Shown: positions 1-64,000 of the stretch, in pieces
Numbering within the stretch: position 1 is the first letter of the stretch
How the letters are laid out: each line of letters opens with the position of its first letter
Origin: a virus
Virus record (IMG/VR): IMGVR_UViG_3300033149_002985
Location: 28,966 to 92,965 of that record
Strand: one strand, 5' to 3'
DNA length: 64,000 bases
Made by a program: the position numbers and the translations under genes
Notes under the pieces: generated by a model
Told to the model about the DNA's origin: nothing
The model's database searches: none
Seen by the model: only the letters and a program-made list of their open reading frames with translations

Positions 1-158
1 GTTCAAGTGCTGGTAATTTTCTTTATTTAAATGCTGGTAATGGAGCATTAAGTGGAGCAAAAACTTTATATGCTCAAATAAAATTGATATTTCCATCTTC
101 TCAAACAGAGGGAGGAGCAGAAGTCCCTATTTTGATATGTAAGTACACCACATTATGA
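1..158 (+). CDS. 3' end of an upstream virion-operon gene (partial)
   Basis: Open frame 3 (SSAGNFLYLNAGNG...CKYTTL) ending TGA at 156-158, followed by a GGAG RBS for the next gene. Confidence 0.6.
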   Translation, partial: SSAGNFLYLNAGNGALSGAKTLYAQIKLIFPSSQTEGGAEVPILICKYTTL

Positions 159-175
159 TTTAATAGGAGATATTT

Positions 176-985
176 ATGAGAATTTGTATAGATTGCAGAA
201 ATCCTTTAGGACAAGGATCAAACAAGACAGGTAGATGTTGGCAATGTTATGTCAATCATCAAAAGAAATATGCAAAAAAATCTTATTGTATTGATTGTGA
301 TAAAGAAACTGTTAGAGGAGCAAAACACTGTAAATCTTGCGAAATGATTAGAATTAAAAAAGTTTATTTTTGTTATGATTGTAAAAAAACAGTCAGAAAT
401 AAAAATGTAAAACGATGTTGGGAATGCCATAAAAAACGTATTTATAAAGTAAAAAATAAATGCGTAGATTGTGAAAAAGAATTAAGTTTAAGAAATTGTA
501 CTCGATGTGTAAAATGCAATGGTATTTTTCATGCAAAAAATATTACAGGAAAAAAACATACAGAAGAACATAAAAAGAAAATAGGTAAAGCTTCTAAAAA
601 ACGATGGGCAGAAGAAAATTTTAGAAATAAAATTTTAAAAGCGCAAAGAGCAGGTATGTTTATAGCTCCAAATCGCCCAGAAACTAATTTAAATTCTTTA
701 TTAAATATTTTATTTTCTCAAGAATATAAATTTGTAGGTGATGGAAAAGTAATAATAGATGGCTTCAATCCTGATTTCATAAATTGTAATGGTCAAAAGA
801 AAATAATCGAACTTTACGGAGATTATTGGCATAATCTTCCTGGATATAAAGAAAGAGATATTAGAAGATTAAAATCTTATAAAAAATATGGCTATCAAAC
901 TCTGATTATTTGGGAACACGAATTAAAGAATTTAAATCGAATAAAGGAAAAAATAAAGAATTTTCATTATGACTTTAAATTTTAG
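176..985 (+). CDS. Free-standing homing-type endonuclease: CxxC repeats + NUMOD3-like + Vsr/DUF559-like PD-(D/E)XK domain
   Basis: Many CxxC pairs, GKKHTEEHKKKIG motif, C-terminal NPDF...IIELYGDYWH...LIIWEHEL. Confidence 0.8.
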   Translation: MRICIDCRNPLGQGSNKTGRCWQCYVNHQKKYAKKSYCIDCDKETVRGAKHCKSCEMIRIKKVYFCYDCKKTVRNKNVKRCWECHKKRIYKVKNKCVDCEKELSLRNCTRCVKCNGIFHAKNITGKKHTEEHKKKIGKASKKRWAEENFRNKILKAQRAGMFIAPNRPETNLNSLLNILFSQEYKFVGDGKVIIDGFNPDFINCNGQKKIIELYGDYWHNLPGYKERDIRRLKSYKKYGYQTLIIWEHELKNLNRIKEKIKNFHYDFKF

Positions 986-1577
986 AAATTATAATTTTGA
1001 TAAAAATCAAGTAACTGCTCTTGCCACAGATACTGTAAATGGAGAATTTTTGTGGATTGCTTTTGCTAAAGATGCGACAACAGGAAAATGTACTCTACGA
1101 AAAGTTAGTGCACATAATCCTAATCAAGTTTTTTATAATATCAATCTTTCTGTAGATAGTATTGTTAGATTAAAAATAAAAAGCAATTCGATTTATGTTG
1201 CAGTAGAACATTCTACTATTATGGGCTATAAAATATTAACTACAAATCCTTTGACATCACAAGTTCCTATTAATAGACCTATAAGTATAGTAGAAAATCC
1301 TATTGATATTGCCGTTGGTGCAACTTACGTATATTATTTGTTTCCTGGTGATACCAGTGGAGAAAATACTAAAATCGTACAAGTAGATACTGATGGAGTT
1401 ATAGAAGAAACGATTGATTTATATCAAAGTGCGGAAATAGTTATAAATGCAAGAAGTATCACTTATGAAAATTCTAATCTTTGGGTTATAACTTATACTG
1501 ATCCTGTTGATTTAATTAGAGTATATCAAAACAGTGGAGGAATTTGGACTTTTTCTGTTACTAGTATAGGGACATAA
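969..1577 (+). CDS. Putative virion/tail protein, beta-propeller-like
   Basis: Beta-rich repeats; position in the structural operon. Confidence 0.45.
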   Translation: MTLNFRNYNFDKNQVTALATDTVNGEFLWIAFAKDATTGKCTLRKVSAHNPNQVFYNINLSVDSIVRLKIKSNSIYVAVEHSTIMGYKILTTNPLTSQVPINRPISIVENPIDIAVGATYVYYLFPGDTSGENTKIVQVDTDGVIEETIDLYQSAEIVINARSITYENSNLWVITYTDPVDLIRVYQNSGGIWTFSVTSIGT

Positions 1578-1601
1578 ATATAATAAAAGGAGAAGAAAAT
1601 A

Positions 1602-2075
1602 ATGTCAAAAAAGAAAACAATACAAGCAGGAACTTTTATTACAAAAGAGAATTGGGTAATAAAAACTGTTAATAATGAAACTGGTAATGTTTTGAGTTAT
1701 GAAGAAAAAAATCTCATTGTTAATGATGGATTAACTCTTCTACGTAATTTGCTTGCTGGGGATGCTGTCGCTAATCCACAAGCAATAGGTATTGGAACTG
1801 GAACTACTTCACCTGTAAATGCGGATACAACATTAGAAACTGAATTAACACGAGCTTTAGCAATAATTACGAAACCAGCTAGTTACCAAGTTAAATATAG
1901 TAAAACTTTTACTTTTGGATCTGGAGTATCAGAAAATATTACAGAAGCAGGACTTTTTGATAGTGATACAGTATCAGGATCAATTATGTTAGCAAGAACA
2001 ACTTTTTCTGCAAAACCAGTAAGTGCAGTTGTTGATTTAATTGTACAAGCAATAATTACAATTTCAAGAGTATAA
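1602..2075 (+). CDS. Phage tail/baseplate structural protein
   Basis: NLIVNDG...AIGIGTG...DTTLETE...ITEAGLF pattern typical of tail-fibre N-terminal/baseplate proteins. Confidence 0.7.
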   Translation: MSKKKTIQAGTFITKENWVIKTVNNETGNVLSYEEKNLIVNDGLTLLRNLLAGDAVANPQAIGIGTGTTSPVNADTTLETELTRALAIITKPASYQVKYSKTFTFGSGVSENITEAGLFDSDTVSGSIMLARTTFSAKPVSAVVDLIVQAIITISRV

Positions 2076-2093
2076 TTAAGGAGATAATTTATT

Positions 2094-5000
2094 ATGGCTT
2101 TTAAAGCAGGATGGTCTTATAGAAAAAAATTAACTATAGATTCTACTAAAATAGATTCAGTTTTAACAGATTTTCCAATTTTAGTAAAATTAACTAGTTC
2201 TAATTTCGATTTCAGTAAAGCAGAATCAGATGGTATAGATGTTTGTTTTACCACTGATGACGGTACAACTTTATTAAAATTTGAAAGAGAAGACCATAAT
2301 ATAGATACTCAATATAATGTTGATTTAACAAGTCCGAGCACTATAGTAATTAAAGATACTGAAACAGGAGGCGAAGAAGCAACTAAAGCTTGGGATAATG
2401 GTGCTTCTAGTTTTTGGGGATCTTCTACTGGAGCTTTCCCTCATTATATTGGAGTAGATTTTGGAGTTGGTAATTCGGAAATTATTAATCAATATACTAT
2501 TAGTGCAAGAACTGATGGTGGATATATTGAAACTCCTTATGATTGGAAATTACAAGGAAGTAATACTGGTGCATGGGGCGGAGAAGAAGTTGATTTAGAT
2601 ATTCGTACAAGTGAAGTTTTCGCACAAAGTCAAAAAAGAACTTTTAATAATTTTTCTGAAGGTCAAAATTCTACTGCTTATAGATATTATCGAATCCGTA
2701 TTACTGATAATCAACCATCAGCAACCAATACAAAAGCCTCTATTGCTGAAGTAGAATTAATGGATATCTCTACAGAAGGCGAAGGTTTTTATTGGGTGAA
2801 GATTCCCTCAGTTTCTTCATCTATCGATACTGAATTTTATGTTTATTATGACAATACAGGAGCCTTGGATGGAGAAGATTCGCCAAACGTGTGGGATTCT
2901 GACTTCAAAGGAGTTTGGCATTTAAAAGAACTTGAAGGAGCAAGTGGAGGAACAGATTATTTAGATTCTACTTCAAATAATAATGATGGTATTGGTAACT
3001 TAGAACCAATTAGAACCAAAGCAAAAATATCTTATGGAGAATTATTTAATGGAACTAGTAAAAAATTAGAAATTCCAGATTCTGCCAATTTAGAACTCGG
3101 TACAAGTGATTTCACAATTAACGCTACAATTAGTTTTTCAACTACAGTAGGAAATCAAGCTATTTTAGGAAGATTTGCAAACAGTGGAAGTTATTTTTAT
3201 TTTGCTTGGGAGTCTGGAGCCATACGATTTCGAGATTATGGAGGGAGTATTGATTTTTGGAGATTATGGTCACCTTCTGCTGGAGTTTATTATGATATTG
3301 AAGTTACAAGAAATGGTAATGATTTTAAAATCTTTGTTGATGGTGCTCAATTAGGAGCTACATATACTTCTGGTGCTTCTTTAGTTGACCGACCAGAAGA
3401 TTGGAATATAGGTTCTTTCGGAACAAATTATTATTTTAACGGTTTAATTGATGAAGTTAGAATTACTGTTGGAACAGATCGAGGACAAGATTATCGAGAT
3501 GCTAATATTGATTCTTTAAATGATAGTTTATTAAGTTTTGGAAATGAAGAAGCTGGAGAAACTGCATTAATTCCAGATACTATTGAAGTAGCCGATGATT
3601 GGACTATTCTTACTAATCCTGACTTGGTTGATTTGATTGAAGATGTTAATATTAATGACGATTGGTCTATTATTTCAAATCCAGAATCGGCAGAGATTTT
3701 AGATTCTGTTTTATTATCTGATAGTTGGACTATCGAAAGTTTTGGTACAGCGTCTTATGCTACGAAAATTATAAGTTATAATCCTCTAGTTTTTATTACC
3801 GATACTACTCCTATGAGAATAGTTAAAGTAGATATTAGTGATCGGGAAAATCCTACTTGGGATGTTTATGAAATATCAGGTCTAAGTGGAGCAACAGATA
3901 TCATATATAATGATTTGTTTGGTCTTATTTATGTTTCTACAGCAGACGGAAAAATTCTGGAAATAGACGCTTCTGATTTTACAATTACAACGATACGAGA
4001 TACAGGAGACACAGATGATTTATTACAAATTGCTTCTTTAGATAGTTTTCATAATATTTATGTAGGTACAGAAGATTTAGATGGAGAAGTTATAATGATG
4101 GACAAATCTGAGATAGAATCTTTGGGTTTAGATATTAGATTTCTTCAAGAAGTTCAAACATCAATAGGTTTATCTATTAATAGTATAAATGGAGTGTCTA
4201 TTGGTACAGATATTAGATTTTTAGGAGAAAATACCCAAACTATTGGTATGGATATCAGATTCCATCCCCAAACAAATCATCCTTTTGATCCTCAAACAAA
4301 TAATCCTTTTCCTACATCTGGAGCTCCAGCAGAGCCTATTAAAAGAGAAGATTTTCACATTTATATTAATTCGGTAGAAATCGATGATGCGAAATTAGAT
4401 TCTATTTTAATTTACCATACTATTGATAATAAAAGTACAGCTTCATTTATTTTAAATAGAAAACATGACCAGTTAGATTTTTATTTAGATGGTACTCCAT
4501 CTCAAATTACAAACCAAAATGAAGTAAAAATTTATATTCAAAGTGTTTTAGAATTTATTGGAAACATAGAAACTATTGATTGTCAAAGTGATACTGAGAC
4601 TGTTAAAATAGAAGCTATTGGAGATTTTAAACAAGACGATAGGAAAACTGTTACGCTATCATTACCAACTATAGATGAACAATTACATTTATATCATGCT
4701 TTAATTCATAATCCAGTTATATATACTCCAATAATTGATGAAGATGAAGAAAATCCTAAATTAGCCAAAGGGATTAAAGTTAATCTAGGTAAAATTACAG
4801 AACAAAGTATCTATCGTAATATACAATTTGATAGTGCTCCTGGAGTTGTAGGAGGAAATAGAGCAGAACAAATTATGGAAGGAACATTTCAACCTACTCA
4901 AAATTATACCTATTTTTGGGGAAGTATAAATGCAGATAATTTTTTCACAGGTCAAACTATTAGTGTTCCTTATGTTGGAACAAGTCTAGCAGGATTTACA

Positions 5001-5663
5001 ACAGATCTATGGTTTTTAAATTCAGTTGCTTATAGAAAACAACGAGAACGTGATGATATAATTACTGATAGATTTACATTAAACAATGCTTCTCCAGGAA
5101 GTACTGAACAAATTGAATTAGAAGATGGTACTTATGAAACTTATTATTTAATTGGGGAAACTCCTTATGAAGAAATAAATGTTAGAAGTGGTAAACTTAT
5201 TACAAAAAATAAATGGGTAGATAAACCTAATGGGTTATATAGAGAAAAAGATGCTGGATATGATTTTTTAAATTATGCAAAACAGGTTGCTGACTTAGAA
5301 TATGATAAATTAAAAAATATTAATGGAGATATTTTTCCAAAATCTTCAGCAGAGATTGGAATTTTTATAGATGGATACTATTATTATGGACTATCATTGT
5401 TGACAAGAATAAATATTGATAATACTACTACTGCATCTATTTATAATTCCAATAACGGTTTTCCTGTAAGTGTTAAAGGAATAGAAATCAATTCTTCTAC
5501 TATGAGAGTAACGCTACGAACAGATAATTCCTTTTCAGATTTAGAGCTATTAGAAATAGATGAACAAATGCCAGATGAAGATTCAGACGAATTTAATTTT
5601 GAAGCGGAATCTGCTTTACAATTTGCAAAATATGATCCTGCTAAAAATTCTTTTCCAGAGTAA
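2094..5663 (+). CDS. Large tail/adhesin protein (DUF2341 + discoidin-like + LamG + propeller + tail-hub-like region)
   Basis: WSYRKKLTID...DFPILVKL and WVKIP...FYVYY (DUF2341); YRYYRIRI (F5/8C-like); FNGLIDEVRI (LamG). Confidence 0.75.
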   Translation: MAFKAGWSYRKKLTIDSTKIDSVLTDFPILVKLTSSNFDFSKAESDGIDVCFTTDDGTTLLKFEREDHNIDTQYNVDLTSPSTIVIKDTETGGEEATKAWDNGASSFWGSSTGAFPHYIGVDFGVGNSEIINQYTISARTDGGYIETPYDWKLQGSNTGAWGGEEVDLDIRTSEVFAQSQKRTFNNFSEGQNSTAYRYYRIRITDNQPSATNTKASIAEVELMDISTEGEGFYWVKIPSVSSSIDTEFYVYYDNTGALDGEDSPNVWDSDFKGVWHLKELEGASGGTDYLDSTSNNNDGIGNLEPIRTKAKISYGELFNGTSKKLEIPDSANLELGTSDFTINATISFSTTVGNQAILGRFANSGSYFYFAWESGAIRFRDYGGSIDFWRLWSPSAGVYYDIEVTRNGNDFKIFVDGAQLGATYTSGASLVDRPEDWNIGSFGTNYYFNGLIDEVRITVGTDRGQDYRDANIDSLNDSLLSFGNEEAGETALIPDTIEVADDWTILTNPDLVDLIEDVNINDDWSIISNPESAEILDSVLLSDSWTIESFGTASYATKIISYNPLVFITDTTPMRIVKVDISDRENPTWDVYEISGLSGATDIIYNDLFGLIYVSTADGKILEIDASDFTITTIRDTGDTDDLLQIASLDSFHNIYVGTEDLDGEVIMMDKSEIESLGLDIRFLQEVQTSIGLSINSINGVSIGTDIRFLGENTQTIGMDIRFHPQTNHPFDPQTNNPFPTSGAPAEPIKREDFHIYINSVEIDDAKLDSILIYHTIDNKSTASFILNRKHDQLDFYLDGTPSQITNQNEVKIYIQSVLEFIGNIETIDCQSDTETVKIEAIGDFKQDDRKTVTLSLPTIDEQLHLYHALIHNPVIYTPIIDEDEENPKLAKGIKVNLGKITEQSIYRNIQFDSAPGVVGGNRAEQIMEGTFQPTQNYTYFWGSINADNFFTGQTISVPYVGTSLAGFTTDLWFLNSVAYRKQRERDDIITDRFTLNNASPGSTEQIELEDGTYETYYLIGETPYEEINVRSGKLITKNKWVDKPNGLYREKDAGYDFLNYAKQVADLEYDKLKNINGDIFPKSSAEIGIFIDGYYYYGLSLLTRINIDNTTTASIYNSNNGFPVSVKGIEINSSTMRVTLRTDNSFSDLELLEIDEQMPDEDSDEFNFEAESALQFAKYDPAKNSFPE

Positions 5664-5674
5664 GAGGTCATAAA

Positions 5675-6325
5675 ATGTTTCAGTCTTTTAAAAATAATAA
5701 ATATAAATTAAATAAATTATGGAATCAAACTACAGAAAACGAAGTTAATTCTGATAGAATTAATAAAGAAGAAATAAATGTTCATCCAGTTACTATTATT
5801 AAAAAAACAAGAGAATTAATTTTAGATTTTGATACTATGTATTATGACCTATATGATTTTTTAGGAATAACTTACCAAGGAGGAGGTTCCTCTCCTCAAC
5901 CCGAATCCGCATATATAGAAGATCGTCCTAATCATTGGTATTTTAAATACCCATCTCATAGCTTCAAAGTTCCTCAAGGAGAAAAGCCTGAAGACATTAC
6001 AGGAACTTCGGCAGAAGATTGGAATTATGTTAAAACTATAGGAAGTATTAAACAAACCTATCATTTTGAATTGTTTCCAGATTGGGCTATTCCATATATA
6101 AAAATTAAAACTTATATTTATTCTATAGATGATATAGGAATTCCTGTCGAGATAGAGGATTTATCTACTTTTCATAGATGGATTAAAAAGGAACCAGGGT
6201 ATGATTTTGAATTTCATGGATTTTTTACATTACCAGAAGAACAAGAATTATTGCTTCAAGTAAGTCTAGTTGGATTAAATAAGGGAGTTATGAATGCAAT
6301 ACAAGGAAACCAAATACAAAGTTAA
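5675..6325 (+). CDS. Putative virion protein (member of a paralogous trio)
   Basis: ORF track; operon context; similar termini to the next two genes. Confidence 0.5.
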   Translation: MFQSFKNNKYKLNKLWNQTTENEVNSDRINKEEINVHPVTIIKKTRELILDFDTMYYDLYDFLGITYQGGGSSPQPESAYIEDRPNHWYFKYPSHSFKVPQGEKPEDITGTSAEDWNYVKTIGSIKQTYHFELFPDWAIPYIKIKTYIYSIDDIGIPVEIEDLSTFHRWIKKEPGYDFEFHGFFTLPEEQELLLQVSLVGLNKGVMNAIQGNQIQS

Positions 6326-7556
6326 TACAATAAAATCAAGACAAAATAATACTGAACAAGTTCTTATTCAGAAAGATCAGAAAAGTTTAGATTCTAGAGA
6401 TGCTAGAAAAGTTATAAAAAAACCTGTATTGTTATATGATTCTGACTGGATACTTGCAGAAAAAGAAGATATCTCAAGTGCTATATCTCAAGAAGAAGGT
6501 ACTCTTTTACCTGAACGAGCTCTTTATGATTTTGAAACTACTTTAAATGTACCAGAGAAATTTCTCCAAGATTTAAAAATAGAAGTATTAACTAGATCAG
6601 AACCAGAAGCCAATATACAAGGAGTATTTCCTTATATTGGTAGTGCCAAAAGAGAACTATCTTTTCAATTATATGATTGGCATGGTATTACATATACCAA
6701 TACTATTGTTATTTGGTTATTTGAAACTTATTGGGAAAATGGTATTTTAATTATTACAGATATTTTAAGTCCTCAATATTTTGGATGTTTGGAACCTCCT
6801 CAACCAGTAGATGCCTATGATTTTGAGTATACTATTAATTATTACGGAGAAGAATATGATGAACATTATGTATGGACTTTTAAATATCCTATTACAGATT
6901 TTCCAGTTCCAATAGGACAAGATCCAACATATCATCTTCCTGTTGCAGAAGAATATGTGTATCCAAATGTATTAGAATATACTAGATGTGGTGATCCTGC
7001 TCCAGATAGTTATTGGACACAAGGCGCAACTAAACAATTTTATGAAGTTGTTGCTATTTATGGATTACAAGAAGCTAAAGATCTTTTAAATGAATCTTAT
7101 AATAATATTACTTATTCTGACGAATCTGATAGTTTTAAAGGAGAAGTTCCAAATAAAGAATCTCTCCCATTAACTGGAAATGAAAGAGGAGATTATTATA
7201 TTTCTACAGATATTTCTGTTTATTATGTTTGGTCTATTGATGAACCAGATGGAACGATAGATGATTGGGTATCTGCTGGTGCATCTATTTATAAAGCTTA
7301 TGAGACAATTTTTACACCTGAAGTTGCTACTTCTAATCAAATTAAAAAAATTACAAAGTTGTCTGGAACTAGTGCAATTTTAAATGTTTCTGGAGATGTT
7401 TTACTTATCTCTCCTGCGAATACAGAAACTATATATTCTGATCCTTTATTTCCTACTTATCAAGCAACAACTGGAGGAGATGTAGAAATTCGTTTAAAAG
7501 TTTATATCGATAATCCAAATTATTTTACAGAAACAAAAGGTTATAGTCGTGTCTAA
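6294..7556 (+). CDS. Putative virion protein (member of a paralogous trio)
   Basis: ORF track; acidic and Tyr-rich; operon context. Confidence 0.5.
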   Translation: MQYKETKYKVNTIKSRQNNTEQVLIQKDQKSLDSRDARKVIKKPVLLYDSDWILAEKEDISSAISQEEGTLLPERALYDFETTLNVPEKFLQDLKIEVLTRSEPEANIQGVFPYIGSAKRELSFQLYDWHGITYTNTIVIWLFETYWENGILIITDILSPQYFGCLEPPQPVDAYDFEYTINYYGEEYDEHYVWTFKYPITDFPVPIGQDPTYHLPVAEEYVYPNVLEYTRCGDPAPDSYWTQGATKQFYEVVAIYGLQEAKDLLNESYNNITYSDESDSFKGEVPNKESLPLTGNERGDYYISTDISVYYVWSIDEPDGTIDDWVSAGASIYKAYETIFTPEVATSNQIKKITKLSGTSAILNVSGDVLLISPANTETIYSDPLFPTYQATTGGDVEIRLKVYIDNPNYFTETKGYSRV

Positions 7557-8067
7557 TCCTATTTATAAATATATTATTAAACGTCTTTGGGAACAAGATG
7601 AAGCTAATAGGCTAGAAACTTTATCTACAAATGATATTGCTGTAAAGAATGTAGAATTGCGAAAACAAGCTCAAGTTTTACTTTCTGTATTTAAAAAACT
7701 TAGAGATCTTTCTTCTGATTGGGAATATATGGATAGTTTAATTGTAAATGAAGAAACAAAATATTTATATAAACAATGGGAGATAGAGATTGTCTCGGTA
7801 AGTTTTGTTCAATTAGAATATGTTACCCATATATTATTACCACTTATAAGTTATAATATTATATATGATGAACCTATTACCAATGATTTAGATTTTTATA
7901 ACACTGGATTGGAATTAAAAAATAATTTCTTTTATGATATGAAAGGAGAAACTTTGATATTAAAAGCTTCTGTTTTGATAGAAAAGGTATATGGAACTGA
8001 GGAATTAGTAGTTCCACAAGTAAAACTATTAGTTGATATTGATAGTTCTTTTTTAGAATTACATTAA
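7549..8067 (+). CDS. Putative virion protein, last + strand gene
   Basis: ORF track; TAA stop shared with the convergent gene (TTAA 8064-8067). Confidence 0.5.
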   Translation: MSNPIYKYIIKRLWEQDEANRLETLSTNDIAVKNVELRKQAQVLLSVFKKLRDLSSDWEYMDSLIVNEETKYLYKQWEIEIVSVSFVQLEYVTHILLPLISYNIIYDEPITNDLDFYNTGLELKNNFFYDMKGETLILKASVLIEKVYGTEELVVPQVKLLVDIDSSFLELH

Positions 8068-8465
8068 TTTTTAGGTTTCATTTTAGGAGTAATATTTTTA
8101 TCCCATTTTCCCTTATGCCAACTTCCGTCTTTCTGTCCTTGATTTTCCTCGCCATAGTTTACTAGTTTAGTATAAACTTTTCCTTCCTGAAAATCATAAA
8201 CAGTCTGATATACGTTATTTTTCCATTTTCCCATAATAATGACATAAGGAATAGTTTTAAACCCTATATTTACCCCATCAACCCTGGCTACAATGTGCCC
8301 ATATGCTTCAAATCCTTCTAATACGAGGACTTTTTTAGTTAAACTATACTCAATCCTAATAATTGGTTTATCAGGCATTTTATCCCATTTACTGTCTGAA
8401 TAATGTCCTCCTTGCCACTCTGTTCCATCTTCAAAAAATACTAAATATGAAGTGTTATTTAACAT
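8064..8465 (-). CDS. Hypothetical protein, last gene of the - strand block
   Basis: 133-aa ORF with upstream AAGGA RBS. Confidence 0.6.
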   Translation of the reverse strand: MLNNTSYLVFFEDGTEWQGGHYSDSKWDKMPDKPIIRIEYSLTKKVLVLEGFEAYGHIVARVDGVNIGFKTIPYVIIMGKWKNNVYQTVYDFQEGKVYTKLVNYGEENQGQKDGSWHKGKWDKNITPKMKPKN

Positions 8466-8666
8466 AATTTTCCTTTTTTATAGAATAATAAATATGTCCT
8501 AATTTTTCAAATTGAGTATCTGAAATTCCAAGATGAAAATCTTCATCCAGAATAGATCGAATTTTGTTAAAGGTATCTAATCCGTTTGGATTTATATCTA
8601 ATTTGAGTTTATGTAACAATCTAGCTATTTTTAAATGTCTTTCTAATTTCATATTATCCTTTCCTA

Positions 8667-8736
8667 CTAGCCTTCGGCTAGGGGGGCTCTGCCCCCTTGG
8701 TTAACCCCCGTTCTTAGGGAGCGAAGCTCCTTTTTT
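8667..8736. promoter_or_regulatory. Cluster of three GC-rich triloop hairpins; the third, followed by T6, may terminate + strand transcription
   Basis: CTAGCC-TTC-GGCTAG (8667-8681), GGGGGC-TCT-GCCCCC (8682-8696), GGAGC-GAA-GCTCC (8718-8730) then TTTTTT. Confidence 0.65.
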
Positions 8737-10559
8737 AAATATCCCTAAATTCTTGAGTTTCTATACAATAAATTTTTTTAGCTTTTTTCCCATATGGAGT
8801 TTCATCATATCTATCTTTAATATATTTTTGTCTCTTACGACTATAATAAGAAGTATAATGTAAATATTCCCATTCTACAACAATCCATGTCTTATTTGCG
8901 TATTTTTCAAGATGTTCTTGTGCCAGTTGTCTGGCGACTTTATAAACTTCTTCTGTTATGCCCATTTCTTTTAATTGATCTTCACTTAGTTTAATCATTT
9001 AATACCTCCTTTAATGTGCCGTATTTAGCCCCTGTGGGACGTTTATGGCTTTTGCCACCATCTTCCCTTAATATGGGCGAAATCGCCTGTTTTCGGTCAT
9101 GGATAAAACTGTGAAATAACAGCATTATGATGTATTCCATATTTGGTTATTAAAGCGTTAAAATCCCTCTCCTTATAAATGGGAGGAAGTTTTGATGCTG
9201 TTCTTCTTAAATTTTCTGCCTTCATAGCTTCCATTTCAATTAGAGCACAGGCTACTTGAGCGTTTACATATGCGACGGTTTGTTCATCTGTCATTTTTTC
9301 CTCTCTTTTTTTAAGTCATCTAAAAAAGCTGAAATATCATTTAAACATTCATTATTCCAAATTGTTCCCGTTTCTGGAAAGAAGGTATATTGTCTCCATC
9401 TTGGAAACCATTTAATAATGGCTAAACGATCCCCATGTAATTTAGAGTATACAGCGTAAACTTGCGTTTTTGGTTTGTTTTCTATTATTTTAAATGTAAG
9501 ATATTTAGAGTCCATATTTAATTTATCCATTAAATTTATGAATTAGACAAACTTTTCTTCCACCCATTGTTCCACAAAGACATCTTTCTCTTTGTTCTTT
9601 GAGTTCATATTCTTTAATAATTTCTGCAACTTTATCAGGATCAATTTCGTTTAAATAATCAAAAACTGCTCTTTCCAATGGATTGCTTTTTATTTCTTGT
9701 ATTTCCCACCAGGCATTCATAATTTCTAAACCTTCATTATAAACTTTATCTTCTTGGCTTTGTTGGAATCCATCGAAATGAGTCGAAGGATCATGGATTC
9801 TTTTCTTCGGTTTTTCAATCATTAATACAATCTCCTTATCTTTGTATCGTCCAATAACTTATTCCAGTACAAACTATTCCAATGGAACCCATGATTTTTC
9901 CTATTAAAGGAAAGGTTGTCCATGCGCCTATGAGTCCTACAGTCATGAGAACAAACCCTGCTATCAATAAATATAAGAATATAGTAAAATAAGTTAAGAT
10001 TGTCATTATTTATCTTCTCTAATTAATTTTGCAATCGTTTTCCAATAATTTATTTTCTTTTTAAGTATAGGTGCAATTTTTATGGTTTTTCCATCTCGTA
10101 TCACAAATCCAGCACATAAATAAGAAGTAGTTACTTGATATAACCCATCTTTCATTATTATCCTTTTTGATTTTTAACTTGAATATAAAGTTTTTTATGT
10201 TTTAATGCATCATCAGCCATACTTTTTAATTCATCAACCAAGCCTTTCATTTGTTTTGCAGATTTTGGATTATAACAATCATAATTCCAAGCTACTGCTG
10301 AAATATTAAATAATACATCTCTATAATATTTTGCGGAACCAGGTTTGTAAAGATTACATTTCGTCATTTTCTTAGTCATACTTCTCCTTTTGTAACTCTT
10401 CATATATAGACCAAAATATGGAAGTTCGTTTATAAAGATCATTATCATATTTTTGGTAAAATTTAATTCTATTATACATATAATTAGTTAAAGTTTGTGT
10501 CTTATTACATCCCATACAAAGACATAAAATAACAATTAAGATTAAATATGATATTTTAT

Positions 10560-11060
10560 TCATTTTTCATCTCTCATATAAACATTTAAAATTTTTCGAT
10601 AAACAAGCATATTGGGTAAGTAATGATCAAAATAATATTGATCTGTTTTATTATAAATTAAAGATAAAGCTCCTGCTACTCCTGCACTTCTTGAAATACC
10701 TGCTTCACAATGAACAACAATTAAATCAACTTCCCATTCATATGTTTGAACAAATTCTAAAATATCTTTCGCTTGTTTTTCAGTAAACAGTTTAACTTCA
10801 AATTGATCAGTACAAGCATAACAATGACCATTATTAATATTAATATATTCTTGTCTAATACCTGTTCCATTACAATCCTTACAGTCTTTTCTATTAACTA
10901 AAGATTTAGCAATATCATGAAATTGAAGAGAAAGAATATCTAAATAAGTCTTACTTGGTTTTACTTTTTCAGAATTAGGATCTGTAATAGATATTACTAT
11001 ATAAGGTTCGTCACTTATAAATTTTTCGAAGGATTCTCTGCTTAATACCTTGATTTTCAT
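10560..11060 (-). CDS. Cys-dependent (dual-specificity/tyrosine) phosphatase
   Basis: VVHCEAGISRS CX5R loop; LQFHD general-acid motif. Confidence 0.85.
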   Translation of the reverse strand: MKIKVLSRESFEKFISDEPYIVISITDPNSEKVKPSKTYLDILSLQFHDIAKSLVNRKDCKDCNGTGIRQEYININNGHCYACTDQFEVKLFTEKQAKDILEFVQTYEWEVDLIVVHCEAGISRSAGVAGALSLIYNKTDQYYFDHYLPNMLVYRKILNVYMRDEK

Positions 11061-11223
11061 GATTTCTTTACCAATCTATTTGAATACAAAAATTTAAGAT
11101 AGTTAATGATATTCCACAAAAAACCGTATCCAAACTCCATTCAATTTGAAAAAGAATGAAAGTTCCTGATGTGATACCATCAATAATGTTTGTCCAACCT
11201 TGGTAAAATGAAATACGCATTAT

Positions 11224-11487
11224 TTATTTTTCCTTTTCATATTCCTTAACTAATTTAATTAAAATATCTCCATGACAGAGTTTCGGAGCACACCAACATC
11301 CAAGTACCTTTCCTTTTAATTCATGTAAATCTTTTAAAAGATTTGGATTATTTCTAATCCATTGTTCATATTTTTTGATAACATCTACTCTTGTACCATC
11401 TTTGCCAATAGAAAAAGGATTTCCCCATTTATTTGGGCGACCAATATAAATATCATATGACTCTTTTTTACAATGAACTATTTTCAT
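11224..11487 (-). CDS. DUF4326-like protein
   Basis: YIGRPNKWGNPF...LKGKVLGCWCAP...CHGD signature. Confidence 0.85.
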   Translation of the reverse strand: MKIVHCKKESYDIYIGRPNKWGNPFSIGKDGTRVDVIKKYEQWIRNNPNLLKDLHELKGKVLGCWCAPKLCHGDILIKLVKEYEKEK

Positions 11488-11490
11488 AAT

Positions 11491-11751
11491 TTATATTCTT
11501 TGTGTCAAAGCACGATTATTAGCAACCTTGAAAGCTTTACTATTTTTCGGATTTTTACGTACTTTAGATACAGCAGAGGATACTCTTTTATTTATTCTTC
11601 TTGCTTTGAATTGAATAAATGCTCTCCCAATTGAATCTTTAATTAATCTAAAATCTAAAGCATGAACTAATCCACAATCACAGCACTTCATATAATAATT
11701 TTTTCGCCTTGGTTGTATCCATTCACCATCTTTTACGTTATGATATCTCAT
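11491..11751 (-). CDS. Small phage protein with CCDCGLVH motif
   Basis: ORF track. Confidence 0.55.
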   Translation of the reverse strand: MRYHNVKDGEWIQPRRKNYYMKCCDCGLVHALDFRLIKDSIGRAFIQFKARRINKRVSSAVSKVRKNPKNSKAFKVANNRALTQRI

Positions 11752-11766
11752 TTATTATTCCTTTGC

Positions 11767-11794
11767 AAAAGAAAAGGGAGACTAATGTCTCCCT
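11767..11794 (-). terminator. Rho-independent terminator
   Basis: Minus strand AGGGAGAC-ATTA-GTCTCCCT followed by TTTCTTTT, just after ORF 11808..12086. Confidence 0.8.
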
Positions 11795-11807
11795 AAATCT
11801 TTATTCT

Positions 11808-12086
11808 TTAACTGTTTTCATCTTTTTTATCATCAGGCGGTGGTGTATTTTCAGGGGCCTTGTCTTCTTTTGGTGCAAGTTTATCTAGTAATGCCTTTAA
11901 CGCTTGAAAAGCTCCTACTTTTTTGAGAAGTTCTTCATCTACGTTTCGAAGTTGTGCGCCTAATTGTTGTTTCTGTTGAACAAGACCTTTATATTGAATA
12001 TTTAAATCCTGTATTTCTTTTTCAATTGTTTGTCTTTCACTGGAAGTCTCTTTTCCAAGATCCTTATTTTTCTCATCTTTGTCCAC
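11808..12086 (-). CDS. Coiled-coil hypothetical protein
   Basis: Heptad-like Q/E/K/L pattern; followed by a terminator. Confidence 0.6.
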   Translation of the reverse strand: MDKDEKNKDLGKETSSERQTIEKEIQDLNIQYKGLVQQKQQLGAQLRNVDEELLKKVGAFQALKALLDKLAPKEDKAPENTPPPDDKKDENS

Positions 12087-12102
12087 GTAATCACCTTCCT
12101 TT

Positions 12103-12594
12103 CTATTTAATATTATCTATCCAATTTTCATCATTCCAAATTTTATTGAATTCCTCTTTCATCACAAACGCTAGCCAGAGTTGTTCCATTGACCATCCAA
12201 ATTTCCAAAAGTCAATATTTTTATTTAACCATAATGAAAAATATGTTGCTAATCCTGCCTTATCTCTATGTTTTGGTAACTCAATCATCTTCTGCAATCG
12301 GTCTTGTCGAGGAAGCCAAATATAAGATAAGTATTCTGGAGTTCTTTCATTATAAAAAGCATGAAAAGTACATGTATCTGCATCTCTTACTAATTTAGCA
12401 TAAGGCTCATAAACATTTGTTAAATCCCTTTTATTTATCGAATCCATATCATAATCATGAATATGATAAATAGTCGAATGATCTCCACAAGCATTACAAG
12501 CACAAAAATATCTATCGCCAATAGCAGGTTTATGAAGTCTTTGTATTTCAATAGCTTTTCTACATTGTAAAATATATTCTTTTAAGTTATTCAT
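12103..12594 (-). CDS. Hypothetical phage protein
   Basis: IWLPRQDRLQ...SMEQLWLAFVM; ORF track. Confidence 0.6.
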   Translation of the reverse strand: MNNLKEYILQCRKAIEIQRLHKPAIGDRYFCACNACGDHSTIYHIHDYDMDSINKRDLTNVYEPYAKLVRDADTCTFHAFYNERTPEYLSYIWLPRQDRLQKMIELPKHRDKAGLATYFSLWLNKNIDFWKFGWSMEQLWLAFVMKEEFNKIWNDENWIDNIK

Positions 12595-12596
12595 TA

Positions 12597-13247
12597 TTAA
12601 ACCTTTGTTGTTTTATATTTGGCTCTAATGTTTTTAAATTTCCAAATAAATCCACCACAAGAATTAACTTTATTAAGACAACATGAACTAATATTTCCTT
12701 GAAATAATTTTAATTTTTTAGATGCTTCTGTAGCACTTTTCCATTCTTTTATAAAAACACCATTTAAATCAAATTGTAATACAGATTTAATATTACTTTC
12801 TTTATTTGATTTAATTATATTTTTCTTTAACTCTATAAATCTACAATTTGAAAATTCATAATGTTGATTACTATTTTTTCTATCAATACTAGGTTGTTTC
12901 ATGAGATAAGCCTTATCTCTATACCAAAGAAATTTAATATTTTCTAAACTAAGATGATTTTTAATTCCTTTTCCACCGTAATATTTATATGAAATGTGAT
13001 TTGGATTTACACAACGATTATGAATATTATGCCATATTATTTTCCAAGGACATTTTTCTTTATATTCTTTTTGGTATTTTGTTATTTTTTCTTTGTTTTG
13101 ATTATAATATTCCACTTGATGTTTATTGTGACAAATGATACAATCATTTCTATATTTTCCAGAATCCTTCCGAAAATTGAAAAATTCTTCCGTTTCTGGT
13201 TTTTCTTGTTCACAAAGAATACAGATTTTATTTAGAGATTTTTTCAT
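12597..13247 (-). CDS. HNH-type homing endonuclease with C-terminal NUMOD1-like domain
   Basis: RC.NP...YKYYGGKGI, SIDR...HY...NCRF, QFDLNGVFIKEWKS. Confidence 0.8.
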   Translation of the reverse strand: MKKSLNKICILCEQEKPETEEFFNFRKDSGKYRNDCIICHNKHQVEYYNQNKEKITKYQKEYKEKCPWKIIWHNIHNRCVNPNHISYKYYGGKGIKNHLSLENIKFLWYRDKAYLMKQPSIDRKNSNQHYEFSNCRFIELKKNIIKSNKESNIKSVLQFDLNGVFIKEWKSATEASKKLKLFQGNISSCCLNKVNSCGGFIWKFKNIRAKYKTTKV

Positions 13248-13443
13248 ATGAATATTTACCTTTTATGTGACTAAAAAAATATTTACCAAGACTTTTACTT
13301 TCTATAAAATCCATCCAAACTTTCCTAGGAACATCTTTATATTCATAAGTTCCACCAGATTTGAACTCTACTCTCAATTTCATTTTTAATTCATTGTATC
13401 CAACTGCTTTTATGTTGGAAGATTTAACTGGAATTAGTTTCAT
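13228..13443 (-). CDS. KTSC domain protein
   Basis: VKSSNIKAVGY...VEFKSGGTYEY.DVP...SLGKYF. Confidence 0.9.
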   Translation of the reverse strand: MKLIPVKSSNIKAVGYNELKMKLRVEFKSGGTYEYKDVPRKVWMDFIESKSLGKYFFSHIKGKYSYEKISK

Positions 13444-13764
13444 TTTAATATCTCCTTTAAAATTTTAGCAAATATAGTTAAATTTTTAAATACATCATGA
13501 ATAGTAGCCAAAGGATGATCATTAATTATTAATTCTGCTCCATCAAAAACATTATTTTTATTACGATGGATTTGACACCAAATAACATATGGAGATTCTT
13601 TAAAAGTTATTCTAATCTCTTCAATATTATCTACTTCGACATAATCTTCTAAACGTCCCTCCTCGAATCTTTCTAACCAATCTATAATTTCTTTAAGAGA
13701 TATCGCTTTTCTGTAACTTCGAAATTGTTTTTGCCATCTATATCTATATTCAATTATCATAATA

Positions 13765-14547
13765 TTACCTCTTATATTTTTTTGGAATAAAAGTTAATTC
13801 TTCTCTAATTTCTTCTCTTAATTTATTTTGATCATAAGTTTGTTTATTTAATTTATTAAAAAATGTAGAATAATTTATCTTTTCAAATGTAGGGATTTTT
13901 GAGTTAGGTGAAACATTCCAAATTTTCACATTATTTTCATTTTTATAAACTCCATATTCATGTTCTGCTCTTGAGATTCTTTTATTGTTTTCTAACTGAG
14001 TAGCTTGATACCAATTAACTTTTCCTATACCTCTATGCTTTAATGTTAAAGGCTTACCAGTATAACGACTTATTATATTTCCGTATTGATAAAAATGAGT
14101 TAAAGCTCTACCTTGAGAATCGTGAACTAAACTATCCTTATCTTCACCTTTTTGACTTGAATTATCAAATCCTAATAAAAATATTTCCCCTTCATCTAAA
14201 ATATAAATAGCTAAACTCAATGCAAATAATCCTGTCAAAGTAGCAGAATAAACGCCATGATGACAATCTCTGACATATTTAGAAGCCGTAATTAATTCAA
14301 TATTGTTAGGTTTTGTAGGAACATTAGTATGTAATCTTCCAACTGTTAATGGAAGTTTTTCTAAGTATTTTATTTCGTTTAAATAATAAGTATCATCTAC
14401 ATACATCCAACAAGTGCTATCCACAAAATGATGCGAATAATTTAATCCAATTATAAATTTATCTTTAAGTTTAGAAAATAAATCTTTATCGATTCCTTCT
14501 AATACGGAGCAACCACCGCCCAAGATTATTGCTTGTTTAGCTAACAT
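13765..14547 (-). CDS. MptE-like / glycosyltransferase-associated Rossmann protein
   Basis: IILGGG.S, IGLN, TG..AL.LA, IFLLGFD, THFY, IWNVSP.S.I..F. Confidence 0.7.
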   Translation of the reverse strand: MLAKQAIILGGGCSVLEGIDKDLFSKLKDKFIIGLNYSHHFVDSTCWMYVDDTYYLNEIKYLEKLPLTVGRLHTNVPTKPNNIELITASKYVRDCHHGVYSATLTGLFALSLAIYILDEGEIFLLGFDNSSQKGEDKDSLVHDSQGRALTHFYQYGNIISRYTGKPLTLKHRGIGKVNWYQATQLENNKRISRAEHEYGVYKNENNVKIWNVSPNSKIPTFEKINYSTFFNKLNKQTYDQNKLREEIREELTFIPKKYKR

Positions 14548-15095
14548 TATAATATCCTATCAGGATTGATTCTTTTTAATAATTCATGATATATTAAAAA
14601 GGTATTTTTAGCATCATCTTTTGCATTATGTTTTTTACCATCAAATCGCATGCCTAAACGGATTAATGATTTTGCTAATCCCGACCGATGGCTTTCTCCT
14701 TTAGAAAACATATAAGATATAAAAAGAGTTTTTACATCTATCCAACGGCGACCAAATAAAAAAATTTCATCATCTAAGTCTAATGCCTTCCGCAAATCTT
14801 GACTATCTCCTCCACCCCAAGTTAAAGGATTACGAAAACATTTATAATGAGCATGAAGAGCCTTTAAATCTTCATAAATTTCAGGAAAAGAAATTCCATG
14901 ATCTATATCTCTTTGTTTAATTCCAGTTAATTTTTTAATATATTCTGATAATAGAAGAGTTACTTTAACATGTTCGCAATATTCTTCTAAAATCTTCCCC
15001 GATTTTAAATTGCCTATAACAACCCCTATTTGAATAATAGTTTGGCAAGGTTGTTCATATTCCATGTCTAAAGAAACAATATTAATATCTTTCAT
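14547..15095 (-). CDS. DEDDh 3'-5' exonuclease
   Basis: SLDMEY...IIQIG; WG..D; HNAKDDA. Confidence 0.85.
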   Translation of the reverse strand: MKDINIVSLDMEYEQPCQTIIQIGVVIGNLKSGKILEEYCEHVKVTLLLSEYIKKLTGIKQRDIDHGISFPEIYEDLKALHAHYKCFRNPLTWGGGDSQDLRKALDLDDEIFLFGRRWIDVKTLFISYMFSKGESHRSGLAKSLIRLGMRFDGKKHNAKDDAKNTFLIYHELLKRINPDRIL

Positions 15096-15097
15096 TT

Positions 15098-15472
15098 TTA
15101 TTCTGGAAAGAATTTATTTTCCCATCCTCTTATAAAATTAATACCATACTCTAAAATACCATAACAATCATTCATTATTTCATTATATATTTCTTCTGCT
15201 TCTTTTAAAGCTTCTATTTCAGTTTCGAATATTTTACATTCTCCAAAATAATCTTTTAATACTTTAGGATTTATTTCATTGCGTTTTTCATGTTTAGGTA
15301 AATGACCTCCACAATGTTGACATTGATGTTGTCCATTACTAATACATTTAGGTATTGGATTATTACAACAAGTAAAAATTTCCCACCAATAGAGATTATC
15401 AATAGCTTGTGCATGAGTCACTCTAAAACCATCTAAAGACTGTAAAATGTAGATCCCGTTGTCTGAACTGAT
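15098..15472 (-). CDS. Hypothetical phage protein, possibly starting at ATC 15472 (track start GTG 15421)
   Basis: Frame stays open upstream of the GTG; AGGAGG lies 9 nt before the ATC. Confidence 0.5.
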   Translation of the reverse strand: MSSDNGIYILQSLDGFRVTHAQAIDNLYWWEIFTCCNNPIPKCISNGQHQCQHCGGHLPKHEKRNEINPKVLKDYFGECKIFETEIEALKEAEEIYNEIMNDCYGILEYGINFIRGWENKFFPE

Positions 15473-16313
15473 CTCTACTGCCCTCCTTTATACTTTTTTA
15501 ACACTTCCAGGTCTTACTCTGCCTTTCTTATCATCAAGAGCATCATAAACCTTTTGTTTCCTTAATAGTCTATTTACTTTATTTCTATGTTTCATTTGAG
15601 TCCCTCTTTGAGTTGAGCTATACGCTCTATTACAGAACTAGCACAGTTGAAACAATCGTTATGCAATTCTAACTCCTCTATCCTCGCCTTGATTGTCTCT
15701 TTCTTATGATGAAGAGATTGCTCGTTAATACATTCCTTTTGTGTGTTAATTAATTCTAAATCTTCTTCGGCATTTCTTTCATACATTTTCTCTTGTTTTT
15801 CCAATGCAGAACGTAGAAAGAATTTAACTTCCTCACCACAACTCACCCAACCATCTTCGCACTTCTTATCTAAGCCATGTGGAAACTTCTCATCGAATTC
15901 TTTCATCTTCTGGTCTATATATTCATTCATTATACCCCTTTGCATATAGCGCATCTACTATTAAATATTCAACCCCATACATAATATCCCCAACTTCTTC
16001 TCTTGCATTTTCATTTGTAAAAGAAACCTGTTTGTGAAGATGTTGTTGTATGCAATCACATACAATATCTGCTATTTTTTCTTTATCCATTATTTTTTAC
16101 TCCTTCCACATCCATAACATAAAATAGAAACTAAATATAAATAGCCATCCACTTATAAATGTTCCAAGAATAATTTTAAGAAATTCCATTATTGTTTATT
16201 TCCTTTTTTATTATTAGAAAGAGCTTTAACATATGACCATTCATTATATGTTTTTTGAGGAAATCCATTTTCTTTTAATTCTTTAGCTATTGCTAAATCT
16301 ACTGTATATTCTT

Positions 16314-17042
16314 TCATGATTGTCCTTTTGGTTTTTCATCGTTCAAAATTGTTTTTTTATATAAATGACCAGAAGCTGTGTGATAGATACAAATTCCCTC
16401 CGCATTCATAAAACCTGGAACAGCTTTACTTCCTTCCATTTTTAAACGCATTAAAATAGTATCAATTGTAATAGTATTAAACATCCCTTCATATAAAATA
16501 GGAACAACTTTACAGCATTTTGGAGCGGGGGAAGTATATTTTTCTTCTTTTGTTTTAGAGTTAATACTAATTAATCTTTTCTCTTTATTATGTTGATGCC
16601 ATTTTTTAACATTAAATAATGCAAGTCTTTTTTCGTCTAATCCATAATTTCTATTTATTCCTTTACCGTAAAATTCTCCAAAATGCCTCCCTTTTCCTAG
16701 TTTGAGAAGTTCTTCTGCGTTTTCTTTAACCCATCGAGCAAAACCATGATTATCACAATTTTTTCCGCTATCTACCGAAAGCCATCTTGTACGAGAACCA
16801 GCAAACATATATAAAATATCATTTTCATCCGTCATTGCGAGTGTTTTATAAAGACAATATTTATCAATAAATTCTTTCATAGCTTCATCTGTGCCTACTC
16901 CTTGATTCCATTCAGTAAAAAATGAATTATGTAAATCTTGTCTACGCATAATAACAATTTGTCCATTAGTTCCATCAATTTTTTCGCTGATTACTATATC
17001 TCTACTTAATCGAGGTATTTTATTAAATTTTTGGAATTCCAT
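16314..17042 (-). CDS. ATP-dependent RNA ligase (Rnl2-like)
   Basis: Motif I EKIDGTN; FGEFYG.GI; EG.C; LYKK. Confidence 0.8.
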   Translation of the reverse strand: MEFQKFNKIPRLSRDIVISEKIDGTNGQIVIMRRQDLHNSFFTEWNQGVGTDEAMKEFIDKYCLYKTLAMTDENDILYMFAGSRTRWLSVDSGKNCDNHGFARWVKENAEELLKLGKGRHFGEFYGKGINRNYGLDEKRLALFNVKKWHQHNKEKRLISINSKTKEEKYTSPAPKCCKVVPILYEGMFNTITIDTILMRLKMEGSKAVPGFMNAEGICIYHTASGHLYKKTILNDEKPKGQS

Positions 17043-17343
17043 TTTTACTCCTTATAAAATAAAAAATACTTGTTAAAATGATTCCTATAAATAATAATGC
17101 AATAACAGCAATAGCTGTAATTTCTCCTAAAAATTCTGAAGTTATGACATTCATAAAACCTTTAATAAAATTAGTCGTTTTTGTTCCTTGTATAATAATA
17201 CCTGAAAATATCATCCAAAAACCTAAATTAAAAAAATTTTGTAAAGTTAAATATTCAACACATCCTTCTTTATATTTTATACTTTTAACATAAGTGAAAT
17301 ACATAATAATTCCACCTAATACAATTATTATATTAAATAACAT
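17023..17343 (-). CDS. Membrane protein (about 3 TM segments)
   Basis: Hydrophobic segments. Confidence 0.55.
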   Translation of the reverse strand: MLFNIIIVLGGIIMYFTYVKSIKYKEGCVEYLTLQNFFNLGFWMIFSGIIIQGTKTTNFIKGFMNVITSEFLGEITAIAVIALLFIGIILTSIFYFIRSKNGIPKI

Positions 17344-17633
17344 TAATTATTTCCTTCTTCACAAACAAATTTAAAATCTAATAAATTATATAAAATTGAA
17401 CTAAGCATAAAACCATTAAAAATATGTATCCAATGTATATCAAAAAATTTAGCAGAGAAATTAGCAATGAAAGTGTATAAAATAATTCCTATTAAATGTA
17501 TTTTTTGTGCTTGAGTCATTCCAATATTCTCTTTTTAATATCTTTCCTAATATTCCAAAAACCTGCAAGAGAAATGAGTATTAAAATAGATGCAATTATT
17601 TGATAGATATTCATGATCTTTCTTCCCTATATA

Positions 17634-17663
17634 AGTATAACATACGCTTTAGAAGGCTGTCAA
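17634..17663 (-). promoter_or_regulatory. sigma70-type promoter TTGACA-N18-TATACT with TG extended -10
   Basis: Minus strand TTGACA gccttctaaagcgtatgt TATACT. Confidence 0.75.
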
Positions 17664-17856
17664 GAGCTCAACCTGATAATAATATGAGTAGGAAAAGCAT
17701 AGTCATTTAAGAACACTTTTATACAATTATCATCTTCATCATGCAAAAGTCTCCAAACATTACTACCTCCAGATTCTTCATAACCCTCTGCAATTAAACC
17801 ATTTACAGTAGCTCGTAATAATTTTTTATAAAATTCTAAATTCTCAAGAACGTCCA

Positions 17857-18456
17857 TTAAGATCTCCTATTTTTAAATTCCCTACTTTTCTGCCAATGTA
17901 TAATTACAGGCTCTTTAATGTAATTAGGAACTTCTTTTTTCATATTTATCACAACACAATAGCTGGCTGGTAATTTATAAATATTCAAATCAACTTGTTT
18001 TTCGATTATTCGTTCCAAAATTTTTTGTTCCCAAACATTAGGAGCTTCTTTACAATCTCTAATACATTGTTCGAAAATTTTAATCATTTTTTCATTATAT
18101 TTTATAAACATTGTGCCAGATAATAGATGGAAATTATCCCCCCCTGTTTGATTCCTCCAATTTAAATACCAATCTAGCCAATGAGCTCCAAAATCTGTTT
18201 CTTTTGGCAAATCAAAAAGTAATTGGGGATAAGATTCTATTATTGCATCTGCATCTAAGAATACGACATCTTCTTTAAATTTATTCATTGTATTCAATAT
18301 AAAAGTAGGTTTATATGATGTATTTGCATTCCAGTTTTGAAGATCAATAACTTTTTCAATATGATAATCTAACTTCCACTTTTTTAAAGAAGGTAATAAA
18401 TAAGTATTCATTACATTTTCATAATTTCCTGGAGTGTAATATGAAATAAATTTCAC
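17857..18456 (-). CDS. GT-A nucleotide-diphospho-sugar transferase
   Basis: YKP.FI...VVFLDADA (DxD), SGTMF, WEQ, PVIIH.Q.SR. Confidence 0.8.
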   Translation of the reverse strand: MKFISYYTPGNYENVMNTYLLPSLKKWKLDYHIEKVIDLQNWNANTSYKPTFILNTMNKFKEDVVFLDADAIIESYPQLLFDLPKETDFGAHWLDWYLNWRNQTGGDNFHLLSGTMFIKYNEKMIKIFEQCIRDCKEAPNVWEQKILERIIEKQVDLNIYKLPASYCVVINMKKEVPNYIKEPVIIHWQKSREFKNRRS

Positions 18457-18610
18457 TTTTTAACCTCAACTAATTTATATATTTTTCCATTTTTAAGTAT
18501 TATTTTAGCATCTTTGGCTTCTTCTAAAGTTAAAGAACCGCCTATTAATTCTCTCCCATCAGATAATCTAATATATCCTTCAGCTAATACACCAATTACA
18601 TATTGATTTT

Positions 18611-19489
18611 TCATAATCCTACCTCCTTTAATTTTTTAAATAATTCTTGAATCCTAATACTAATATCGTGGTCTTGATAACATATTTTTTGAGTTTGTTT
18701 TCCAATATATCCTAAATATTCATATTGTAATAAAAAAATTAATTTTTTAATCATAGAAAACGAATCATCGTAAAAAAATATTTCTTCATTTTCTTTAAAT
18801 AACATACGAGTATCTTCTCTATTATATGTTAATACAGGAGTGCCACAGGCACTACTTTCAAAAATCCGATGAGCCAAAGCAGAAGTATCATTTGTAATAT
18901 CTAAAACAATATGGGTTTTATTAATTTCTTCTATTAATTGTTCTCCTTCTATAAATCCGTGAGTATCTTCGTTTTTGTCCCACTCATGACCAAAAACTTT
19001 TACATTAAATCCTAATTCTCGTAGTTTATTAACTACTTCATTTCGATTAGGAATAAAGCTATGTTTGCCAACTCCAATTACTAATATATCTGTTTCTTTT
19101 TTTAAATGGAGATTTTTATGATAGCGTTTATCACAAGAAGTTGGATTATAAATAACTAATTTTTTATTTTTTAAATCATTGTATAATCTCCAATCATTAG
19201 TAACATAAATATCACAATTTTCCATATGTTCTTCAGAATAAAGATTAGGATCAGATAATCCAAATGCTATTACAGGTATTTTGATTTTTTCGAATTCTTC
19301 TTCTGTAATTTTAGTTCCTGCACCTACAAGCCAAACTTGATCATATTTATTGTAATCTATTTTAGGATTTTGATTTTTATTAAATAAATCTACTTTATGT
19401 CCAAGAATTTGCAAATATTCATAAGTTGCTCTTGTTGTAGGAAAGCTATTCCAATTATAGAAAAATGGTATTACCATACAAATTTTCAT
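18611..19489 (-). CDS. GT-B glycosyltransferase (CgeB/Glyco_trans_1_2-like)
   Basis: VFGHEW...RIFESSACGTPVLT...LF. Confidence 0.8.
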   Translation of the reverse strand: MKICMVIPFFYNWNSFPTTRATYEYLQILGHKVDLFNKNQNPKIDYNKYDQVWLVGAGTKITEEEFEKIKIPVIAFGLSDPNLYSEEHMENCDIYVTNDWRLYNDLKNKKLVIYNPTSCDKRYHKNLHLKKETDILVIGVGKHSFIPNRNEVVNKLRELGFNVKVFGHEWDKNEDTHGFIEGEQLIEEINKTHIVLDITNDTSALAHRIFESSACGTPVLTYNREDTRMLFKENEEIFFYDDSFSMIKKLIFLLQYEYLGYIGKQTQKICYQDHDISIRIQELFKKLKEVGL

Positions 19490-19492
19490 CTT

Positions 19493-20770
19493 TTATCCTT
19501 TATTATAATTAGTTTGTTTGATTACTCGTTCCATTTCTCCAACCACCCATTTTTGTTCTTCCATTGTAAGAAATTTGTTATGAATAAGAGGAGTATACTC
19601 TCTTTTTTTAGCTTCTTCGCCTATTTTTTGGTAAAAATCTTTATTATATTGTCGAAAATTTTTACTAAGTATTTCACAATTAAAAGAATCAGGATCATTA
19701 AAGATCGGAGTTCCAGGAAGAGGAATAAAAGTACTAAGCGTAGCATAATCTATTGGGAAAACTTTTAATAAAGTTTCATTAATAAGAGGCGAATCTAGTC
19801 GTTCGCCAGGCACACCTGCCATAAAAAGACCTCTAACCTTTAATCCTGCTCTTTGAGCATTAATACAACCCTTAAACATTTTTTCAACTGTTGTATTCTT
19901 ATGTAAGAAATCCAATACTCTCTGATCTAAATTTTCAATACCAGGAGACATTTCTCTTGCTCCTGAATCATACATTGCGTTAGCAATTTCTTCTGTTACA
20001 GATTCGGCTCTAATACTACATCTCCAAAGTATTTTCAACGGTTTAACTTTCTTACAAAATTCTAAACATCTCTTAGAATTAGAAGTTAAATTATCATCGG
20101 CTAATCTAAATTGATTGATGTTATACTTCTTTTTAAGTAATTCCATTTCTTCTATAATACTATCAATGGAGCGATAGCGAACTTTCCGTGTCCACATAGC
20201 TTGAGAAGCACAGAAACTACAATTAAAAGGACATCCTCTGCTAGTTAAAAAATTGATACTATCTCCTTCTTTTTTATCAAAGAAAATTCCTTTACCTAAT
20301 TTAGTTTCAACTAAATCATAGTTTATAAAAGGAAGAGAATCCAAATCTTTTACGTATTCTTTCATAAAATAAACAGGTTTTAATTGATTTTTTTCAACAT
20401 CGTTTATCATTTCAAGAATTAAATTTTCCCCTTCTCCTACGCAAATAGCGTCAAATAGTTTGGTTTCGTTAACTTCTTTAAACATAGATGAAACATGAAC
20501 TCCACCTATAAAAATCTTTGTCTTAGGAAAATGTTTCCTAATTAATTTAGCACAATCCTCGTTCATAGGATATTCCAAGGTAGTACCTCCCAAGCAAATA
20601 ATGTCATAATCGGGATAATTTAACAATTCTTTTTTAAGCATGGGTCGAATAAATTTAACTTCATGTCCTGCGTTTTGGGCAATAGTGGCTACCATTAGTA
20701 GTCCCACAGGAATCTGTACGTGTTGGCGCACGAGATATGGTGCTGGAGACTCTAGAAAAAGAATTCTCAT
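19493..20770 (-). CDS. B12-binding radical SAM protein (class B methylase-like)
   Basis: GGVH in the cobalamin domain, TSRGCPFNCSFC, PLPGTP; ATG 20770 overlaps the upstream stop. Confidence 0.9.
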   Translation of the reverse strand: MRILFLESPAPYLVRQHVQIPVGLLMVATIAQNAGHEVKFIRPMLKKELLNYPDYDIICLGGTTLEYPMNEDCAKLIRKHFPKTKIFIGGVHVSSMFKEVNETKLFDAICVGEGENLILEMINDVEKNQLKPVYFMKEYVKDLDSLPFINYDLVETKLGKGIFFDKKEGDSINFLTSRGCPFNCSFCASQAMWTRKVRYRSIDSIIEEMELLKKKYNINQFRLADDNLTSNSKRCLEFCKKVKPLKILWRCSIRAESVTEEIANAMYDSGAREMSPGIENLDQRVLDFLHKNTTVEKMFKGCINAQRAGLKVRGLFMAGVPGERLDSPLINETLLKVFPIDYATLSTFIPLPGTPIFNDPDSFNCEILSKNFRQYNKDFYQKIGEEAKKREYTPLIHNKFLTMEEQKWVVGEMERVIKQTNYNKG

Positions 20771-21252
20771 GAAATATCTCCTTTTAACCAATTTAACCAA
20801 TTTGCTTTATAATTTTTCTGAAAATGAACAATACCAAATTGAAAACCCATAGGTGGAAATTCTTTTGGAGTATTAATTAATAAAATTTCTTTAATATCAA
20901 AACCATGATTTTGCATATCTCGAACTCTTGCTTTTGTCCAAATATGATTAATTGTGATTAAAAAAACAATATTTTGTGAAATTTCAAAAGAATGAATTAA
21001 AAATTTTCGCATTTTGGAATAAGGTGGATTTGTAATAATCCAATCAACTTTTTTATTATAATTAAAAAAATCTTTTCCTTCTTCTATTTCACACCAATCT
21101 GCTTTCATATATTTTAAAAAATTACCAGTTCCTTTACATGGTTCAAGAATTTTACCAGAAGGTTTAAAATGTTCAACAATAGCTTTACACAAATAATCTG
21201 GAGTCATTATAACATCATTACTTGAATAATTTCTATTTGGTTGATTTTTCAT
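20767..21252 (-). CDS. DNA adenine methyltransferase
   Basis: LEPCKGTG.F and IITNPPY. Confidence 0.8.
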   Translation of the reverse strand: MKNQPNRNYSSNDVIMTPDYLCKAIVEHFKPSGKILEPCKGTGNFLKYMKADWCEIEEGKDFFNYNKKVDWIITNPPYSKMRKFLIHSFEISQNIVFLITINHIWTKARVRDMQNHGFDIKEILLINTPKEFPPMGFQFGIVHFQKNYKANWLNWLKGDIS

Positions 21253-21412
21253 TTTTCCACCTTTTCTTTACATGGATCAACTTCTGCTAATAATTTACCA
21301 TCTAATGCCCAATATTGAGTTATTCTTCTAGCAACTCCACCATTATTTTGTTCTTGTTGACTTGCTCCACGAACTTCGATATCTGTTACTATAACCTGTA
21401 TTAATTTCGCAC

Positions 21413-22189
21413 TCATGATTTCTCCTTTGGTTTGAAAGGACAAGCATCCCATAGAGGATTCAAATTTATTTCTGATTTATTATATTGTTTGAATTTTTGA
21501 TCAATTAATAAAAAATTAGTTTCCTTATTTATTATTAAAGGAATATCGTCTTTACGATTTACAGAAGTAAAATAATCTCGAAATTTAAATCCTTTACCTA
21601 GAACTTTTTCAGATAATCGAACCCAAATATTAGGAATTCCGTATGCATCTGCTATTATTAACCCATGCAAAGCAGAACTCATAACTTGTTCACTTGCACA
21701 AATTTCATCTATAAATTGATAGAGATCTCCTGTAATATCAATAAAATGAATATTTTTAAATCGTTTTTTAAGAATAGGAATTAATTCTCTATCTATATGG
21801 TGTGGAATAATAGATAAGGCATATTTTTTATCCATCCTTGGCTTATAAAATCTTGACATTAATAATGCTGGATCACCATAAATTTTTGGACAGTCATAAC
21901 CTCTTTTAATTAATTCTTCTCTAGTTAATTTACCCCTTACTGCACAAATTTTTTTAGGTTTTTCTTGAAACATTGTATTATCTGTTTCAGACATTTTACC
22001 AGTGCCCCAAATTATAGTATTTTTATCAGCCCATCCAATCACACTTCCAATTGCCATATAAATTGTTTCGTTTTCTGGATTCAGAAAACTATTATTAACA
22101 ATAGTTGGAGCATGTCCAGTAATTAGACGAATTAATTCGCTATTTAAAGTATCACCAAAATTTCTTAATTTACAAGCTCTAAGTAACAT
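21413..22189 (-). CDS. Polysaccharide pyruvyl transferase
   Basis: NFGD, IGS, VRG.LT, GDPALL, SSALHGLIIADAYGIP, KF.DY. Confidence 0.9.
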   Translation of the reverse strand: MLLRACKLRNFGDTLNSELIRLITGHAPTIVNNSFLNPENETIYMAIGSVIGWADKNTIIWGTGKMSETDNTMFQEKPKKICAVRGKLTREELIKRGYDCPKIYGDPALLMSRFYKPRMDKKYALSIIPHHIDRELIPILKKRFKNIHFIDITGDLYQFIDEICASEQVMSSALHGLIIADAYGIPNIWVRLSEKVLGKGFKFRDYFTSVNRKDDIPLIINKETNFLLIDQKFKQYNKSEINLNPLWDACPFKPKEKS

Positions 22190-22205
22190 TTTTTAAAATC
22201 CTCTA

Positions 22206-22691
22206 TTATTTTTGTGCGTATTTTCTTAAATCCACAAATTTAATTTTTCTTTGTTTACTTTTGGGTTTAAAAATAATAATAGCAGAAGCAAATGGAGCAG
22301 TTGTTTTTTTACCTCCAAACTTTACTTTGCCTCTCATAAACCAGATTTCATCTGCATTATTGCAAATAATATCATGCCAATAGGTTCTATCTGTAGCGGA
22401 AACAATTAAAAATACTACAGTAGCATTATTATTTTCTGATTCTGCATATCCTTTTTCTAACCATTCTCTAGTATGTCCACCATAGGGAGGATTAACGAAA
22501 ACAATCTCATCTTTCCAAGATTTAATTAATCCATTATCTTTTATAGTATAATGTTTTTTACATTTTGTATTTTCATGAGTACAACAAGGATCAAGGGTAA
22601 AATTAAATATAGAATCTAAATAATTAAATAAATTTAAAGGAGTAGCCCATTCGTTACTTTTAGATGAAACCATCGCCTTTTGTAATGACAT
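22206..22691 (-). CDS. Phage N6-adenine DNA methyltransferase (Dam family)
   Basis: EWATP...FTLDPC...VFVNPPYG...RG.VKF. Confidence 0.9.
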   Translation of the reverse strand: MSLQKAMVSSKSNEWATPLNLFNYLDSIFNFTLDPCCTHENTKCKKHYTIKDNGLIKSWKDEIVFVNPPYGGHTREWLEKGYAESENNNATVVFLIVSATDRTYWHDIICNNADEIWFMRGKVKFGGKKTTAPFASAIIIFKPKSKQRKIKFVDLRKYAQK

Positions 22692-22703
22692 AATTATACT
22701 CCT

Positions 22704-23303
22704 TTATTTAGCATTAGCTTTTATTCTCCAAAAATAATAACCTTTTCCTTTTTCCTTTTTAATACTTATAATATGATATTGTTTAAATAATTCTTTAATT
22801 TCTTTAGGGGAATATTCTATCAAAGGTTCGGGTTTTTTACAATACCTTTTTTGAGTTCCTATCCTAAATAAAATATCAATTTCCCCCTCAGGGGTTAAAA
22901 CTCTTCTAAAAAAATCTAAATATTGTTTACAAAGTTTAGGAGAAATATGTTGAAAAACATGCCTAGCATAAACAAAATCTATAGGTAATAATATTTTCTT
23001 TTCATAATGTTCTGCAAGAACTAATTTAACCTTATATATATCTCCGTGCATTTTGATAAAATCAAAAGCTTCATTTAATATCTTAGATGACACTTCAATC
23101 CCATAAACTTTTTTAGCGTATTTAGAAAAATAATATGTTTCCCTGCCATACCCACAGCCAATATCAACAATAACTTTATCCTTAATCTTTTCAATAATTT
23201 CTGAATCTTCAAGTGCTAATTGAAAATTTTTATATTGTTTATGATTGGCAAAATAATCATTTTGCTGAAGTTTTTTCCAAACACGTAAGTTGTGGTCGAT
23301 CAT
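22704..23303 (-). CDS. Class I SAM-dependent methyltransferase
   Basis: VDIGCGYGR; VFQH. Confidence 0.85.
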   Translation of the reverse strand: MIDHNLRVWKKLQQNDYFANHKQYKNFQLALEDSEIIEKIKDKVIVDIGCGYGRETYYFSKYAKKVYGIEVSSKILNEAFDFIKMHGDIYKVKLVLAEHYEKKILLPIDFVYARHVFQHISPKLCKQYLDFFRRVLTPEGEIDILFRIGTQKRYCKKPEPLIEYSPKEIKELFKQYHIISIKKEKGKGYYFWRIKANAK

Positions 23304-23463
23304 TTATTTCCTTTTTCTTAAATCGTATTTGCTCTCAATTAAAGATAACAAATCTCCTCTAGCATCTTCCATCTCTCCGTTTAACATATCAGCAAAATAG
23401 TCAAGATAATATTCTGACCAACATGATAAAATATCTTCTTTGGTTATTTTATAATCACTATTT

Positions 23464-24135
23464 CTATCCATTATACTCTCTTTTATATTTTTCTATGACT
23501 TCTTTATATGATAAATGTTCAATATCTTTTAAATTGTATTTTCCGCCCCATTCTTTATCTATTTTTCTCTTCCAAGAACCAATTCTATTACTATGGAAAT
23601 CAATACTATATAAAACTTTATTAACATCAGTTGTAGGATAAACTTTCTCCATTACTTCTCGCCATTTTGCGTCTTCTGCACCAAAATTCATATTTTCTGG
23701 AAAACGAATAGTTTTATTTACTGGAAAGAGCAAGGTAGCAAAACCCCTAGTTGTACCAGGTTTCTTAGTTTTTAAATTTTCCCATGTACAATAAACCATT
23801 TTATCTTCTGTCATTTCTTTTAATTGTAGTTCAATTCTTTCAGGATGAGAAACGTCGTCAGAATCCATCCACATAGCGTATTTTGTATTGCATAAATCTA
23901 ATAAACGATTCCTAGCATGACCTACACCCCAATTTTCATCCCAATAATAATATTTAATTCTATTATCTTGTTGACTTAACTTTTCAACAATTTGTTTAGT
24001 ATTATCTGTTGATCCGTCATCATAAATAATCAATTCAAAATTTGTATATGTTTGATTGAGAATACTTTGAATAGATCGCTCTATAAAATCTTCTCTATTA
24101 TAAACTGGCATTAATACACTTATTTTTTCATTCAT
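23464..24135 (-). CDS. GT2 family glycosyltransferase
   Basis: ISVLMPVYN...DDGSTD...ARN...MDSDD...ED. Confidence 0.92.
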   Translation of the reverse strand: MNEKISVLMPVYNREDFIERSIQSILNQTYTNFELIIYDDGSTDNTKQIVEKLSQQDNRIKYYYWDENWGVGHARNRLLDLCNTKYAMWMDSDDVSHPERIELQLKEMTEDKMVYCTWENLKTKKPGTTRGFATLLFPVNKTIRFPENMNFGAEDAKWREVMEKVYPTTDVNKVLYSIDFHSNRIGSWKRKIDKEWGGKYNLKDIEHLSYKEVIEKYKREYNG

Positions 24136-24375
24136 AATAAACTCCTTTAAATTTATTCCCTTTTAAATAATTACGAACTTGTGTAGCTTTAATTAAAATC
24201 TCTTCATATTGACATCTAATACAAGAATTACACTCATCTATACAATCACCATGATGCTCATTTTGCGATTCTTTAATAAATTGAGCCCATGTTCTTAATG
24301 TTTCACATCTATCAGGTTTTTTATCCATATAAATACAATAAACTAAATAAGTAATATCTCTTAATAATAATTTTT

Positions 24376-24966
24376 TCATATTAATTTATCCTCTCTTGGT
24401 ATCCCTTCATAAACAATCTCGAATTTTTCAGGATGTGCAATAACATATTTATATAAAGACCAAGTTGTGAGTTCACTATGAGTTTTTGCACCAAAGGTTT
24501 CGCTAAGTGATTTTTTTGCCCAGTATGCAATACGATTAATACATATATCTTGATTAGGTAATTGCATGTATCTAGCAAATAATTTTATCCCTGTCAACCA
24601 AGTTAAGAGATTTCCAAAACAATTAAGAATATCGTATCCTTCATCTAAATCTTCCATTGTTATTTTACATAAATAACTTCTTTCAATGCTACTCATTCCT
24701 TTTATTCTAAAAATAAAAAGATTATTATTGGTATTCAAAAGTTTTGTTGAAGAATTAATTTGCACTTTACTTTGTTGTTCAATAATAGAATCTTTATTTA
24801 AAAACATTAAAGCATGATAGTGCAGAGGTTTTTCCAATTTTCCAACTATCATTCTAAAAAAATCATGCCAAATTGTCGGGCTTCGCATTAAATATTTAAC
24901 AAATTTAGGACAAATTTTTTTACTATCTACTAATGCGAAATCGCCTGGTAAAATATTAATTTTCAT
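24376..24966 (-). CDS. Permuted papain-like (NlpC/P60, YaeF/YiiX-like) amidase
   Basis: PGD.., His (YHALM) before YD and Cys (DIC); start reassigned to MKINILPG. Confidence 0.55.
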   Translation of the reverse strand: MKINILPGDFALVDSKKICPKFVKYLMRSPTIWHDFFRMIVGKLEKPLHYHALMFLNKDSIIEQQSKVQINSSTKLLNTNNNLFIFRIKGMSSIERSYLCKITMEDLDEGYDILNCFGNLLTWLTGIKLFARYMQLPNQDICINRIAYWAKKSLSETFGAKTHSELTTWSLYKYVIAHPEKFEIVYEGIPREDKLI

Positions 24967-25438
24967 TTTTATACCTCCAAATAAAATTACCTGCGTTTGG
25001 TTTATTACTTTTACAACATTGACATATATTAGAATGATTAATTTTAAGGGTTTTACTTGCAAATATAAGACTTTCCCATTCATTAATAAATTTCCCATTT
25101 AAATCATATTGTAAAATTGGTATACTGGAAACTCTTTTATTTCTTTCTGCACTATTTAATCTTTTTTCAATATATCTGCAATTTTTAAAAGTATAATTAT
25201 TATCATTTTTTATTCTATCAATAGTGGGTTGTTTCATTTCGTAAGCTTTATCAAAATACCATAACTCCCTTAATTGATTTTCTGTTATTAGACATTTAAT
25301 CCCTCTACCTCCATAATCTTTATAGGACTTATTATTGGGATTGGTACATCGTTGTTTAATAACAACTAATGTTTTTCGCCAAGGAAATCTCTTGTAATAA
25401 TTTAAAATATCTTTATTTATTTTATCTTGATTTTTCAT
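24956..25438 (-). CDS. HNH-type homing endonuclease with NUMOD1-like domain (paralogue of 12597..13247)
   Basis: RCTNPN..SYKDYGGRGI, TIDR...NY...NCR, QYDLNGKFINEWES. Confidence 0.8.
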   Translation of the reverse strand: MKNQDKINKDILNYYKRFPWRKTLVVIKQRCTNPNNKSYKDYGGRGIKCLITENQLRELWYFDKAYEMKQPTIDRIKNDNNYTFKNCRYIEKRLNSAERNKRVSSIPILQYDLNGKFINEWESLIFASKTLKINHSNICQCCKSNKPNAGNFIWRYKNEN

Positions 25439-25440
25439 AA

Positions 25441-25956
25441 TTAAATCAGCATTAATAAATAACCAGTAAATATAAATCCATAGTTTATTAAATCACTAAC
25501 TAATAAATTATTTCCAAATACTTTAATTTCTCCCCATCCTCGATAACTAAATATTGTTTGTCCTATAATTATGAACAAGCATCCTATAATATAGAACAGC
25601 CAATTTGCTTTTAAAATAGGACATACTAAACCTATTAAACACATTCCTAATCCAATTGTACCACGCACAAAAATATCAGTTAAACGATGGTTCTGATTTA
25701 AAATCTTATACCAAAATCTTCCAAGAGTAGAACCTGCATCTGTCGCATCAGGAATACCATATCCCATGCTGACCCATATCCCAAATGTACCTAAAAGAAT
25801 ACCTAACCATGATTGTAAAGAGATAACTCCTATTGTTGCTAAAATAATGGGTAATATTACTCTTCTCCATTCTTTAACTCCTTGACCTCCTAAAGCTCCT
25901 AAATAGGCTCCGATAAGGGGCAATAGATATTTTAATTGTTTAAAAAATTTGAACAT
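25441..25956 (-). CDS. Multi-pass membrane protein
   Basis: About 5 hydrophobic, Gly-rich segments. Confidence 0.65.
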   Translation of the reverse strand: MFKFFKQLKYLLPLIGAYLGALGGQGVKEWRRVILPIILATIGVISLQSWLGILLGTFGIWVSMGYGIPDATDAGSTLGRFWYKILNQNHRLTDIFVRGTIGLGMCLIGLVCPILKANWLFYIIGCLFIIIGQTIFSYRGWGEIKVFGNNLLVSDLINYGFIFTGYLLMLI

Positions 25957-26271
25957 TCGTTTATCTCCTCTAATTCATTTTCTGTTATTGAAATACAAAC
26001 CTCGTTGTCTGGACTTAAATAAGGATTATAACCTTGTCTACAAAGCGAAACAATTAATTGATCTGCATAATCTTCATTTAGAATTTCTATTTTAAATTCA
26101 TATTTTTTCATTTATGAGTCTCCCAATCAAATTTTAAAATATCTTTCTTTTTTGGTGGTTTATCAAATCTAATAGTATTATCCCCTGTATATTCCCAGGG
26201 ATTTAAAAAATCAGGAACTCTAATAGTAAATGTCCATTTAAAAATTTTTATAATTCTATACATTTCTACTT

Positions 26272-26934
26272 TCATTTTAAAATTTCCTCTATATCTTTGT
26301 ATTCAATAAATTTATTTAATCGACTTGTTTTTGAACAACTAATAATTTTAATATCTGGGCGTTCTTTATTAAGTTTTTTTAAGACTTCTGCAAAATGAGG
26401 GTAATAATTACTCAAATTTTTATTGAATTTTTCAACACTACGTCCATATCCTCCATGATAATGAGTTTCTTCTGTTGAACACATATCCATCCCAAGCAGG
26501 TAGATCTTTTTGAATTTTTTAATAATGGTATACTGGAATGCACAGAAGCCACTATTATAACCACTGTGGAAGTTATCGAAATTATATCCTACGTCTTTTG
26601 CTGAACGGCAAATAATAATCTGGTTAAAATCTGTCAGATTGTACGTTAAATTATAACGAGTATCAGTAATTTTTCCATTTTTAAGTTGCATAAAGGAAGC
26701 AATGAGATTCACGACAAATATCTTCTTGGACGGCGTTAGCTTCCAGCGATTGTAAAGGTTATACTTTTTCAAATAATTCAAAAAAGTGATATCCGTCGTA
26801 ATAAAAAAGTTTGCGTTCGGGACATCCAAAAATGATTTATTACTAACTATAGTAATTTTGTCTTTCAATTTGTTAAAATCGAATTCTTTTAAACTCGACC
26901 CCCCTGCCACAATAAATATAGAATTGTTATTCAT
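26272..26934 (-). CDS. MptE-like / glycosyltransferase-associated protein (paralogue of 13765..14547)
   Basis: IVAGGSS, NSGF.A.Q, IYLLGMD, THYH. Confidence 0.7.
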   Translation of the reverse strand: MNNNSIFIVAGGSSLKEFDFNKLKDKITIVSNKSFLDVPNANFFITTDITFLNYLKKYNLYNRWKLTPSKKIFVVNLIASFMQLKNGKITDTRYNLTYNLTDFNQIIICRSAKDVGYNFDNFHSGYNSGFCAFQYTIIKKFKKIYLLGMDMCSTEETHYHGGYGRSVEKFNKNLSNYYPHFAEVLKKLNKERPDIKIISCSKTSRLNKFIEYKDIEEILK

Positions 26935-27640
26935 ATTTGTCCGATTTTCTTAAATTATCTTCAGCCCACATCGGTTGAAGATTAGTATAATTAAAACATT
27001 TTAATTGCTCTTCTGGCTTGCTTAAATCAAACAAGACACATGGTTTAATATGGTCTATAACCCACTCTTTTTTACCATTCCAACCTCCACCATAATTATC
27101 CCAATTCATACCTTCTACAAATTGTTCTTCTAAATGTTGTTTTAATTGTTCTATAGAACAACCTAATAGCTCGATTGTTCTTTTACTTTTTGAGTTTATT
27201 TTCAACGCCTGTCCGATGCGCCTTCTTAAATTGTTTGTAATTCTAAAATTAATATCTGTTTTTCTTCTATTTCTTTGATACTTACTTGTTTGTTTATTAA
27301 TTTTTTCTTTGTTTTTATCTTGGTATTCTTTATTGTATTTCGCAAACCTTTCTCTATTTTTTCCTTGATAGTCTTTTTGATATTTTGCAACTTTTGCTTT
27401 ATTTTTATCTCTATACTCTTTTGCGTATTTTAATGATTTCTTTTTGTTTTCTGGCTTGGCAAGGTATTTTTTATTTCGTTTAGCGATTTTATCCTTATTA
27501 TTGTCGTTGTATTTTTTTACACATTCTTTACATTCAGGTCGTAATCCGTCTTTCATGCTTTTATTCTTACTAAATGCACTCAGAGGTTTTACGGGTTGTT
27601 TACAGTTTTTGTTATTACAAATTTTAGTTTCTTTATCCAT
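26927..27640 (-). CDS. HNH endonuclease
   Basis: N-terminal Zn finger and basic repeats; LLGCS...MNWDNYG...W.IDHIKPC..F...FNYTNLQP.W..DN..K. Confidence 0.85.
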   Translation of the reverse strand: MDKETKICNNKNCKQPVKPLSAFSKNKSMKDGLRPECKECVKKYNDNNKDKIAKRNKKYLAKPENKKKSLKYAKEYRDKNKAKVAKYQKDYQGKNRERFAKYNKEYQDKNKEKINKQTSKYQRNRRKTDINFRITNNLRRRIGQALKINSKSKRTIELLGCSIEQLKQHLEEQFVEGMNWDNYGGGWNGKKEWVIDHIKPCVLFDLSKPEEQLKCFNYTNLQPMWAEDNLRKSDKYE

Positions 27641-28038
27641 TACAAATCCAGTAAGCCTTTTATTTTTAAAATATCAATAGTATATTCTTTTCCATCGATT
27701 ATTTTACCACCTAAACTTTTTCTATTAATATCATTGGGATCGATTTTTCCTTCTTCAACATAAGCCATTTCAATCATTACTGTATCTGTGTCAGCAACAA
27801 AACGATGTTTGGTTGGACATCTGACTACCCAACTTTCATTTTCCATTAATGATGCGCTTCCAAATTCTGTTTCAATTCTGACGTTTCCTGAAATAACAAT
27901 AAATTTATTAATTTTATTTTTATGTGTATGGGTTGAACAAAATGTGTTAGCTTTTAAATATAGCAAATCAACTTCATTTTTATCATCTAAATGTATTCTT
28001 CTTCGTGTTCCCCAAATCTTATTTATATTTTCGCTCAT
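27640..28038 (-). CDS. Cupin (sugar isomerase-like)
   Basis: KIWG, CSTHTH..K...F.V.SG, HRF; start reassigned to MSENINK. Confidence 0.7.
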   Translation of the reverse strand: MSENINKIWGTRRRIHLDDKNEVDLLYLKANTFCSTHTHKNKINKFIVISGNVRIETEFGSASLMENESWVVRCPTKHRFVADTDTVMIEMAYVEEGKIDPNDINRKSLGGKIIDGKEYTIDILKIKGLLDL

Positions 28039-28172
28039 TATTCTCCTTTTTGGAATGATATTTTGGATTACACCAAATACAACCATTTTTTGTAAAAAAT
28101 TTATCACTAGGTAATATTCTAAAACAAGTCTTACATTCTAATTCATTTTCAAACCAAGGGCGTGTAAAAATA

Positions 28173-28859
28173 TCATTTTTCATAATACAAAGTATTAACT
28201 CCCTTTATTTTTTCTAATTTTAAAGTTTGTATTTGTCCATTTCTTATCCATTGCGAAATTGAGCATATTGCATTCTTATCTGTTCTATAATGATGATTGA
28301 TTTTAATAATGGCATCTTTTAATTTAATACCAGGTTCTTGTTTCACTAATTCTTCTAATTGTCTCAAAGTGTTTTTATAAGGTGTATATCTTTCTCCATA
28401 AGAATTTCCAGCTTTTGCAAAATTTTTTTGATGTTCATTTAATCTATCCTTTAAAATTTCTAATGGATCATTACATTCTTTAGGTGAAGTACGCTCCTTA
28501 ATTATAAATTCTTCTTTATAATTATGTTTTCTAACAGTAAGAACCCCTATCCCTAATAAACTTGCAATTCGTTCTCTAAAAAGATTGGTATATTTACAAG
28601 GAATGCCAATAGACACATAATGTGCATAATCTATCCAACCATCAGCTTGAGCTAAAACTTTAAATCCAAAATTTAATTTTGTTTCTATTACCCAAATTTT
28701 ATCATTTTTAACAGCAACTATATCTGCTATACTATCATAAGACCTTATTTGTACTTCTTGATAAACTTCCCATCCTTTGGATTTTAACCAAGTTACAATC
28801 TGTTCTGCTAATTGCTCTTCATTACTAAATTTAAAAGATATCAAAATTTTCCTCCACAT
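28173..28859 (-). CDS. PD-(D/E)XK nuclease-like protein
   Basis: YQEV...ADIVA...WVIETK...QA. Confidence 0.6.
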   Translation of the reverse strand: MWRKILISFKFSNEEQLAEQIVTWLKSKGWEVYQEVQIRSYDSIADIVAVKNDKIWVIETKLNFGFKVLAQADGWIDYAHYVSIGIPCKYTNLFRERIASLLGIGVLTVRKHNYKEEFIIKERTSPKECNDPLEILKDRLNEHQKNFAKAGNSYGERYTPYKNTLRQLEELVKQEPGIKLKDAIIKINHHYRTDKNAICSISQWIRNGQIQTLKLEKIKGVNTLYYEK

Positions 28860-29354
28860 TTAATTCCTATATATTGTCCATTGATATCAAATTCAGGATA
28901 ACATTTTATTATATCACATCCACTTAATAATAATCCTGTAATTATTCCAATAATAATTAAAAATCCTATAGTTTTCCACATATCAGTTTCATTCATATAC
29001 ATATTATTTTTCCTCTTTATTTAAATCAATAATCTTTTACATTTAGAAAATTCTTTACATGTTGATTTTCTTAAACAAGTATCGTATTTATTCATACTTT
29101 CTTTTTTATCTGAATACTTTTTTTCCATTTTTTAAAATCTTTTTGATTAAAATTTGCCATCAAACATTCTTTACCTTCTAACTCTCTTGCCCAACTCAAA
29201 ATTGTTTCTAGAACACTTATTGCATATCTCCTTTCAATTTCATCAAGTAAACGCATTCTCTCAGTATCTTCCATATTAGGACATGTTCTGTGCATTTCTA
29301 ATTCTTCTTCAATTATTTTAACAAACCTTTTATAAATTTTTCTATAATTTAACA

Positions 29355-30011
29355 TTATTCTATATCCTTTTTTTTGACCTTTTTAAGCTGTATAGCTTTA
29401 TCTGCACAATTTTTATAAATACTATTGTGAGTAACCATAATAATTTGTCTATTGAATTTTTGACTAATTTCTTTTAAAAACTGTCCTGCTTTTTGGTCAT
29501 AAATTTCATCCTCTTCTTCTTCACCAGAAAGTCCAGTAAAAGGTTCGTCAAGTAAAAGAAATCCTTCGTTTTTTGGTAAAAAAGTTTCAAGTAAAACTAA
29601 TCGCAAAGCGAAAGAAACAATACTAATAACTCCACCTGAATCAGTATCAATAATATCTGCTTTCTCTTGTAGTTCTGGAGTCTTAATATTAAAATCTAAA
29701 GTCCCTAATGAACCTCTTCTATCAAATTCTAAAGCAAACTCAAATCCATCTTCTTCAAATACATATTGCATAGCATAAGTAACTAACTTTTCAAACTGTT
29801 GTTTAGTCTTTTCACGTGTAACTCGTTGAACTAAATTTAAAAGTTCAACAGCCTTACTTTCTCGCTCTTTTTGTTCCTTTAATTCAATAATAGTAAGTTC
29901 AGCATTTTCAATAGTATTAGAAATAGCAATATGCTGACCGTTTAAGTTGCCTAATTTAATATTAATATCATTAAAAGTTTGGTCTAAATTTTGTAAAGTA
30001 ATATTATCCAT
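29355..30011 (-). CDS. Rad50/SbcC C-terminal half
   Basis: Signature DSGG, Walker B LLLDEP, H-loop MVTH; no Walker A. Confidence 0.85.
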   Translation of the reverse strand: MDNITLQNLDQTFNDINIKLGNLNGQHIAISNTIENAELTIIELKEQKERESKAVELLNLVQRVTREKTKQQFEKLVTYAMQYVFEEDGFEFALEFDRRGSLGTLDFNIKTPELQEKADIIDTDSGGVISIVSFALRLVLLETFLPKNEGFLLLDEPFTGLSGEEEEDEIYDQKAGQFLKEISQKFNRQIIMVTHNSIYKNCADKAIQLKKVKKKDIE

Positions 30012-30163
30012 TTTTTAAAATCTCTTTCAAATCTAAGCCTATAGTTAAAGATTTTGCTTCTTGTTCCATTTCTTTTTCACATACAGAACAGTTACATAAA
30101 GGATCATGAATAAGACCCTTTTCAATCTTATTAAGATGCTCTAACATTTCTTTTATTGTTATT

Positions 30164-30397
30164 TTATCCATTAACCAATCCATTTATTTTTGTTAACTCT
30201 TCTTCGATTTCTTTAGTAGATTCCCCAATAATTTTCTTTAGTTCTTCTGGTTTAACTTCTAAAGGAATTAACTCTTCAACAAGTTTCACCCTATGTTCTT
30301 CTGTAGATTTAAGTTGTTGCTCAAAACGGATTTTATCTTCCTTATTTTTTTGGGCTTTTTCTTTTAAATCTTTAAGCTGTTTAACATAATTACTCAT
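30164..30397 (-). CDS. Small coiled-coil protein in the Mre11/Rad50 locus
   Basis: Heptad K/E/L pattern. Confidence 0.55.
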   Translation of the reverse strand: MSNYVKQLKDLKEKAQKNKEDKIRFEQQLKSTEEHRVKLVEELIPLEVKPEELKKIIGESTKEIEEELTKINGLVNG

Positions 30398-30610
30398 TTC
30401 TTTTTCTCCTTAATTATAAATATTGCTTCTCCGTATGGGTTCCAAAAAATATGTTTACGAGTATGCCATAAACAAACATTTGTTCCATCTATTCTCTGTA
30501 AAGAAACTTCGCATTTATTAGATGGATGTGGTCTTTGTTCTTTTACTTCTGGAATATCTTCCCATTCTTTAGGAGCAGGTGCTGAACTTGTTCTATAAAT
30601 ATTTATTCCT

Positions 30611-31537
30611 CTATCCATTTTCTAATTCTCCTATTTTATCCATTATACAATCCACTACCGCTTTTTCTATATTATTCTCATTCGCTACCATTTGAATAGC
30701 ATTCATAGTATCCATCTGTTGAAATTTAACATCATTAATCATATCAACAAAATTATCTATACTCTGATTAAATTCTTTCTTTTCTTCATGTTTTTCTATA
30801 TCAAATAATTCTGAACCATTTTTAGCAACTTTTATTTTTTCAATTCTAATAGGTTTTCCTGTTTCATAAATTAAATAAGAAGGTTCAATAACAGATTCGT
30901 CAATTTTTCTTCTCCCCAAACATCCGACGTTGATATATTTTGTACCATCAATTTCTTTAGTTTTCCATGCCTTGTGATTGTGTGCAATTAATAAATAATC
31001 GTAATTAGTTTTAAATTTTCCCACAACACAATGAGGAATATGTTTAAAAAAAGGTTTTTCTGTAATTAAGGCATGAACAATGCCTATTTTAATTTTTGTA
31101 GAAGTATTACACATTAACCCATTTTCATTAATATCGTTTTCAATTCCAAAATAATAATCATGCCCGTTTATAGTTTCGTCCTCCGTTTCTATTCCTGTTA
31201 AAATTTCAATGTTTTTTGACCGTCTAAACATATGAGCAAGAGAAGCAGTAGAAGAATTTTCTACACTCGCACCAATTTCACAATGATTCCCATAAAGCAG
31301 TTTCATTTTAATATTATATTTTTCAAGCAAGTCCAAAAATTTATCTATCAATCCATAACTTACAATAGGAATTTCAAAAAGATCACCGCCATCAATCCAA
31401 CAATCGCATTTTTCTTTTTGATAAATTTGACAAACTTCTTCTAATTTAGCCATTACAGAATCACAATAATTATCAATACGATTAGTAGGATTCTTTCTTT
31501 TTAAATGAATGTCTTGAGTATATATAAACTTAATCAT
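30611..31537 (-). CDS. Mre11/SbcD nuclease
   Basis: DIH, GGDLF, GNH, VH, AHNH, NVG.LGR. Confidence 0.85.
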   Translation of the reverse strand: MIKFIYTQDIHLKRKNPTNRIDNYCDSVMAKLEEVCQIYQKEKCDCWIDGGDLFEIPIVSYGLIDKFLDLLEKYNIKMKLLYGNHCEIGASVENSSTASLAHMFRRSKNIEILTGIETEDETINGHDYYFGIENDINENGLMCNTSTKIKIGIVHALITEKPFFKHIPHCVVGKFKTNYDYLLIAHNHKAWKTKEIDGTKYINVGCLGRRKIDESVIEPSYLIYETGKPIRIEKIKVAKNGSELFDIEKHEEKKEFNQSIDNFVDMINDVKFQQMDTMNAIQMVANENNIEKAVVDCIMDKIGELENG

Positions 31538-31753
31538 TATAAATATTTCTTCAAATTTATATTGAATGTGTTATATCCATTTCTTTTAAATCTCGCCATC
31601 TATACAATTTCTTACAAACAGGACATAATAATTTTTCATTCGGAAAATCTTTATTCCGTAATCCTTGGGGAAAACTGATGAAAATTCTCATTTTACATGA
31701 AGGTGTAGCATCTATTGGACATCTGTATTTTTTAATTGAAATAAATTTATCTG

Positions 31754-32884
31754 TCATAATTTAATCCTTTCCAAACATTCTTCCGTAATTGGATTGTTGC
31801 AAGTTGGGCAAATTTTCGATTCTTCTAATAATCGTTTATATTCAGTTTCTTGTCCTTCAAATTCTATCTCAACTTCCTCTAATGCTATTTCTGTTTCTTT
31901 TTTTGTCTGACTTAGAGCATTATTATCCTTAATCCACGATTTTAAGGTGTTTAACCTCTCTATTTTAGCTTGTAATGGGATAAAATCAACCTCAGTTAAG
32001 CGAATTTCGCCTATTTTAGCCCGTATATCCTTTATTTCCTTTTCATTGCTTACAAGCGATTCTCGCAAGGATTCTAGTTTCTCTAATTTCTTTGCTTTTT
32101 GTATTGCTTGGTTAAAAATTTCAACATTAACAGTCTTAATACTTTTCAACTGTTCTTTGGCAATTTCTATTTCTTCTTCATTAATTTCTAACTCTTCTTG
32201 AATTTTGGTTAATTTATCCAATCTTTCTTTTAATTTCTTAACCCTTTCATAATGAATCTTAAAACTATCAACAATCTTTTGGTAATTGTTCCTTTCTTTT
32301 TCTATCTCAATCAAATCGTCTTTAGATTTTTCTACTATTTCATCTTGAGATTTAACTGAACGCCCTACATTTAATAAACTCTTATTGAAAGCCCCTAATA
32401 ATTTATCTTGTAATTCATTTCCTGTTAATAAATTAAATAACTTCATCCTAAAAGAACCAGGCTTATCCAACAAAAAGGGTAACGTAATTTGCTCTGCTAT
32501 GTTTAAATTTATAGATTCTTTATCGATTTCTATAGGGTTTAAATTAATAACATCTTTAATTTCTTGAGGAATTTCTTTACCTATAGAATTAAATTCGGAT
32601 TCTTTTCCATTAACAGTTAAAATATACCTATTTATTGATGAAGAACGTACTTTCTCTAAAATAATGTTATCAGAGAAAAATATTTTAACGGAGGTTTTTT
32701 TAGTGCCTTCTTTACGCACAGCATCAATCTTCTTATTGTTGACTACCCAATCAATTGAACGGCGTAAACAAGATTTTCCTGTGCGACTAGCACCACAAAT
32801 TACGTTGACCCCTTTAACAAAGTCAATGTTTAGTTTAGAATGTTTTTGAAAATTAATTATTTCCAAGCGATCAATGGTTTGCAT
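31754..32884 (-). CDS. Rad50/SbcC N-terminal half ending in a zinc hook
   Basis: NFQKH, Walker A GASRTGKS, Q-loop, coiled coil, CPTC. Confidence 0.85.
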   Translation of the reverse strand: MQTIDRLEIINFQKHSKLNIDFVKGVNVICGASRTGKSCLRRSIDWVVNNKKIDAVRKEGTKKTSVKIFFSDNIILEKVRSSSINRYILTVNGKESEFNSIGKEIPQEIKDVINLNPIEIDKESINLNIAEQITLPFLLDKPGSFRMKLFNLLTGNELQDKLLGAFNKSLLNVGRSVKSQDEIVEKSKDDLIEIEKERNNYQKIVDSFKIHYERVKKLKERLDKLTKIQEELEINEEEIEIAKEQLKSIKTVNVEIFNQAIQKAKKLEKLESLRESLVSNEKEIKDIRAKIGEIRLTEVDFIPLQAKIERLNTLKSWIKDNNALSQTKKETEIALEEVEIEFEGQETEYKRLLEESKICPTCNNPITEECLERIKL

Positions 32885-33370
32885 TTATTTTCCTTCTTCT
32901 GTTTTCACATTTGCTTTATCATTGATTTCTTTAGCCTTTTCAACTATTTCTTCATCTGTTAATCCTTCAACAACGGGTTTTTCAGTTTTATCTTCTTCTT
33001 TAGGTACAACCACAGTTGCTGTCTTAGCAGATTCTTTTAATTCTTCTTGTGTTAAGGGTCGTCCTGCGGTTACTTCTTTTTCAACAACAGGGTCTTCGAC
33101 CTTTGTTTCTTCCTTCGGTTTTTCCTCAACTTTAACATCTTCTTTTTTTGGTTCCTCCTTCTTAACTTCTTCTTTCTTTTCAACAGAAAAATCAAATGCT
33201 ATTTGTGAAGCCTTGCCTTCTTCTTTATTAGGAACTAAATAAAGATTAACTTCGACATTAGCATCTGTTTCTCTAACCTTTTCAAGTTTTTCTGCTAATT
33301 CTTTTAACCTACGAGCAGAAATTTCTACCTTTCCTACTTTTTTAACATCGGTTGATTTAAATTCTACCAT
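32885..33370 (-). CDS. Low-complexity K/E/V-rich protein
   Basis: ORF with GGAG RBS. Confidence 0.6.
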   Translation of the reverse strand: MVEFKSTDVKKVGKVEISARRLKELAEKLEKVRETDANVEVNLYLVPNKEEGKASQIAFDFSVEKKEEVKKEEPKKEDVKVEEKPKEETKVEDPVVEKEVTAGRPLTQEELKESAKTATVVVPKEEDKTEKPVVEGLTDEEIVEKAKEINDKANVKTEEGK

Positions 33371-33807
33371 TGTTTTATTCTCCTTTTTCTTTAAATAATC
33401 TGATTTTGTTCTAAAATTAAGGTTATGTCATTTTCGTTGTTTTCATCACAAAGATTCCCAAAATCAATTCCTTCTTTAGTTATTCGATAATTAACATCTT
33501 CAATTTGTCTTTGACCATTTCGGAATACTTCTTTGACCTTTTGATTATTATTTAATCTAATAATTTTACTCATACGTTTTCTCCTTTTAAACTACTCTTT
33601 TTCCATTAATATAAAGTTCCATTTTTTTATTTACATGAAGATAATTTTTACCCAACCAAAAACTAATATTATCTGGATTAAGAACTTGTGTAATATAATT
33701 TTTTAATTTTCCCGGAATTACAACAATTTTTGTAAATGTCCCTATTGGTTTATTCTTTACTTTTTTCCCATTCAATTGATAAATCATCTTATTTCTCCTT
33801 TTTATTA

Positions 33808-33836
33808 AGTATACCACATTTCAATGAGTTTAGCAA
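33808..33836 (-). promoter_or_regulatory. sigma70-type promoter TTGCTA-N17-TATACT with TG extended -10
   Basis: Minus strand TTGCTA aactcattgaaatgtgg TATACT upstream of an AAGGAG RBS. Confidence 0.6.
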
Positions 33837-33848
33837 ATATTATTACCT

Positions 33849-35084
33849 TTACACTACGTTAGACATTATCCTTTTCTTTTTTGCTTTGTTTAAGCTTTTG
33901 GCGTTATAAGCTTCTAATTCTTTAACAATATCATATCCTTTAATACCTTCAGTAACTTGTAAATCGACTTTTATGGAATCCCTAGTACCATTTTGGTAAA
34001 AAATATGTAGATTTTGACTTGCTCTGCTTTCTAATTGTAAAGCACTATCACTAAAAGCATTTGCTCCAACTAAAGATGAACCTCTAGCATAAACATCACC
34101 AATCCTAGCCGAATGAAGATGTCCACTTATTACAAAATCCACATTTATTTTTTGTGATGTGTATTTACCCTTTATTTTTTGAATTGACTGTTCCATACTA
34201 TTTGATTTTAATTGGTTCCCATGTAACAATAAAAGATTTTGACCAGATACTTCTATTATCTGTTCTAATAAATTACCATTTAATAATTTAATATTTGAAT
34301 TCCTAAAAATTAATTTAAGAATGTTATAAATGGTAAAATCATAGTTATCAGAAGCCATCATTTCTGTCCAGCCAATATCTTTAGCTATTCTGCTTTCATT
34401 CCCAACAACATTAGCAACCGTTACTTGAAAATCTTTAGAAATATCTAAAATAAACTGTTCTAATATATTAACGGCTAAAAAAGTGGCTTTACTTCTATTA
34501 GTGGCTTCGCTTAATAATTCATCTAACCTACGATCACTGTTCAAAAGATCGCCAGTCATTGCAATAAGAATTTTTTTAATTCCTAAAGGCTTAAAATATT
34601 GTTTCGTTTTAGTTGCAAATAATTGTAACCTTTGCGAAGCAATAGGAAAATCATATTTATTATGAACTAAGTTCACTAGCTCATTAAAATGGGTATCTGT
34701 AATATGAATAATGCCCGTAGCTCCTTTAGATAAACTTTTACTCTTCTTAACTGCAAAAGCAGGTAATTTATAATTAGAAAAAACATCAATTAAATTTTTA
34801 TTATATTCAATTAAAGCATTGTCTAATTTAATTTTTTCCCTTAATTGTTTTCTTCCTATTCGGGTCAAATCTTTATAACGCTGATTAGAAGCTATTAACT
34901 GTGTATTTTGTTTAGTGATTTCAAAATCTTCGTCATAATCAACTGAACCTTTTAATCTTAAATTTGTTAAATGGGAATATACAGTTCGTTCTCCACAATC
35001 AAGAACATAGGCAATTTCTGTTGCGGATTTGCCTTCTTTGTATAACTCAATTAACATTTTATCATTTATTTTGGTTTTTTTCAT
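33849..35084 (-). CDS. HTH-fused calcineurin-like metallophosphoesterase
   Basis: N-terminal HTH (EIAYVLDCGERTV); TDTHF, GDL, GNE, HG, GHLH. Confidence 0.75.
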   Translation of the reverse strand: MKKTKINDKMLIELYKEGKSATEIAYVLDCGERTVYSHLTNLRLKGSVDYDEDFEITKQNTQLIASNQRYKDLTRIGRKQLREKIKLDNALIEYNKNLIDVFSNYKLPAFAVKKSKSLSKGATGIIHITDTHFNELVNLVHNKYDFPIASQRLQLFATKTKQYFKPLGIKKILIAMTGDLLNSDRRLDELLSEATNRSKATFLAVNILEQFILDISKDFQVTVANVVGNESRIAKDIGWTEMMASDNYDFTIYNILKLIFRNSNIKLLNGNLLEQIIEVSGQNLLLLHGNQLKSNSMEQSIQKIKGKYTSQKINVDFVISGHLHSARIGDVYARGSSLVGANAFSDSALQLESRASQNLHIFYQNGTRDSIKVDLQVTEGIKGYDIVKELEAYNAKSLNKAKKKRIMSNVV

Positions 35085-36212
35085 AGTTTTAGTCTTCCTT
35101 TTTATTATCCTTAACACGTTCATCTTGAACCAATGGAATTTTATTATGTTCCATTATTCTCGTTTGATTTGTTCTTATATCTCGGATCAATTTAACTGTT
35201 AAACCAACAGCTTTAAGTAAACTTTTAAGAAGTATAACTTTGGTAAAACCTATATCGCCTTTTTTAATTACAGCATTTTCGTCAATAACTTTTAATTCTT
35301 TATTAACATCTTTACTTTTAATCATTATATTCTCCTCCCTGTCTTTCAATTTCACGAAGTATTTCGTTGTATTCTTGAATATTAATTTCATTTCTATTAA
35401 GTTTTTCTTCTAATAATCTTAATTCATCAATATACGCACTCATTATTTCCTTTCTTTAAATAAATTTACAACCATAATCCAATCCTTCTGGTCGTTGCTC
35501 ATCTATTAAATCTTCAATTAAATCTATAGAACTTTTAATTTTACCTATTTTTGTGATAGATATCAAACTATAATTTTTACTAACTGAGATTAAATCTAAT
35601 AATCGACCTAATTCTTTAACTCCAATAATTAAATATTTTTCATTTGAAATATCATTTGGACTGTATTTTAATTCTATTAAAAAAGTTTCTCGATTGTCCA
35701 TTATATCTCCTTTATAAATTAAAAACTTTGTCCTGTAAACTGCATAATTCATCAATAATCTCATAAGCTTCTTTTTGATTATTGGCAGTTACTAAACCAT
35801 GAATTTTACTACCTATTTCCATAATTTCGTCCATAATTTTTTCTTTATCTTCTTTAATCATTATATTTCCTTTTTTAAATCTATCTTTTCTTGTTGTCTT
35901 GATGTTCTCTTTTTATCTTTAATTTTAGTTCTCGGATTCATTTTCCAAGTTTTACGAATTGATTTATAAATTTCTAAAGGATTAAGTTTCATAGTTACCA
36001 TTTATATTTTTTATCCTGTTTAGCTCTAATTTTGAATCCTTCTGGTGAATAATATGTTTTACTAATTAATAAATTAACTCCAGAACCAATGAACCAATAT
36101 CTAGGTATCATATATTTAATATCCATTTCGATTTTTGTAATAGGACATATTTTGACTTTACCAAATAATTTTAGAAAAAACCATCTCATACTTTTCCTTT
36201 CTTCTTTTAATT

Positions 36213-38597
36213 TTAAAATTTATTTAAATCATCTTGCCAACCCATAGCTTCAAATAAAGTAACAAGTTTCATTCTAATATTTCTATCAATCATTTTTGCC
36301 CAATCAATCTTACGTAAATGGTCTTGTCTATCTTCATCAAAGGCTTGAACATCTCTTGGTTTTTTAACTTTTCTATTGGAGATATTCCAATGAATTCCAA
36401 GAGTTTTAATCTTTTCTTCATCCTCTGGAAATGGAGTTCCTACTAGTTCACTAGAATCTTTTCCATGTATATAATCCCCAATTTCTAAAGAGATTTCCTT
36501 TGCTGTTAGTCTTTGTTTTTTTGTAGTACCTTCTCGTTTACCTGGAACTACTTTATAATATGTAATTTCTTTTTTTTCTACAGTATAATATTCAGGTTCG
36601 ACATAAATATAAAAATAAGGTTCTCCGACTTCTTTATGGAAATTAGGAGTTTCTGCCAAAGCACGAGCAAATATTGGCAAATTCTTATATTGATCGGGTT
36701 TCTTTGCCAATTTACAAGGAAATGCAATATCCTGTAAAGGAGTTTTTTTAATCTCTTGGATTTGAGCCATAATCCATTCATAAATAGAATCTTTTGATTC
36801 TTCTTTTTTTCTTATTTTAAAAATTTTATCAATTAAAGTTTTCTGAAATTTTTTCATAAATTTAGTACTGTCTTTGCGTTTTGCTTCGACTCCTTTAATT
36901 TCTTCCTTAACTTCTCCTCGTTGGTTTCTTAAATATCCAATATATCTACATTTTGCCAAAATCAAAATATCATCAAAATGCCCCTCATAATCAAATTTAA
37001 TATCAATTAATTTTCCAAATCTAGTCTGCGCCCACTCATTAATCAATTGATTTAGCAATTCTTCTAAATTTTTTCCATTGTCTTTAATAAAGCAACTATC
37101 TGTATCTATATATATGACTTTATGACCGAGCTCTTCTAATTTATTAAAAACATAATGAAGTAAATCACGTACAATTCCTGTAGTCATTGATGCAATTCTT
37201 TTATCATAACGCCTAAAATACTTATTACCAATAACACCCCATGCAGATAAAACAACAGTTTTGAAAGCTTCATATCTTTTCTTTATATCTTCGTATTCTT
37301 TTGTATTAGAATTAGTTGCATTCATTAATTTTTTTAATTTATTTTTTTCGTCAACTAATTTTTTTACTACTTTTGGTAATAGAGTATTTGGGTTCTGAAT
37401 AACATTATAAGATTCTACAACTTCTTGTGTAAGTCTATCTTTAACATCAATTAAAATAGAATTATCAGTTGGCATATCTACAATATTGACAGAATCTAGA
37501 CAAAGATTAGTAATAGCATAACAATAAGCACCAGATAAATCATATTTTCCAATATTAGTAAATGCTCCTGTTTCTAAAGCATCACGAAAAGCCCCTTCAA
37601 AATCACTATCTTCGGCGTTATCTGCATTGGGTTTCATAGGCAATACTACATTAGATTCTTTAGCTTCTCTTAATAAAAACATATCTATAATACGAGAATT
37701 CCAAATCATATCTTCCCATTCAATATGAGAAATCCGTCTAATCATATCGTAATGAGGAATGAACCCCATCTTCTTCTCTAATTCTACCATCCCTTTAACG
37801 TCACCCATACATCTACCAACAATACTATCTTTATCTAATTTAGAAAAATCTACATGTTTATATTTCCCTTTATCATATCCTAAGTATTTCTCCATTAAAG
37901 TTTCTAATCCATAAGAAGGTTCTTTATTCAAAGTAAATTTTTTCCACCATTCTAAAGAATCAATGATTGAAATGCCAGCAGGGAACTTCATATCTTGCTT
38001 TCCATATCTTGATTGTCCTATTGGGCTAATTCTTTCTGCAAAATTTGGTATTCGATAATTTAAATAAGGATAATCGAAAAAATTCATATTATGCGCTATC
38101 AAAAGATCAGGTGGATTATTTTTAATAAAATTCATAAAATCAAACCATAAATCTGATTCTCTTTGATAATCTCCTAAATACCAAGTATGGCATTTATCCT
38201 CTAGATTATCATAAATAACAATACAAGAAATTGGATCTGGAGATTTTTTAGTTTCAAATGGCTTTGGTAATTTCTTGGATAATACTTCCATATCCATCAT
38301 GTACCATCTAAGTTTAGTTTTGTTTATTTCTTTAACTTTATCAATCAAATATCGTTTTGATAATGGGATATCTGCCTCATAAGAAGTATCTGAACGTCTT
38401 TCTCTAATATCTTTGGGATGGCTTACAAAAAGCTTTTTTAATTTAACCCCATCGTAACCAATGCAAGAACCTTCGGGGCAAATATCATAATAGTAAGGAA
38501 AGAAACTTTCATCTTCTTTAATTTCTAACTTTCCATTTTCATCTCTCAAAAAGAGAAATATTTTTTTCGCCTGAGTATATATGTTTGTAAGATTCAT
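36213..38597 (-). CDS. polB: Family B DNA polymerase (divergent motifs)
   Basis: ExoI DME, ExoII HN..FD.PY, motif A YDLSGAY, motif B K...LSAWG, motif C YIDTDS, K.RY, KGVE. Confidence 0.92.
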   Translation of the reverse strand: MNLTNIYTQAKKIFLFLRDENGKLEIKEDESFFPYYYDICPEGSCIGYDGVKLKKLFVSHPKDIRERRSDTSYEADIPLSKRYLIDKVKEINKTKLRWYMMDMEVLSKKLPKPFETKKSPDPISCIVIYDNLEDKCHTWYLGDYQRESDLWFDFMNFIKNNPPDLLIAHNMNFFDYPYLNYRIPNFAERISPIGQSRYGKQDMKFPAGISIIDSLEWWKKFTLNKEPSYGLETLMEKYLGYDKGKYKHVDFSKLDKDSIVGRCMGDVKGMVELEKKMGFIPHYDMIRRISHIEWEDMIWNSRIIDMFLLREAKESNVVLPMKPNADNAEDSDFEGAFRDALETGAFTNIGKYDLSGAYCYAITNLCLDSVNIVDMPTDNSILIDVKDRLTQEVVESYNVIQNPNTLLPKVVKKLVDEKNKLKKLMNATNSNTKEYEDIKKRYEAFKTVVLSAWGVIGNKYFRRYDKRIASMTTGIVRDLLHYVFNKLEELGHKVIYIDTDSCFIKDNGKNLEELLNQLINEWAQTRFGKLIDIKFDYEGHFDDILILAKCRYIGYLRNQRGEVKEEIKGVEAKRKDSTKFMKKFQKTLIDKIFKIRKKEESKDSIYEWIMAQIQEIKKTPLQDIAFPCKLAKKPDQYKNLPIFARALAETPNFHKEVGEPYFYIYVEPEYYTVEKKEITYYKVVPGKREGTTKKQRLTAKEISLEIGDYIHGKDSSELVGTPFPEDEEKIKTLGIHWNISNRKVKKPRDVQAFDEDRQDHLRKIDWAKMIDRNIRMKLVTLFEAMGWQDDLNKF

Positions 38598-38601
38598 GAG
38601 T

Positions 38602-39030
38602 TTATAAACTCCCAAAAGTTATTACAGATTTACACAATCCTCTTAATTGTTCATAAATACAATATCTAACTTTTTTATCTGATAAAGATTTTCTATATCT
38701 TTCATCAGTTTTAATTAAATGTTGTAAAATATTTAAAGATTCTCTCCAAGCCATAAATTCAATGTTAATAACAGTAATTATGTTATAATTTTTACCATCT
38801 TGTTCAAATTTAAATCCACCATTATAACAAGAAAAATCTATTTTAATATTGTTTTTCTGTAAATATTCAAGAATAATATGTCTTTTACGTATACTCACAA
38901 CATAATCATAATCAGATTTATCTGAACTTATAATATAGTTTAAATCTTTATTATCTAAAGCCCTAGAACCTGTAAGAAAATATTCTTTTTCATTTATACC
39001 TAAATTATTAAATGTTTGTTTAATATCCAT
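38602..39030 (-). CDS. Pol-beta superfamily nucleotidyltransferase
   Basis: LTGSR...SDYDY. Confidence 0.7.
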   Translation of the reverse strand: MDIKQTFNNLGINEKEYFLTGSRALDNKDLNYIISSDKSDYDYVVSIRKRHIILEYLQKNNIKIDFSCYNGGFKFEQDGKNYNIITVINIEFMAWRESLNILQHLIKTDERYRKSLSDKKVRYCIYEQLRGLCKSVITFGSL

Positions 39031-39034
39031 AAAA

Positions 39035-39478
39035 TTATTTCCTTTGTTTTAATATCTTCTCGTATTCCCAATAATCATAAACTTTTCCTAAATATTCAGA
39101 GCGTAGTTTTTTAATCTCTGTTTCTATTCCATAATATCCAGAAAAAACATAACACTTTTTTAATCCATCAATGGATTTTGCTGTAACAGAAATTATATTA
39201 TCATTTATAACTTCTCTAGCTTTTTTAGTAATACTATCCCACCATTGTCCATAACAATGTTCTACGGTTCCATCAGTTAGTTGTAAATCAAATTTTCTAC
39301 CTGCAAACGCCTCCCAAGTTTTTCCTGGACTTTCATAACCATAACAGCAAAGAAAACAACCGTCCGTTCCAACAATAGTATAACCCCCATACTTTGTATA
39401 TTCTAATTTAATGGGTTGTTCCATAACAAAGGCTTCGCCGTCATTAAATTTGACCACAGCAATGATTTTATTTTCCAT
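39035..39478 (-). CDS. Hypothetical phage protein
   Basis: AFAGRKF...CYGQWW; ORF track. Confidence 0.55.
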   Translation of the reverse strand: MENKIIAVVKFNDGEAFVMEQPIKLEYTKYGGYTIVGTDGCFLCCYGYESPGKTWEAFAGRKFDLQLTDGTVEHCYGQWWDSITKKAREVINDNIISVTAKSIDGLKKCYVFSGYYGIETEIKKLRSEYLGKVYDYWEYEKILKQRK

Positions 39479-39622
39479 TCTCTGTTCCTTTAATTAAATT
39501 ACCAAAAAACAATTGCTTTGTGTAAGGTCTTTATTTCTTCTTGATCTTCTACATAAATATTGTATTTAACATCTCCTACTTCGGTTTGCACTTGAATTTT
39601 CATAGTTTATTTTCTCCGTTTA

Positions 39623-39988
39623 TTATTGGTTTGGTTTATTTTTTAGTAAACTTTGATGAAGTGAAACGTAGTTTTCACGTGCCTTTAGCACTTTTTCCAA
39701 CCCTTTGTAATTCTGTTCTTCTTTAATCATGTTTCCATATTCTTCTTTAGCTTCTGAATTGTCAATAGTTAATTGAATATAAGCCTTTTCGATAGCTAAG
39801 GTTTCTTTAATTCCTGTTTTTGAATCTGCTCGATTTAGAGCATAAGCATCAACTAATCGTCCATCTATTTTTAATTTGGCAACTGCGTAAGCCATTCTAG
39901 CCTCTGAATATTCATCTGCAATAGCAACCGTTTCTCTTGCGAAAGCTTTTAATTTCTGATCTTCATCATAATCATAATTTTGTTCCAT
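39623..39988 (-). CDS. Helical protein downstream of recA (possible recombination mediator)
   Basis: All-alpha pattern; function inferred from position only. Confidence 0.4.
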   Translation of the reverse strand: MEQNYDYDEDQKLKAFARETVAIADEYSEARMAYAVAKLKIDGRLVDAYALNRADSKTGIKETLAIEKAYIQLTIDNSEAKEEYGNMIKEEQNYKGLEKVLKARENYVSLHQSLLKNKPNQ

Positions 39989-39990
39989 TT

Positions 39991-41103
39991 TTATTTCTCC
40001 TTTTTAGGTCTACCTCTTCCACGTTTTTTCTTAGGTTTAACAGATTCTTCTTCTAATGCTTTTTTAAATTCAGGATCTCTTTCAGCACGCTTTTTTACAG
40101 TTTCTTTAAAATCTCTTGTAAGGGGTTTTTTTTTAAAATTTTCTTGCTCCGCAATTTCTTTTTCTTCTTCTTCGATTTCTTTTTTTAAATGTTCTGGTAA
40201 ATAAAATCCACTCTCATAATAATAAGGAAGTCTTAATTCTGTTCTCTCTTGTGCCATCCCATCAATTTGACACATATCCACTTTTAAAACAGATTCAAAT
40301 CCTGTTTGTATAGTTTCATACGATTTATTTCCAGTAGGTGTTAATTTTCCTGTATCTACTTTTTTATTTGGTGCATTCGCTTTCTGACCTCGCATTATAT
40401 GAACAATTCCCTTTGAATAATGAATCAATGCGTTCCCACCGCTTAATTTTTGAATTGGGAAAAATCCACCTAAATCTACTCTTGTTTGTCCAATTAAGAT
40501 AACAGCAACATTAGCCCTTTTAACAGGGTCAATTGCCATTTTAAAAAACTGAGATAACTTTCTTGCCAATAATGCCATCGTGTCTTTTGCAACACTTTTA
40601 TCACCCTTTTTATCTTCTTGTTCTCCCTTTGGAGACAAAGAATGGATCGAATCTAAAATAATCACATCTACTAATTTTTTCCTTGAAAATTCAATAATAG
40701 TATCTAAAGATTGTTCAGCTTGTGGAAATTCTCCAATCATAAGGAGGTCAGGATCAACCCCGAATTTCATGGCTCTAGCTTGGTCATAAGGCTCTAAAGC
40801 AATGTAATAGACTAGTTTACCCTCTTTTTGGGCGGAAGCTGTTATCATGTGTGCTAGGGTGCTTTTCCCTGTTCCGCTTGCCCCCCAAAATGTAAAGAAG
40901 TTGCCATAAGGCAACCCACCACCCAATAGGTTATCTATTGGTTCAAATCCCACAGGAATTTTTTCCACCTTACGGTGTTCATCCCCAAAATGAAGAGTAT
41001 CCATCCCATGTTCTTTGTTAATTTTTCGAGCCGTCTTTTTTAATATTGCTAATCGCTCTGCATTATCTTTATATTCATATGATTCAATAGGGTTTTTAGG
41101 CAT
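39991..41103 (-). CDS. recA: RecA-family recombinase
   Basis: GASGTGKS, IILDS, ARKLSQ, GQTR, GGNAL. Confidence 0.9.
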   Translation of the reverse strand: MPKNPIESYEYKDNAERLAILKKTARKINKEHGMDTLHFGDEHRKVEKIPVGFEPIDNLLGGGLPYGNFFTFWGASGTGKSTLAHMITASAQKEGKLVYYIALEPYDQARAMKFGVDPDLLMIGEFPQAEQSLDTIIEFSRKKLVDVIILDSIHSLSPKGEQEDKKGDKSVAKDTMALLARKLSQFFKMAIDPVKRANVAVILIGQTRVDLGGFFPIQKLSGGNALIHYSKGIVHIMRGQKANAPNKKVDTGKLTPTGNKSYETIQTGFESVLKVDMCQIDGMAQERTELRLPYYYESGFYLPEHLKKEIEEEEKEIAEQENFKKKPLTRDFKETVKKRAERDPEFKKALEEESVKPKKKRGRGRPKKEK

Positions 41104-41854
41104 TATTGGTTCCTTTCAACATTAAATTATACTCAGTTGCCATGATATGATGATAATTATTTTTATGAATATCCGCTTCTATTGTATATCCTCTAATTTT
41201 TCGCCATTTAGTAATAGATTTTAATTTTGTTAATCTGATTCTTACTGAAGCATAATATCTAACATATTTATCAAAAGATACTGTTTGTTGTTTTGTTTTT
41301 AAATTCCATCGAATCTGATTTAAACATAGTAAAGTCACATCTGTATCATCAATCATAGTCATAACATCTTTTAACATTGTCCCTATCATTTGTTCCTGAA
41401 CTTTATAATCTCCAAAATCATTTTCTAATTCATTAATAGATGGTAATGCTGACATCGAATCAATAACAATTAAATCTACTAAATCATGTTCAACATGATA
41501 AACTATTATCTGTATTGCCATTTCTCCACATGTTGGAGTACATACTAATAATTTGTTTAAATTTATACCGGCATGTTTTGCATATATCTGACTAAGATTT
41601 CTTTCAGCATCAATATAAAGAACAATTAAATCTTGTTTCTGAGCATTAGCAATAATATCATATGCTAATAATGTTTTACCTGAACCTGCTTCTCCAGAAA
41701 TTTCTATTGTTTTTCCTTTAGGAATACCATTAATCCCTAATGCTTTATCTAGTTCTTCATGTCCTGTAGAAATAACTTTTAAATCTCTAGGCTTCTTTGG
41801 AAAAATTCCAAACTTTTTTTGAAAATCATTTAAAATATCATCTATTTTGGTCAT
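41096..41854 (-). CDS. recA: Second, shorter RecA paralogue
   Basis: ISTG..ELDKALG..GIPKG, GEAGSGKT, IDAE, VIDS, NQIR, YASVRI. Confidence 0.85.
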   Translation of the reverse strand: MTKIDDILNDFQKKFGIFPKKPRDLKVISTGHEELDKALGINGIPKGKTIEISGEAGSGKTLLAYDIIANAQKQDLIVLYIDAERNLSQIYAKHAGINLNKLLVCTPTCGEMAIQIIVYHVEHDLVDLIVIDSMSALPSINELENDFGDYKVQEQMIGTMLKDVMTMIDDTDVTLLCLNQIRWNLKTKQQTVSFDKYVRYYASVRIRLTKLKSITKWRKIRGYTIEADIHKNNYHHIMATEYNLMLKGTNNA

Positions 41855-42176
41855 TAAAAGCCTTTCTTGCTAATTCAAAAAAATCATCTGCGTCCATAGT
41901 TACAAATTTGTCACCGTATTTATTCTCTGTAACAATAATCGGAATCTTTTTGGATTGTAAAGGCATCCTTGTTGTTAATATTAACCATTCGTTTTTGTAA
42001 TCAATAATAATATTTTCTTTAGTATGTTTAATTTTTGATTCTACAAAGAAAAATTTATTGGAAATATCACCATTACTCGCTCCACACCCTGAACCAGGAG
42101 TTTTTCTAGTATTAGGATCAATATCTTTTAAATTTTCTACTATGTATTCTTCTAAAGAATTATGTTTATCGCTCAC
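41838..42176 (-). CDS. Hjc-like PD-(D/E)XK Holliday junction resolvase
   Basis: PGSG...GDI....VESK. Confidence 0.65.
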   Translation of the reverse strand: MSDKHNSLEEYIVENLKDIDPNTRKTPGSGCGASNGDISNKFFFVESKIKHTKENIIIDYKNEWLILTTRMPLQSKKIPIIVTENKYGDKFVTMDADDFFELARKAFNDQNR

Positions 42177-42518
42177 TATCTCTCACCTGTGCCTTTACAA
42201 GATTCACATTCTGTTTGAACGCCTCCACAATTACATTCTCCCGTTTCCCATCCAATGCATTCATTAGCATGTTCTATATACCACCCATCTCCAGAACAAT
42301 TAGAACATTTCATTTTGATCCTCTCGATTCATTAAAGCTTGACAAACATTTGGATATAACTGTTTTTGAGTTTCTTGATCTAATGTGAGTTCTTTATTAG
42401 CCTCTAAAACTTCTTCAATTATTTTATTAATTAGAGATTTAGAAAACTGTGTTTTTCCTTTTAGGTTTTTAAGAACTTTCTTGATGATAAGATCTACCAT
42501 TGTTACCATTACAATCTC

Positions 42519-43082
42519 CTATTTAATAAATCCATTTAAAGCAAGAACAATAGCATCACAAATGTCATTATCTTTAATATCTATTTCTAATAAATTATTA
42601 ATGAAATTAACAACTTCTTTTTTTAATTTGAGCCCTTTAATATTTTTATGGCTTTTTTTAAACCCAACTTTTGATCGTGAAGACATTGGCATAATTAATT
42701 CAGATGTTTTTGAAAGACCTCTAAATCTATCATAAACAAGAATACCGCATCTAGCAAGCAATTTCAGAGTATTAACATTTCTTCCAAAAAAACAGTTCTC
42801 AATAATATTTTTATCTAATTTATATTGTTGGCTAATTTCATTCTTAAAACTATCTAGTTGTTCAATAAATAAATCAATAGTATCCATTTCAGTTATTTTT
42901 TTAGGAACCTTAATTTTATGAGTTCTCTCCAGAATTAAATAAGAATCAGTAGTTCTCATTAAAGCGATTCCAGTTTCATGTCCTGCTACATCCCATCCGA
43001 GAGAAATAAGATTTCTATTTAACTCTAATCCTAGTCTTTCTTCAACAGTTTTTAACGCTATTTTTTTAATATGATTAGACAT
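42519..43082 (-). CDS. RuvC-like resolvase/nuclease
   Basis: GWD.....TGIA, IIE, K, DICDAI. Confidence 0.75.
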   Translation of the reverse strand: MSNHIKKIALKTVEERLGLELNRNLISLGWDVAGHETGIALMRTTDSYLILERTHKIKVPKKITEMDTIDLFIEQLDSFKNEISQQYKLDKNIIENCFFGRNVNTLKLLARCGILVYDRFRGLSKTSELIMPMSSRSKVGFKKSHKNIKGLKLKKEVVNFINNLLEIDIKDNDICDAIVLALNGFIK

Positions 43083-44075
43083 AAAATTCCTTAATTATTG
43101 TTAAAAAACTTATTAAAAAAATCTGGTATGTCTTTTTCTTCAAAATCTTCTAAGCTATTATCCGAAATTTCATAAATGTTTTTTTTACAAATATGACAAT
43201 AATCCCCCAATATAAATATTTTACATTTAGGGCATTTGTTTGCAGAACTAGACATTTAATTGCCTTCCATTATATTTCTTTTCACTAAATTTTATTAAAT
43301 CTAATCCTAATCTTTTTGCAGTTATTTGATTCAACATAACCATATCGTGCCAAGGTTGTCCTATTTTTAAAATATGATAACACCATCTAACTTTTTGAAA
43401 GAAAGATAACTTCCTACCATCAAAACCTTCTCTAAAATATGCTAAGTCTACAAAAGGAACACCTTCTTTTTCTCTTTCATAACTCATCATTATACCTTCA
43501 GAACCACAATCGCATTGGTAAAATTTTTCAAAATATTCCATTATAAAGACCTCTCTGTTTTTCTCAAATAATCATCTAAATCTTTTGTTTCTCCGTTATC
43601 AAATTTAATACCCTCAATAGCAATTAAACCCTCATTTTGTTGTCTAATTCCATCTCCCTCGTTATTACAAATAATGATACAATATAAATATTGTTCACCT
43701 TTTTTTAATTGTTTACCAAATAAATCAACAAATCTACTTTCTTTTGTTCGATAAACCCACCATTCAGAAAATTCTTTATAATGTTTTAAAAAAACTGATT
43801 TACCTATATCTGCTTTTTTGATATTGAAAGCATCGCTGTTCCTTGTTCCCATTATTGCTCCAATTGTTTTGATTGAATTAATTTAATTGTTCTTGAATAA
43901 TTTCCAATTCCAACATAATCTCCATCACATTGAAAAAATTCTAAATCTTCAATACCTATTTTTTGTTGCATTTCTTTTTCTAAAATACCCACTTGACCGT
44001 AGAATTCATCTTCTAAATCTTGTAATTTTTTCCAATAAGGTTTTAATTTTTTAACCATATCTCTAGATAACTTTT

Positions 44076-46106
44076 TCATGGTTTATCCTTTTCTATTTTA
44101 TCTAATCTTGTTAATTTACCAGTTTTCCAATCATAAACCATAGGAATTTCAAATACTTTACCTTTAACTTTTGGTTCTCTTATTTTATCAATTTTAAATT
44201 TTCCATAAGTACCATCATCAGATTCGTATAAATATTTACAAGCAAGCGCAGGTCTTTGTTTAATCATGTTTGGTGCAAACCAACCTGGTTCTGGATGTTC
44301 TTTAGTAGGTTCTTTTAATTGGACAAATACAATTAGAATACCTTTGGCTTTTTCAACTTTTTTTGCCAGTTCTTTAAAAAGCTTATTAGTTTCTGCAAAG
44401 TTTGGGGGGTCTATCCAATCCCAAATTACAACAGATCCTTTTTTAAATTCCACATCATCAACATCATCAGTAACTGTTTCTGGACGATAAAAATCACCAT
44501 CTTTTAAACCCAAAGATAATGCTTTGTTTTTAAATCTTCCTCCATTTTCAGAATAAATATAGTACGGTTTAATTCCTTGTTGAATAAAATTTTCAACAAA
44601 ATTCATAGCAATTGTGGTTTTTCCAACTGCCGTCAATCCTCCTAAAATTATCATGTCCCCAAAATTAAAATGAGCATAGTCATCAAAATAAGGCATTTTA
44701 AAATCAATCGGAATACCTACTTCAGTAATATTGTCAGACCAATTCATGTCCTCTACAATTTTATAATATCTACGTTCAGACTTTAATTTCCCTTGTTTTA
44801 TTAATTGAACAAGAGTAGCATCTATTTTTTTCTTTTCTTCACCTTTGACTCTACCTCCTAATACTGCAATTTCAATATCGGTTTTTGAAGTTGTTCCTGC
44901 CCTACTAACATATTCTAAAATTTCCATTTCTAGTTTTGTTTGGTAAGCATCATCATATTTATTTAAGCTTCTCATCATGGCTCGGATTTCTTGAGTATCA
45001 AGTGGAGTTTTACATATTCTAGGATTTAATCCATGTAAAGTATATTCTACTTGGTCAGGGCTCATTCTCTTTAATAAATAACCACCTAAACTAGTAAAAA
45101 AAGAATTTCTTCCATCCCCATCATCCAATAAATCTAAATGAATAACTTCTGCTTTTATATTGTTATTAGCTTCTGCTAATGTGTGATTATCATCATAAGT
45201 CTGAGTAGGAGCATGTTCTATCAATAAATCTTCTAGAACTTCTGGCATTTGTGAAATAGGATTATCATTTATAAATCTTCTAGAGGCATATCCAACAATA
45301 CGTTTTCGCTTTACTTCATTTTCAATATATTCTTCTTTAACAGCTACTTCTGGAGCAGGTTCTACTACTATTTGTCCACCATCATTTTCTACATCTATAG
45401 CATAAGCATCAAATTTAATTCGACATTTTCTAATATTAATATATTTATAAATTAAATGAAACCCTCCTAATGTTTCTTGAATCCAAGGATCTCCCATTAT
45501 TTTTTTAATTTCCTCTGGAATTTTCTTTTTAGCTAAAATTTTATCTTTAACTTTTTGTGGAGTATCTTCTTTCACCAATAAAATTTTTTCTTCATTTGTT
45601 AAAATATCGATATCAACAACTGTTATTCCACTGACTTCTCCTGTTCTTACTCCTACGTTCAATCCATTAACAATCCAACTTGCCCATTCTTCTTTATTTC
45701 GATTTTCTTTATTTGTCCAATTACTTTGGACTGGATTTTTATCTTTTTTCGCAAGAGGTACTAAACAAAAATTCTCTTTTTCATATCTGTTTAAAATAGC
45801 TTCTAATTTTTCTTGATCCTTTTTTGTTTGTACATCTAATTCTAAAAGACCTCGTAAATATTCTAAAATCTCCTCATCGGAATCATTTCTACATTCGTGT
45901 TCTCTAACAAGTTCAATTAAATTAAATTTTTTATGAGAACATTTTAAACAATTAATCAAAGAAGTATTCGGAATAACACTAGCTGTTAGATCATGAGTAT
46001 CACAATATGGACATTCCAACATAATTATATTTCCAGTTTTTTTCGCTGGATATCCAATTTTTTTACAATATTCTAATATTTTTGATAAAATAATTTGACG
46101 GTACAC
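44076..46106 (-). CDS. Zn-finger / bifunctional primase-polymerase / PriCT / helicase fusion
   Basis: CPYC..C.KC, NVGVRTG.VSG..VVDID, GGFH, GRN, Walker A GGLTAVGKTT. Confidence 0.85.
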   Translation of the reverse strand: MYRQIILSKILEYCKKIGYPAKKTGNIIMLECPYCDTHDLTASVIPNTSLINCLKCSHKKFNLIELVREHECRNDSDEEILEYLRGLLELDVQTKKDQEKLEAILNRYEKENFCLVPLAKKDKNPVQSNWTNKENRNKEEWASWIVNGLNVGVRTGEVSGITVVDIDILTNEEKILLVKEDTPQKVKDKILAKKKIPEEIKKIMGDPWIQETLGGFHLIYKYINIRKCRIKFDAYAIDVENDGGQIVVEPAPEVAVKEEYIENEVKRKRIVGYASRRFINDNPISQMPEVLEDLLIEHAPTQTYDDNHTLAEANNNIKAEVIHLDLLDDGDGRNSFFTSLGGYLLKRMSPDQVEYTLHGLNPRICKTPLDTQEIRAMMRSLNKYDDAYQTKLEMEILEYVSRAGTTSKTDIEIAVLGGRVKGEEKKKIDATLVQLIKQGKLKSERRYYKIVEDMNWSDNITEVGIPIDFKMPYFDDYAHFNFGDMIILGGLTAVGKTTIAMNFVENFIQQGIKPYYIYSENGGRFKNKALSLGLKDGDFYRPETVTDDVDDVEFKKGSVVIWDWIDPPNFAETNKLFKELAKKVEKAKGILIVFVQLKEPTKEHPEPGWFAPNMIKQRPALACKYLYESDDGTYGKFKIDKIREPKVKGKVFEIPMVYDWKTGKLTRLDKIEKDKP

Positions 46107-46337
46107 TTATTTTCCTCCATTATCAACATCAAAAGCAATTTTCTGTCCATTGGGTTGTGTTGTAATTAATAAATAACTATCTTGTTTATATTTTCCAGTA
46201 CCATTACATTTTTTACAATTTCGAAATATTCCCGTTGCAAAAACTCCTTTTTCAAAAATTTCATGAGCTCCTGTTCCTTCACATTCATAACATTCTTTTT
46301 CTTGAGATTTATCAATAATTTCTACTTTTTTAACCAT
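46107..46337 (-). CDS. DnaJ-type zinc-finger small protein
   Basis: CxxCxGxG twice. Confidence 0.6.
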   Translation of the reverse strand: MVKKVEIIDKSQEKECYECEGTGAHEIFEKGVFATGIFRNCKKCNGTGKYKQDSYLLITTQPNGQKIAFDVDNGGK

Positions 46338-46505
46338 AATAATCTCCTATATAATCCCTAATATTCGTAAAATAGCTAAAGTTCCAGCTAATCCTGCAAT
46401 AGTATTTCCGATTGTTCTTATCAATTCAAGTTTATGATTATGACGATCCAAATAATTTTCTAATTTATCTCTTCTATATTTTCGTTTCTTTTTCATAATA
46501 TATTC

Positions 46506-46823
46506 CTATCTATTATCTCCCGAACCATGTATTTTATTTCGTTTTTCTCTATCAACTAATTTCTTAATATTCATTTCAGCTACTTCTTCCAAAGTCAATC
46601 CATAATATTCTGCTATTCTTGTTAAATAATATAAACAGTCTCCTAATTCTTTTCCCATTTCGGTTGGATTTATTTGAATTTCATCTCTATAAGATTTTTT
46701 TAGTTTTTCAGCAATCTCACCTGCTTCTCCGAATAATCCTAATACTGCTCGGAAAAAATCTTCTTTATAATTCATTTTCCAAGTTTTAAAAGATTCATGT
46801 TGATAAGTATTAAAAGTTAGCAT
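46506..46823 (-). CDS. MazG-like NTP pyrophosphohydrolase
   Basis: GL.GEAGE...KELGD.LYY...N..KL..R...GSGDNR. Confidence 0.9.
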   Translation of the reverse strand: MLTFNTYQHESFKTWKMNYKEDFFRAVLGLFGEAGEIAEKLKKSYRDEIQINPTEMGKELGDCLYYLTRIAEYYGLTLEEVAEMNIKKLVDREKRNKIHGSGDNR

Positions 46824-46989
46824 TATTTTCCTTTCTAATATATAATCATCGTATCTGAATTTGAAACCTGTTCTTTATAGGAGTTATGATTAGCTTCTGC
46901 TTTTTGAATTCTTTCTTTATCACCTGAGAGCCTTGCTTCTCCTAGTTCTTTTGCATACATCATGAGTGTTTTAAAAAAAGTAACGGTTT

Positions 46990-48069
46990 TCATTTTTCTA
47001 TTACACTCCTCAATTTAGATGATAATAAGAAATTAGTTAATAATTTTGTACCTGATAATAAATCACCAAAATTAATAGTTTCAACGGGCGTATGCATTGA
47101 TCGTAGAGGTATACCCATAACTAAAGCCCTTATTCCTTTAGCCTCTCCTGTCATATCAACAGAAGTATAACCTACATTATCATAACATGCTTGGTATTGT
47201 ACTTTCACTTTACTATTTTTTGCTACATTTGTCATTAAATTTAAAGATGGCTCGTGAATCCCTAATCCTCTATATAGTGTCATTCCTTTTCCAAGATGAC
47301 ATTTACCAACTTCCAAATCCATATCTGAACCTTTTCCGTAATCGGTTGCAAAGGTCACATCCGCTTCAATAATTAAATCTGGTTTATGTTCCCTAACAAT
47401 GGGGCGTAATTTACTTGTTCCTGTTTCTTCTTGTGAACTAAACGTAAATATTAAATTAACAGGTGGTTTTTTCTTACTTGCTACTATTTGTCTGATTGTT
47501 TCTAATAAAATAAAACAGCCAGATTTATCATCAAAGCCGTATCCTGCATAATAATTGTTAACTAATTGATGAAATGATGGCTTATAAACTACAGGATCTC
47601 CTATTTTTACATGTCTAGATACTTCTCGACGTTTTCGAATTCCAATATCAACTTGTGCATCAGCAATACTAACAATGGTTTCATTGTCTTCATCATTGAC
47701 TAAGTGTGCATGCTTTCTGTTTACAACCGCATTAATATTTCCTTTGTTACCCAAAATAGTTAAATGGCGTGCACTAAGAATTGAATTGTCACCACCGCCA
47801 ATGTAATTAATGCTAATATATCCCTCATCGGAAATGTTAGTAACCATAAAACCGATTTCATCGGCATGAGCATCTATAATTACTGTTCTATCAGTTTTTC
47901 CTGGAATTGTTGCAATAACATTTTTTTGAAAATCTATTTGTACCTTAGATTTAGGTAAAAATTTCAACAGTTCTTGTCGAATAAAACCAGCAATATCATC
48001 CTCAAATCCAGATGGAGAAGGTATCTCTATCAAGGATCGTAATAAATTAAGTTGTCTATTTGTTCGCAT
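46990..48069 (-). CDS. M42 family (TET-like) aminopeptidase
   Basis: SPSGFE, AHADEIG, DDKSG, QEE.G, DVT, MHTP.E. Confidence 0.92.
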   Translation of the reverse strand: MRTNRQLNLLRSLIEIPSPSGFEDDIAGFIRQELLKFLPKSKVQIDFQKNVIATIPGKTDRTVIIDAHADEIGFMVTNISDEGYISINYIGGGDNSILSARHLTILGNKGNINAVVNRKHAHLVNDEDNETIVSIADAQVDIGIRKRREVSRHVKIGDPVVYKPSFHQLVNNYYAGYGFDDKSGCFILLETIRQIVASKKKPPVNLIFTFSSQEETGTSKLRPIVREHKPDLIIEADVTFATDYGKGSDMDLEVGKCHLGKGMTLYRGLGIHEPSLNLMTNVAKNSKVKVQYQACYDNVGYTSVDMTGEAKGIRALVMGIPLRSMHTPVETINFGDLLSGTKLLTNFLLSSKLRSVIEK

Positions 48070-48202
48070 AATCTCTCCTTTTTATACCCAAAATAACATA
48101 GCATTAACTATAGTTAAAAGAACTCCTATGAATTTTAATTTAAGAGTTGGGGCTTGAATTGATACTCCAAAATATCCTATTAACATTAACCAGTAAAATA
48201 AT

Positions 48203-48469
48203 TTATACATGATTTTTCCTTATATCCTTTTTCTTCCAACAAAAAATTGCTTTTATGTTCAATAATATTAATAATGAAGATAACACAAATAAACTAGGAA
48301 TAACTAGCATTAAACTTTGAATAATATACATAAAATTGCCTAAAATATTTGCATAAAATCCTTTAATATTTTTATTTCCTATCATACAAATACCCCATAG
48401 AAAAAATATATTACCTATCCAACCTGCAATATCAGGAATATTATCAATGTAAGATGAAAATATATTCAT
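48203..48469 (-). CDS. Small 3-TM membrane protein (PnuC-like)
   Basis: GWIGN...K...GF....GN pattern. Confidence 0.5.
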   Translation of the reverse strand: MNIFSSYIDNIPDIAGWIGNIFFLWGICMIGNKNIKGFYANILGNFMYIIQSLMLVIPSLFVLSSLLILLNIKAIFCWKKKDIRKNHV

Positions 48470-49032
48470 TATTTTGGCTTTTTCTTGTAATATCCTTGTT
48501 GTAATCTATTCAATAAAGTAATTAAATTTATAGGTGTATAATTAAGATGTTCGGCACTAACATTAATAAATGTACATCTTCTTTTCTTTTGAATAAATGG
48601 TGTTGAATTATGTTGATGTCCATGAATCACATAATGATATTTAGTTAAATCTGGAGTTTTTACATCATGAGGACTATGAACAAATAAAATTTTCTTGTTA
48701 TTAAAATCCCACGAAAAAGTATCACAAATAAAATCAATTCCATGAGTCAAATACCAAGAATATGTTTTACGATCATGATTACCATGCACAAGAATTTTAC
48801 GTCCATTTAAAGTCATAATAATTTTTGCAATCTCTTGGCTCGTTCCTTTTGTGAATACCAAATCACCAACAATTATAACGATATCATGTGGTCTTACTAT
48901 CGTATTCCATCTTTTAATTTGTGTATCGTCCATATGTTTAAGAGATTTAAATCCTCTATTACATAATTTATTAACATTCCAATCATTGAAATGAGAATCA
49001 CTGATGATATATATATTTATTAAAGGTTTCAT
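48469..49032 (-). CDS. Calcineurin-like metallophosphoesterase
   Basis: ISDSHF, GDL, GNHD, H, HGHQH. Confidence 0.88.
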   Translation of the reverse strand: MKPLINIYIISDSHFNDWNVNKLCNRGFKSLKHMDDTQIKRWNTIVRPHDIVIIVGDLVFTKGTSQEIAKIIMTLNGRKILVHGNHDRKTYSWYLTHGIDFICDTFSWDFNNKKILFVHSPHDVKTPDLTKYHYVIHGHQHNSTPFIQKKRRCTFINVSAEHLNYTPINLITLLNRLQQGYYKKKPK

Positions 49033-49042
49033 ATTTTCTTTT

Positions 49043-49693
49043 CTAAAACCATACCCAAATAAGTAAAGGAATTTGAATTAGTAATAATATCCAAAAACAA
49101 ATCTTAGTAATTATAGTATATCTTTTAATAAATTTTTCTTTCCATATTTTTTCCATTAACACTAACCATAAATGACCTCCATCTAAAGCAGGAATAGGTA
49201 AAATATTTGCAATAGCACAGAAGAAATTAAGCAATCCTAATTGTAAAAGTGTAAAATTTGCACCAACATTATTAGATGCAAGAAATAATATATCCATATT
49301 CGTATATGTTTTTACAAATGTAGATTTAATCAACATCCAATCTATTTGCATTCCGATTAAGATTGATTTATAATTTATCAAATAACAAATACAAGCTATA
49401 ATAAAATTAACTGCGATACCTGCTATAAGGATTAAAAATTTCTTAAAATATTTTTGATTTAGAAAATCATCAGAACATTTTTTTGAATCCATTCCTTTTA
49501 AATCACAATATCCTCCTATTAACCAAGGACTTATTCTATAATCAATCCCTTTAATAGTTTTATGTAAATAAGGTTTCCAAAATCCTACTGAAAAAGTTTT
49601 TACTCCAACTCCACATTTTAGCGCAACAAGCATATGTGCTAGTTCATGGATGAAAATTGTAAATAATAAACAAGCAAAAAATTCGAACCACAT
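49043..49693 (-). CDS. M50 site-2 intramembrane metalloprotease (RseP-like, no PDZ)
   Basis: HELAH, FSVGF...GGY, AG..VN, NILPIPALDGG. Confidence 0.92.
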   Translation of the reverse strand: MWFEFFACLLFTIFIHELAHMLVALKCGVGVKTFSVGFWKPYLHKTIKGIDYRISPWLIGGYCDLKGMDSKKCSDDFLNQKYFKKFLILIAGIAVNFIIACICYLINYKSILIGMQIDWMLIKSTFVKTYTNMDILFLASNNVGANFTLLQLGLLNFFCAIANILPIPALDGGHLWLVLMEKIWKEKFIKRYTIITKICFWILLLIQIPLLIWVWF

Positions 49694-50430
49694 TAATTTT
49701 CCTCAATTTCTTTCTCGGTTTTTTCTTCGATTGGATCGGGAATATTTTTAAAAGTATTAACTTTTTCAGAATATTCAATGTCTAATAATTCAGAAATATC
49801 TTCTAAAAAATCTCTTATATCTGAAGTTGGTTCATATAGAACAATTTCTTCTTTATAAGTATCAAATCCGCCCCATAAAACCCCAGTTAATTCTGATTGG
49901 TTATTAAAAATTCCACCACCAGAACAACCGCCACGACTATTTAAATATGCAAAATGATCTCTATCTGTTTTTCTATAAACTACTCCAGAGGATAAATATT
50001 GATGTCCTTCTGGATATCCCAAATGATGAATTTCTTGATCTAAATATGCAGTATATTTTGATAAAACTGCTACTTTTTTATTTTTAATCATACCATCAAC
50101 TATTACATAAGCCAAATCATCTGTTGTAGAAGTAATAATTAATCGTGCTTTCTTATGATCGACATAGAATTCTTCGGTTCGATGAATACAATGTTTAGCA
50201 GTTAATACATGATGATTACCTTTGACTTCATTTATAATAGTGCCACTACAAGAGCCAAGTCTAGCATCACCAACACTAAAAAATTCTACTGTTATTTGTT
50301 CTAATTCTTTTTTTAAACTTTGAGTGCCACTGTAAACAGGTTTTTTTTCACCAAATAAAATAGACAAATCAAATTGGGGTGTTATAATAGCTATAGCAAA
50401 TATCATTAAATAAGATAATAATTTTTTCAT
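49693..50430 (-). CDS. Trypsin-like serine protease with N-terminal signal/anchor
   Basis: LTAKHC, DDLA, GCSGGG. Confidence 0.88.
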   Translation of the reverse strand: MKKLLSYLMIFAIAIITPQFDLSILFGEKKPVYSGTQSLKKELEQITVEFFSVGDARLGSCSGTIINEVKGNHHVLTAKHCIHRTEEFYVDHKKARLIITSTTDDLAYVIVDGMIKNKKVAVLSKYTAYLDQEIHHLGYPEGHQYLSSGVVYRKTDRDHFAYLNSRGGCSGGGIFNNQSELTGVLWGGFDTYKEEIVLYEPTSDIRDFLEDISELLDIEYSEKVNTFKNIPDPIEEKTEKEIEEN

Positions 50431-50891
50431 AATTGCTCCTTTATTCTATCTATAAAAAGAATCCCATCCCAATGATCTAATTCATGTTGTACAACGATAG
50501 CTTCATAACCAGAAAATGTAAGAATTTCTTCATCTCCATTTTTTATTAAAATCCAATTATAGCGCATAGTATCTTCAAATTTTCCTGGTAAGGATAGACA
50601 ACCTTCTCCTTTAAACATTCCTAATTGTTTTTTATTCAAGATTTTTGCATTATAAAGATTATAAGAATTTAACTTTTTTTCTTTTTTTCCAAATCGTTTA
50701 TAAGTTTGTTCTATTCGTATTACTGTAACTTGATAAGGAATACTTATTTGAATAGCACTTAATCCACTTCCTTTGACTTTATGAGTAGATAACTCATGAT
50801 CTAAACAATCAAAAAGAGATTGTAATTCTTCTTTCGTACCTTTGAAAGATTCACTTACTTGTCTCAATGTTTCTAAATTTTCAGTTATCAT
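50427..50891 (-). CDS. def: Peptide deformylase
   Basis: GSGLSAIQ, EGCLS, QHELDH..G.LF.D. Confidence 0.92.
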   Translation of the reverse strand: MITENLETLRQVSESFKGTKEELQSLFDCLDHELSTHKVKGSGLSAIQISIPYQVTVIRIEQTYKRFGKKEKKLNSYNLYNAKILNKKQLGMFKGEGCLSLPGKFEDTMRYNWILIKNGDEEILTFSGYEAIVVQHELDHWDGILFIDRIKEQL

Positions 50892-51469
50892 TTATTTTTC
50901 CTTTTTCTAGCAATAAAATCAACTACTCCTTTTGCTTTAGCTTCATTAGCCCATAAATGAAGTTCTGTATTTTTAGATTTTTCTATATCGTCGTTGGTTA
51001 AACAGGTACGAGATTTTATATATTTTTCCATCATTTTTCGTCTTGGTTTAATATATTGAGACATTCTTGCCTCTTCTTTTCCAACCCAATCACCGCCACT
51101 ATCTATCCAAAGATCGTGAATCATCCAATATGAGTGCTCTGTTATAACCCGTTTAGATCCTGCAAGGGAAATTAGAGCACCCATACTTGAAGCCGCCCCA
51201 TTTATAAAAGTATAAACAGGAGATGCTAATCCAAAAATAGTGTCAATAATAGCAAAACCACAGTCAACCGAACCTCCGACAGAGTTAATCCAGAGACCAA
51301 TTGGTTCATTGTTTATTTCATTTAAACCAATCAAATCTTCACAGACCCGTTTGCCCATATTCACATCTATTGTACCATGTAACAGGATATTTCTTGAGTG
51401 TAATAAGAGTTGAGGTATATCTATCTCATATTCTAATTTGTCAAATTTATTTTTGTCTTTTTCAGACAT
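50888..51469 (-). CDS. clpP: ClpP-family serine protease
   Basis: INSVGGSV, AASSMG, MIH, EA...G.VD. Confidence 0.88.
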   Translation of the reverse strand: MSEKDKNKFDKLEYEIDIPQLLLHSRNILLHGTIDVNMGKRVCEDLIGLNEINNEPIGLWINSVGGSVDCGFAIIDTIFGLASPVYTFINGAASSMGALISLAGSKRVITEHSYWMIHDLWIDSGGDWVGKEEARMSQYIKPRRKMMEKYIKSRTCLTNDDIEKSKNTELHLWANEAKAKGVVDFIARKRKNK

Positions 51470-51478
51470 TAAAACTCC

Positions 51479-52006
51479 TTATTTTTTGACGTTAGTCAAC
51501 CCTCTTTGATAAATAGCATCGATAACATCATTAATACTATTTAAATCAACTTGTCCAGTTAATGCTTTAACAGCTTCACAAGCAGAAGCATAAACACTCA
51601 ATCTCATAATCTGAGCACTTTCTTTTGGAGTTTTGGGATTCATATAATTTTTTGCTGGTGCAGGTATTCCAGTTGATACAGGAGGTACATACGTCTGTTG
51701 TACTTGCTGATTAACAGGAGGCGTATATGGCTGTTGTGTTACTGGTGCAGATTGGGGTTGTTGATAACCCTGTGGAGCTCCGCCTGCTGGTTCAATTCGA
51801 CTGACATTATATTTATTATTTACAAAATCAGCAGTTAAAATAACAGCTTGACCTTCCTGAAATGCTTTGCTTGCAAAATTTTTAACATTTTGCGGACAAT
51901 CTGCCCATTCGCCTTCAGGTTTACGACCTGGAATAATAACTTTAATCATTTCACATCCTGGCTTTTTTGCCGACCTAATAAATTGTGCTTGTACTTGTTG
52001 ACTCAT
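51479..52006 (-). CDS. Putative ssDNA-binding/annealing protein (OB-like N-terminus, P/Q linker)
   Basis: Beta-rich N-terminus, P/Q-rich linker, adjacent to the 5' exonuclease; function inferred. Confidence 0.4.
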   Translation of the reverse strand: MSQQVQAQFIRSAKKPGCEMIKVIIPGRKPEGEWADCPQNVKNFASKAFQEGQAVILTADFVNNKYNVSRIEPAGGAPQGYQQPQSAPVTQQPYTPPVNQQVQQTYVPPVSTGIPAPAKNYMNPKTPKESAQIMRLSVYASACEAVKALTGQVDLNSINDVIDAIYQRGLTNVKK

Positions 52007-52020
52007 AATTATTCTCCTTT

Positions 52021-52875
52021 TTAATTTTTACTTAATGATTTTTTGGCTTCTCTTTTTTTCTTTGCCTTATCCTTAATTTTTTTCTTTTTGTTCAATGCTT
52101 TTTTAACACTTTGTTCATAAGTAACTATCTTCGATTTATCACTATAAATTTCATTGTATTTATCACGCATTTTTTGAAAAGGTAATAAAGAAATATTGGG
52201 GACTTTGTAATTAACTAGTTTGAGTTTTTCTATTACTGAATTTTCAACCCAATCTGGGAGCTTTGTTAAATCCATTATTAATCGCCGATCATCATAATCT
52301 TTGGTATTTATAATTTCAGATGTAACCTGATCTTTTGCTTCTTTTTTAATTTTCTTGGAAAGTAATTTATAGATATCAAAATTATCTGGTTTGATTTTAT
52401 ATCGTTTTAATTTTTTGTGGGGGGAAAAGATTTTTACATTGTCATAAATCCAAAGTTGTTCCATGTCGCAATCTGAGCTAATAATAATAATGTCTTTATT
52501 TGTAAAAAATCTACTAGCTACAGAAGCTATATCATCAAATTCAAGATGGTCTAATAATATTACATGCCATTCCGTAGCCATTTGTATTTTGGCAAGAAGT
52601 TCATTAAGTTCTTTATATATTTCGGTAGGTAATTTTGCTCTGCCTTCTTTATATTCCGTAGAATATTGTTTTCTCCAGCTAGAATAATCATCTCCATGAA
52701 AATCAACCCCGACAATAACAGTGTCTTCGGGTTCAATTCCAACTTTCATTAAATCACTAATCATCATATTTAAACAAGTGTATGACACAGGAAGTCCTGG
52801 ATTGGCAACAGCACACCATCCAGAAGCATGTAAATAATATCCATAATCCATAACAATAACTTTATCTTTCATCAA
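52021..52875 (-). CDS. 5'-3' exonuclease / T4 RNase H-like flap nuclease
   Basis: D, SWRK....YK..R, EFDD, SSDCD..QL. Confidence 0.8.
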   Translation of the reverse strand: MMKDKVIVMDYGYYLHASGWCAVANPGLPVSYTCLNMMISDLMKVGIEPEDTVIVGVDFHGDDYSSWRKQYSTEYKEGRAKLPTEIYKELNELLAKIQMATEWHVILLDHLEFDDIASVASRFFTNKDIIIISSDCDMEQLWIYDNVKIFSPHKKLKRYKIKPDNFDIYKLLSKKIKKEAKDQVTSEIINTKDYDDRRLIMDLTKLPDWVENSVIEKLKLVNYKVPNISLLPFQKMRDKYNEIYSDKSKIVTYEQSVKKALNKKKKIKDKAKKKREAKKSLSKN

Positions 52876-52894
52876 AAACTCCTTAAAATTTAAA

Positions 52895-52970
52895 GCGACT
52901 AGCGTCTTACGCTCTTTTATTTTAAGGGCAAACGCCTTATACTCAATGTTAACGTGACTGCCCTAGTCGC
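52895..52970 (-). ncRNA. Candidate three-way-junction structured RNA element
   Basis: P1 GCGACTA/TAGTCGC, P2 GGGCA/TGCCC (plus ACG/CGT), P3 GCGT-AAG-ACGC. Confidence 0.4.
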
Positions 52971-53127
52971 CTTTATTATCAGTATCTAAATCTTCATTAT
53001 CTCCGAAAGAATCACAATAAGAATTTTTCTGTTCTAAACAAAATGGGTGAAAAATTTCTGAACCTTCTATTTCAAATTCTTCGGTTTCTAAAATTTCATT
53101 TTTGCAATATGCACAATATTTTTTCAT
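52963..53127 (-). CDS. 54-aa zinc-finger protein (below the ORF-track cutoff)
   Basis: MKKYCAYC...FHPFC..., ends at TAG 52963-52965. Confidence 0.6.
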   Translation of the reverse strand: MKKYCAYCKNEILETEEFEIEGSEIFHPFCLEQKNSYCDSFGDNEDLDTDNKGD

Positions 53128-53128
53128 T

Positions 53129-53569
53129 TTATTTTTTCTTTAATTCTTCGTGAGCATAACCATCTACATTAAATTTCAATGCCATTAATGCTTCGATCAT
53201 TGTAATTTTCTTACCAGTTTTTTTATCAACTCTTTTATATCCTCTATGTAAAGCCCACACATCAAGATAATGACGAAACATAGATTTAATATAAGCATTT
53301 TGGGGGATACCTTTTTGCCAATTATCAGAATCTCTTAATTCACCATTAGACTGTTTTCTATGAACAGTCATATAATCACCAAATGCTTCTAAAACAGGAT
53401 AACTCAAAAAACCTTCATAATCGTTTTTTCCTTCATCTGTATCTCTTGTAGCTCCTGATTTAAATTCTCTAATCTTTTTCTTAGATTTTTCCACAAAAGG
53501 GTTTTTTACTTTTGAATTAATTCGTCTTTTTTTTGATGCACCAGCTATAAATAATTTATTTTTTGTCAT
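53129..53569 (-). CDS. dATP/dGTP diphosphohydrolase-like (DUF5664) protein
   Basis: REFKSGATRD...K.DY...NWQKGIP....S..RH. Confidence 0.75.
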   Translation of the reverse strand: MTKNKLFIAGASKKRRINSKVKNPFVEKSKKKIREFKSGATRDTDEGKNDYEGFLSYPVLEAFGDYMTVHRKQSNGELRDSDNWQKGIPQNAYIKSMFRHYLDVWALHRGYKRVDKKTGKKITMIEALMALKFNVDGYAHEELKKK

Positions 53570-53893
53570 TAGTATCCTTCTTTGGTTTGTATTCTAATTT
53601 TAAAATTCCATTTACTTCATCTCTCAAAATCTTCAAATTATCAACTCTCATAATCTCTAAATAATCAATTACTTTTTTACAATTTTCACAGATTTCATAA
53701 TGCTTAGTACTTTTTTCATATATATCATTTTTCTTTTGAAACATGTTAAGAGCTTTTTCCAAAGTCACAAATTCAAGTAACTTATTTGTTAGTTTTGGAA
53801 TCTCTGCTTCAGTAATCGATAAATAATAAATTTTCTTTACAATGATTTCTTTACAGAAATCACATAATTTTTGATCAGCCATTTGTAATCCAA

Positions 53894-54514
53894 TTATTTT
53901 AATTTGCAGTCTGCTTTGACTTGAGTAACACATTCATTGATTGTACGAAATACTCTAATTGCTTTATTATTTGAAATTTGCGTACCAAATATTAAAGATG
54001 AATTTGATTCTGTTGGTGGAGCATCAGGTACAACCAAATAAATAGGAATTCTAAATAAAAAAGCAAAAACAACTTCGAAATGGGTTCCTACTGTTTTAAT
54101 TGAAGTAGGATGATAAACAATAATAAAATCGCTCCGAATAACTGCCTCAAAATCTCCCCAACTAACAATTTCACTTCTGCGATTACCATCAATATGTTTT
54201 CTCATTCTCAGATTAATTCCTAATTGGATTAAATCTGTATTTTGATTAATATTACCAAACCAAATTTTCCACATTCTTTCAAAGAAAATATCCCAATGAC
54301 CACCTCTTTTAAGCCCTTGAATATGTTTTATATGATCCCCTGGATTTGCTCCGACTTTACTTGCTTCTTGAGCCACAGGACTATAGATTAAAAGATCTTC
54401 ATGTTGTAATTTTTTCATAAAGGTTTCTCTGAAATCTATCATTTCTTTTTTGCTAACATTTTCCATTCCGCCTGCTAAGTAGGTTGTCCATTTTATTGGT
54501 TGTTCTTCTGACAT
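53894..54514 (-). CDS. Nucleoside 2-deoxyribosyltransferase / dNMP N-glycosidase-like protein
   Basis: YLAG.M, D...SD.IIV, GT..E. Confidence 0.75.
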   Translation of the reverse strand: MSEEQPIKWTTYLAGGMENVSKKEMIDFRETFMKKLQHEDLLIYSPVAQEASKVGANPGDHIKHIQGLKRGGHWDIFFERMWKIWFGNINQNTDLIQLGINLRMRKHIDGNRRSEIVSWGDFEAVIRSDFIIVYHPTSIKTVGTHFEVVFAFLFRIPIYLVVPDAPPTESNSSLIFGTQISNNKAIRVFRTINECVTQVKADCKLK

Positions 54515-54627
54515 TTTGTCTCCATTATTTAATCTTCATTTCTTGTACAAGTCCATGCAACAAAGCTAAAAGAAAGCATCATCATACAAAAACAAAATAA
54601 CATTAAATAAAATGCTCCATCTTCCAT

Positions 54628-54972
54628 TTAAACATCTCCATTTTCAAGAATTTTATCATTCTCATACATTGCTATTTCATCATCATAACTTTCCATGATG
54701 TCTATAAATTCTGTCTTTAAATTTATATTTAATCTTCTTTTTATTTCTTTGTGGCATCTTATTAAACATCCTGTCATATCATTATATTTTTGATAATTTG
54801 GAACTGCCCCTAAAAAATCATCGACATAACAAACAATTGCTCTAATACTATAGTTTAGTTGATTATTTTTAATATAAGAAAAAATCTGGTAATTTAATTC
54901 TCCAGCGTTTTTCGCTATAGCAATAGTTCTTAATTCTTGTCGTCTATTATTTTCATCTCTAATATAAGGCAT
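54628..54972 (-). CDS. Conserved phage protein (MPYI...GELNY family)
   Basis: MPYI, GELNY, E..RR, YE..KI..NGDV. Confidence 0.65.
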   Translation of the reverse strand: MPYIRDENNRRQELRTIAIAKNAGELNYQIFSYIKNNQLNYSIRAIVCYVDDFLGAVPNYQKYNDMTGCLIRCHKEIKRRLNINLKTEFIDIMESYDDEIAMYENDKILENGDV

Positions 54973-55213
54973 AATTATTTCTCCGTGATTTCTCCATTTT
55001 TTAAATGTCCACCATAAGTTTTACCATTTTTCTCTTGGACATCTTTCATCTCTTCCATATCTCGATAAAGACGATCAACCAAATCTTGAGTAAGTCCACA
55101 AGCAAATTCTCTGTTTGTTGGATTGTTTTCATCTCTAACAATTTTTATTGATTTAGAGATTAATTTTATATCATCAAGTAATTTTTCAAAATCATAACGA
55201 TTAAGAGACATGT

Positions 55214-55684
55214 TTAATCTTTCGTTTTTGCTTCTTTAAGTTTGGATTCAAAATCATAATCATAAAGATATTTCAAATCATCATAATTCTGAATATCACG
55301 AACATTATCAAAAATTTCCCTTAATATCTTTCGGAAACCAGTTGCTTTGCCTGTTTCAAACATACGTTCATAATTTCTTTGATATCTTGCAAATTTTCCG
55401 TTCTTTAACCACGTATTACCATAGAGATTACAAACCTCATGTCGTAAATCCCTACTTAATAAACTTATATCTTTTAAAACATCACCAAATGTTTTTTCCT
55501 CTGTCTTCTTTTCTTTAATAATTTTAACTAAAGAACGGATTGTTTCACCACACCTTAAACTATTATTAAACTGCTTGAGTATCTCTTTAGTGTCTATTTC
55601 TGCCGTTTTCATTGAATCTACTTTAAGAGTTTCTTCCCACTCACTATGGGCGTCTTTTATGATACATCTTATTTCCATCGACAT
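55214..55684 (-). CDS. Hypothetical protein
   Basis: ORF track. Confidence 0.55.
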   Translation of the reverse strand: MSMEIRCIIKDAHSEWEETLKVDSMKTAEIDTKEILKQFNNSLRCGETIRSLVKIIKEKKTEEKTFGDVLKDISLLSRDLRHEVCNLYGNTWLKNGKFARYQRNYERMFETGKATGFRKILREIFDNVRDIQNYDDLKYLYDYDFESKLKEAKTKD

Positions 55685-55688
55685 CCTT

Positions 55689-56300
55689 TTATTCTTCTGC
55701 TCTTAATTTATTAATAATCTTTTTAGATTCTTTGCTTGATATAGACTTAGAAATTTCTGCCATCATATCATCTGCGCCTTGTTGATAAATTTTTCTTTCT
55801 ACGTCAGAATATTTATCACCGTTGCTTCGAATATATCTTTTACCTTTAGATATACCTCTTACTAAATCTCTTGCAACTCTTCCAGTGCCTCTTATAAGAC
55901 TAAAAATTGCACCAATAACCCAACCAAAACCACTCAAAGAAAGAGCTATCATTATAATAATTCCCCATAACACATAACCTTGAACATTTAAAATAAACTG
56001 TGAAATTTTTTCACGCCATCTTAATTTTCTTTCTTGTTGGTTAAAAGTCTTTTCATACGAATAATAATTTTGTCCGCATTTCAGAACTCTTCCCATAGAA
56101 TCTAAGATAATTTCTCCTTTACATTTGATCCTTTTTTCTGATTTTTCAATTTTTTCGGGAACTTTTGAAACGGTATTTTTGAAAGGTTGGGAAGCAATTT
56201 TAAGGAGGGAACAGCCTGTTAATGTAGACATAAAAATACATAACATCATTAATTGCAACATGTTATGCTTAAAAAGGTGGTAAATTTGATTTTTCATCAA
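55689..56300 (-). CDS. Putative lipoprotein with an internal TM segment
   Basis: Lipobox LTGC at about aa 27-30; hydrophobic stretch at about aa 108-135. Confidence 0.6.
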   Translation of the reverse strand: MMKNQIYHLFKHNMLQLMMLCIFMSTLTGCSLLKIASQPFKNTVSKVPEKIEKSEKRIKCKGEIILDSMGRVLKCGQNYYSYEKTFNQQERKLRWREKISQFILNVQGYVLWGIIIMIALSLSGFGWVIGAIFSLIRGTGRVARDLVRGISKGKRYIRSNGDKYSDVERKIYQQGADDMMAEISKSISSKESKKIINKLRAEE

Positions 56301-56428
56301 TTATCCTTACGTTTATGATGTAACTATATATAAATAAATAAGTTAGCAGAAAACTAGTGATAATATTAAAGACCTTTATTCTTACCTCTCGGAACGGTCA
56401 AAATGTGACTAGATTTTGCACTACTATA

Positions 56429-56460
56429 AGTATACCATACCTTGACCCAGGGTGTCAAGG
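56429..56460 (-). promoter_or_regulatory. sigma70-type promoter TTGACA-N18-TATACT overlapped by a CCTTGAC-N7-GTCAAGG inverted repeat
   Basis: Minus strand TTGACA ccctgggtcaaggtatgg TATACT. Confidence 0.75.
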
Positions 56461-56462
56461 GT

Positions 56463-56861
56463 TCAAGGGGTTTTTTTCAAAAAAATCAATTCAGTGTCCA
56501 TATAAGCCACTTTATAACCTTGTTCTTCCAATTCTTTTAAAGTTTTTTTTATCATATTAAGAGCAAAATCAGTGGTTTTCGATGCTTTTCCATATGCACT
56601 ATTTAACTCTACTTTGGATTTTTGCAAAAGAGCTTGTTCATGAATATTTAAATCGGGTAATTTCTTAGCACAAATTAAATGAAATCTCTTATAATCTTTT
56701 AAATGATATCCTTCTCCATCTGAGCTTCTAATCAATTGATCTCCATATTCTTTGACCCTAGCAAAACAACTTTCACCTATTACTATTTCTTTCCAACATT
56801 TATCACATTGCCAAGTTTTCTTGGCTTTAATAATATAAGTTCCAGTTTTATAATCGGGCAT
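56463..56861 (-). CDS. Zn-finger protein fused to a PolB motif B/C-like fragment
   Basis: CDKC...HLIC; KVELNSAYGK...GYKVAYMDTE; start reassigned to MPDYK (GGAG RBS). Confidence 0.6.
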   Translation of the reverse strand: MPDYKTGTYIIKAKKTWQCDKCWKEIVIGESCFARVKEYGDQLIRSSDGEGYHLKDYKRFHLICAKKLPDLNIHEQALLQKSKVELNSAYGKASKTTDFALNMIKKTLKELEEQGYKVAYMDTELIFLKKTP

Positions 56862-57112
56862 TTTTCTCTCCGTTTTTGAAATCATTATCAAACATTCCAT
56901 GAGTATCAAATATTATAATTCCTGGCTTTGTATCTTTTAATAGTTCATTTAATGTTTTTTCACATTTTTTTAACATTTGCTCTAATTCAAAATAACAAAT
57001 AATTTCATCCATTCTTCTAACTCCTTTAAGGAGGGTTAAAACCCTCTCTCCACCCTAAAAATTTTCTCCACAGATACGCCTTCTATCATTGAAAAATAAC
57101 ATGTTTATATGA

Positions 57113-57141
57113 ACGTAGTGAATATAATATATTCACTACGT
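57113..57141. repeat. Perfect 14-1-14 palindrome in the main non-coding region
   Basis: ACGTAGTGAATATA-A-TATATTCACTACGT; a further GTAGTGAAT copy follows immediately. Confidence 0.9.
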
Positions 57142-57242
57142 ATGTAGTGAATTATATACGTTAGTTTATTAATCAATGAATTATATAATATATACTGTAT
57201 ATACGCAGTTGTTCAATCAAATTTTCTTTTTTGTCTAATTAA

Positions 57243-57272
57243 AGTATAACATATTGATTGTCCAAGTGTCAA
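57243..57272 (-). promoter_or_regulatory. sigma70-type promoter TTGACA-N18-TATACT with TG extended -10
   Basis: Minus strand TTGACA cttggacaatcaatatgt TATACT. Confidence 0.75.
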
Positions 57273-58653
57273 TAGAAACAATAAAAATTTAAAAATCCAC
57301 CAAAGTAGACAATAAAAAAATAAACTAATTATACCTCCTACCATAAGGACTAAAGTTAAAAATATCCAATTAGTTGGGTATATGTAATTCATTTTAATTC
57401 TCTTTAATTTTTAATAATTTTACAATTTCTTTTTTATTTCCTGAATTTAATATTTCTTGTTTTTCTTTATATGATGGGGTCATTATATCGTAATATTTAT
57501 TAATTTCTTCTACTGGCACTTCACAAGAAACCGCCATTGGGGAAAATTTTATTTTAATCTCAGTCCCTTTTTTTATCTCCCATTTTTGGATTCTTTCTTT
57601 TAATTCTTGTGTTATCTGTATCCAAGTATCTTCATAACCATAAAAACTTACTTTCATCATATTACGAGATGGTTGATTTGCTAATCTAATAAAAATACAT
57701 TTTAATGAATGGATTAATTTAAGTTCTGTTTTTGGTATATTCATTATATAACCTCCAATTCTACTCGTTTAATAAGATAATCAGGTTTCTTTCCAAAAGC
57801 TCCTTTTGTAATAATTTTCTTCTTTTTTGATTTCAAAAATAAATGTTTAAATTTTAACTTAGCTGATTTTAATTGACCAATTTTTTCTTGGTTTTCTATC
57901 CTAGCTAATTCTTTTTTTACATTTGGTAATTCTGGGTGCTCTTCGAAAAACTTTTTCCTACGTGCTCTATTTTTCATTGAAGGTGGTGTTAATTTAATCA
58001 TAATTCTCCTTTTTAATCAAAATTAGATAATTATTATAGATTTTAAGATTTTTTAGTAACATACCAAATTTTTTGGTTTTCATCTCCTTGATTAATCATA
58101 ACTTTTTCTAAATATGATCTTGTTTTTAATGCTTGTACTAAATGAATTCTAAAATCTTTGCAAGAATTTTCAAAAGTAATTTTTAAACTTTCATTAATTG
58201 TAATGTTAGATAAATTTTCAAATATTTCATCATATTCTTTAGTTTTACTGTGATTTTTTCGATGAGGAATATCTGTTTTGTTTATTTTTTCAATTTGCAT
58301 AATATTTCTCCTTTATTTTTTATGATAATTTCTAAATTTTGATGAAGATATAGTTACAGAAATAGTTTGTTTTTCTAATATTGTTAATTTTTTTTCATAT
58401 TTAACTTTCTGTATAATATTTCTATATTTTATAATTAATTTTTCAAATCTTTTTATATTTTTTTTAAGACGATTGATTTTAATTATATTTGTTGGATCTG
58501 TAATAATAGTCATTTGAAGAGCATCTTTGTAAATATTAAATTTTTTCTGAGCAGAACAACTTCTTGAAAACATTGGATAAATATTTGTATCTGTGTTATT
58601 ATCCCAATCAAAATAAAAATCCATATTAAGTTTTTCATGTTTTCTATTCATTT

Positions 58654-59439
58654 TTATTTTATCTTTTTTAAATATTTTTTCTTTAATTCTTCTGTGCATA
58701 TTTTAAGATATTTTTGAGTAGATTTTAAATTTTTATGCCCAAGAAGTTTTTGGATTTCTGGAAGACTAAATCCTTCTTTTAATAACCATGTTGCAAACGA
58801 ATGACGCAATAAATAAGGTCGTAAATTAAAATCAGGAAAATGTTTTTTGATTTTTTCACACATTCTTCCTAATGCTCTTGTCGTGGTATTAAAAGCATTG
58901 GTTTTTTCATATTCCAAAATAAAATATATCTTCATTAAATCACTTACTTTTTCTGGAAACAGAAAAATATGTTCAGTTTTTGTTTTTTGCCTATAAATCT
59001 TTCCCTGTAAATTTTTTAAATCAAAGTTTTTCCTTTTTAAAGCAACAATTTCACCTGGACTTAATCCACTATAAAAAATTAAATAAAAAATGGCTATAAT
59101 TTTTTCATTTTTTCTCCAATTTTGTTTAATAATTGGAACAATTTCTTTTTCAAATTGTTCGATAGTAATAGCATCTACCAATTTTTCATCTTCATCTAAT
59201 GCTGGAGGCATTTCAATATCTATTTTTTTCCATTCTATATAAGCACAAATAGCATTTCGATAACAATTGATTGTTTTATTTACATGTGTTCCTTGTAATC
59301 CAAGTAAATATCTATCTACAGTTTCTTTAATAACGACATTATTAGTCGCTTTTAAAAAATCTCTTATCCTTTGACAATATCCTCTTCGAGTATTATGAGA
59401 TCGTCCTTTTAATTTTAACCAATCATTAAAATTATTCAT
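58654..59439 (-). CDS. XerC/D-like tyrosine recombinase (atypical active site)
   Basis: SGLSPGE, LRHSFAT, IQKLLGH, TQKY. Confidence 0.88.
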   Translation of the reverse strand: MNNFNDWLKLKGRSHNTRRGYCQRIRDFLKATNNVVIKETVDRYLLGLQGTHVNKTINCYRNAICAYIEWKKIDIEMPPALDEDEKLVDAITIEQFEKEIVPIIKQNWRKNEKIIAIFYLIFYSGLSPGEIVALKRKNFDLKNLQGKIYRQKTKTEHIFLFPEKVSDLMKIYFILEYEKTNAFNTTTRALGRMCEKIKKHFPDFNLRPYLLRHSFATWLLKEGFSLPEIQKLLGHKNLKSTQKYLKICTEELKKKYLKKIK

Positions 59440-59776
59440 TATAAATCTATACCCTTTTTATTTGCCGATACAATAATTTCATTAGCTTTGATTAATGCTT
59501 CTAAAGGATCAACAGAGAAATGTATTTGATTACCACATAAAGTTATTTTGGCTTTGCCTTCTCGTTTTAATTGCCAAGCAGATAATTCAAACATACGAGA
59601 GTTTATCCATTTGTCTAGCATTTTATATCCATCTTTTAAAAGTTTATCCATATATCCCTTAATTTCTGTTACTTGTCCTTTTGATAGTTCAGGATGAGTT
59701 TTTAAATATTCTTCTAATTGTTTGTGATTATAATTTGATAGATTAGATATTGTCATTTATTTTTCCTTTCTTTTCT

Positions 59777-59983
59777 CTATAAGCAACCCATATACCGCCA
59801 AGCGGTAAATATAAAGTTTTTTCGCCTTTCATCAAATTTTTTCTTACATATTTCACATTTAGGAAGTCCACCTTTCCAATTATAATGATTCTTTCCTTTT
59901 ATTGATTTAATAAAATGTTTTCTACAATAAACACATGTGTTCCTACTTAATTTTTTATTACATATCTTACAATAACTTGACAT
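59777..59983 (-). pseudogene. Probable remnant of a Zn-finger HNH endonuclease (N-terminus only)
   Basis: CxxC pairs and KGKNHYNWKGG motif, but no nuclease domain. Confidence 0.45.
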
Positions 59984-61049
59984 TTTTTAATTCCTCTAAT
60001 AACTCTTTACCTTTTTTAGTAATAATTCTACTTGGTATTCTATTCAAATATCCAAATTCGCAGAGAAAGGGTTCAAACTCCCTAATGTATTCATTTTGAC
60101 TTAATCCACATTTTAAAGCTAGAGCGTTAGCTCCAATCGCCCTAGTGGATTTATTCAGGACAGAAAGTAATTTTATATCTAAAGTTGTTAATCCATCTTT
60201 TATTATATTGCAGTTCTGCAATACCTTTTCAATATCATGTTCAACAATATAATCTTCTAACAAGGCAATAGCCGAGCGAGGATTAAATTTACAGTTTTTT
60301 GATATAGTAATTAAAACTTCGCTAGGTAATTTTGTATTAGAATATAACTGTTTATGATACTGGCTCAAGATATTTGCTATTTCGCCAACATTATATCTTG
60401 CGAATTTTATATGATGAGCAATTCTATCAAGAGTATCAGGATTATTTTTGATAAGAATATGTTTATTGATTGTAGCTCCTGCAAAAATAAAAGGTTTTAT
60501 CCTTTTTCCAGTAATTTCAAAGCTTTCTATGATTGGATTTAATACCTTAATTACTTTCCAATCCATTGTATCAATTTCGTCAACAAAAAACATTACAAAT
60601 TGTTCTTGACTTGTATTTATTTCATTAATAATATCAACCAAATTTTCTTCATCAATTTGTTTACCAATTCTTTTGATTATTTTTGCTCCCATATCCTTTG
60701 CTAATAATTCTACAAATGTAGTTTTGCCATGCCCTTTGATACCATCTACTAAAAAATGAGCTTTCATTCCCATTCTAGCTTTTTGAATAATAGTTTTTGC
60801 TCGTTCTTTTGCTTCTGTTTGTCCGACAAATTGATTCCAAGTTTGAGGACGAAATTCAAATTTTTTAAGTTTATCACCTTTATATTCTATGATCTTGTTG
60901 GCGTTGAAACTAGACTCTTTGAGAATAACTTCTTGAGGTTTTTCTGGGCGACTGCTATTTAGAAATTTTTTTTCATCAAAATAGAAATCATCAGAATCTT
61001 CACTATTATCTTTTCCGCATAACCAATTTAAAGATTTTAATATACTCAT
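59967..61049 (-). CDS. ruvB: RuvB-like Holliday junction branch-migration AAA+ ATPase
   Basis: FRPQTW..FVGQ, G..GHGKTT, FVDEI, FIFAGAT, NPR.A, GL...D, EPFL...GYL.R..R. Confidence 0.88.
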   Translation of the reverse strand: MSILKSLNWLCGKDNSEDSDDFYFDEKKFLNSSRPEKPQEVILKESSFNANKIIEYKGDKLKKFEFRPQTWNQFVGQTEAKERAKTIIQKARMGMKAHFLVDGIKGHGKTTFVELLAKDMGAKIIKRIGKQIDEENLVDIINEINTSQEQFVMFFVDEIDTMDWKVIKVLNPIIESFEITGKRIKPFIFAGATINKHILIKNNPDTLDRIAHHIKFARYNVGEIANILSQYHKQLYSNTKLPSEVLITISKNCKFNPRSAIALLEDYIVEHDIEKVLQNCNIIKDGLTTLDIKLLSVLNKSTRAIGANALALKCGLSQNEYIREFEPFLCEFGYLNRIPSRIITKKGKELLEELKNVKLL

Positions 61050-61052
61050 TAC

Positions 61053-62315
61053 TTATCCTTTCACAACAGCTAATGGTTTTAATTTCACTACAATATCTAC
61101 TAAATCTTTTTGTTCTTCCATAATAACATCAATGTCTTTGTAAGCACTCGGAGCTTCATCTAAATTAGATTTATGTCGAACCGAATGGATAATCCCTTGA
61201 TCGTTTAATAATTTTTGTTCATCTTCTAAATTTAATTCGTTTCGTGCTTTCTTTCTACTCATTTTTCTACCTGCACCATGAGAGCATGAGGTAAAGGACT
61301 CAATATTTCCTTTCCCCTTAACAATATAAGATGATGTACCTTGTGAACCTGGAATAATACCTAATTCTCCTTCTTTAGCACTTGTAGCACCTTTTCTATG
61401 AATCCAAACATTTTTTCCAAAATGATTTTCTAACGAAGCATAATTATGATGGATATTGATTTCCTGTTCAAATTCTAATATTTTAGTTTTATTGAAATTA
61501 TGCACAACTTTAACAGTATTAAAACAAACTTTAATATCTAAGGCTTTACAAAATGCTTTTTTAATATTCTCTAACATATGTAATCTATTTGCATAGGCAA
61601 ACTCTAAACAATAATTCATTTCTCGAAGATAATTTTCGGCTTCTTTAGTTCCTATCGGAAGAAAAGCCAACCCATCTTCCCCTTTATATTCAGGGATATT
61701 TGAATGCCATTGTTTGCATAAATCCTGTGCTAATTTATTATAATGTTTAGCTACTTTATATCCTAAATTCCTACTTCCTGAATGGATCATTATCCAAATA
61801 AACCCATCATCTCCTTTTTGGATTTCTATAAAATGATTTCCACCACCTAATGTTCCTAACTGTTTTAAAGCCGATTTATATTCTTGTTCACAAATACTAA
61901 CATGTTCGCCTGTTTCATAACTTAATTCTATAATCTTCGGCATTAAAGATTCATTTTGAGCCTTTTTATGATGATTAAATCCAACAGGAATTAAACCTCT
62001 TATTCCTCCCTGATTTTCTTTAGAGCCACCTAAAATTGCTTTTAATTGTTCTGTTGATATCTCCTTCAAACTCGTTTTAACTGCACACATACCACAACCG
62101 ATATCAACCCCTACTGCATTAGGAATAATAACACCATTAGTAGCAATAACTCCTCCTATCGGCATTCCATAGCCTTGATGTACATCGGGCATTAATGCTA
62201 TATGCCTATAAATAAAAGGAAGAGAAGCCAAATTTCTAGCTTGATCTAAAGCCCCTTCTTCTGGATTATTACACCATGATTTAATAGGCACATTTTTGCC
62301 TTCAATTATTTTCAT
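61053..62315 (-). CDS. rtcB: RtcB RNA ligase
   Basis: MPDVH.GYG.PIG, GVDIGCGM, GTLGGGNHFIE, HSGSR, HHN, HRKGAT, SHGAGR, DEAP.AYK. Confidence 0.95.
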   Translation of the reverse strand: MKIIEGKNVPIKSWCNNPEEGALDQARNLASLPFIYRHIALMPDVHQGYGMPIGGVIATNGVIIPNAVGVDIGCGMCAVKTSLKEISTEQLKAILGGSKENQGGIRGLIPVGFNHHKKAQNESLMPKIIELSYETGEHVSICEQEYKSALKQLGTLGGGNHFIEIQKGDDGFIWIMIHSGSRNLGYKVAKHYNKLAQDLCKQWHSNIPEYKGEDGLAFLPIGTKEAENYLREMNYCLEFAYANRLHMLENIKKAFCKALDIKVCFNTVKVVHNFNKTKILEFEQEINIHHNYASLENHFGKNVWIHRKGATSAKEGELGIIPGSQGTSSYIVKGKGNIESFTSCSHGAGRKMSRKKARNELNLEDEQKLLNDQGIIHSVRHKSNLDEAPSAYKDIDVIMEEQKDLVDIVVKLKPLAVVKG

Positions 62316-62704
62316 TTTATTACTCCTTCTATACATGCCCGATATTCCATATCTACTGTTTGATCTATTGAACCTTTGGAAACAATAATACCAAGCCATT
62401 TATTAAGTTGTTGTTTTGTAATCCATTCTTCTGAGTCTTCCCTATTAGGAAACCAAGCAAAAGACCATGCTTTAGGAGGTATCATATCCAATTGTCTTTG
62501 TCTTTGTTTTTTGCGTTCTTTAAATGCCTTCTTTATAACAGATACCCCTAAGAAGTCAAGATACCCTAAACATTTAATCCCTATATCAATACCTCGTGCA
62601 GGGGCTTCAAAATGTGAGATTGTATGGCTTCCTTTACAATATTTAACTTTTAATCCTCTGCGAATTAGTTTTTTAACTATAACTTCTCGATCAAAGTTTG
62701 ACAT
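62312..62704 (-). CDS. Hypothetical protein
   Basis: ORF with GGAG RBS. Confidence 0.55.
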   Translation of the reverse strand: MSNFDREVIVKKLIRRGLKVKYCKGSHTISHFEAPARGIDIGIKCLGYLDFLGVSVIKKAFKERKKQRQRQLDMIPPKAWSFAWFPNREDSEEWITKQQLNKWLGIIVSKGSIDQTVDMEYRACIEGVIK

Positions 62705-64000
62705 TTTTAACCCTCCTTTAAATTTGTTTTTTAAAATATATTAAATTTAGTTTATTCATCAGATTTTATACCATTTTTCCAAATCATATCTTCTGGACTA
62801 TCTTCATATTCGTTTAGACATTTGCTAATAACTACATCATTTAAGCCATTATTAATTAATTTTTTAGCATGTATTAATGCTTTTTTATAATTATCAATAT
62901 ATAATTCATCTTTTTCAATTCTTTCACTATAAACATGATACCATTTGCATTTCATTTTTGTTTCTCCTTTCTTAATTCTTTTAATTGACAATCAATACAA
63001 GGGCATTGTTTATTAGGTTCATTTACAGAAAACATTTTCATTTCTTTACCACAAATAATACAATTAAAAATCCACCACATAAATTTTTTAACTCTTTATC
63101 TTCTTCCATAATTCCTTTAACATTAAATTTCTCATTTTAGGTATTTTAGAATATACTCTTTTAATTACTTCCTCAGTTCCTTCTATACCATAGAAAGATA
63201 TTGCCCTTTCTATACCTTCTTGTGTTAATAAATTTATAATATTATATTCTTTCATTTTATTTTTCCAATTTTCATATCAAATGGCATTAAAATATTATCC
63301 TCCCATCTATATCTTGATTTAGATTATGCAATTTTTTTCTACATCTGTAATATAGTTTTTCAAACATTTCTTTTTCTTTTTTTAATTTTTGATAAGAAGT
63401 TATAGTTTTCATTTTATTCCCTTTTTCAAATCTTTTAATGTTGAATGATGATATTCATGCCAAGTAGCAAAATGAGTTAGCCAAACCTTAATAATATTGT
63501 CATTATTTTTATGATGTTTTTTATAATATTCTTTTGCATCTTTTACAGTTAAATCTTTTGTTATTCTATAACATTTACCATTTTTTCCTTTTGTGCGATA
63601 TGTAATCCACATAAATTTACTCCTTTTCTTTTTGAATTAGACGATCTGTCATTGTGGATAAGATTTTCCTATTTTATTTCTGAAAGACTATTATCCGATT
63701 TTCTAGTAACAATAAAATATTTGCATTTAATATTAATTGATTTACCAGATTTAAAATTAATTTTTATCTTCGCTATAGTATATTCCTCTTTCTTTTATTA
63801 TCATTATATTAAGGATTGAACAACTTTTTTAATATATCTAAATTCTGATAATAAGCATTCTGACTTAACAGAAGCATATTTTATTGTTTTAATATTTTTA
63901 ATAAAAAATTGATAACAATTAATTTGAACAGTATTATCACAAATACTTATATTAAATTGTAAACCTATTATATTAATAACTGCTTTTGTAGCCAACGCCT

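Follow-up and report, generated by a model that had tools for sequence, protein, structure and literature searches.

An uncultured phage of 92,965 bp (~93 kb), recorded in IMG/VR, carries a conserved accessory island of proteolysis genes, and the reading somewhat favoured here is that this island is optional cargo supplying phage-made proteolysis and maturation enzymes in three compartments. Because relatives of the phage lose and shuffle its parts, the island looks like a flexible tool set for turnover of the host envelope and of proteins, rather than a proven fixed relay; an earlier proposal, that the genes form a phage-owned version of a membrane-spanning protease cascade, is only partly supported.

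The window (that is, the whole stretch of DNA that was analysed, 64,000 nucleotides in length) covers part of the phage genome. No cultured relative of the phage was found; its family consists of uncultured tailed phages of ~90 kb, and was defined via the primase (alignment A2; 23 IMG/VR loci; 22 relatives). Comparisons were drawn from the interval between the two edge genes of the island in the primase-found relatives, and from whole-record Pfam scans of family records.

Gene content of the island

The island is anchored downstream by a gene for a primase-type protein of 676 amino acids (44076..46106, minus strand; PHROG DNA primase), and its upstream edge is formed by a gene for a conserved 175-residue protein termed g175 (51479..52006, minus strand), to which no function is assigned and for which no Pfam match was found. 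The latter gene is found in nearly all family members, and adjoins the primase gene wherever the island is empty. Between these edges, Pfam assignments and coordinates place on the minus strand all of the genes that the earlier note had described, namely five protein-processing enzymes, a metallophosphoesterase and two small membrane proteins. The first four enzyme genes do overlap, by 4 nt (ClpP/deformylase), 4 nt (deformylase/S1) and 1 nt (S1/M50), and the catalytic motifs of the enzymes are all readable and intact in the translations. The whole genome is tightly packed, so that such overlaps are no specific sign of coupling; the recurrence of the same genes together in relatives argues that their clustering is not chance in one genome.

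The first gene encodes a soluble ClpP-family (S14) protease of 193 residues (50888..51469, minus strand; PF00574, 3.6e-30), with the motifs GAASSMG and WMIHD. A suspected replacement of its catalytic Asp proved to be real: in a HMMER alignment to solved ClpPs, the Ser and His are kept and a Glu occupies the Asp position. The change is common to the clade (12 of 13 copies from phages carry the Glu), and it could lower or alter ClpP activity. The second gene encodes a peptide deformylase (PDF) of the short phage type, 154 residues in length (50427..50891, minus strand; PF01327, 5.2e-27), in which all three motifs (GSGLSAIQ, EGCLS and QHELDH) are present and which ends soon after its HExxH motif. 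Solved PDFs match this protein, including the 154-residue enzyme of cyanophage S-SSM7 (3UWA), and phage PDFs without a C-terminal helix are known (PMC3660681).

The third gene (49693..50430, minus strand) encodes a trypsin-fold (S1) serine protease of 245 residues, matched by Trypsin_2 above the cut-off (PF13365, 1e-7), which displays the motifs LTAKHC, DDLA and GGCSGGG, an acidic C-terminal tail and no PDZ domain. All 14 phage homologues in the alignment, and a subfamily of 25 members throughout, retain the N-terminal hydrophobic segment and the H/D/S triad; many members of the subfamily carry AxA-type signal peptides, and the catalytic His is flanked by a conserved pair of Cys residues. These features support the earlier prediction that the protease is exported or anchored. 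The subfamily is rare, with only 26 members (all metagenomic) among 5.8 billion proteins. The Foldseek neighbours of its AlphaFold model (pLDDT 90.3) are DegQ/DegP/DegS and V8/Esp, at TM scores of about 0.6. Since HtrA-type and V8-type proteases fit the fold about equally well, the enzyme is not specifically DegS-like, and its earlier casting as a DegS counterpart is to that extent unsupported.

The fourth gene (49043..49693, minus strand; Peptidase_M50, PF02163, 3.8e-35) encodes a site-2 protease of 216 residues, with four transmembrane helices, a four-stranded beta-sheet after the first of these, and the motifs HELAH and NILPIPALDGG; HELAH and NxxPxxxLDG are invariant in a clade of 36 members. 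Its assignment as a PDZ-less enzyme of the RseP type (group I) was confirmed, both by a two-piece alignment to RseP (7W6Y/7W6X) on either side of the missing PDZ tandem, and by the best fold matches of its AlphaFold model (pLDDT 92.9), which are RasP (9A6W) and RseP (7W6Y/7W6X/9J82). The nearest cellular M50 proteins are PDZ-bearing RseP enzymes, which align over less than half of the query. In RseP, the PDZ tandem is believed to make cleavage conditional on an earlier site-1 cut, and it can be argued that the phage enzyme, which is missing that filter, needs no such cut. The literature yielded no account of a site-2 protease from a phage.

The fifth enzyme is an M42 (TET-type) aminopeptidase of 359 residues (46990..48069, minus strand; PF05343, 1.5e-58), with a readable H/D/EE/D/H motif set whose ligands (H68, D180/181, E214/215, D237 and H326) are invariant in eight phage copies. 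Among solved structures, the MJ0555 aminopeptidase is closest to it (7.4e-39); the nearest M42 protein in sampled cellular genomes is at most about 31% identical, and the closest 'genome' matches are phage contigs mis-binned into MAGs. Upstream of it lies a calcineurin-like metallophosphoesterase of 187 residues (48469..49032, minus strand; Metallophos_2, PF12850, 4.9e-10), a frequent island passenger that in relatives recurs beside M42, MFS or ClpP genes. Two membrane ORFs sit between these genes. One (48203..48469, minus strand) encodes an 88-residue multi-pass protein with a weak, below-cut-off likeness to the PnuC N-terminus (PF04973, 0.0024) and homologues in L004, L005, L022, L045, L048 and L049, of which the L048 record is without M50. 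The other (48082..48210, minus strand) encodes a 42-residue hydrophobic hairpin that is conserved in relatives, with a 59% identical copy in L008 and a similar 42-residue ORF in L055, whose genome has none of the proteases. Other small ORFs were observed by S1/M50 in several relatives: one of 56 residues with a lipobox-like LSGC sequence in L051, and transmembrane ORFs of 116 and 44 residues in L058.

Gain and loss among relatives, and competing readings

Across the 22 primase-found relatives, the interval between g175 and the primase behaves as an island whose cargo varies. Nothing is inserted in L053, L054, L059, L060 and L064, and the empty cases include some complete genomes; the interval holds unrelated ORFs and none of the island genes in L055, and only M42 and MgtC genes in L056; in other relatives it usually opens with ClpP-S1-(S1)-(PDF)-M50. 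The other cargo in relatives has to do with membranes and transport: BT1/MFS, MgtC and small genes that resemble transporters. Conservation of gene order, which the earlier note had proposed to check, was found in part: ClpP-S1-(PDF)-M50 recurs in many relatives, whereas in eight more distant M50-bearing phages the S1 gene lies 14-28 kb from M50, beside other backbone genes, and three of these eight are without ClpP. That separation suggests that S1 may be a general gene of the lineage rather than a partner of M50.

The five enzymes do not behave as a conserved unit, as their state changes on the primase tree number at least five for M42, four for M50, three for PDF and three for ClpP. The complete relative G007 is without M42, M50 has been lost alone in L047, L048 and L052 (which keep ClpP-S1-PDF), and L057 keeps S1-M50 without ClpP. 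In the complete, terminally repeated genome G028 all three proteases are missing, as are ClpP and M50 in G019; the island is accordingly accessory, and its ClpP does not serve as the protease of head maturation. A role in virion morphogenesis, with the ClpP-like protein as prohead protease and the other enzymes helping to process structural proteins, is accordingly extremely improbable. Head maturation in cultured phages is commonly carried out by proteases of the ClpP fold (matches came from 215 GenBank phage records, at no more than 35% identity), and the structural genes here are too divergent to reveal another protease; nevertheless, the complete or near-complete G018, G019 and G028 have no ClpP, and the gene is located in the replication arm, a long way from the structural genes of the opposite strand, so that this assignment is close to refuted.

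A rival reading is a relay of regulated intramembrane proteolysis, in which S1 would make the site-1 cut and M50 the site-2 cut in one particular single-pass membrane protein. That substrate could come from the phage itself, or could be an anti-sigma factor of the host, a defence effector bound to the membrane or a small toxin; the piece released from it would be destroyed by ClpP working with the ClpX of the host. Host transcription would thereby be switched, or a defence disarmed. The compartments of the three enzymes (periplasm, membrane and cytoplasm) match those of DegS, RseP and ClpXP; all 11 family records with M50 also have S1, and 10 of them have ClpP; 11 of the 13 family records with a ClpP gene have it next to S1 on the upstream side; and S1 immediately precedes M50 in the window, G003, G004, G005, G021 and L066 (a mis-binned contig), within three different surrounding gene orders. 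In the M50 and S1 trees, the window copy groups with G001/G002 (97*) or G002 (93) rather than with its primase kin, and this concordance of nearest relatives points to a shared history of the pair. E. coli RseP is also known to degrade small membrane proteins, the toxin HokB among them (PMC10470546).

The relay is nonetheless unlikely. On the primase tree, two to four changes each account for the joint presence of ClpP, S1 and M50, and with fewer than six independent contrasts this pattern is not statistically separable from shared descent. Against the relay also stand the separate losses of M50 (in three relatives) and of ClpP (in one), the distance between S1 and M50 in the more distant phages, the missing PDZ tandem, and an S1 fold that resembles V8 protease as closely as it does DegS. 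Five scanned family records contained neither a phage sigma region 2 nor a ClpX-type unfoldase, the relatives' neighbouring ORFs included no conserved small membrane protein beside M50, and no sigma/anti-sigma pair, shared substrate or conserved membrane-protein partner was found.

A supply of amino acids for phage protein synthesis, through degradation of host and periplasmic proteins by ClpP, M42 and the exported S1, would suit a nutrient-poor, AT-rich host, with deformylase and island transporters in the same supply line and M50 merely clearing membrane debris. M42 (TET) aminopeptidases act on peptides such as ClpP-type machines release, the relatives' island also carries the transport genes described above, and M42 can stand alone with MgtC (L056). 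Among the metabolic genes reported from scaffolds of marine phages, furthermore, deformylase is the most frequent (PMC3660681). This salvage is quite improbable, however: M42 is the least stable member of the set, no peptide or amino-acid transporter was identified, and the constant pairing of M50 with an exported S1 is left unexplained.

Both S1 and M50 act at the envelope, where they could process holin- or antiholin-type proteins, receptors or outer-membrane tethers, of phage or host, and so time lysis or block the entry of other phages; small membrane or lipoprotein-like ORFs beside S1/M50 in several relatives (L051, L058) would fit such a role. Those ORFs are not conserved, however, the island sits among replication genes with no recognisable lysis genes beside it, and complete relatives manage without the island, all of which makes control of lysis or superinfection very unlikely.

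A separable set of enzymes

On the favoured reading, the island is optional cargo in the replication arm of this phage family. S1 and M50 form old clades confined to viruses, and M42 likewise forms a virus-restricted one, so that no island gene is a recent acquisition from a host. The ClpP Glu (12/13), the M50 motifs (invariant in 36 sequences) and the invariant M42 ligands point to purifying selection on these enzymes. In evolution the island enzymes behave as separable tools around a core of ClpP, S1 and M50.

The S1 protease would be exported by its N-terminal signal or anchor and, having no PDZ sensor, would clip periplasmic or envelope proteins constitutively. M50, in the cytoplasmic membrane, would cut leftover signal peptides and membrane proteins that are small or span the membrane once, with no licensing cut since the PDZ size filter is missing. 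The Ser-His-Glu ClpP may assemble with a host unfoldase (ClpX, ClpA or ClpC) and degrade cytoplasmic proteins and released fragments, while the short deformylase would speed maturation of the burst of phage proteins and M42 would turn peptides into amino acids. The parts could feed one another, from S1 to M50 to ClpP to M42, and the overall outcome would be a remodelled envelope and proteome in the host rather than one fixed relay for signalling.

Comparison with known systems

The arrangement recalls the E. coli sigmaE cascade (in which DegS, RseP and ClpXP act in turn on RseA) in placing a trypsin-fold protease outside the membrane, an RseP-type M50 within it and ClpP inside, and the phage M50 keeps the HExxH, LDG and beta-sheet core of RseP. 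It differs in that S1 and M50 are both without PDZ domains, that S1 is no more like DegS than like V8 protease, that no RseA-like substrate, sigma factor or ClpX was found encoded, that ClpP has Glu for Asp, and that the phage genes are gained and lost singly. Compared with canonical ClpP (S14; S. aureus 3QWD, E. coli 6WR2), the phage protein gives a full-length fold match with Ser and His in place, but its clade is set apart by the conserved Ser-His-Glu triad, and no phage-encoded partner ATPase was found.

The deformylase shares with that of cyanophage S-SSM7 (3UWA; PMC3660681) the short 154-residue form, the three motifs and the lack of a C-terminal helix, but is embedded among proteases in a phage whose host is not known to be a cyanobacterium; in the relatives L045 and L049, its ORF overlaps that of M50, and the two are translationally coupled there, a further difference. 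The aminopeptidase matches TET/M42 enzymes (MJ0555 9QR6, PhTET1 2CF4 and FrvX 1Y0R) over its full length with metal ligands kept, while forming a separate viral clade. Finally, in both sequence and fold the phage M50 is matched best by RseP (7W6X, 7W6Y and 9J82) and by RasP of B. subtilis (9A6W), group I site-2 proteases that share with it the zinc motif, the LDG motif and the membrane-reentrant beta-sheet; the phage protein is half their length, its clade is confined to viral or metagenomic contigs, and in place of their periplasmic PDZ tandem (roughly 240 residues) it has two short helices (model residues 111-141).

The phage, its relatives and the proteolytic cluster

The 92,965-bp IMG/VR virus record to which the window belongs was estimated with CheckV to be 99% complete, and the window, bases 28966-92965, runs to its last base; the base composition is AT-rich (approximately 28% GC), and nearly all genes beyond about 8 kb are carried on the minus strand. 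Matches to PHROG families for a tape-measure protein, a family-B DNA polymerase, a UvsX-like recombinase and SbcCD-like nucleases mark it as a tailed phage, and further matches were obtained to a clamp loader, an RtcB ligase and a primase-type protein. Outside the window, at record bases 4859-5613 (retrieved as locus L040), eight tRNA genes (Trp, Tyr, His, Arg, Leu, Pro, Asn and Gln) are clustered and adjoined by a NinI-like phosphatase gene.

Neither a nucleotide search with the proteolytic cluster (46990-51469) nor a search with the primase returned any match among GenBank phages, and tblastn with the site-2 protease (M50) produced only partial matches there, to probable bacterial RseP fragments; the phage is therefore assigned to a family without a cultured relative. 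An alignment of the M50 clade (A1) retrieved 28 IMG/VR loci, and a primase alignment (A2), used so that relatives were not picked by the feature under test, retrieved 23. All of the primase-retrieved loci were annotated with profile HMMs derived from gene clusters, and whole records were scanned with Pfam models. The primase ORF itself reaches 880-1015 aa in three relatives (L059, 4667-7714; L061, 10001-13045; L060, 1169-3805), as compared with 620-690 aa elsewhere, which suggests that the enlarged forms hold an inserted element, either an intein or a homing-endonuclease domain. Genes for homing endonucleases with NUMOD3 and endonuclease-I-like domains (cluster c8) are also dispersed near the FEN, primase and ClpP genes of relatives, at L006 6237-6995 and in many other loci, and in L048 one lies between ClpP and the exported protease gene.

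Pfam searches recovered every gene that the earlier note had named in the cluster: ClpP, peptide deformylase (PDF), Trypsin_2 (here S1), Peptidase_M50, Metallophos_2 and M42. Its remark that the first four abut or overlap is borne out by overlaps of 4 nt (ClpP and PDF), 4 nt (PDF and S1) and 1 nt (S1 and M50), and the catalytic motifs that it called intact are legible in the translated ORFs. Two ORFs for membrane proteins of 88 and 42 aa sit between the phosphoesterase and M42. Promoter-like sites in the cluster are fewer than in shuffled sequences, and the sole coding-strand terminator-like site within it falls inside the M42 ORF. The 88-aa membrane protein (48203-48469) resembles, below threshold, the N-terminal portion of PnuC, a nicotinamide-riboside transporter; further phage records, at least six in number, retain it, and in one of them (L022) its gene lies directly 3' of M50.

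The enzymes of the island

The M50 protein carries the zinc and LDG motifs of its family (HELAH in TM1 and NILPIPALDGG in TM3), and residues H16, E17, H20, N163, P166, L170 and D171 are invariant across the 36 clade members of alignment A1. Its structural model (pLDDT 92.9) comprises TM1, a four-stranded sheet, TM2, two short helices, TM3 and TM4, with strands spanning residues 31-65 and helices at 2-26, 82-108, 147-164 and 181-215. The best Foldseek matches to this model are RasP and RseP structures (9A6W, 7W6Y, 7W6X and 9J82), with SpoIVFB and archaeal S2P ranking below RasP and three solved RseP orthologues; the motifs, the sheet of membrane-reentrant type after TM1 and the four-TM core are those of group I (RseP/RasP). 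No PDZ domain lies between TM2 and TM3, and no PDZ model in Pfam matches the protein. The HMMER alignment to RseP leaves out chain residues of approximately 128-370, the alignments to the Kangiella and E. coli enzymes each falling into two blocks, one on either side of the PDZ tandem, so that the phage M50 corresponds to an RseP-derived core and not to a full RseP. In the model, two short helices occupy the place that the PDZ tandem holds in RseP. The identification as a PDZ-less, RseP-type protease, made originally from the sequence, is thus upheld by motifs, alignment and fold model together. A protein search recovered some 48 M50 proteins that lack PDZ domains and are 193-235 aa long, all metagenomic and 36-76% identical to the window copy; the next matches were ordinary PDZ-bearing RseP proteins that cover less than half of the query.

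The PDZ tandem of RseP is regarded as a filter that ties cleavage to a prior site-1 cut. Its loss suggests that the phage M50 may need no such licensing and could cleave, for instance, small membrane proteins and the remnants of signal peptides, both of which are degraded by E. coli RseP (PMC10470546). Another group of phages has M50 at the end of a series of large glycosyltransferase/LicD, cytidylyltransferase and short-chain dehydrogenase genes (L004 5854-8550, L005 5638-8385, L020 5179-7953 and L022 6851-8791); the gene is linked there to a glycan-modification operon, not to ClpP. In one subclade, a small, basic, Cys/His-rich protein of about 55 aa (K-C-x-Y-x-K-C ... Y-Y-Y-K-G-x-Y-x-C) is encoded 3' of M50 (L045 3090-3257, L048 3688-3858, L049 4493-4729 and L050 7058-7222); in L048, a locus without M50, it comes after PDF.

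The S1 protein possesses a His-Asp-Ser triad (H80, D105 and S170) that is invariant in 25 sequences, and its model (pLDDT 90.3, from a 25-member alignment) begins with an N-terminal helix and continues as a double beta-barrel. Foldseek returned 500 PDB matches to this model at E <= 0.001, headed by HtrA and V8 proteases; HtrA-family protease domains (DegQ, DegP, DegS-deltaPDZ and plant Deg) and staphylococcal V8/Esp scored nearly equally, with TM values of about 0.6, and S1 is for that reason read as a PDZ-less bacterial protease of the chymotrypsin fold. Judged by the model, it is not specifically DegS-like. Its matches to DegS cover only the protease domain or deltaPDZ forms, and Pfam detected no C-terminal PDZ domain, the part with which DegS/HtrA proteases sense their activating signal, in the 245-aa protein, which stops at a short acidic tail after the protease domain. 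A hydrophobic N-terminal segment that follows MKK is retained in all homologues, and all 14 aligned phage homologues combine a short basic start and a hydrophobic segment with the complete triad. Many members of the window's S1 subfamily have AxA-like signal-peptide ends, and a cysteine pair (C61/C81) flanks the catalytic His, where trypsin-like enzymes that are secreted classically form their His-loop disulfide. The protease is accordingly predicted to be extracytoplasmic, by way of an N-terminal anchor or signal; this agrees with the anchor noted earlier and goes against one of the observations that would have refuted the note, a protease that is not exported.

The window ClpP (50888-51469) matches the S14 family at nearly full length (PF00574, positions 5-181 of 182, 105.6 bits), 104 solved ClpPs match it, and the Ser (GAASSMG) and His (WMIHD) of its triad are in place. 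Alignment to the solved structures positions a Glu at the triad Asp, so that a substitution at first called likely can be regarded as established. The same Glu, within a conserved G/E-E-L-W-L context, occurs in 12 of 13 phage copies (the window and L042, L043, L047, L049, L051, L052, L058, L061, L015, L016 and L019), the Asp being retained only by the copy in L050; this distribution and context argue for a selected feature and against decay. A word-based search identified only six close relatives, all of them metagenomic. The AAA matches in five family genomes are to the clamp loader and recombinase only, with no ATPase of the AAA_2, ClpX or ClpA type among them, and we infer that the Clp ATPase partner (ClpX, ClpA or ClpC) is encoded by the host. 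The possibility that this ClpP is a prohead protease acting in head maturation is nearly excluded, as complete relatives lack the gene. A second and very canonical ClpP (31864-32403; 279 bits to PF00574) accompanies the phage-type copy in G002, the 102-kb record of L005, and could have been acquired recently from a host, unless the contig includes host DNA.

PDF retains complete motifs (GSGLSAIQ, EGCLS and QHELDH), aligns with solved deformylases and belongs to PF01327 as a type 1B-like phage form; at 154 aa it stops soon after the HExxH motif, as does the cyanophage enzyme 3UWA (PMC3660681). M42 matches nearly all of PF05343 (positions 2-292 of 292) and aligns over its whole length with the MJ0555 aminopeptidase, and its two-metal ligands (H68, D180, E214/E215, D237 and H326) are invariant in eight phage copies. 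Amino-acid salvage, a reading that such an aminopeptidase might invite, is improbable as an account of the island; a close relative that is 98% complete (G007) has neither PDF nor M42. The nearest cellular M42 genes are only about 31% identical. M42 gave no lead to the host, the best 'genome' matches, in Marinobacterium, Woesearchaeota and Thermoplasmata MAGs, being AT-rich phage contigs: L065, L066 and L079 are short, have 25-29% GC, bear M42, S1, M50, FEN and phosphoesterase genes of the family type, and look like phage contigs mis-binned into those MAGs.

Variation and descent of the island

Across the family, the island lies between two fixed anchors, the primase and a conserved gene of 175 aa, and its gene content varies. 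The anchors abut, with nothing between them, in L053, L054, L059, L060 and L064; in L055 (from the complete 104-kb genome G028) the space between them, about 6 kb, is taken up by unrelated ORFs with no island gene among them, and in L056 (from the complete genome G019) M42 and MgtC are the sole content. In most of the remaining loci ClpP and then S1 open the island, PDF and/or M50 come next, and variable cargo is last: a BT1/MFS transporter, the phosphoesterase, M42, an MgtC-family protein and small membrane proteins. The transporter (about 400 aa) and the MgtC-family membrane protein are found in relatives (L006 11561-12781 and 15905-16354, respectively, and L042-L057), neither being in the window. 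Proteases and genes for membrane transport are thus mixed in the island.

Of the family records, 11 contain M50; all 11 also contain S1, and 10 contain ClpP. In 11 of the 13 records that bear ClpP, it adjoins S1 or is separated from it by a single gene. M50 is immediately preceded by S1 in the window and in relatives G003, G004, G005 and G021, and the Woesearchaeota-binned contig has the order M42-g76-S1-M50; two S1 genes occur in G021, G023 and G026. Single losses also occur: L047, L048 and L052 keep ClpP-S1-PDF, and neither a maximum-sensitivity search nor the whole records disclosed an M50, and G018 has S1 and M50 without ClpP. In more distant M50-bearing phages the adjacent pairs are PDF-M50 and ClpP-phosphoesterase, and S1 is found 14-28 kb from M50, beside other backbone genes. 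The five-enzyme arrangement proposed at the outset is consequently conserved in part, in that most island-bearing relatives share the ClpP-S1 start, but the full set is not constant.

On the primase tree, the minimum number of state changes is two for S1, three each for ClpP and PDF, four for M50 and five for M42. An independent-pairs test on the same tree yielded fewer than six independent contrasts, too few for significance, and co-occurrence is for this reason inseparable from shared descent. The window M50 groups with the copies of G001 and G002 (support 97) and its S1 with the G002 copy (support 93), within a clade (support 99) that also holds G001, G010, G015 and G020, and the window primase groups with G003 and G007. 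S1 and M50 thus appear to share a history unlike that of the replication backbone, although the long branches of the S1 tree call for caution. The S1 subfamily of the window numbers 26 proteins in a set of 5.8 billion, and no member comes from a named organism. Unrelated recent origins of the genes, which would have spoken against a functional module, were not found: the S1 subfamily and the six close ClpP relatives are metagenomic and the cellular M42 genes distant, which points to long-standing viral lineages and not to recent pick-ups from a host.

Interpretation and comparison with known systems

The earlier note had proposed a relay in which a DegS-like site-1 protease, an RseP-type site-2 protease and ClpP cleave a substrate in turn. 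The predicted placement of the enzymes in periplasm, membrane and cytoplasm agrees with this proposal, but the five family genomes scanned hold no match to Sigma70_r2 (HTH matches being sub-threshold only) and no ClpX-type ATPase, and no small or single-pass membrane protein is conserved beside M50 in the family; the window's 42-aa and 88-aa membrane genes occur also in relatives without M50. A 125-130-aa gene 3' of M50 in L004, L005, L020 and L022 was considered as a membrane partner and rejected, as its product is not a membrane protein; its window homologue (8064-8465) is far from M50. In relays of the known type the shared substrate is a membrane-spanning anti-sigma factor; for the phage enzymes a host protein may fill that role. 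A strict S1-M50-ClpP relay is, on this evidence, unlikely.

The best-supported reading, and one slightly more likely than not, is that of an accessory island for proteolysis and protein maturation with a core of ClpP, S1 and M50. Its enzymes would work on both sides of the membrane, in periplasm and cytoplasm, as well as within it, and the products of one could feed the next; the members are nonetheless handled by evolution as separable units. What we infer of the island's function draws on sequence, models and gene distribution. A more novel reading, in which an exported S1 and a PDZ-less RseP, with the Ser-His-Glu ClpP behind them, constitute a minimal and unregulated system of intramembrane proteolysis that removes specific host membrane proteins in the course of infection, is put forward tentatively and is itself rather doubtful; candidate targets would be membrane-anchored anti-sigma factors, small membrane toxins, abortive-infection effectors and receptors. 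If true, it would represent a new kind of phage device, for takeover or counter-defence, at work within the host membrane. Control of lysis or exclusion is very unlikely.

Phage deformylases are known in the literature, and ClpP has been mentioned in large phages. No description of a phage site-2 protease was found in the literature, although the term 'peptidase M50' occurs once in one river-virome paper, and neither the literature nor approximately 50,000 GenBank phage records yielded a PDZ-less RseP clade associated with an exported serine protease. Sigma factors for envelope stress and sporulation are under the control of site-2 proteases, which also remove signal peptides and break down small toxins of the membrane. 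The existence of a PDZ-less RseP restricted to viruses, accompanied by S1 in every family record that bears it and usually by a distinctive ClpP, suggests direct editing of the host membrane proteome by some phages. The three proteins are small and confidently predicted, so that the question of which membrane proteins the phage must cut is testable in a laboratory host. Finally, canonical ClpP employs a Ser-His-Asp triad, whereas the phage enzymes carry Ser-His-Glu, and the presence of that triad across the clade offers a natural experiment on the catalytic triad of ClpP.

Follow-up and report, generated by a model that had tools for sequence, protein, structure and literature searches.

A small phage zinc-finger protein with a probable captured fragment of a family-B DNA polymerase

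The locus and its regulatory signals

The window, meaning the whole 64,000-nucleotide stretch analyzed here, covers bases 28966-92965 of a 92,965-bp viral record that is rated 99% complete and belongs to an uncultured phage. On its minus strand, a 132-codon frame that opens with an ATG at 56861 and ends at 56463 encodes P0001, a protein made of a zinc finger followed by a fragment resembling family-B DNA polymerase (PolB). The coordinates of this gene, its parts, and the features discussed with it are collected in Table 1. The start codon was confirmed by the homologues, which open with M(P/S/-)(D/E)YKTG, and the Shine-Dalgarno-like element in front of it reads as a good ribosome-binding site.

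Table 1 Features of the P0001 locus and related genes, in window coordinates.
Feature	Position	Strand	Basis or remark
Gene for P0001, 132-aa zinc-finger/PolB-fragment protein	56463..56861 (stop codon included)	-	ORF listing and translation
Zinc-finger domain, P0001 residues 1-82	56616..56861	-	CCHC: C19, C22, H61, C64
KVELNSAYG, residues 83-91, PolB motif B remnant (end of the fingers helix)	56589..56615	-	Match to KxxxNSxYG
PolB-derived palm helix and motif C hairpin, residues 93-130	56472..56585	-	YMDTEL in place of YIDTDS; BLASTP, PolB HMM, hhalign, PDB profile search
Shine-Dalgarno-like GGAGAG	56866..56871	-	4 nt before the P0001 ATG, read from sequence
54-aa ORF upstream of the P0001 gene	56848..57012	-	14-nt overlap with the P0001 gene start
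Strong sigma-70-like promoter (TTGACA, 18 nt spacer, TG, TATACT)	57243..57272	-	~380 nt upstream of the P0001 gene; near-consensus, extended -10
Second promoter of the same type	56429..56458	-	Directly after the P0001 stop codon; serves the next gene, 55689-56300
Tyrosine recombinase	58654..59439	-	Pfam Phage_integrase 3.6e-18; 1.8 kb upstream of the P0001 gene
P0002, full-length family-B DNA polymerase, 800 aa	36216..38615	-	Pfam DNA_pol_B 1.4e-30, exonuclease domain 3.4e-8

A preliminary description of this DNA had placed the gene just downstream of a strong promoter. The strong site does exist, but it lies ~380 nt away (57272-57243), with the 54-aa ORF in between. This ORF is probably co-transcribed with the P0001 gene; it matched no family and had no paralogue within the window, and its reading as a metallophosphatase fragment found no support. 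The small ORFs neighboring the P0001 gene are not fragments of other window genes either. The promoter pattern TTGACA-N15-TG-N-TATACT has three exact matches in the window (17634-17663, 56429-56458, and 57243-57272), all on the minus strand, where 0.03 would be expected, and these sites look like a phage-specific early-promoter class.

Other signals were noted around the gene. A perfect palindrome of 14+14 nt (ACGTAGTGAATATA, one T, TATATTCACTACGT) occupies window positions 57113-57141, within the ~230-nt leader that runs from the promoter at 57272-57243 to the 54-aa ORF; 61 nt from it lies a partial direct repeat (57183-57209), and the palindrome looks like an operator or an RNA hairpin. At the other end of the gene, a 7-bp inverted repeat, CCTTGAC / GTCAAGG (56429-56470), overlaps the -35 box of the post-stop promoter and may act as a site for a regulator or as the stem of a weak terminator. 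The next gene downstream (55689-56300), which has this strong promoter of its own, encodes a 203-aa protein of no family with hydrophobic N-terminal and central segments that appear transmembrane-like by eye. An Rfam scan of 55500-58000 gave nothing above noise.

Genomic neighborhood

The genes around P0001 encode a FEN-type exonuclease, a tyrosine recombinase, a RuvB-like ATPase, RtcB, RecA, a primase-helicase, and PolB. In a complete 95.8-kb relative (G004), whose PolB is 46% identical, the syntenic position is held by an 80-aa finger without tail, in the order RuvB-like ATPase, small ORFs, tyrosine recombinase, and finger (locus L015). On a 1-kb metagenome contig (L004, 1-998), a tyrosine recombinase is followed by a form of the finger fused to a VRR-NUC domain. 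The tyrosine recombinase is thus directly upstream of the finger gene in two unrelated contigs (L015 8510-9817 and L004 1-998), and the two genes may be a functional pair. We also considered a homing-endonuclease origin, in which a mobile zinc-finger/VRR-NUC gene would have carried off its target sequence, and did not pursue it, as the gene stays beside the tyrosine recombinase in different phages.

The N-terminal domain belongs to a metagenomic phage family

The preliminary description had seen a CxxC...HxxC finger ahead of the tail, and this reading was borne out, with C19/C22 and H61/C64 as the two halves of the motif. An exhaustive HMMER search of 1.84 billion representatives returned 42 relatives of P0001, and what they have in common with it is an N-terminal stretch of ~80 residues and not the tail. 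Over 19 sequences, the four ligands C19, C22, H61, and C64 never vary, and neither do Y4, F33, R59, and E75. Family members come as the finger alone, as the finger fused to VRR-NUC, or as the tail-bearing form. Most are 75-110 aa long and consist of the finger alone, while in 11 of the 17 members that were read out the finger is followed by a C-terminal VRR-NUC nuclease, for a total length of about 200 aa; some others end in unrelated short tails. The VRR-NUC assignment was supported by the score of P0020 (25.9 bits, Pfam cut-off 23.8) and by the match of the family profile to the solved VRR-NUC nucleases 4qbo and 4qbn at 2e-6. Four long matches of the representative search (P0033, P0036, P0040, and P0041) turned out to be repeat proteins, not polymerases.

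The family was then sought in other collections. A tblastn search of P0001 against 50,697 phage records gave only chance matches, and with P0020 as query only the VRR-NUC part matched cultured phages. Scans of viral and genome contigs returned no relatives, and the metagenome contig scan returned two 1-kb contigs with relatives, both without tail. The N-terminal 80 residues define a previously unannotated, metagenome-only phage family.

The AlphaFold2 (AF2) model of the finger, with a pLDDT of about 95, has three strands followed by two helices (E6-12, E31-44, E51-61, H62-66, and H73-81). When this model was searched with Foldseek, the zinc fingers of DNA ligase III and PARP-1 were the best matches (probability up to 0.99, E 0.01-0.1). 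A VIA wide search over 48,161 chains, independent of Foldseek, placed PARP-1 Zn1/Zn2 in all of its top six positions (Z 5.5-6.7 over 68-76 residues), and the ESM Atlas model retrieved zf-PARP clusters (structure rows with PF00645). A near-invariant arginine on strand 2 (R35) presumably lies about where the DNA-binding Arg34/Arg138 of PARP-1 is found, a placement made by eye. Neither Pfam nor a search of the family profile against the PDB gave a sequence-profile match of the finger to PF00645 or to the PARP/Lig3 chains of the PDB.

PARP-like fingers have been described as having CCHC ligands with 26-37 residues separating the second ligand from the third, and as sensing DNA nicks and ends (PMC3094755). 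The CCHC order and topology of the P0001 finger agree with this description, and its second and third ligands are separated by 38 residues, one above the published range (PMC3094755). The N-domain of P0001 is therefore predicted, at middling scores, to have a PARP-type zinc-finger fold; given these scores and the lack of a sequence-profile link, we speak of a PARP-type fold and not of a proven zf-PARP member.

The C-terminal tail derives from a family-B polymerase

The preliminary description had aligned, by eye, the end of P0001 with the fingers and palm of the PolB encoded 36 kb into the window; the strings it quoted correspond to P0001 residues 83-129 and P0002 residues 452-511. This alignment proved sound. 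In a BLASTP comparison, P0001 residues 93-129 matched P0002 residues 475-511 with 15 identities in 37 positions (E 6e-6). When each of the four known tails was compared with PolB by Smith-Waterman against 2000 shuffles, three were never equalled and the fourth was equalled by 11 of the 2000, where the control, which was the zinc-finger half, did not stand out.

Profile methods led to the same result. A 68-position HMM spanning motifs B to C, built from 32 PolBs of the clade, was run against 510 sequences (466 window ORFs and 44 family members). It retrieved PolB, then the four tail-bearing proteins at 1.3e-6, 5.3e-6, 1.9e-4, and 0.07 (7.6-23 bits), and no tail-less relative rose above background. 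A full-length PolB HMM searched against the 2334 six-frame segments of the window found only PolB and the P0001 ORF (E 0.004, the next best being 1.8); only its positions 468-504 were aligned to this ORF, the remainder of P0001 being the zinc finger. The HHpred-type profile check that had been proposed came out in favor of the match: hhalign aligned the four-tail profile with PolB positions 474-514 of a 20-sequence PolB alignment with 95.3% probability (E 2.1e-8).

An unbiased search gave family-B polymerases as well. Against 177,635 distinct PDB sequences, the tail-only profile placed them on top (5mdn at E 0.0018 and 1s5j at E 0.02, followed by KOD, Tgo, 9°N, Pfu, and E. coli Pol II), and most of the best 60 matches were family-B polymerases, all aligned at motif C. 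Searches of Pfam, PHROGs, and PDB sequences with P0001 alone gave nothing significant. Judged by these comparisons of sequences and profiles, the derivation of the C-terminal ~45 residues of P0001 from a family-B polymerase is confirmed.

What the tail retains and what it lacks

The textbook KxxxNSxYG reported for the fragment is present in P0001 as KVELNSAYG, at residues 83-91. Among the other tail-bearing proteins, P0004 has it too (KVQLNSTYG); P0003 and P0005 do have the tail, but lack the motif. Motif C, rightly described as degenerate, reads YMDTEL in P0001, its homology to motif C being supported by the HMM, hhalign, and PDB profile searches, and YQDTDS, YMDSDS, and YKDNSI in the three tail-bearing relatives. 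The acidic pair is thus not conserved over the four tails (DTDS, DSDS, DTEL, and DNSI). Five positions are invariant in all of them (G115, Y120, D122, and K129-K130), and each keeps the helix, the hairpin, and the hydrophobic pattern. Tail identity among the four proteins is 32-43%, compared with about 50% in the finger.

AF2 predicted the tail as a helix and two strands (H96-113, E116-121, and E126-130), whether or not VRR-NUC rows were present in the alignment, with a pLDDT of about 90 from a 19-row alignment and of about 70-80 from a 4-row alignment. Helix-strand-turn-strand is the arrangement of the motif C segment in polymerase palms. When the helix-hairpin was used for a structural search, the matches were all small and unspecific (Z 3-4). 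The pLDDT falls below 50 over KVELNSAYG, and the NSAYG stretch is predicted to be a disordered linker.

P0001 has no motif A (DxxSLYPS, with its catalytic aspartate), no 3'-5' exonuclease domain, and no thumb, and Pfam DNA_pol_B matched neither P0001 at E <= 1 nor P0003, P0004, or P0005 at E <= 5. The absence of motif A and of any other polymerase domain excludes catalysis. As read from its motifs, the fragment cannot polymerise, and its motif C has decayed to DTEL. The term "mini-PolB" used in the preliminary description, if meant as a polymerase-like entity, is hence too strong: of a polymerase, P0001 retains the end of the fingers helix, a single palm helix, and the hairpin of motif C and nothing more, and it has no Pfam DNA_pol_B score.

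A probable single capture from a polymerase of the phage's own lineage

Among the 42 relatives, only P0003, P0004, and P0005 carry the tail, which with P0001 makes four known tail-bearing proteins; all three relatives are encoded on contigs of less than 3 kb. A second search, with the four-member profile and a word index, added no further tail-bearing proteins. All four tails stop at the identical point, eight residues beyond motif C, and close with a derived ...(F/L)(L/F)KK, and a deletion of ~13 residues between motif B and the palm helix is common to P0001 and P0004. The common end point with its derived KK and the shared deletion suggest a single capture event followed by divergence. In the N-domain tree, P0001 and P0003 fall together (94/83) and the rest of the tree is poorly resolved. 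Downstream of the finger genes that stand alone in G004, L003, and L004, a search for tail remnants came up empty; one weak opposite-strand match (E 0.025) looks like chance.

The phage's own polymerase, P0002, has KTVVLSAWG as motif B and YIDTDS as motif C, in agreement with the non-canonical LSAWG ascribed to it earlier. LSAWG is also present in 27 of 32 relatives of the PolB clade, and NSxYG or NSxFG in the 5 more distant ones. LSAWG is thus a settled trait of a functioning polymerase lineage rather than a fault of P0002. For the palm part of the tail, the highest scores are those against the closest PolBs and the NSxYG sister clade; archaeal PolBs give the tail only about 17-21 bits. Taken with the motif pattern of the clade, these scores suggest that the fragment was taken from a PolB of the phage's own lineage. 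The source would have been either a PolB from before the N-to-L and Y-to-W change or a neighbor that never changed. The comparison supports the view that the tail, as a molecular fossil, keeps a canonical motif B since lost from the phage's working PolB.

Five of the PolB relatives (P0048, P0059, P0066, P0068, and P0077) are 1072-1202 aa long, compared with about 790 aa otherwise. P0059 carries Pfam intein-splicing and LAGLIDADG domains, and the window PolB has neither; the presence of these domains in P0059 indicates that mobile elements do invade the polB lineage.

Interpretation

The reading that we favor, and consider probable, is that P0001 is a two-part DNA-metabolism protein, in which a zinc finger is joined to a once-captured PolB fragment that has been kept as a structural, oligomerization, or docking module. 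P0001 would be a small phage protein assembled from two unrelated pieces. Going by its predicted fold and by the fusion partners of its relatives, the finger has broken, nicked, or branched DNA as its most likely target; the VRR-NUC partner would be a nuclease of the Holliday-junction-resolvase type, and P0001 would act within the recombination and replication functions of the phage. Illegitimate recombination would have brought in the PolB fragment a single time, its source being a PolB of this phage group in which NSxYG was still present, and four diverged lineages would since have preserved it as an open and folded helix-hairpin. On the zinc-finger protein it would now most likely serve as a small structural, oligomerization, or docking module.

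A retained structural role is favored over pure junk by the fact that the tail is open in four lineages and has kept its hydrophobic pattern. In a genome of 28% GC, a random frame of 50 codons stays open with a probability of about 0.008. The finger that stands alone at the syntenic site in the complete relative indicates that the core role does not require the tail. The non-conserved acidic pair, the loss of motif B in two of the four tails, and the predicted disorder also fit weak or relaxed constraint.

How far the tail itself is functional can be read in several ways. It could be a tolerated, functionless relic that decays slowly after an old recombination accident, only the finger being at work. 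This would agree with the frequency of stand-alone fingers of 75-90 aa, one of them at the syntenic site mentioned above, with the unrelated short tails on other family members, with the disappearance of motif B from two of the four tails and the decay of the catalytic residues, and with a tail that is less conserved than the finger. We nevertheless find such a relic doubtful, as all four lineages have kept the tail open despite a stop-rich composition, the hydrophobic pattern and five positions are invariant, the fold is confidently predicted, and the helix-hairpin core of every member still scores against PolB profiles. At the other extreme, the PolB-derived helix-hairpin may have been exapted as a functional module, which seems unlikely to us. 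Two copies might then pair as a palm-like (ferredoxin-like) sheet, so that a finger dimer would bridge DNA ends or junctions, or the helix-hairpin might dock the finger onto the phage replisome. A polymerase mimic would be a related idea: the tail would dock a break-sensing finger on PolB or the replisome, making P0001 the accessory subunit that had been suggested, or would act as a decoy for host defenses. Derivation from the phage's own polymerase lineage, the position of the gene in a replication and recombination region, and its early-type sigma-70 promoter are circumstantial points in its favor. The mimic is all the same distinctly improbable, since intact PolB holds the same element buried in its palm and would offer no obvious docking site, the fragment is only about 45 residues long, and the four members have not all kept the conserved surface residues of motifs B and C; we also know of no defense system that senses the motif B-C part of PolB.

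Two further readings concern the origin of the tail, and we give them very little weight. MAFFT and phmmer carry the alignment further, pairing the tail helix with the first VRR-NUC helix, and both elements start with a helix followed by a strand and have a GY(K)-type turn, such that the tail might be a collapsed VRR-NUC remnant with a coincidental likeness to PolB. The VRR-NUC HMM of the relatives, however, gives the tails 0.2-2.6 bits (E 3.7-21; 2.6 bits for P0001) against 7.6-23 bits with the PolB HMM, and the unbiased PDB search found PolBs and no nucleases, with hhalign at 95% for PolB, which makes this origin highly improbable. The preliminary description had also proposed a relic of a displaced ancestral polymerase, with the ORF as the remains, still in place, of a second polB that the present polymerase replaced. 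The ancestral NSxYG in the fragment and LSAWG in the resident PolB are what such a history would leave behind, but no other PolB-like segment exists in any frame of the window, the piece is fused in frame behind an independent, widespread zinc finger with the same boundaries in four proteins, and the syntenic site of the complete relative holds a finger only. The proposal was thus abandoned, its chance of being correct being close to negligible.

What is new here is a domain capture on a previously unannotated phage zinc-finger family, a finding of moderate importance. It provides a statistically supported case in which a phage would have grafted a fragment of a polymerase sub-domain onto an unrelated DNA-binding protein and kept it through long divergence, and illustrates how new phage proteins get assembled from pieces. 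The fragment, with its canonical motif B, also helps to date the LSAWG change in the PolB clade of these phages. The break-sensing finger module is best known from eukaryotic PARP-1 and ligase III. An unannotated viral family of predicted PARP-type fingers, often fused to VRR-NUC and found beside a tyrosine recombinase, bears on the prokaryotic or viral roots of this module. If the exaptation were true, a sub-domain fragment of a replicative polymerase would have been recycled as a protein-interaction device. The case is otherwise a modest curiosity, which leaves major concepts unchanged unless the tail proves functional on its own.

Comparison with known systems

The P0001 finger shares with the PARP-type fingers (PARP-1 Zn1/Zn2, DNA ligase III-alpha, and plant ZDP; PF00645) the CCHC order; the gap between its second and third ligands is likewise long, at 38 residues against the published 26-37. 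It differs from them in belonging to a viral, metagenome-only family, and in its partners, which are VRR-NUC or a PolB fragment and not a ligase or an ADP-ribosyl transferase. Compared with the VRR-NUC nucleases (PF08774; 4qbo and 4qbn), the family is of similar size and occurs in a similar setting of phage replication and recombination, with 11 of 17 finger relatives carrying the nuclease. P0001 itself has no VRR-NUC domain, however, and PF08774 had no match anywhere in the 93-kb phage genome.

The tail shares motif B, the palm helix, and the motif C hairpin with the family-B polymerases (PF00136, and the phage's own clade in particular); these elements follow one another in the same order and agree in predicted secondary structure. 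It amounts, however, to about 45 of ~800 residues, with a 13-residue internal deletion, and P0001 is missing motif A, the exonuclease, the N-terminal domain, the first fingers helix, and the thumb. Inactivated or fragmentary PolB derivatives include the archaeal inactivated PolB family, the inactive C-terminal PolB half of Pol epsilon, and split PolB genes. Like these, P0001 would hold polymerase-derived sequence that was kept after catalysis was lost, presumably in a structural role. Those derivatives keep whole domains or folds, whereas P0001 keeps only a helix-hairpin sub-fragment, placed on an unrelated DNA-binding domain.
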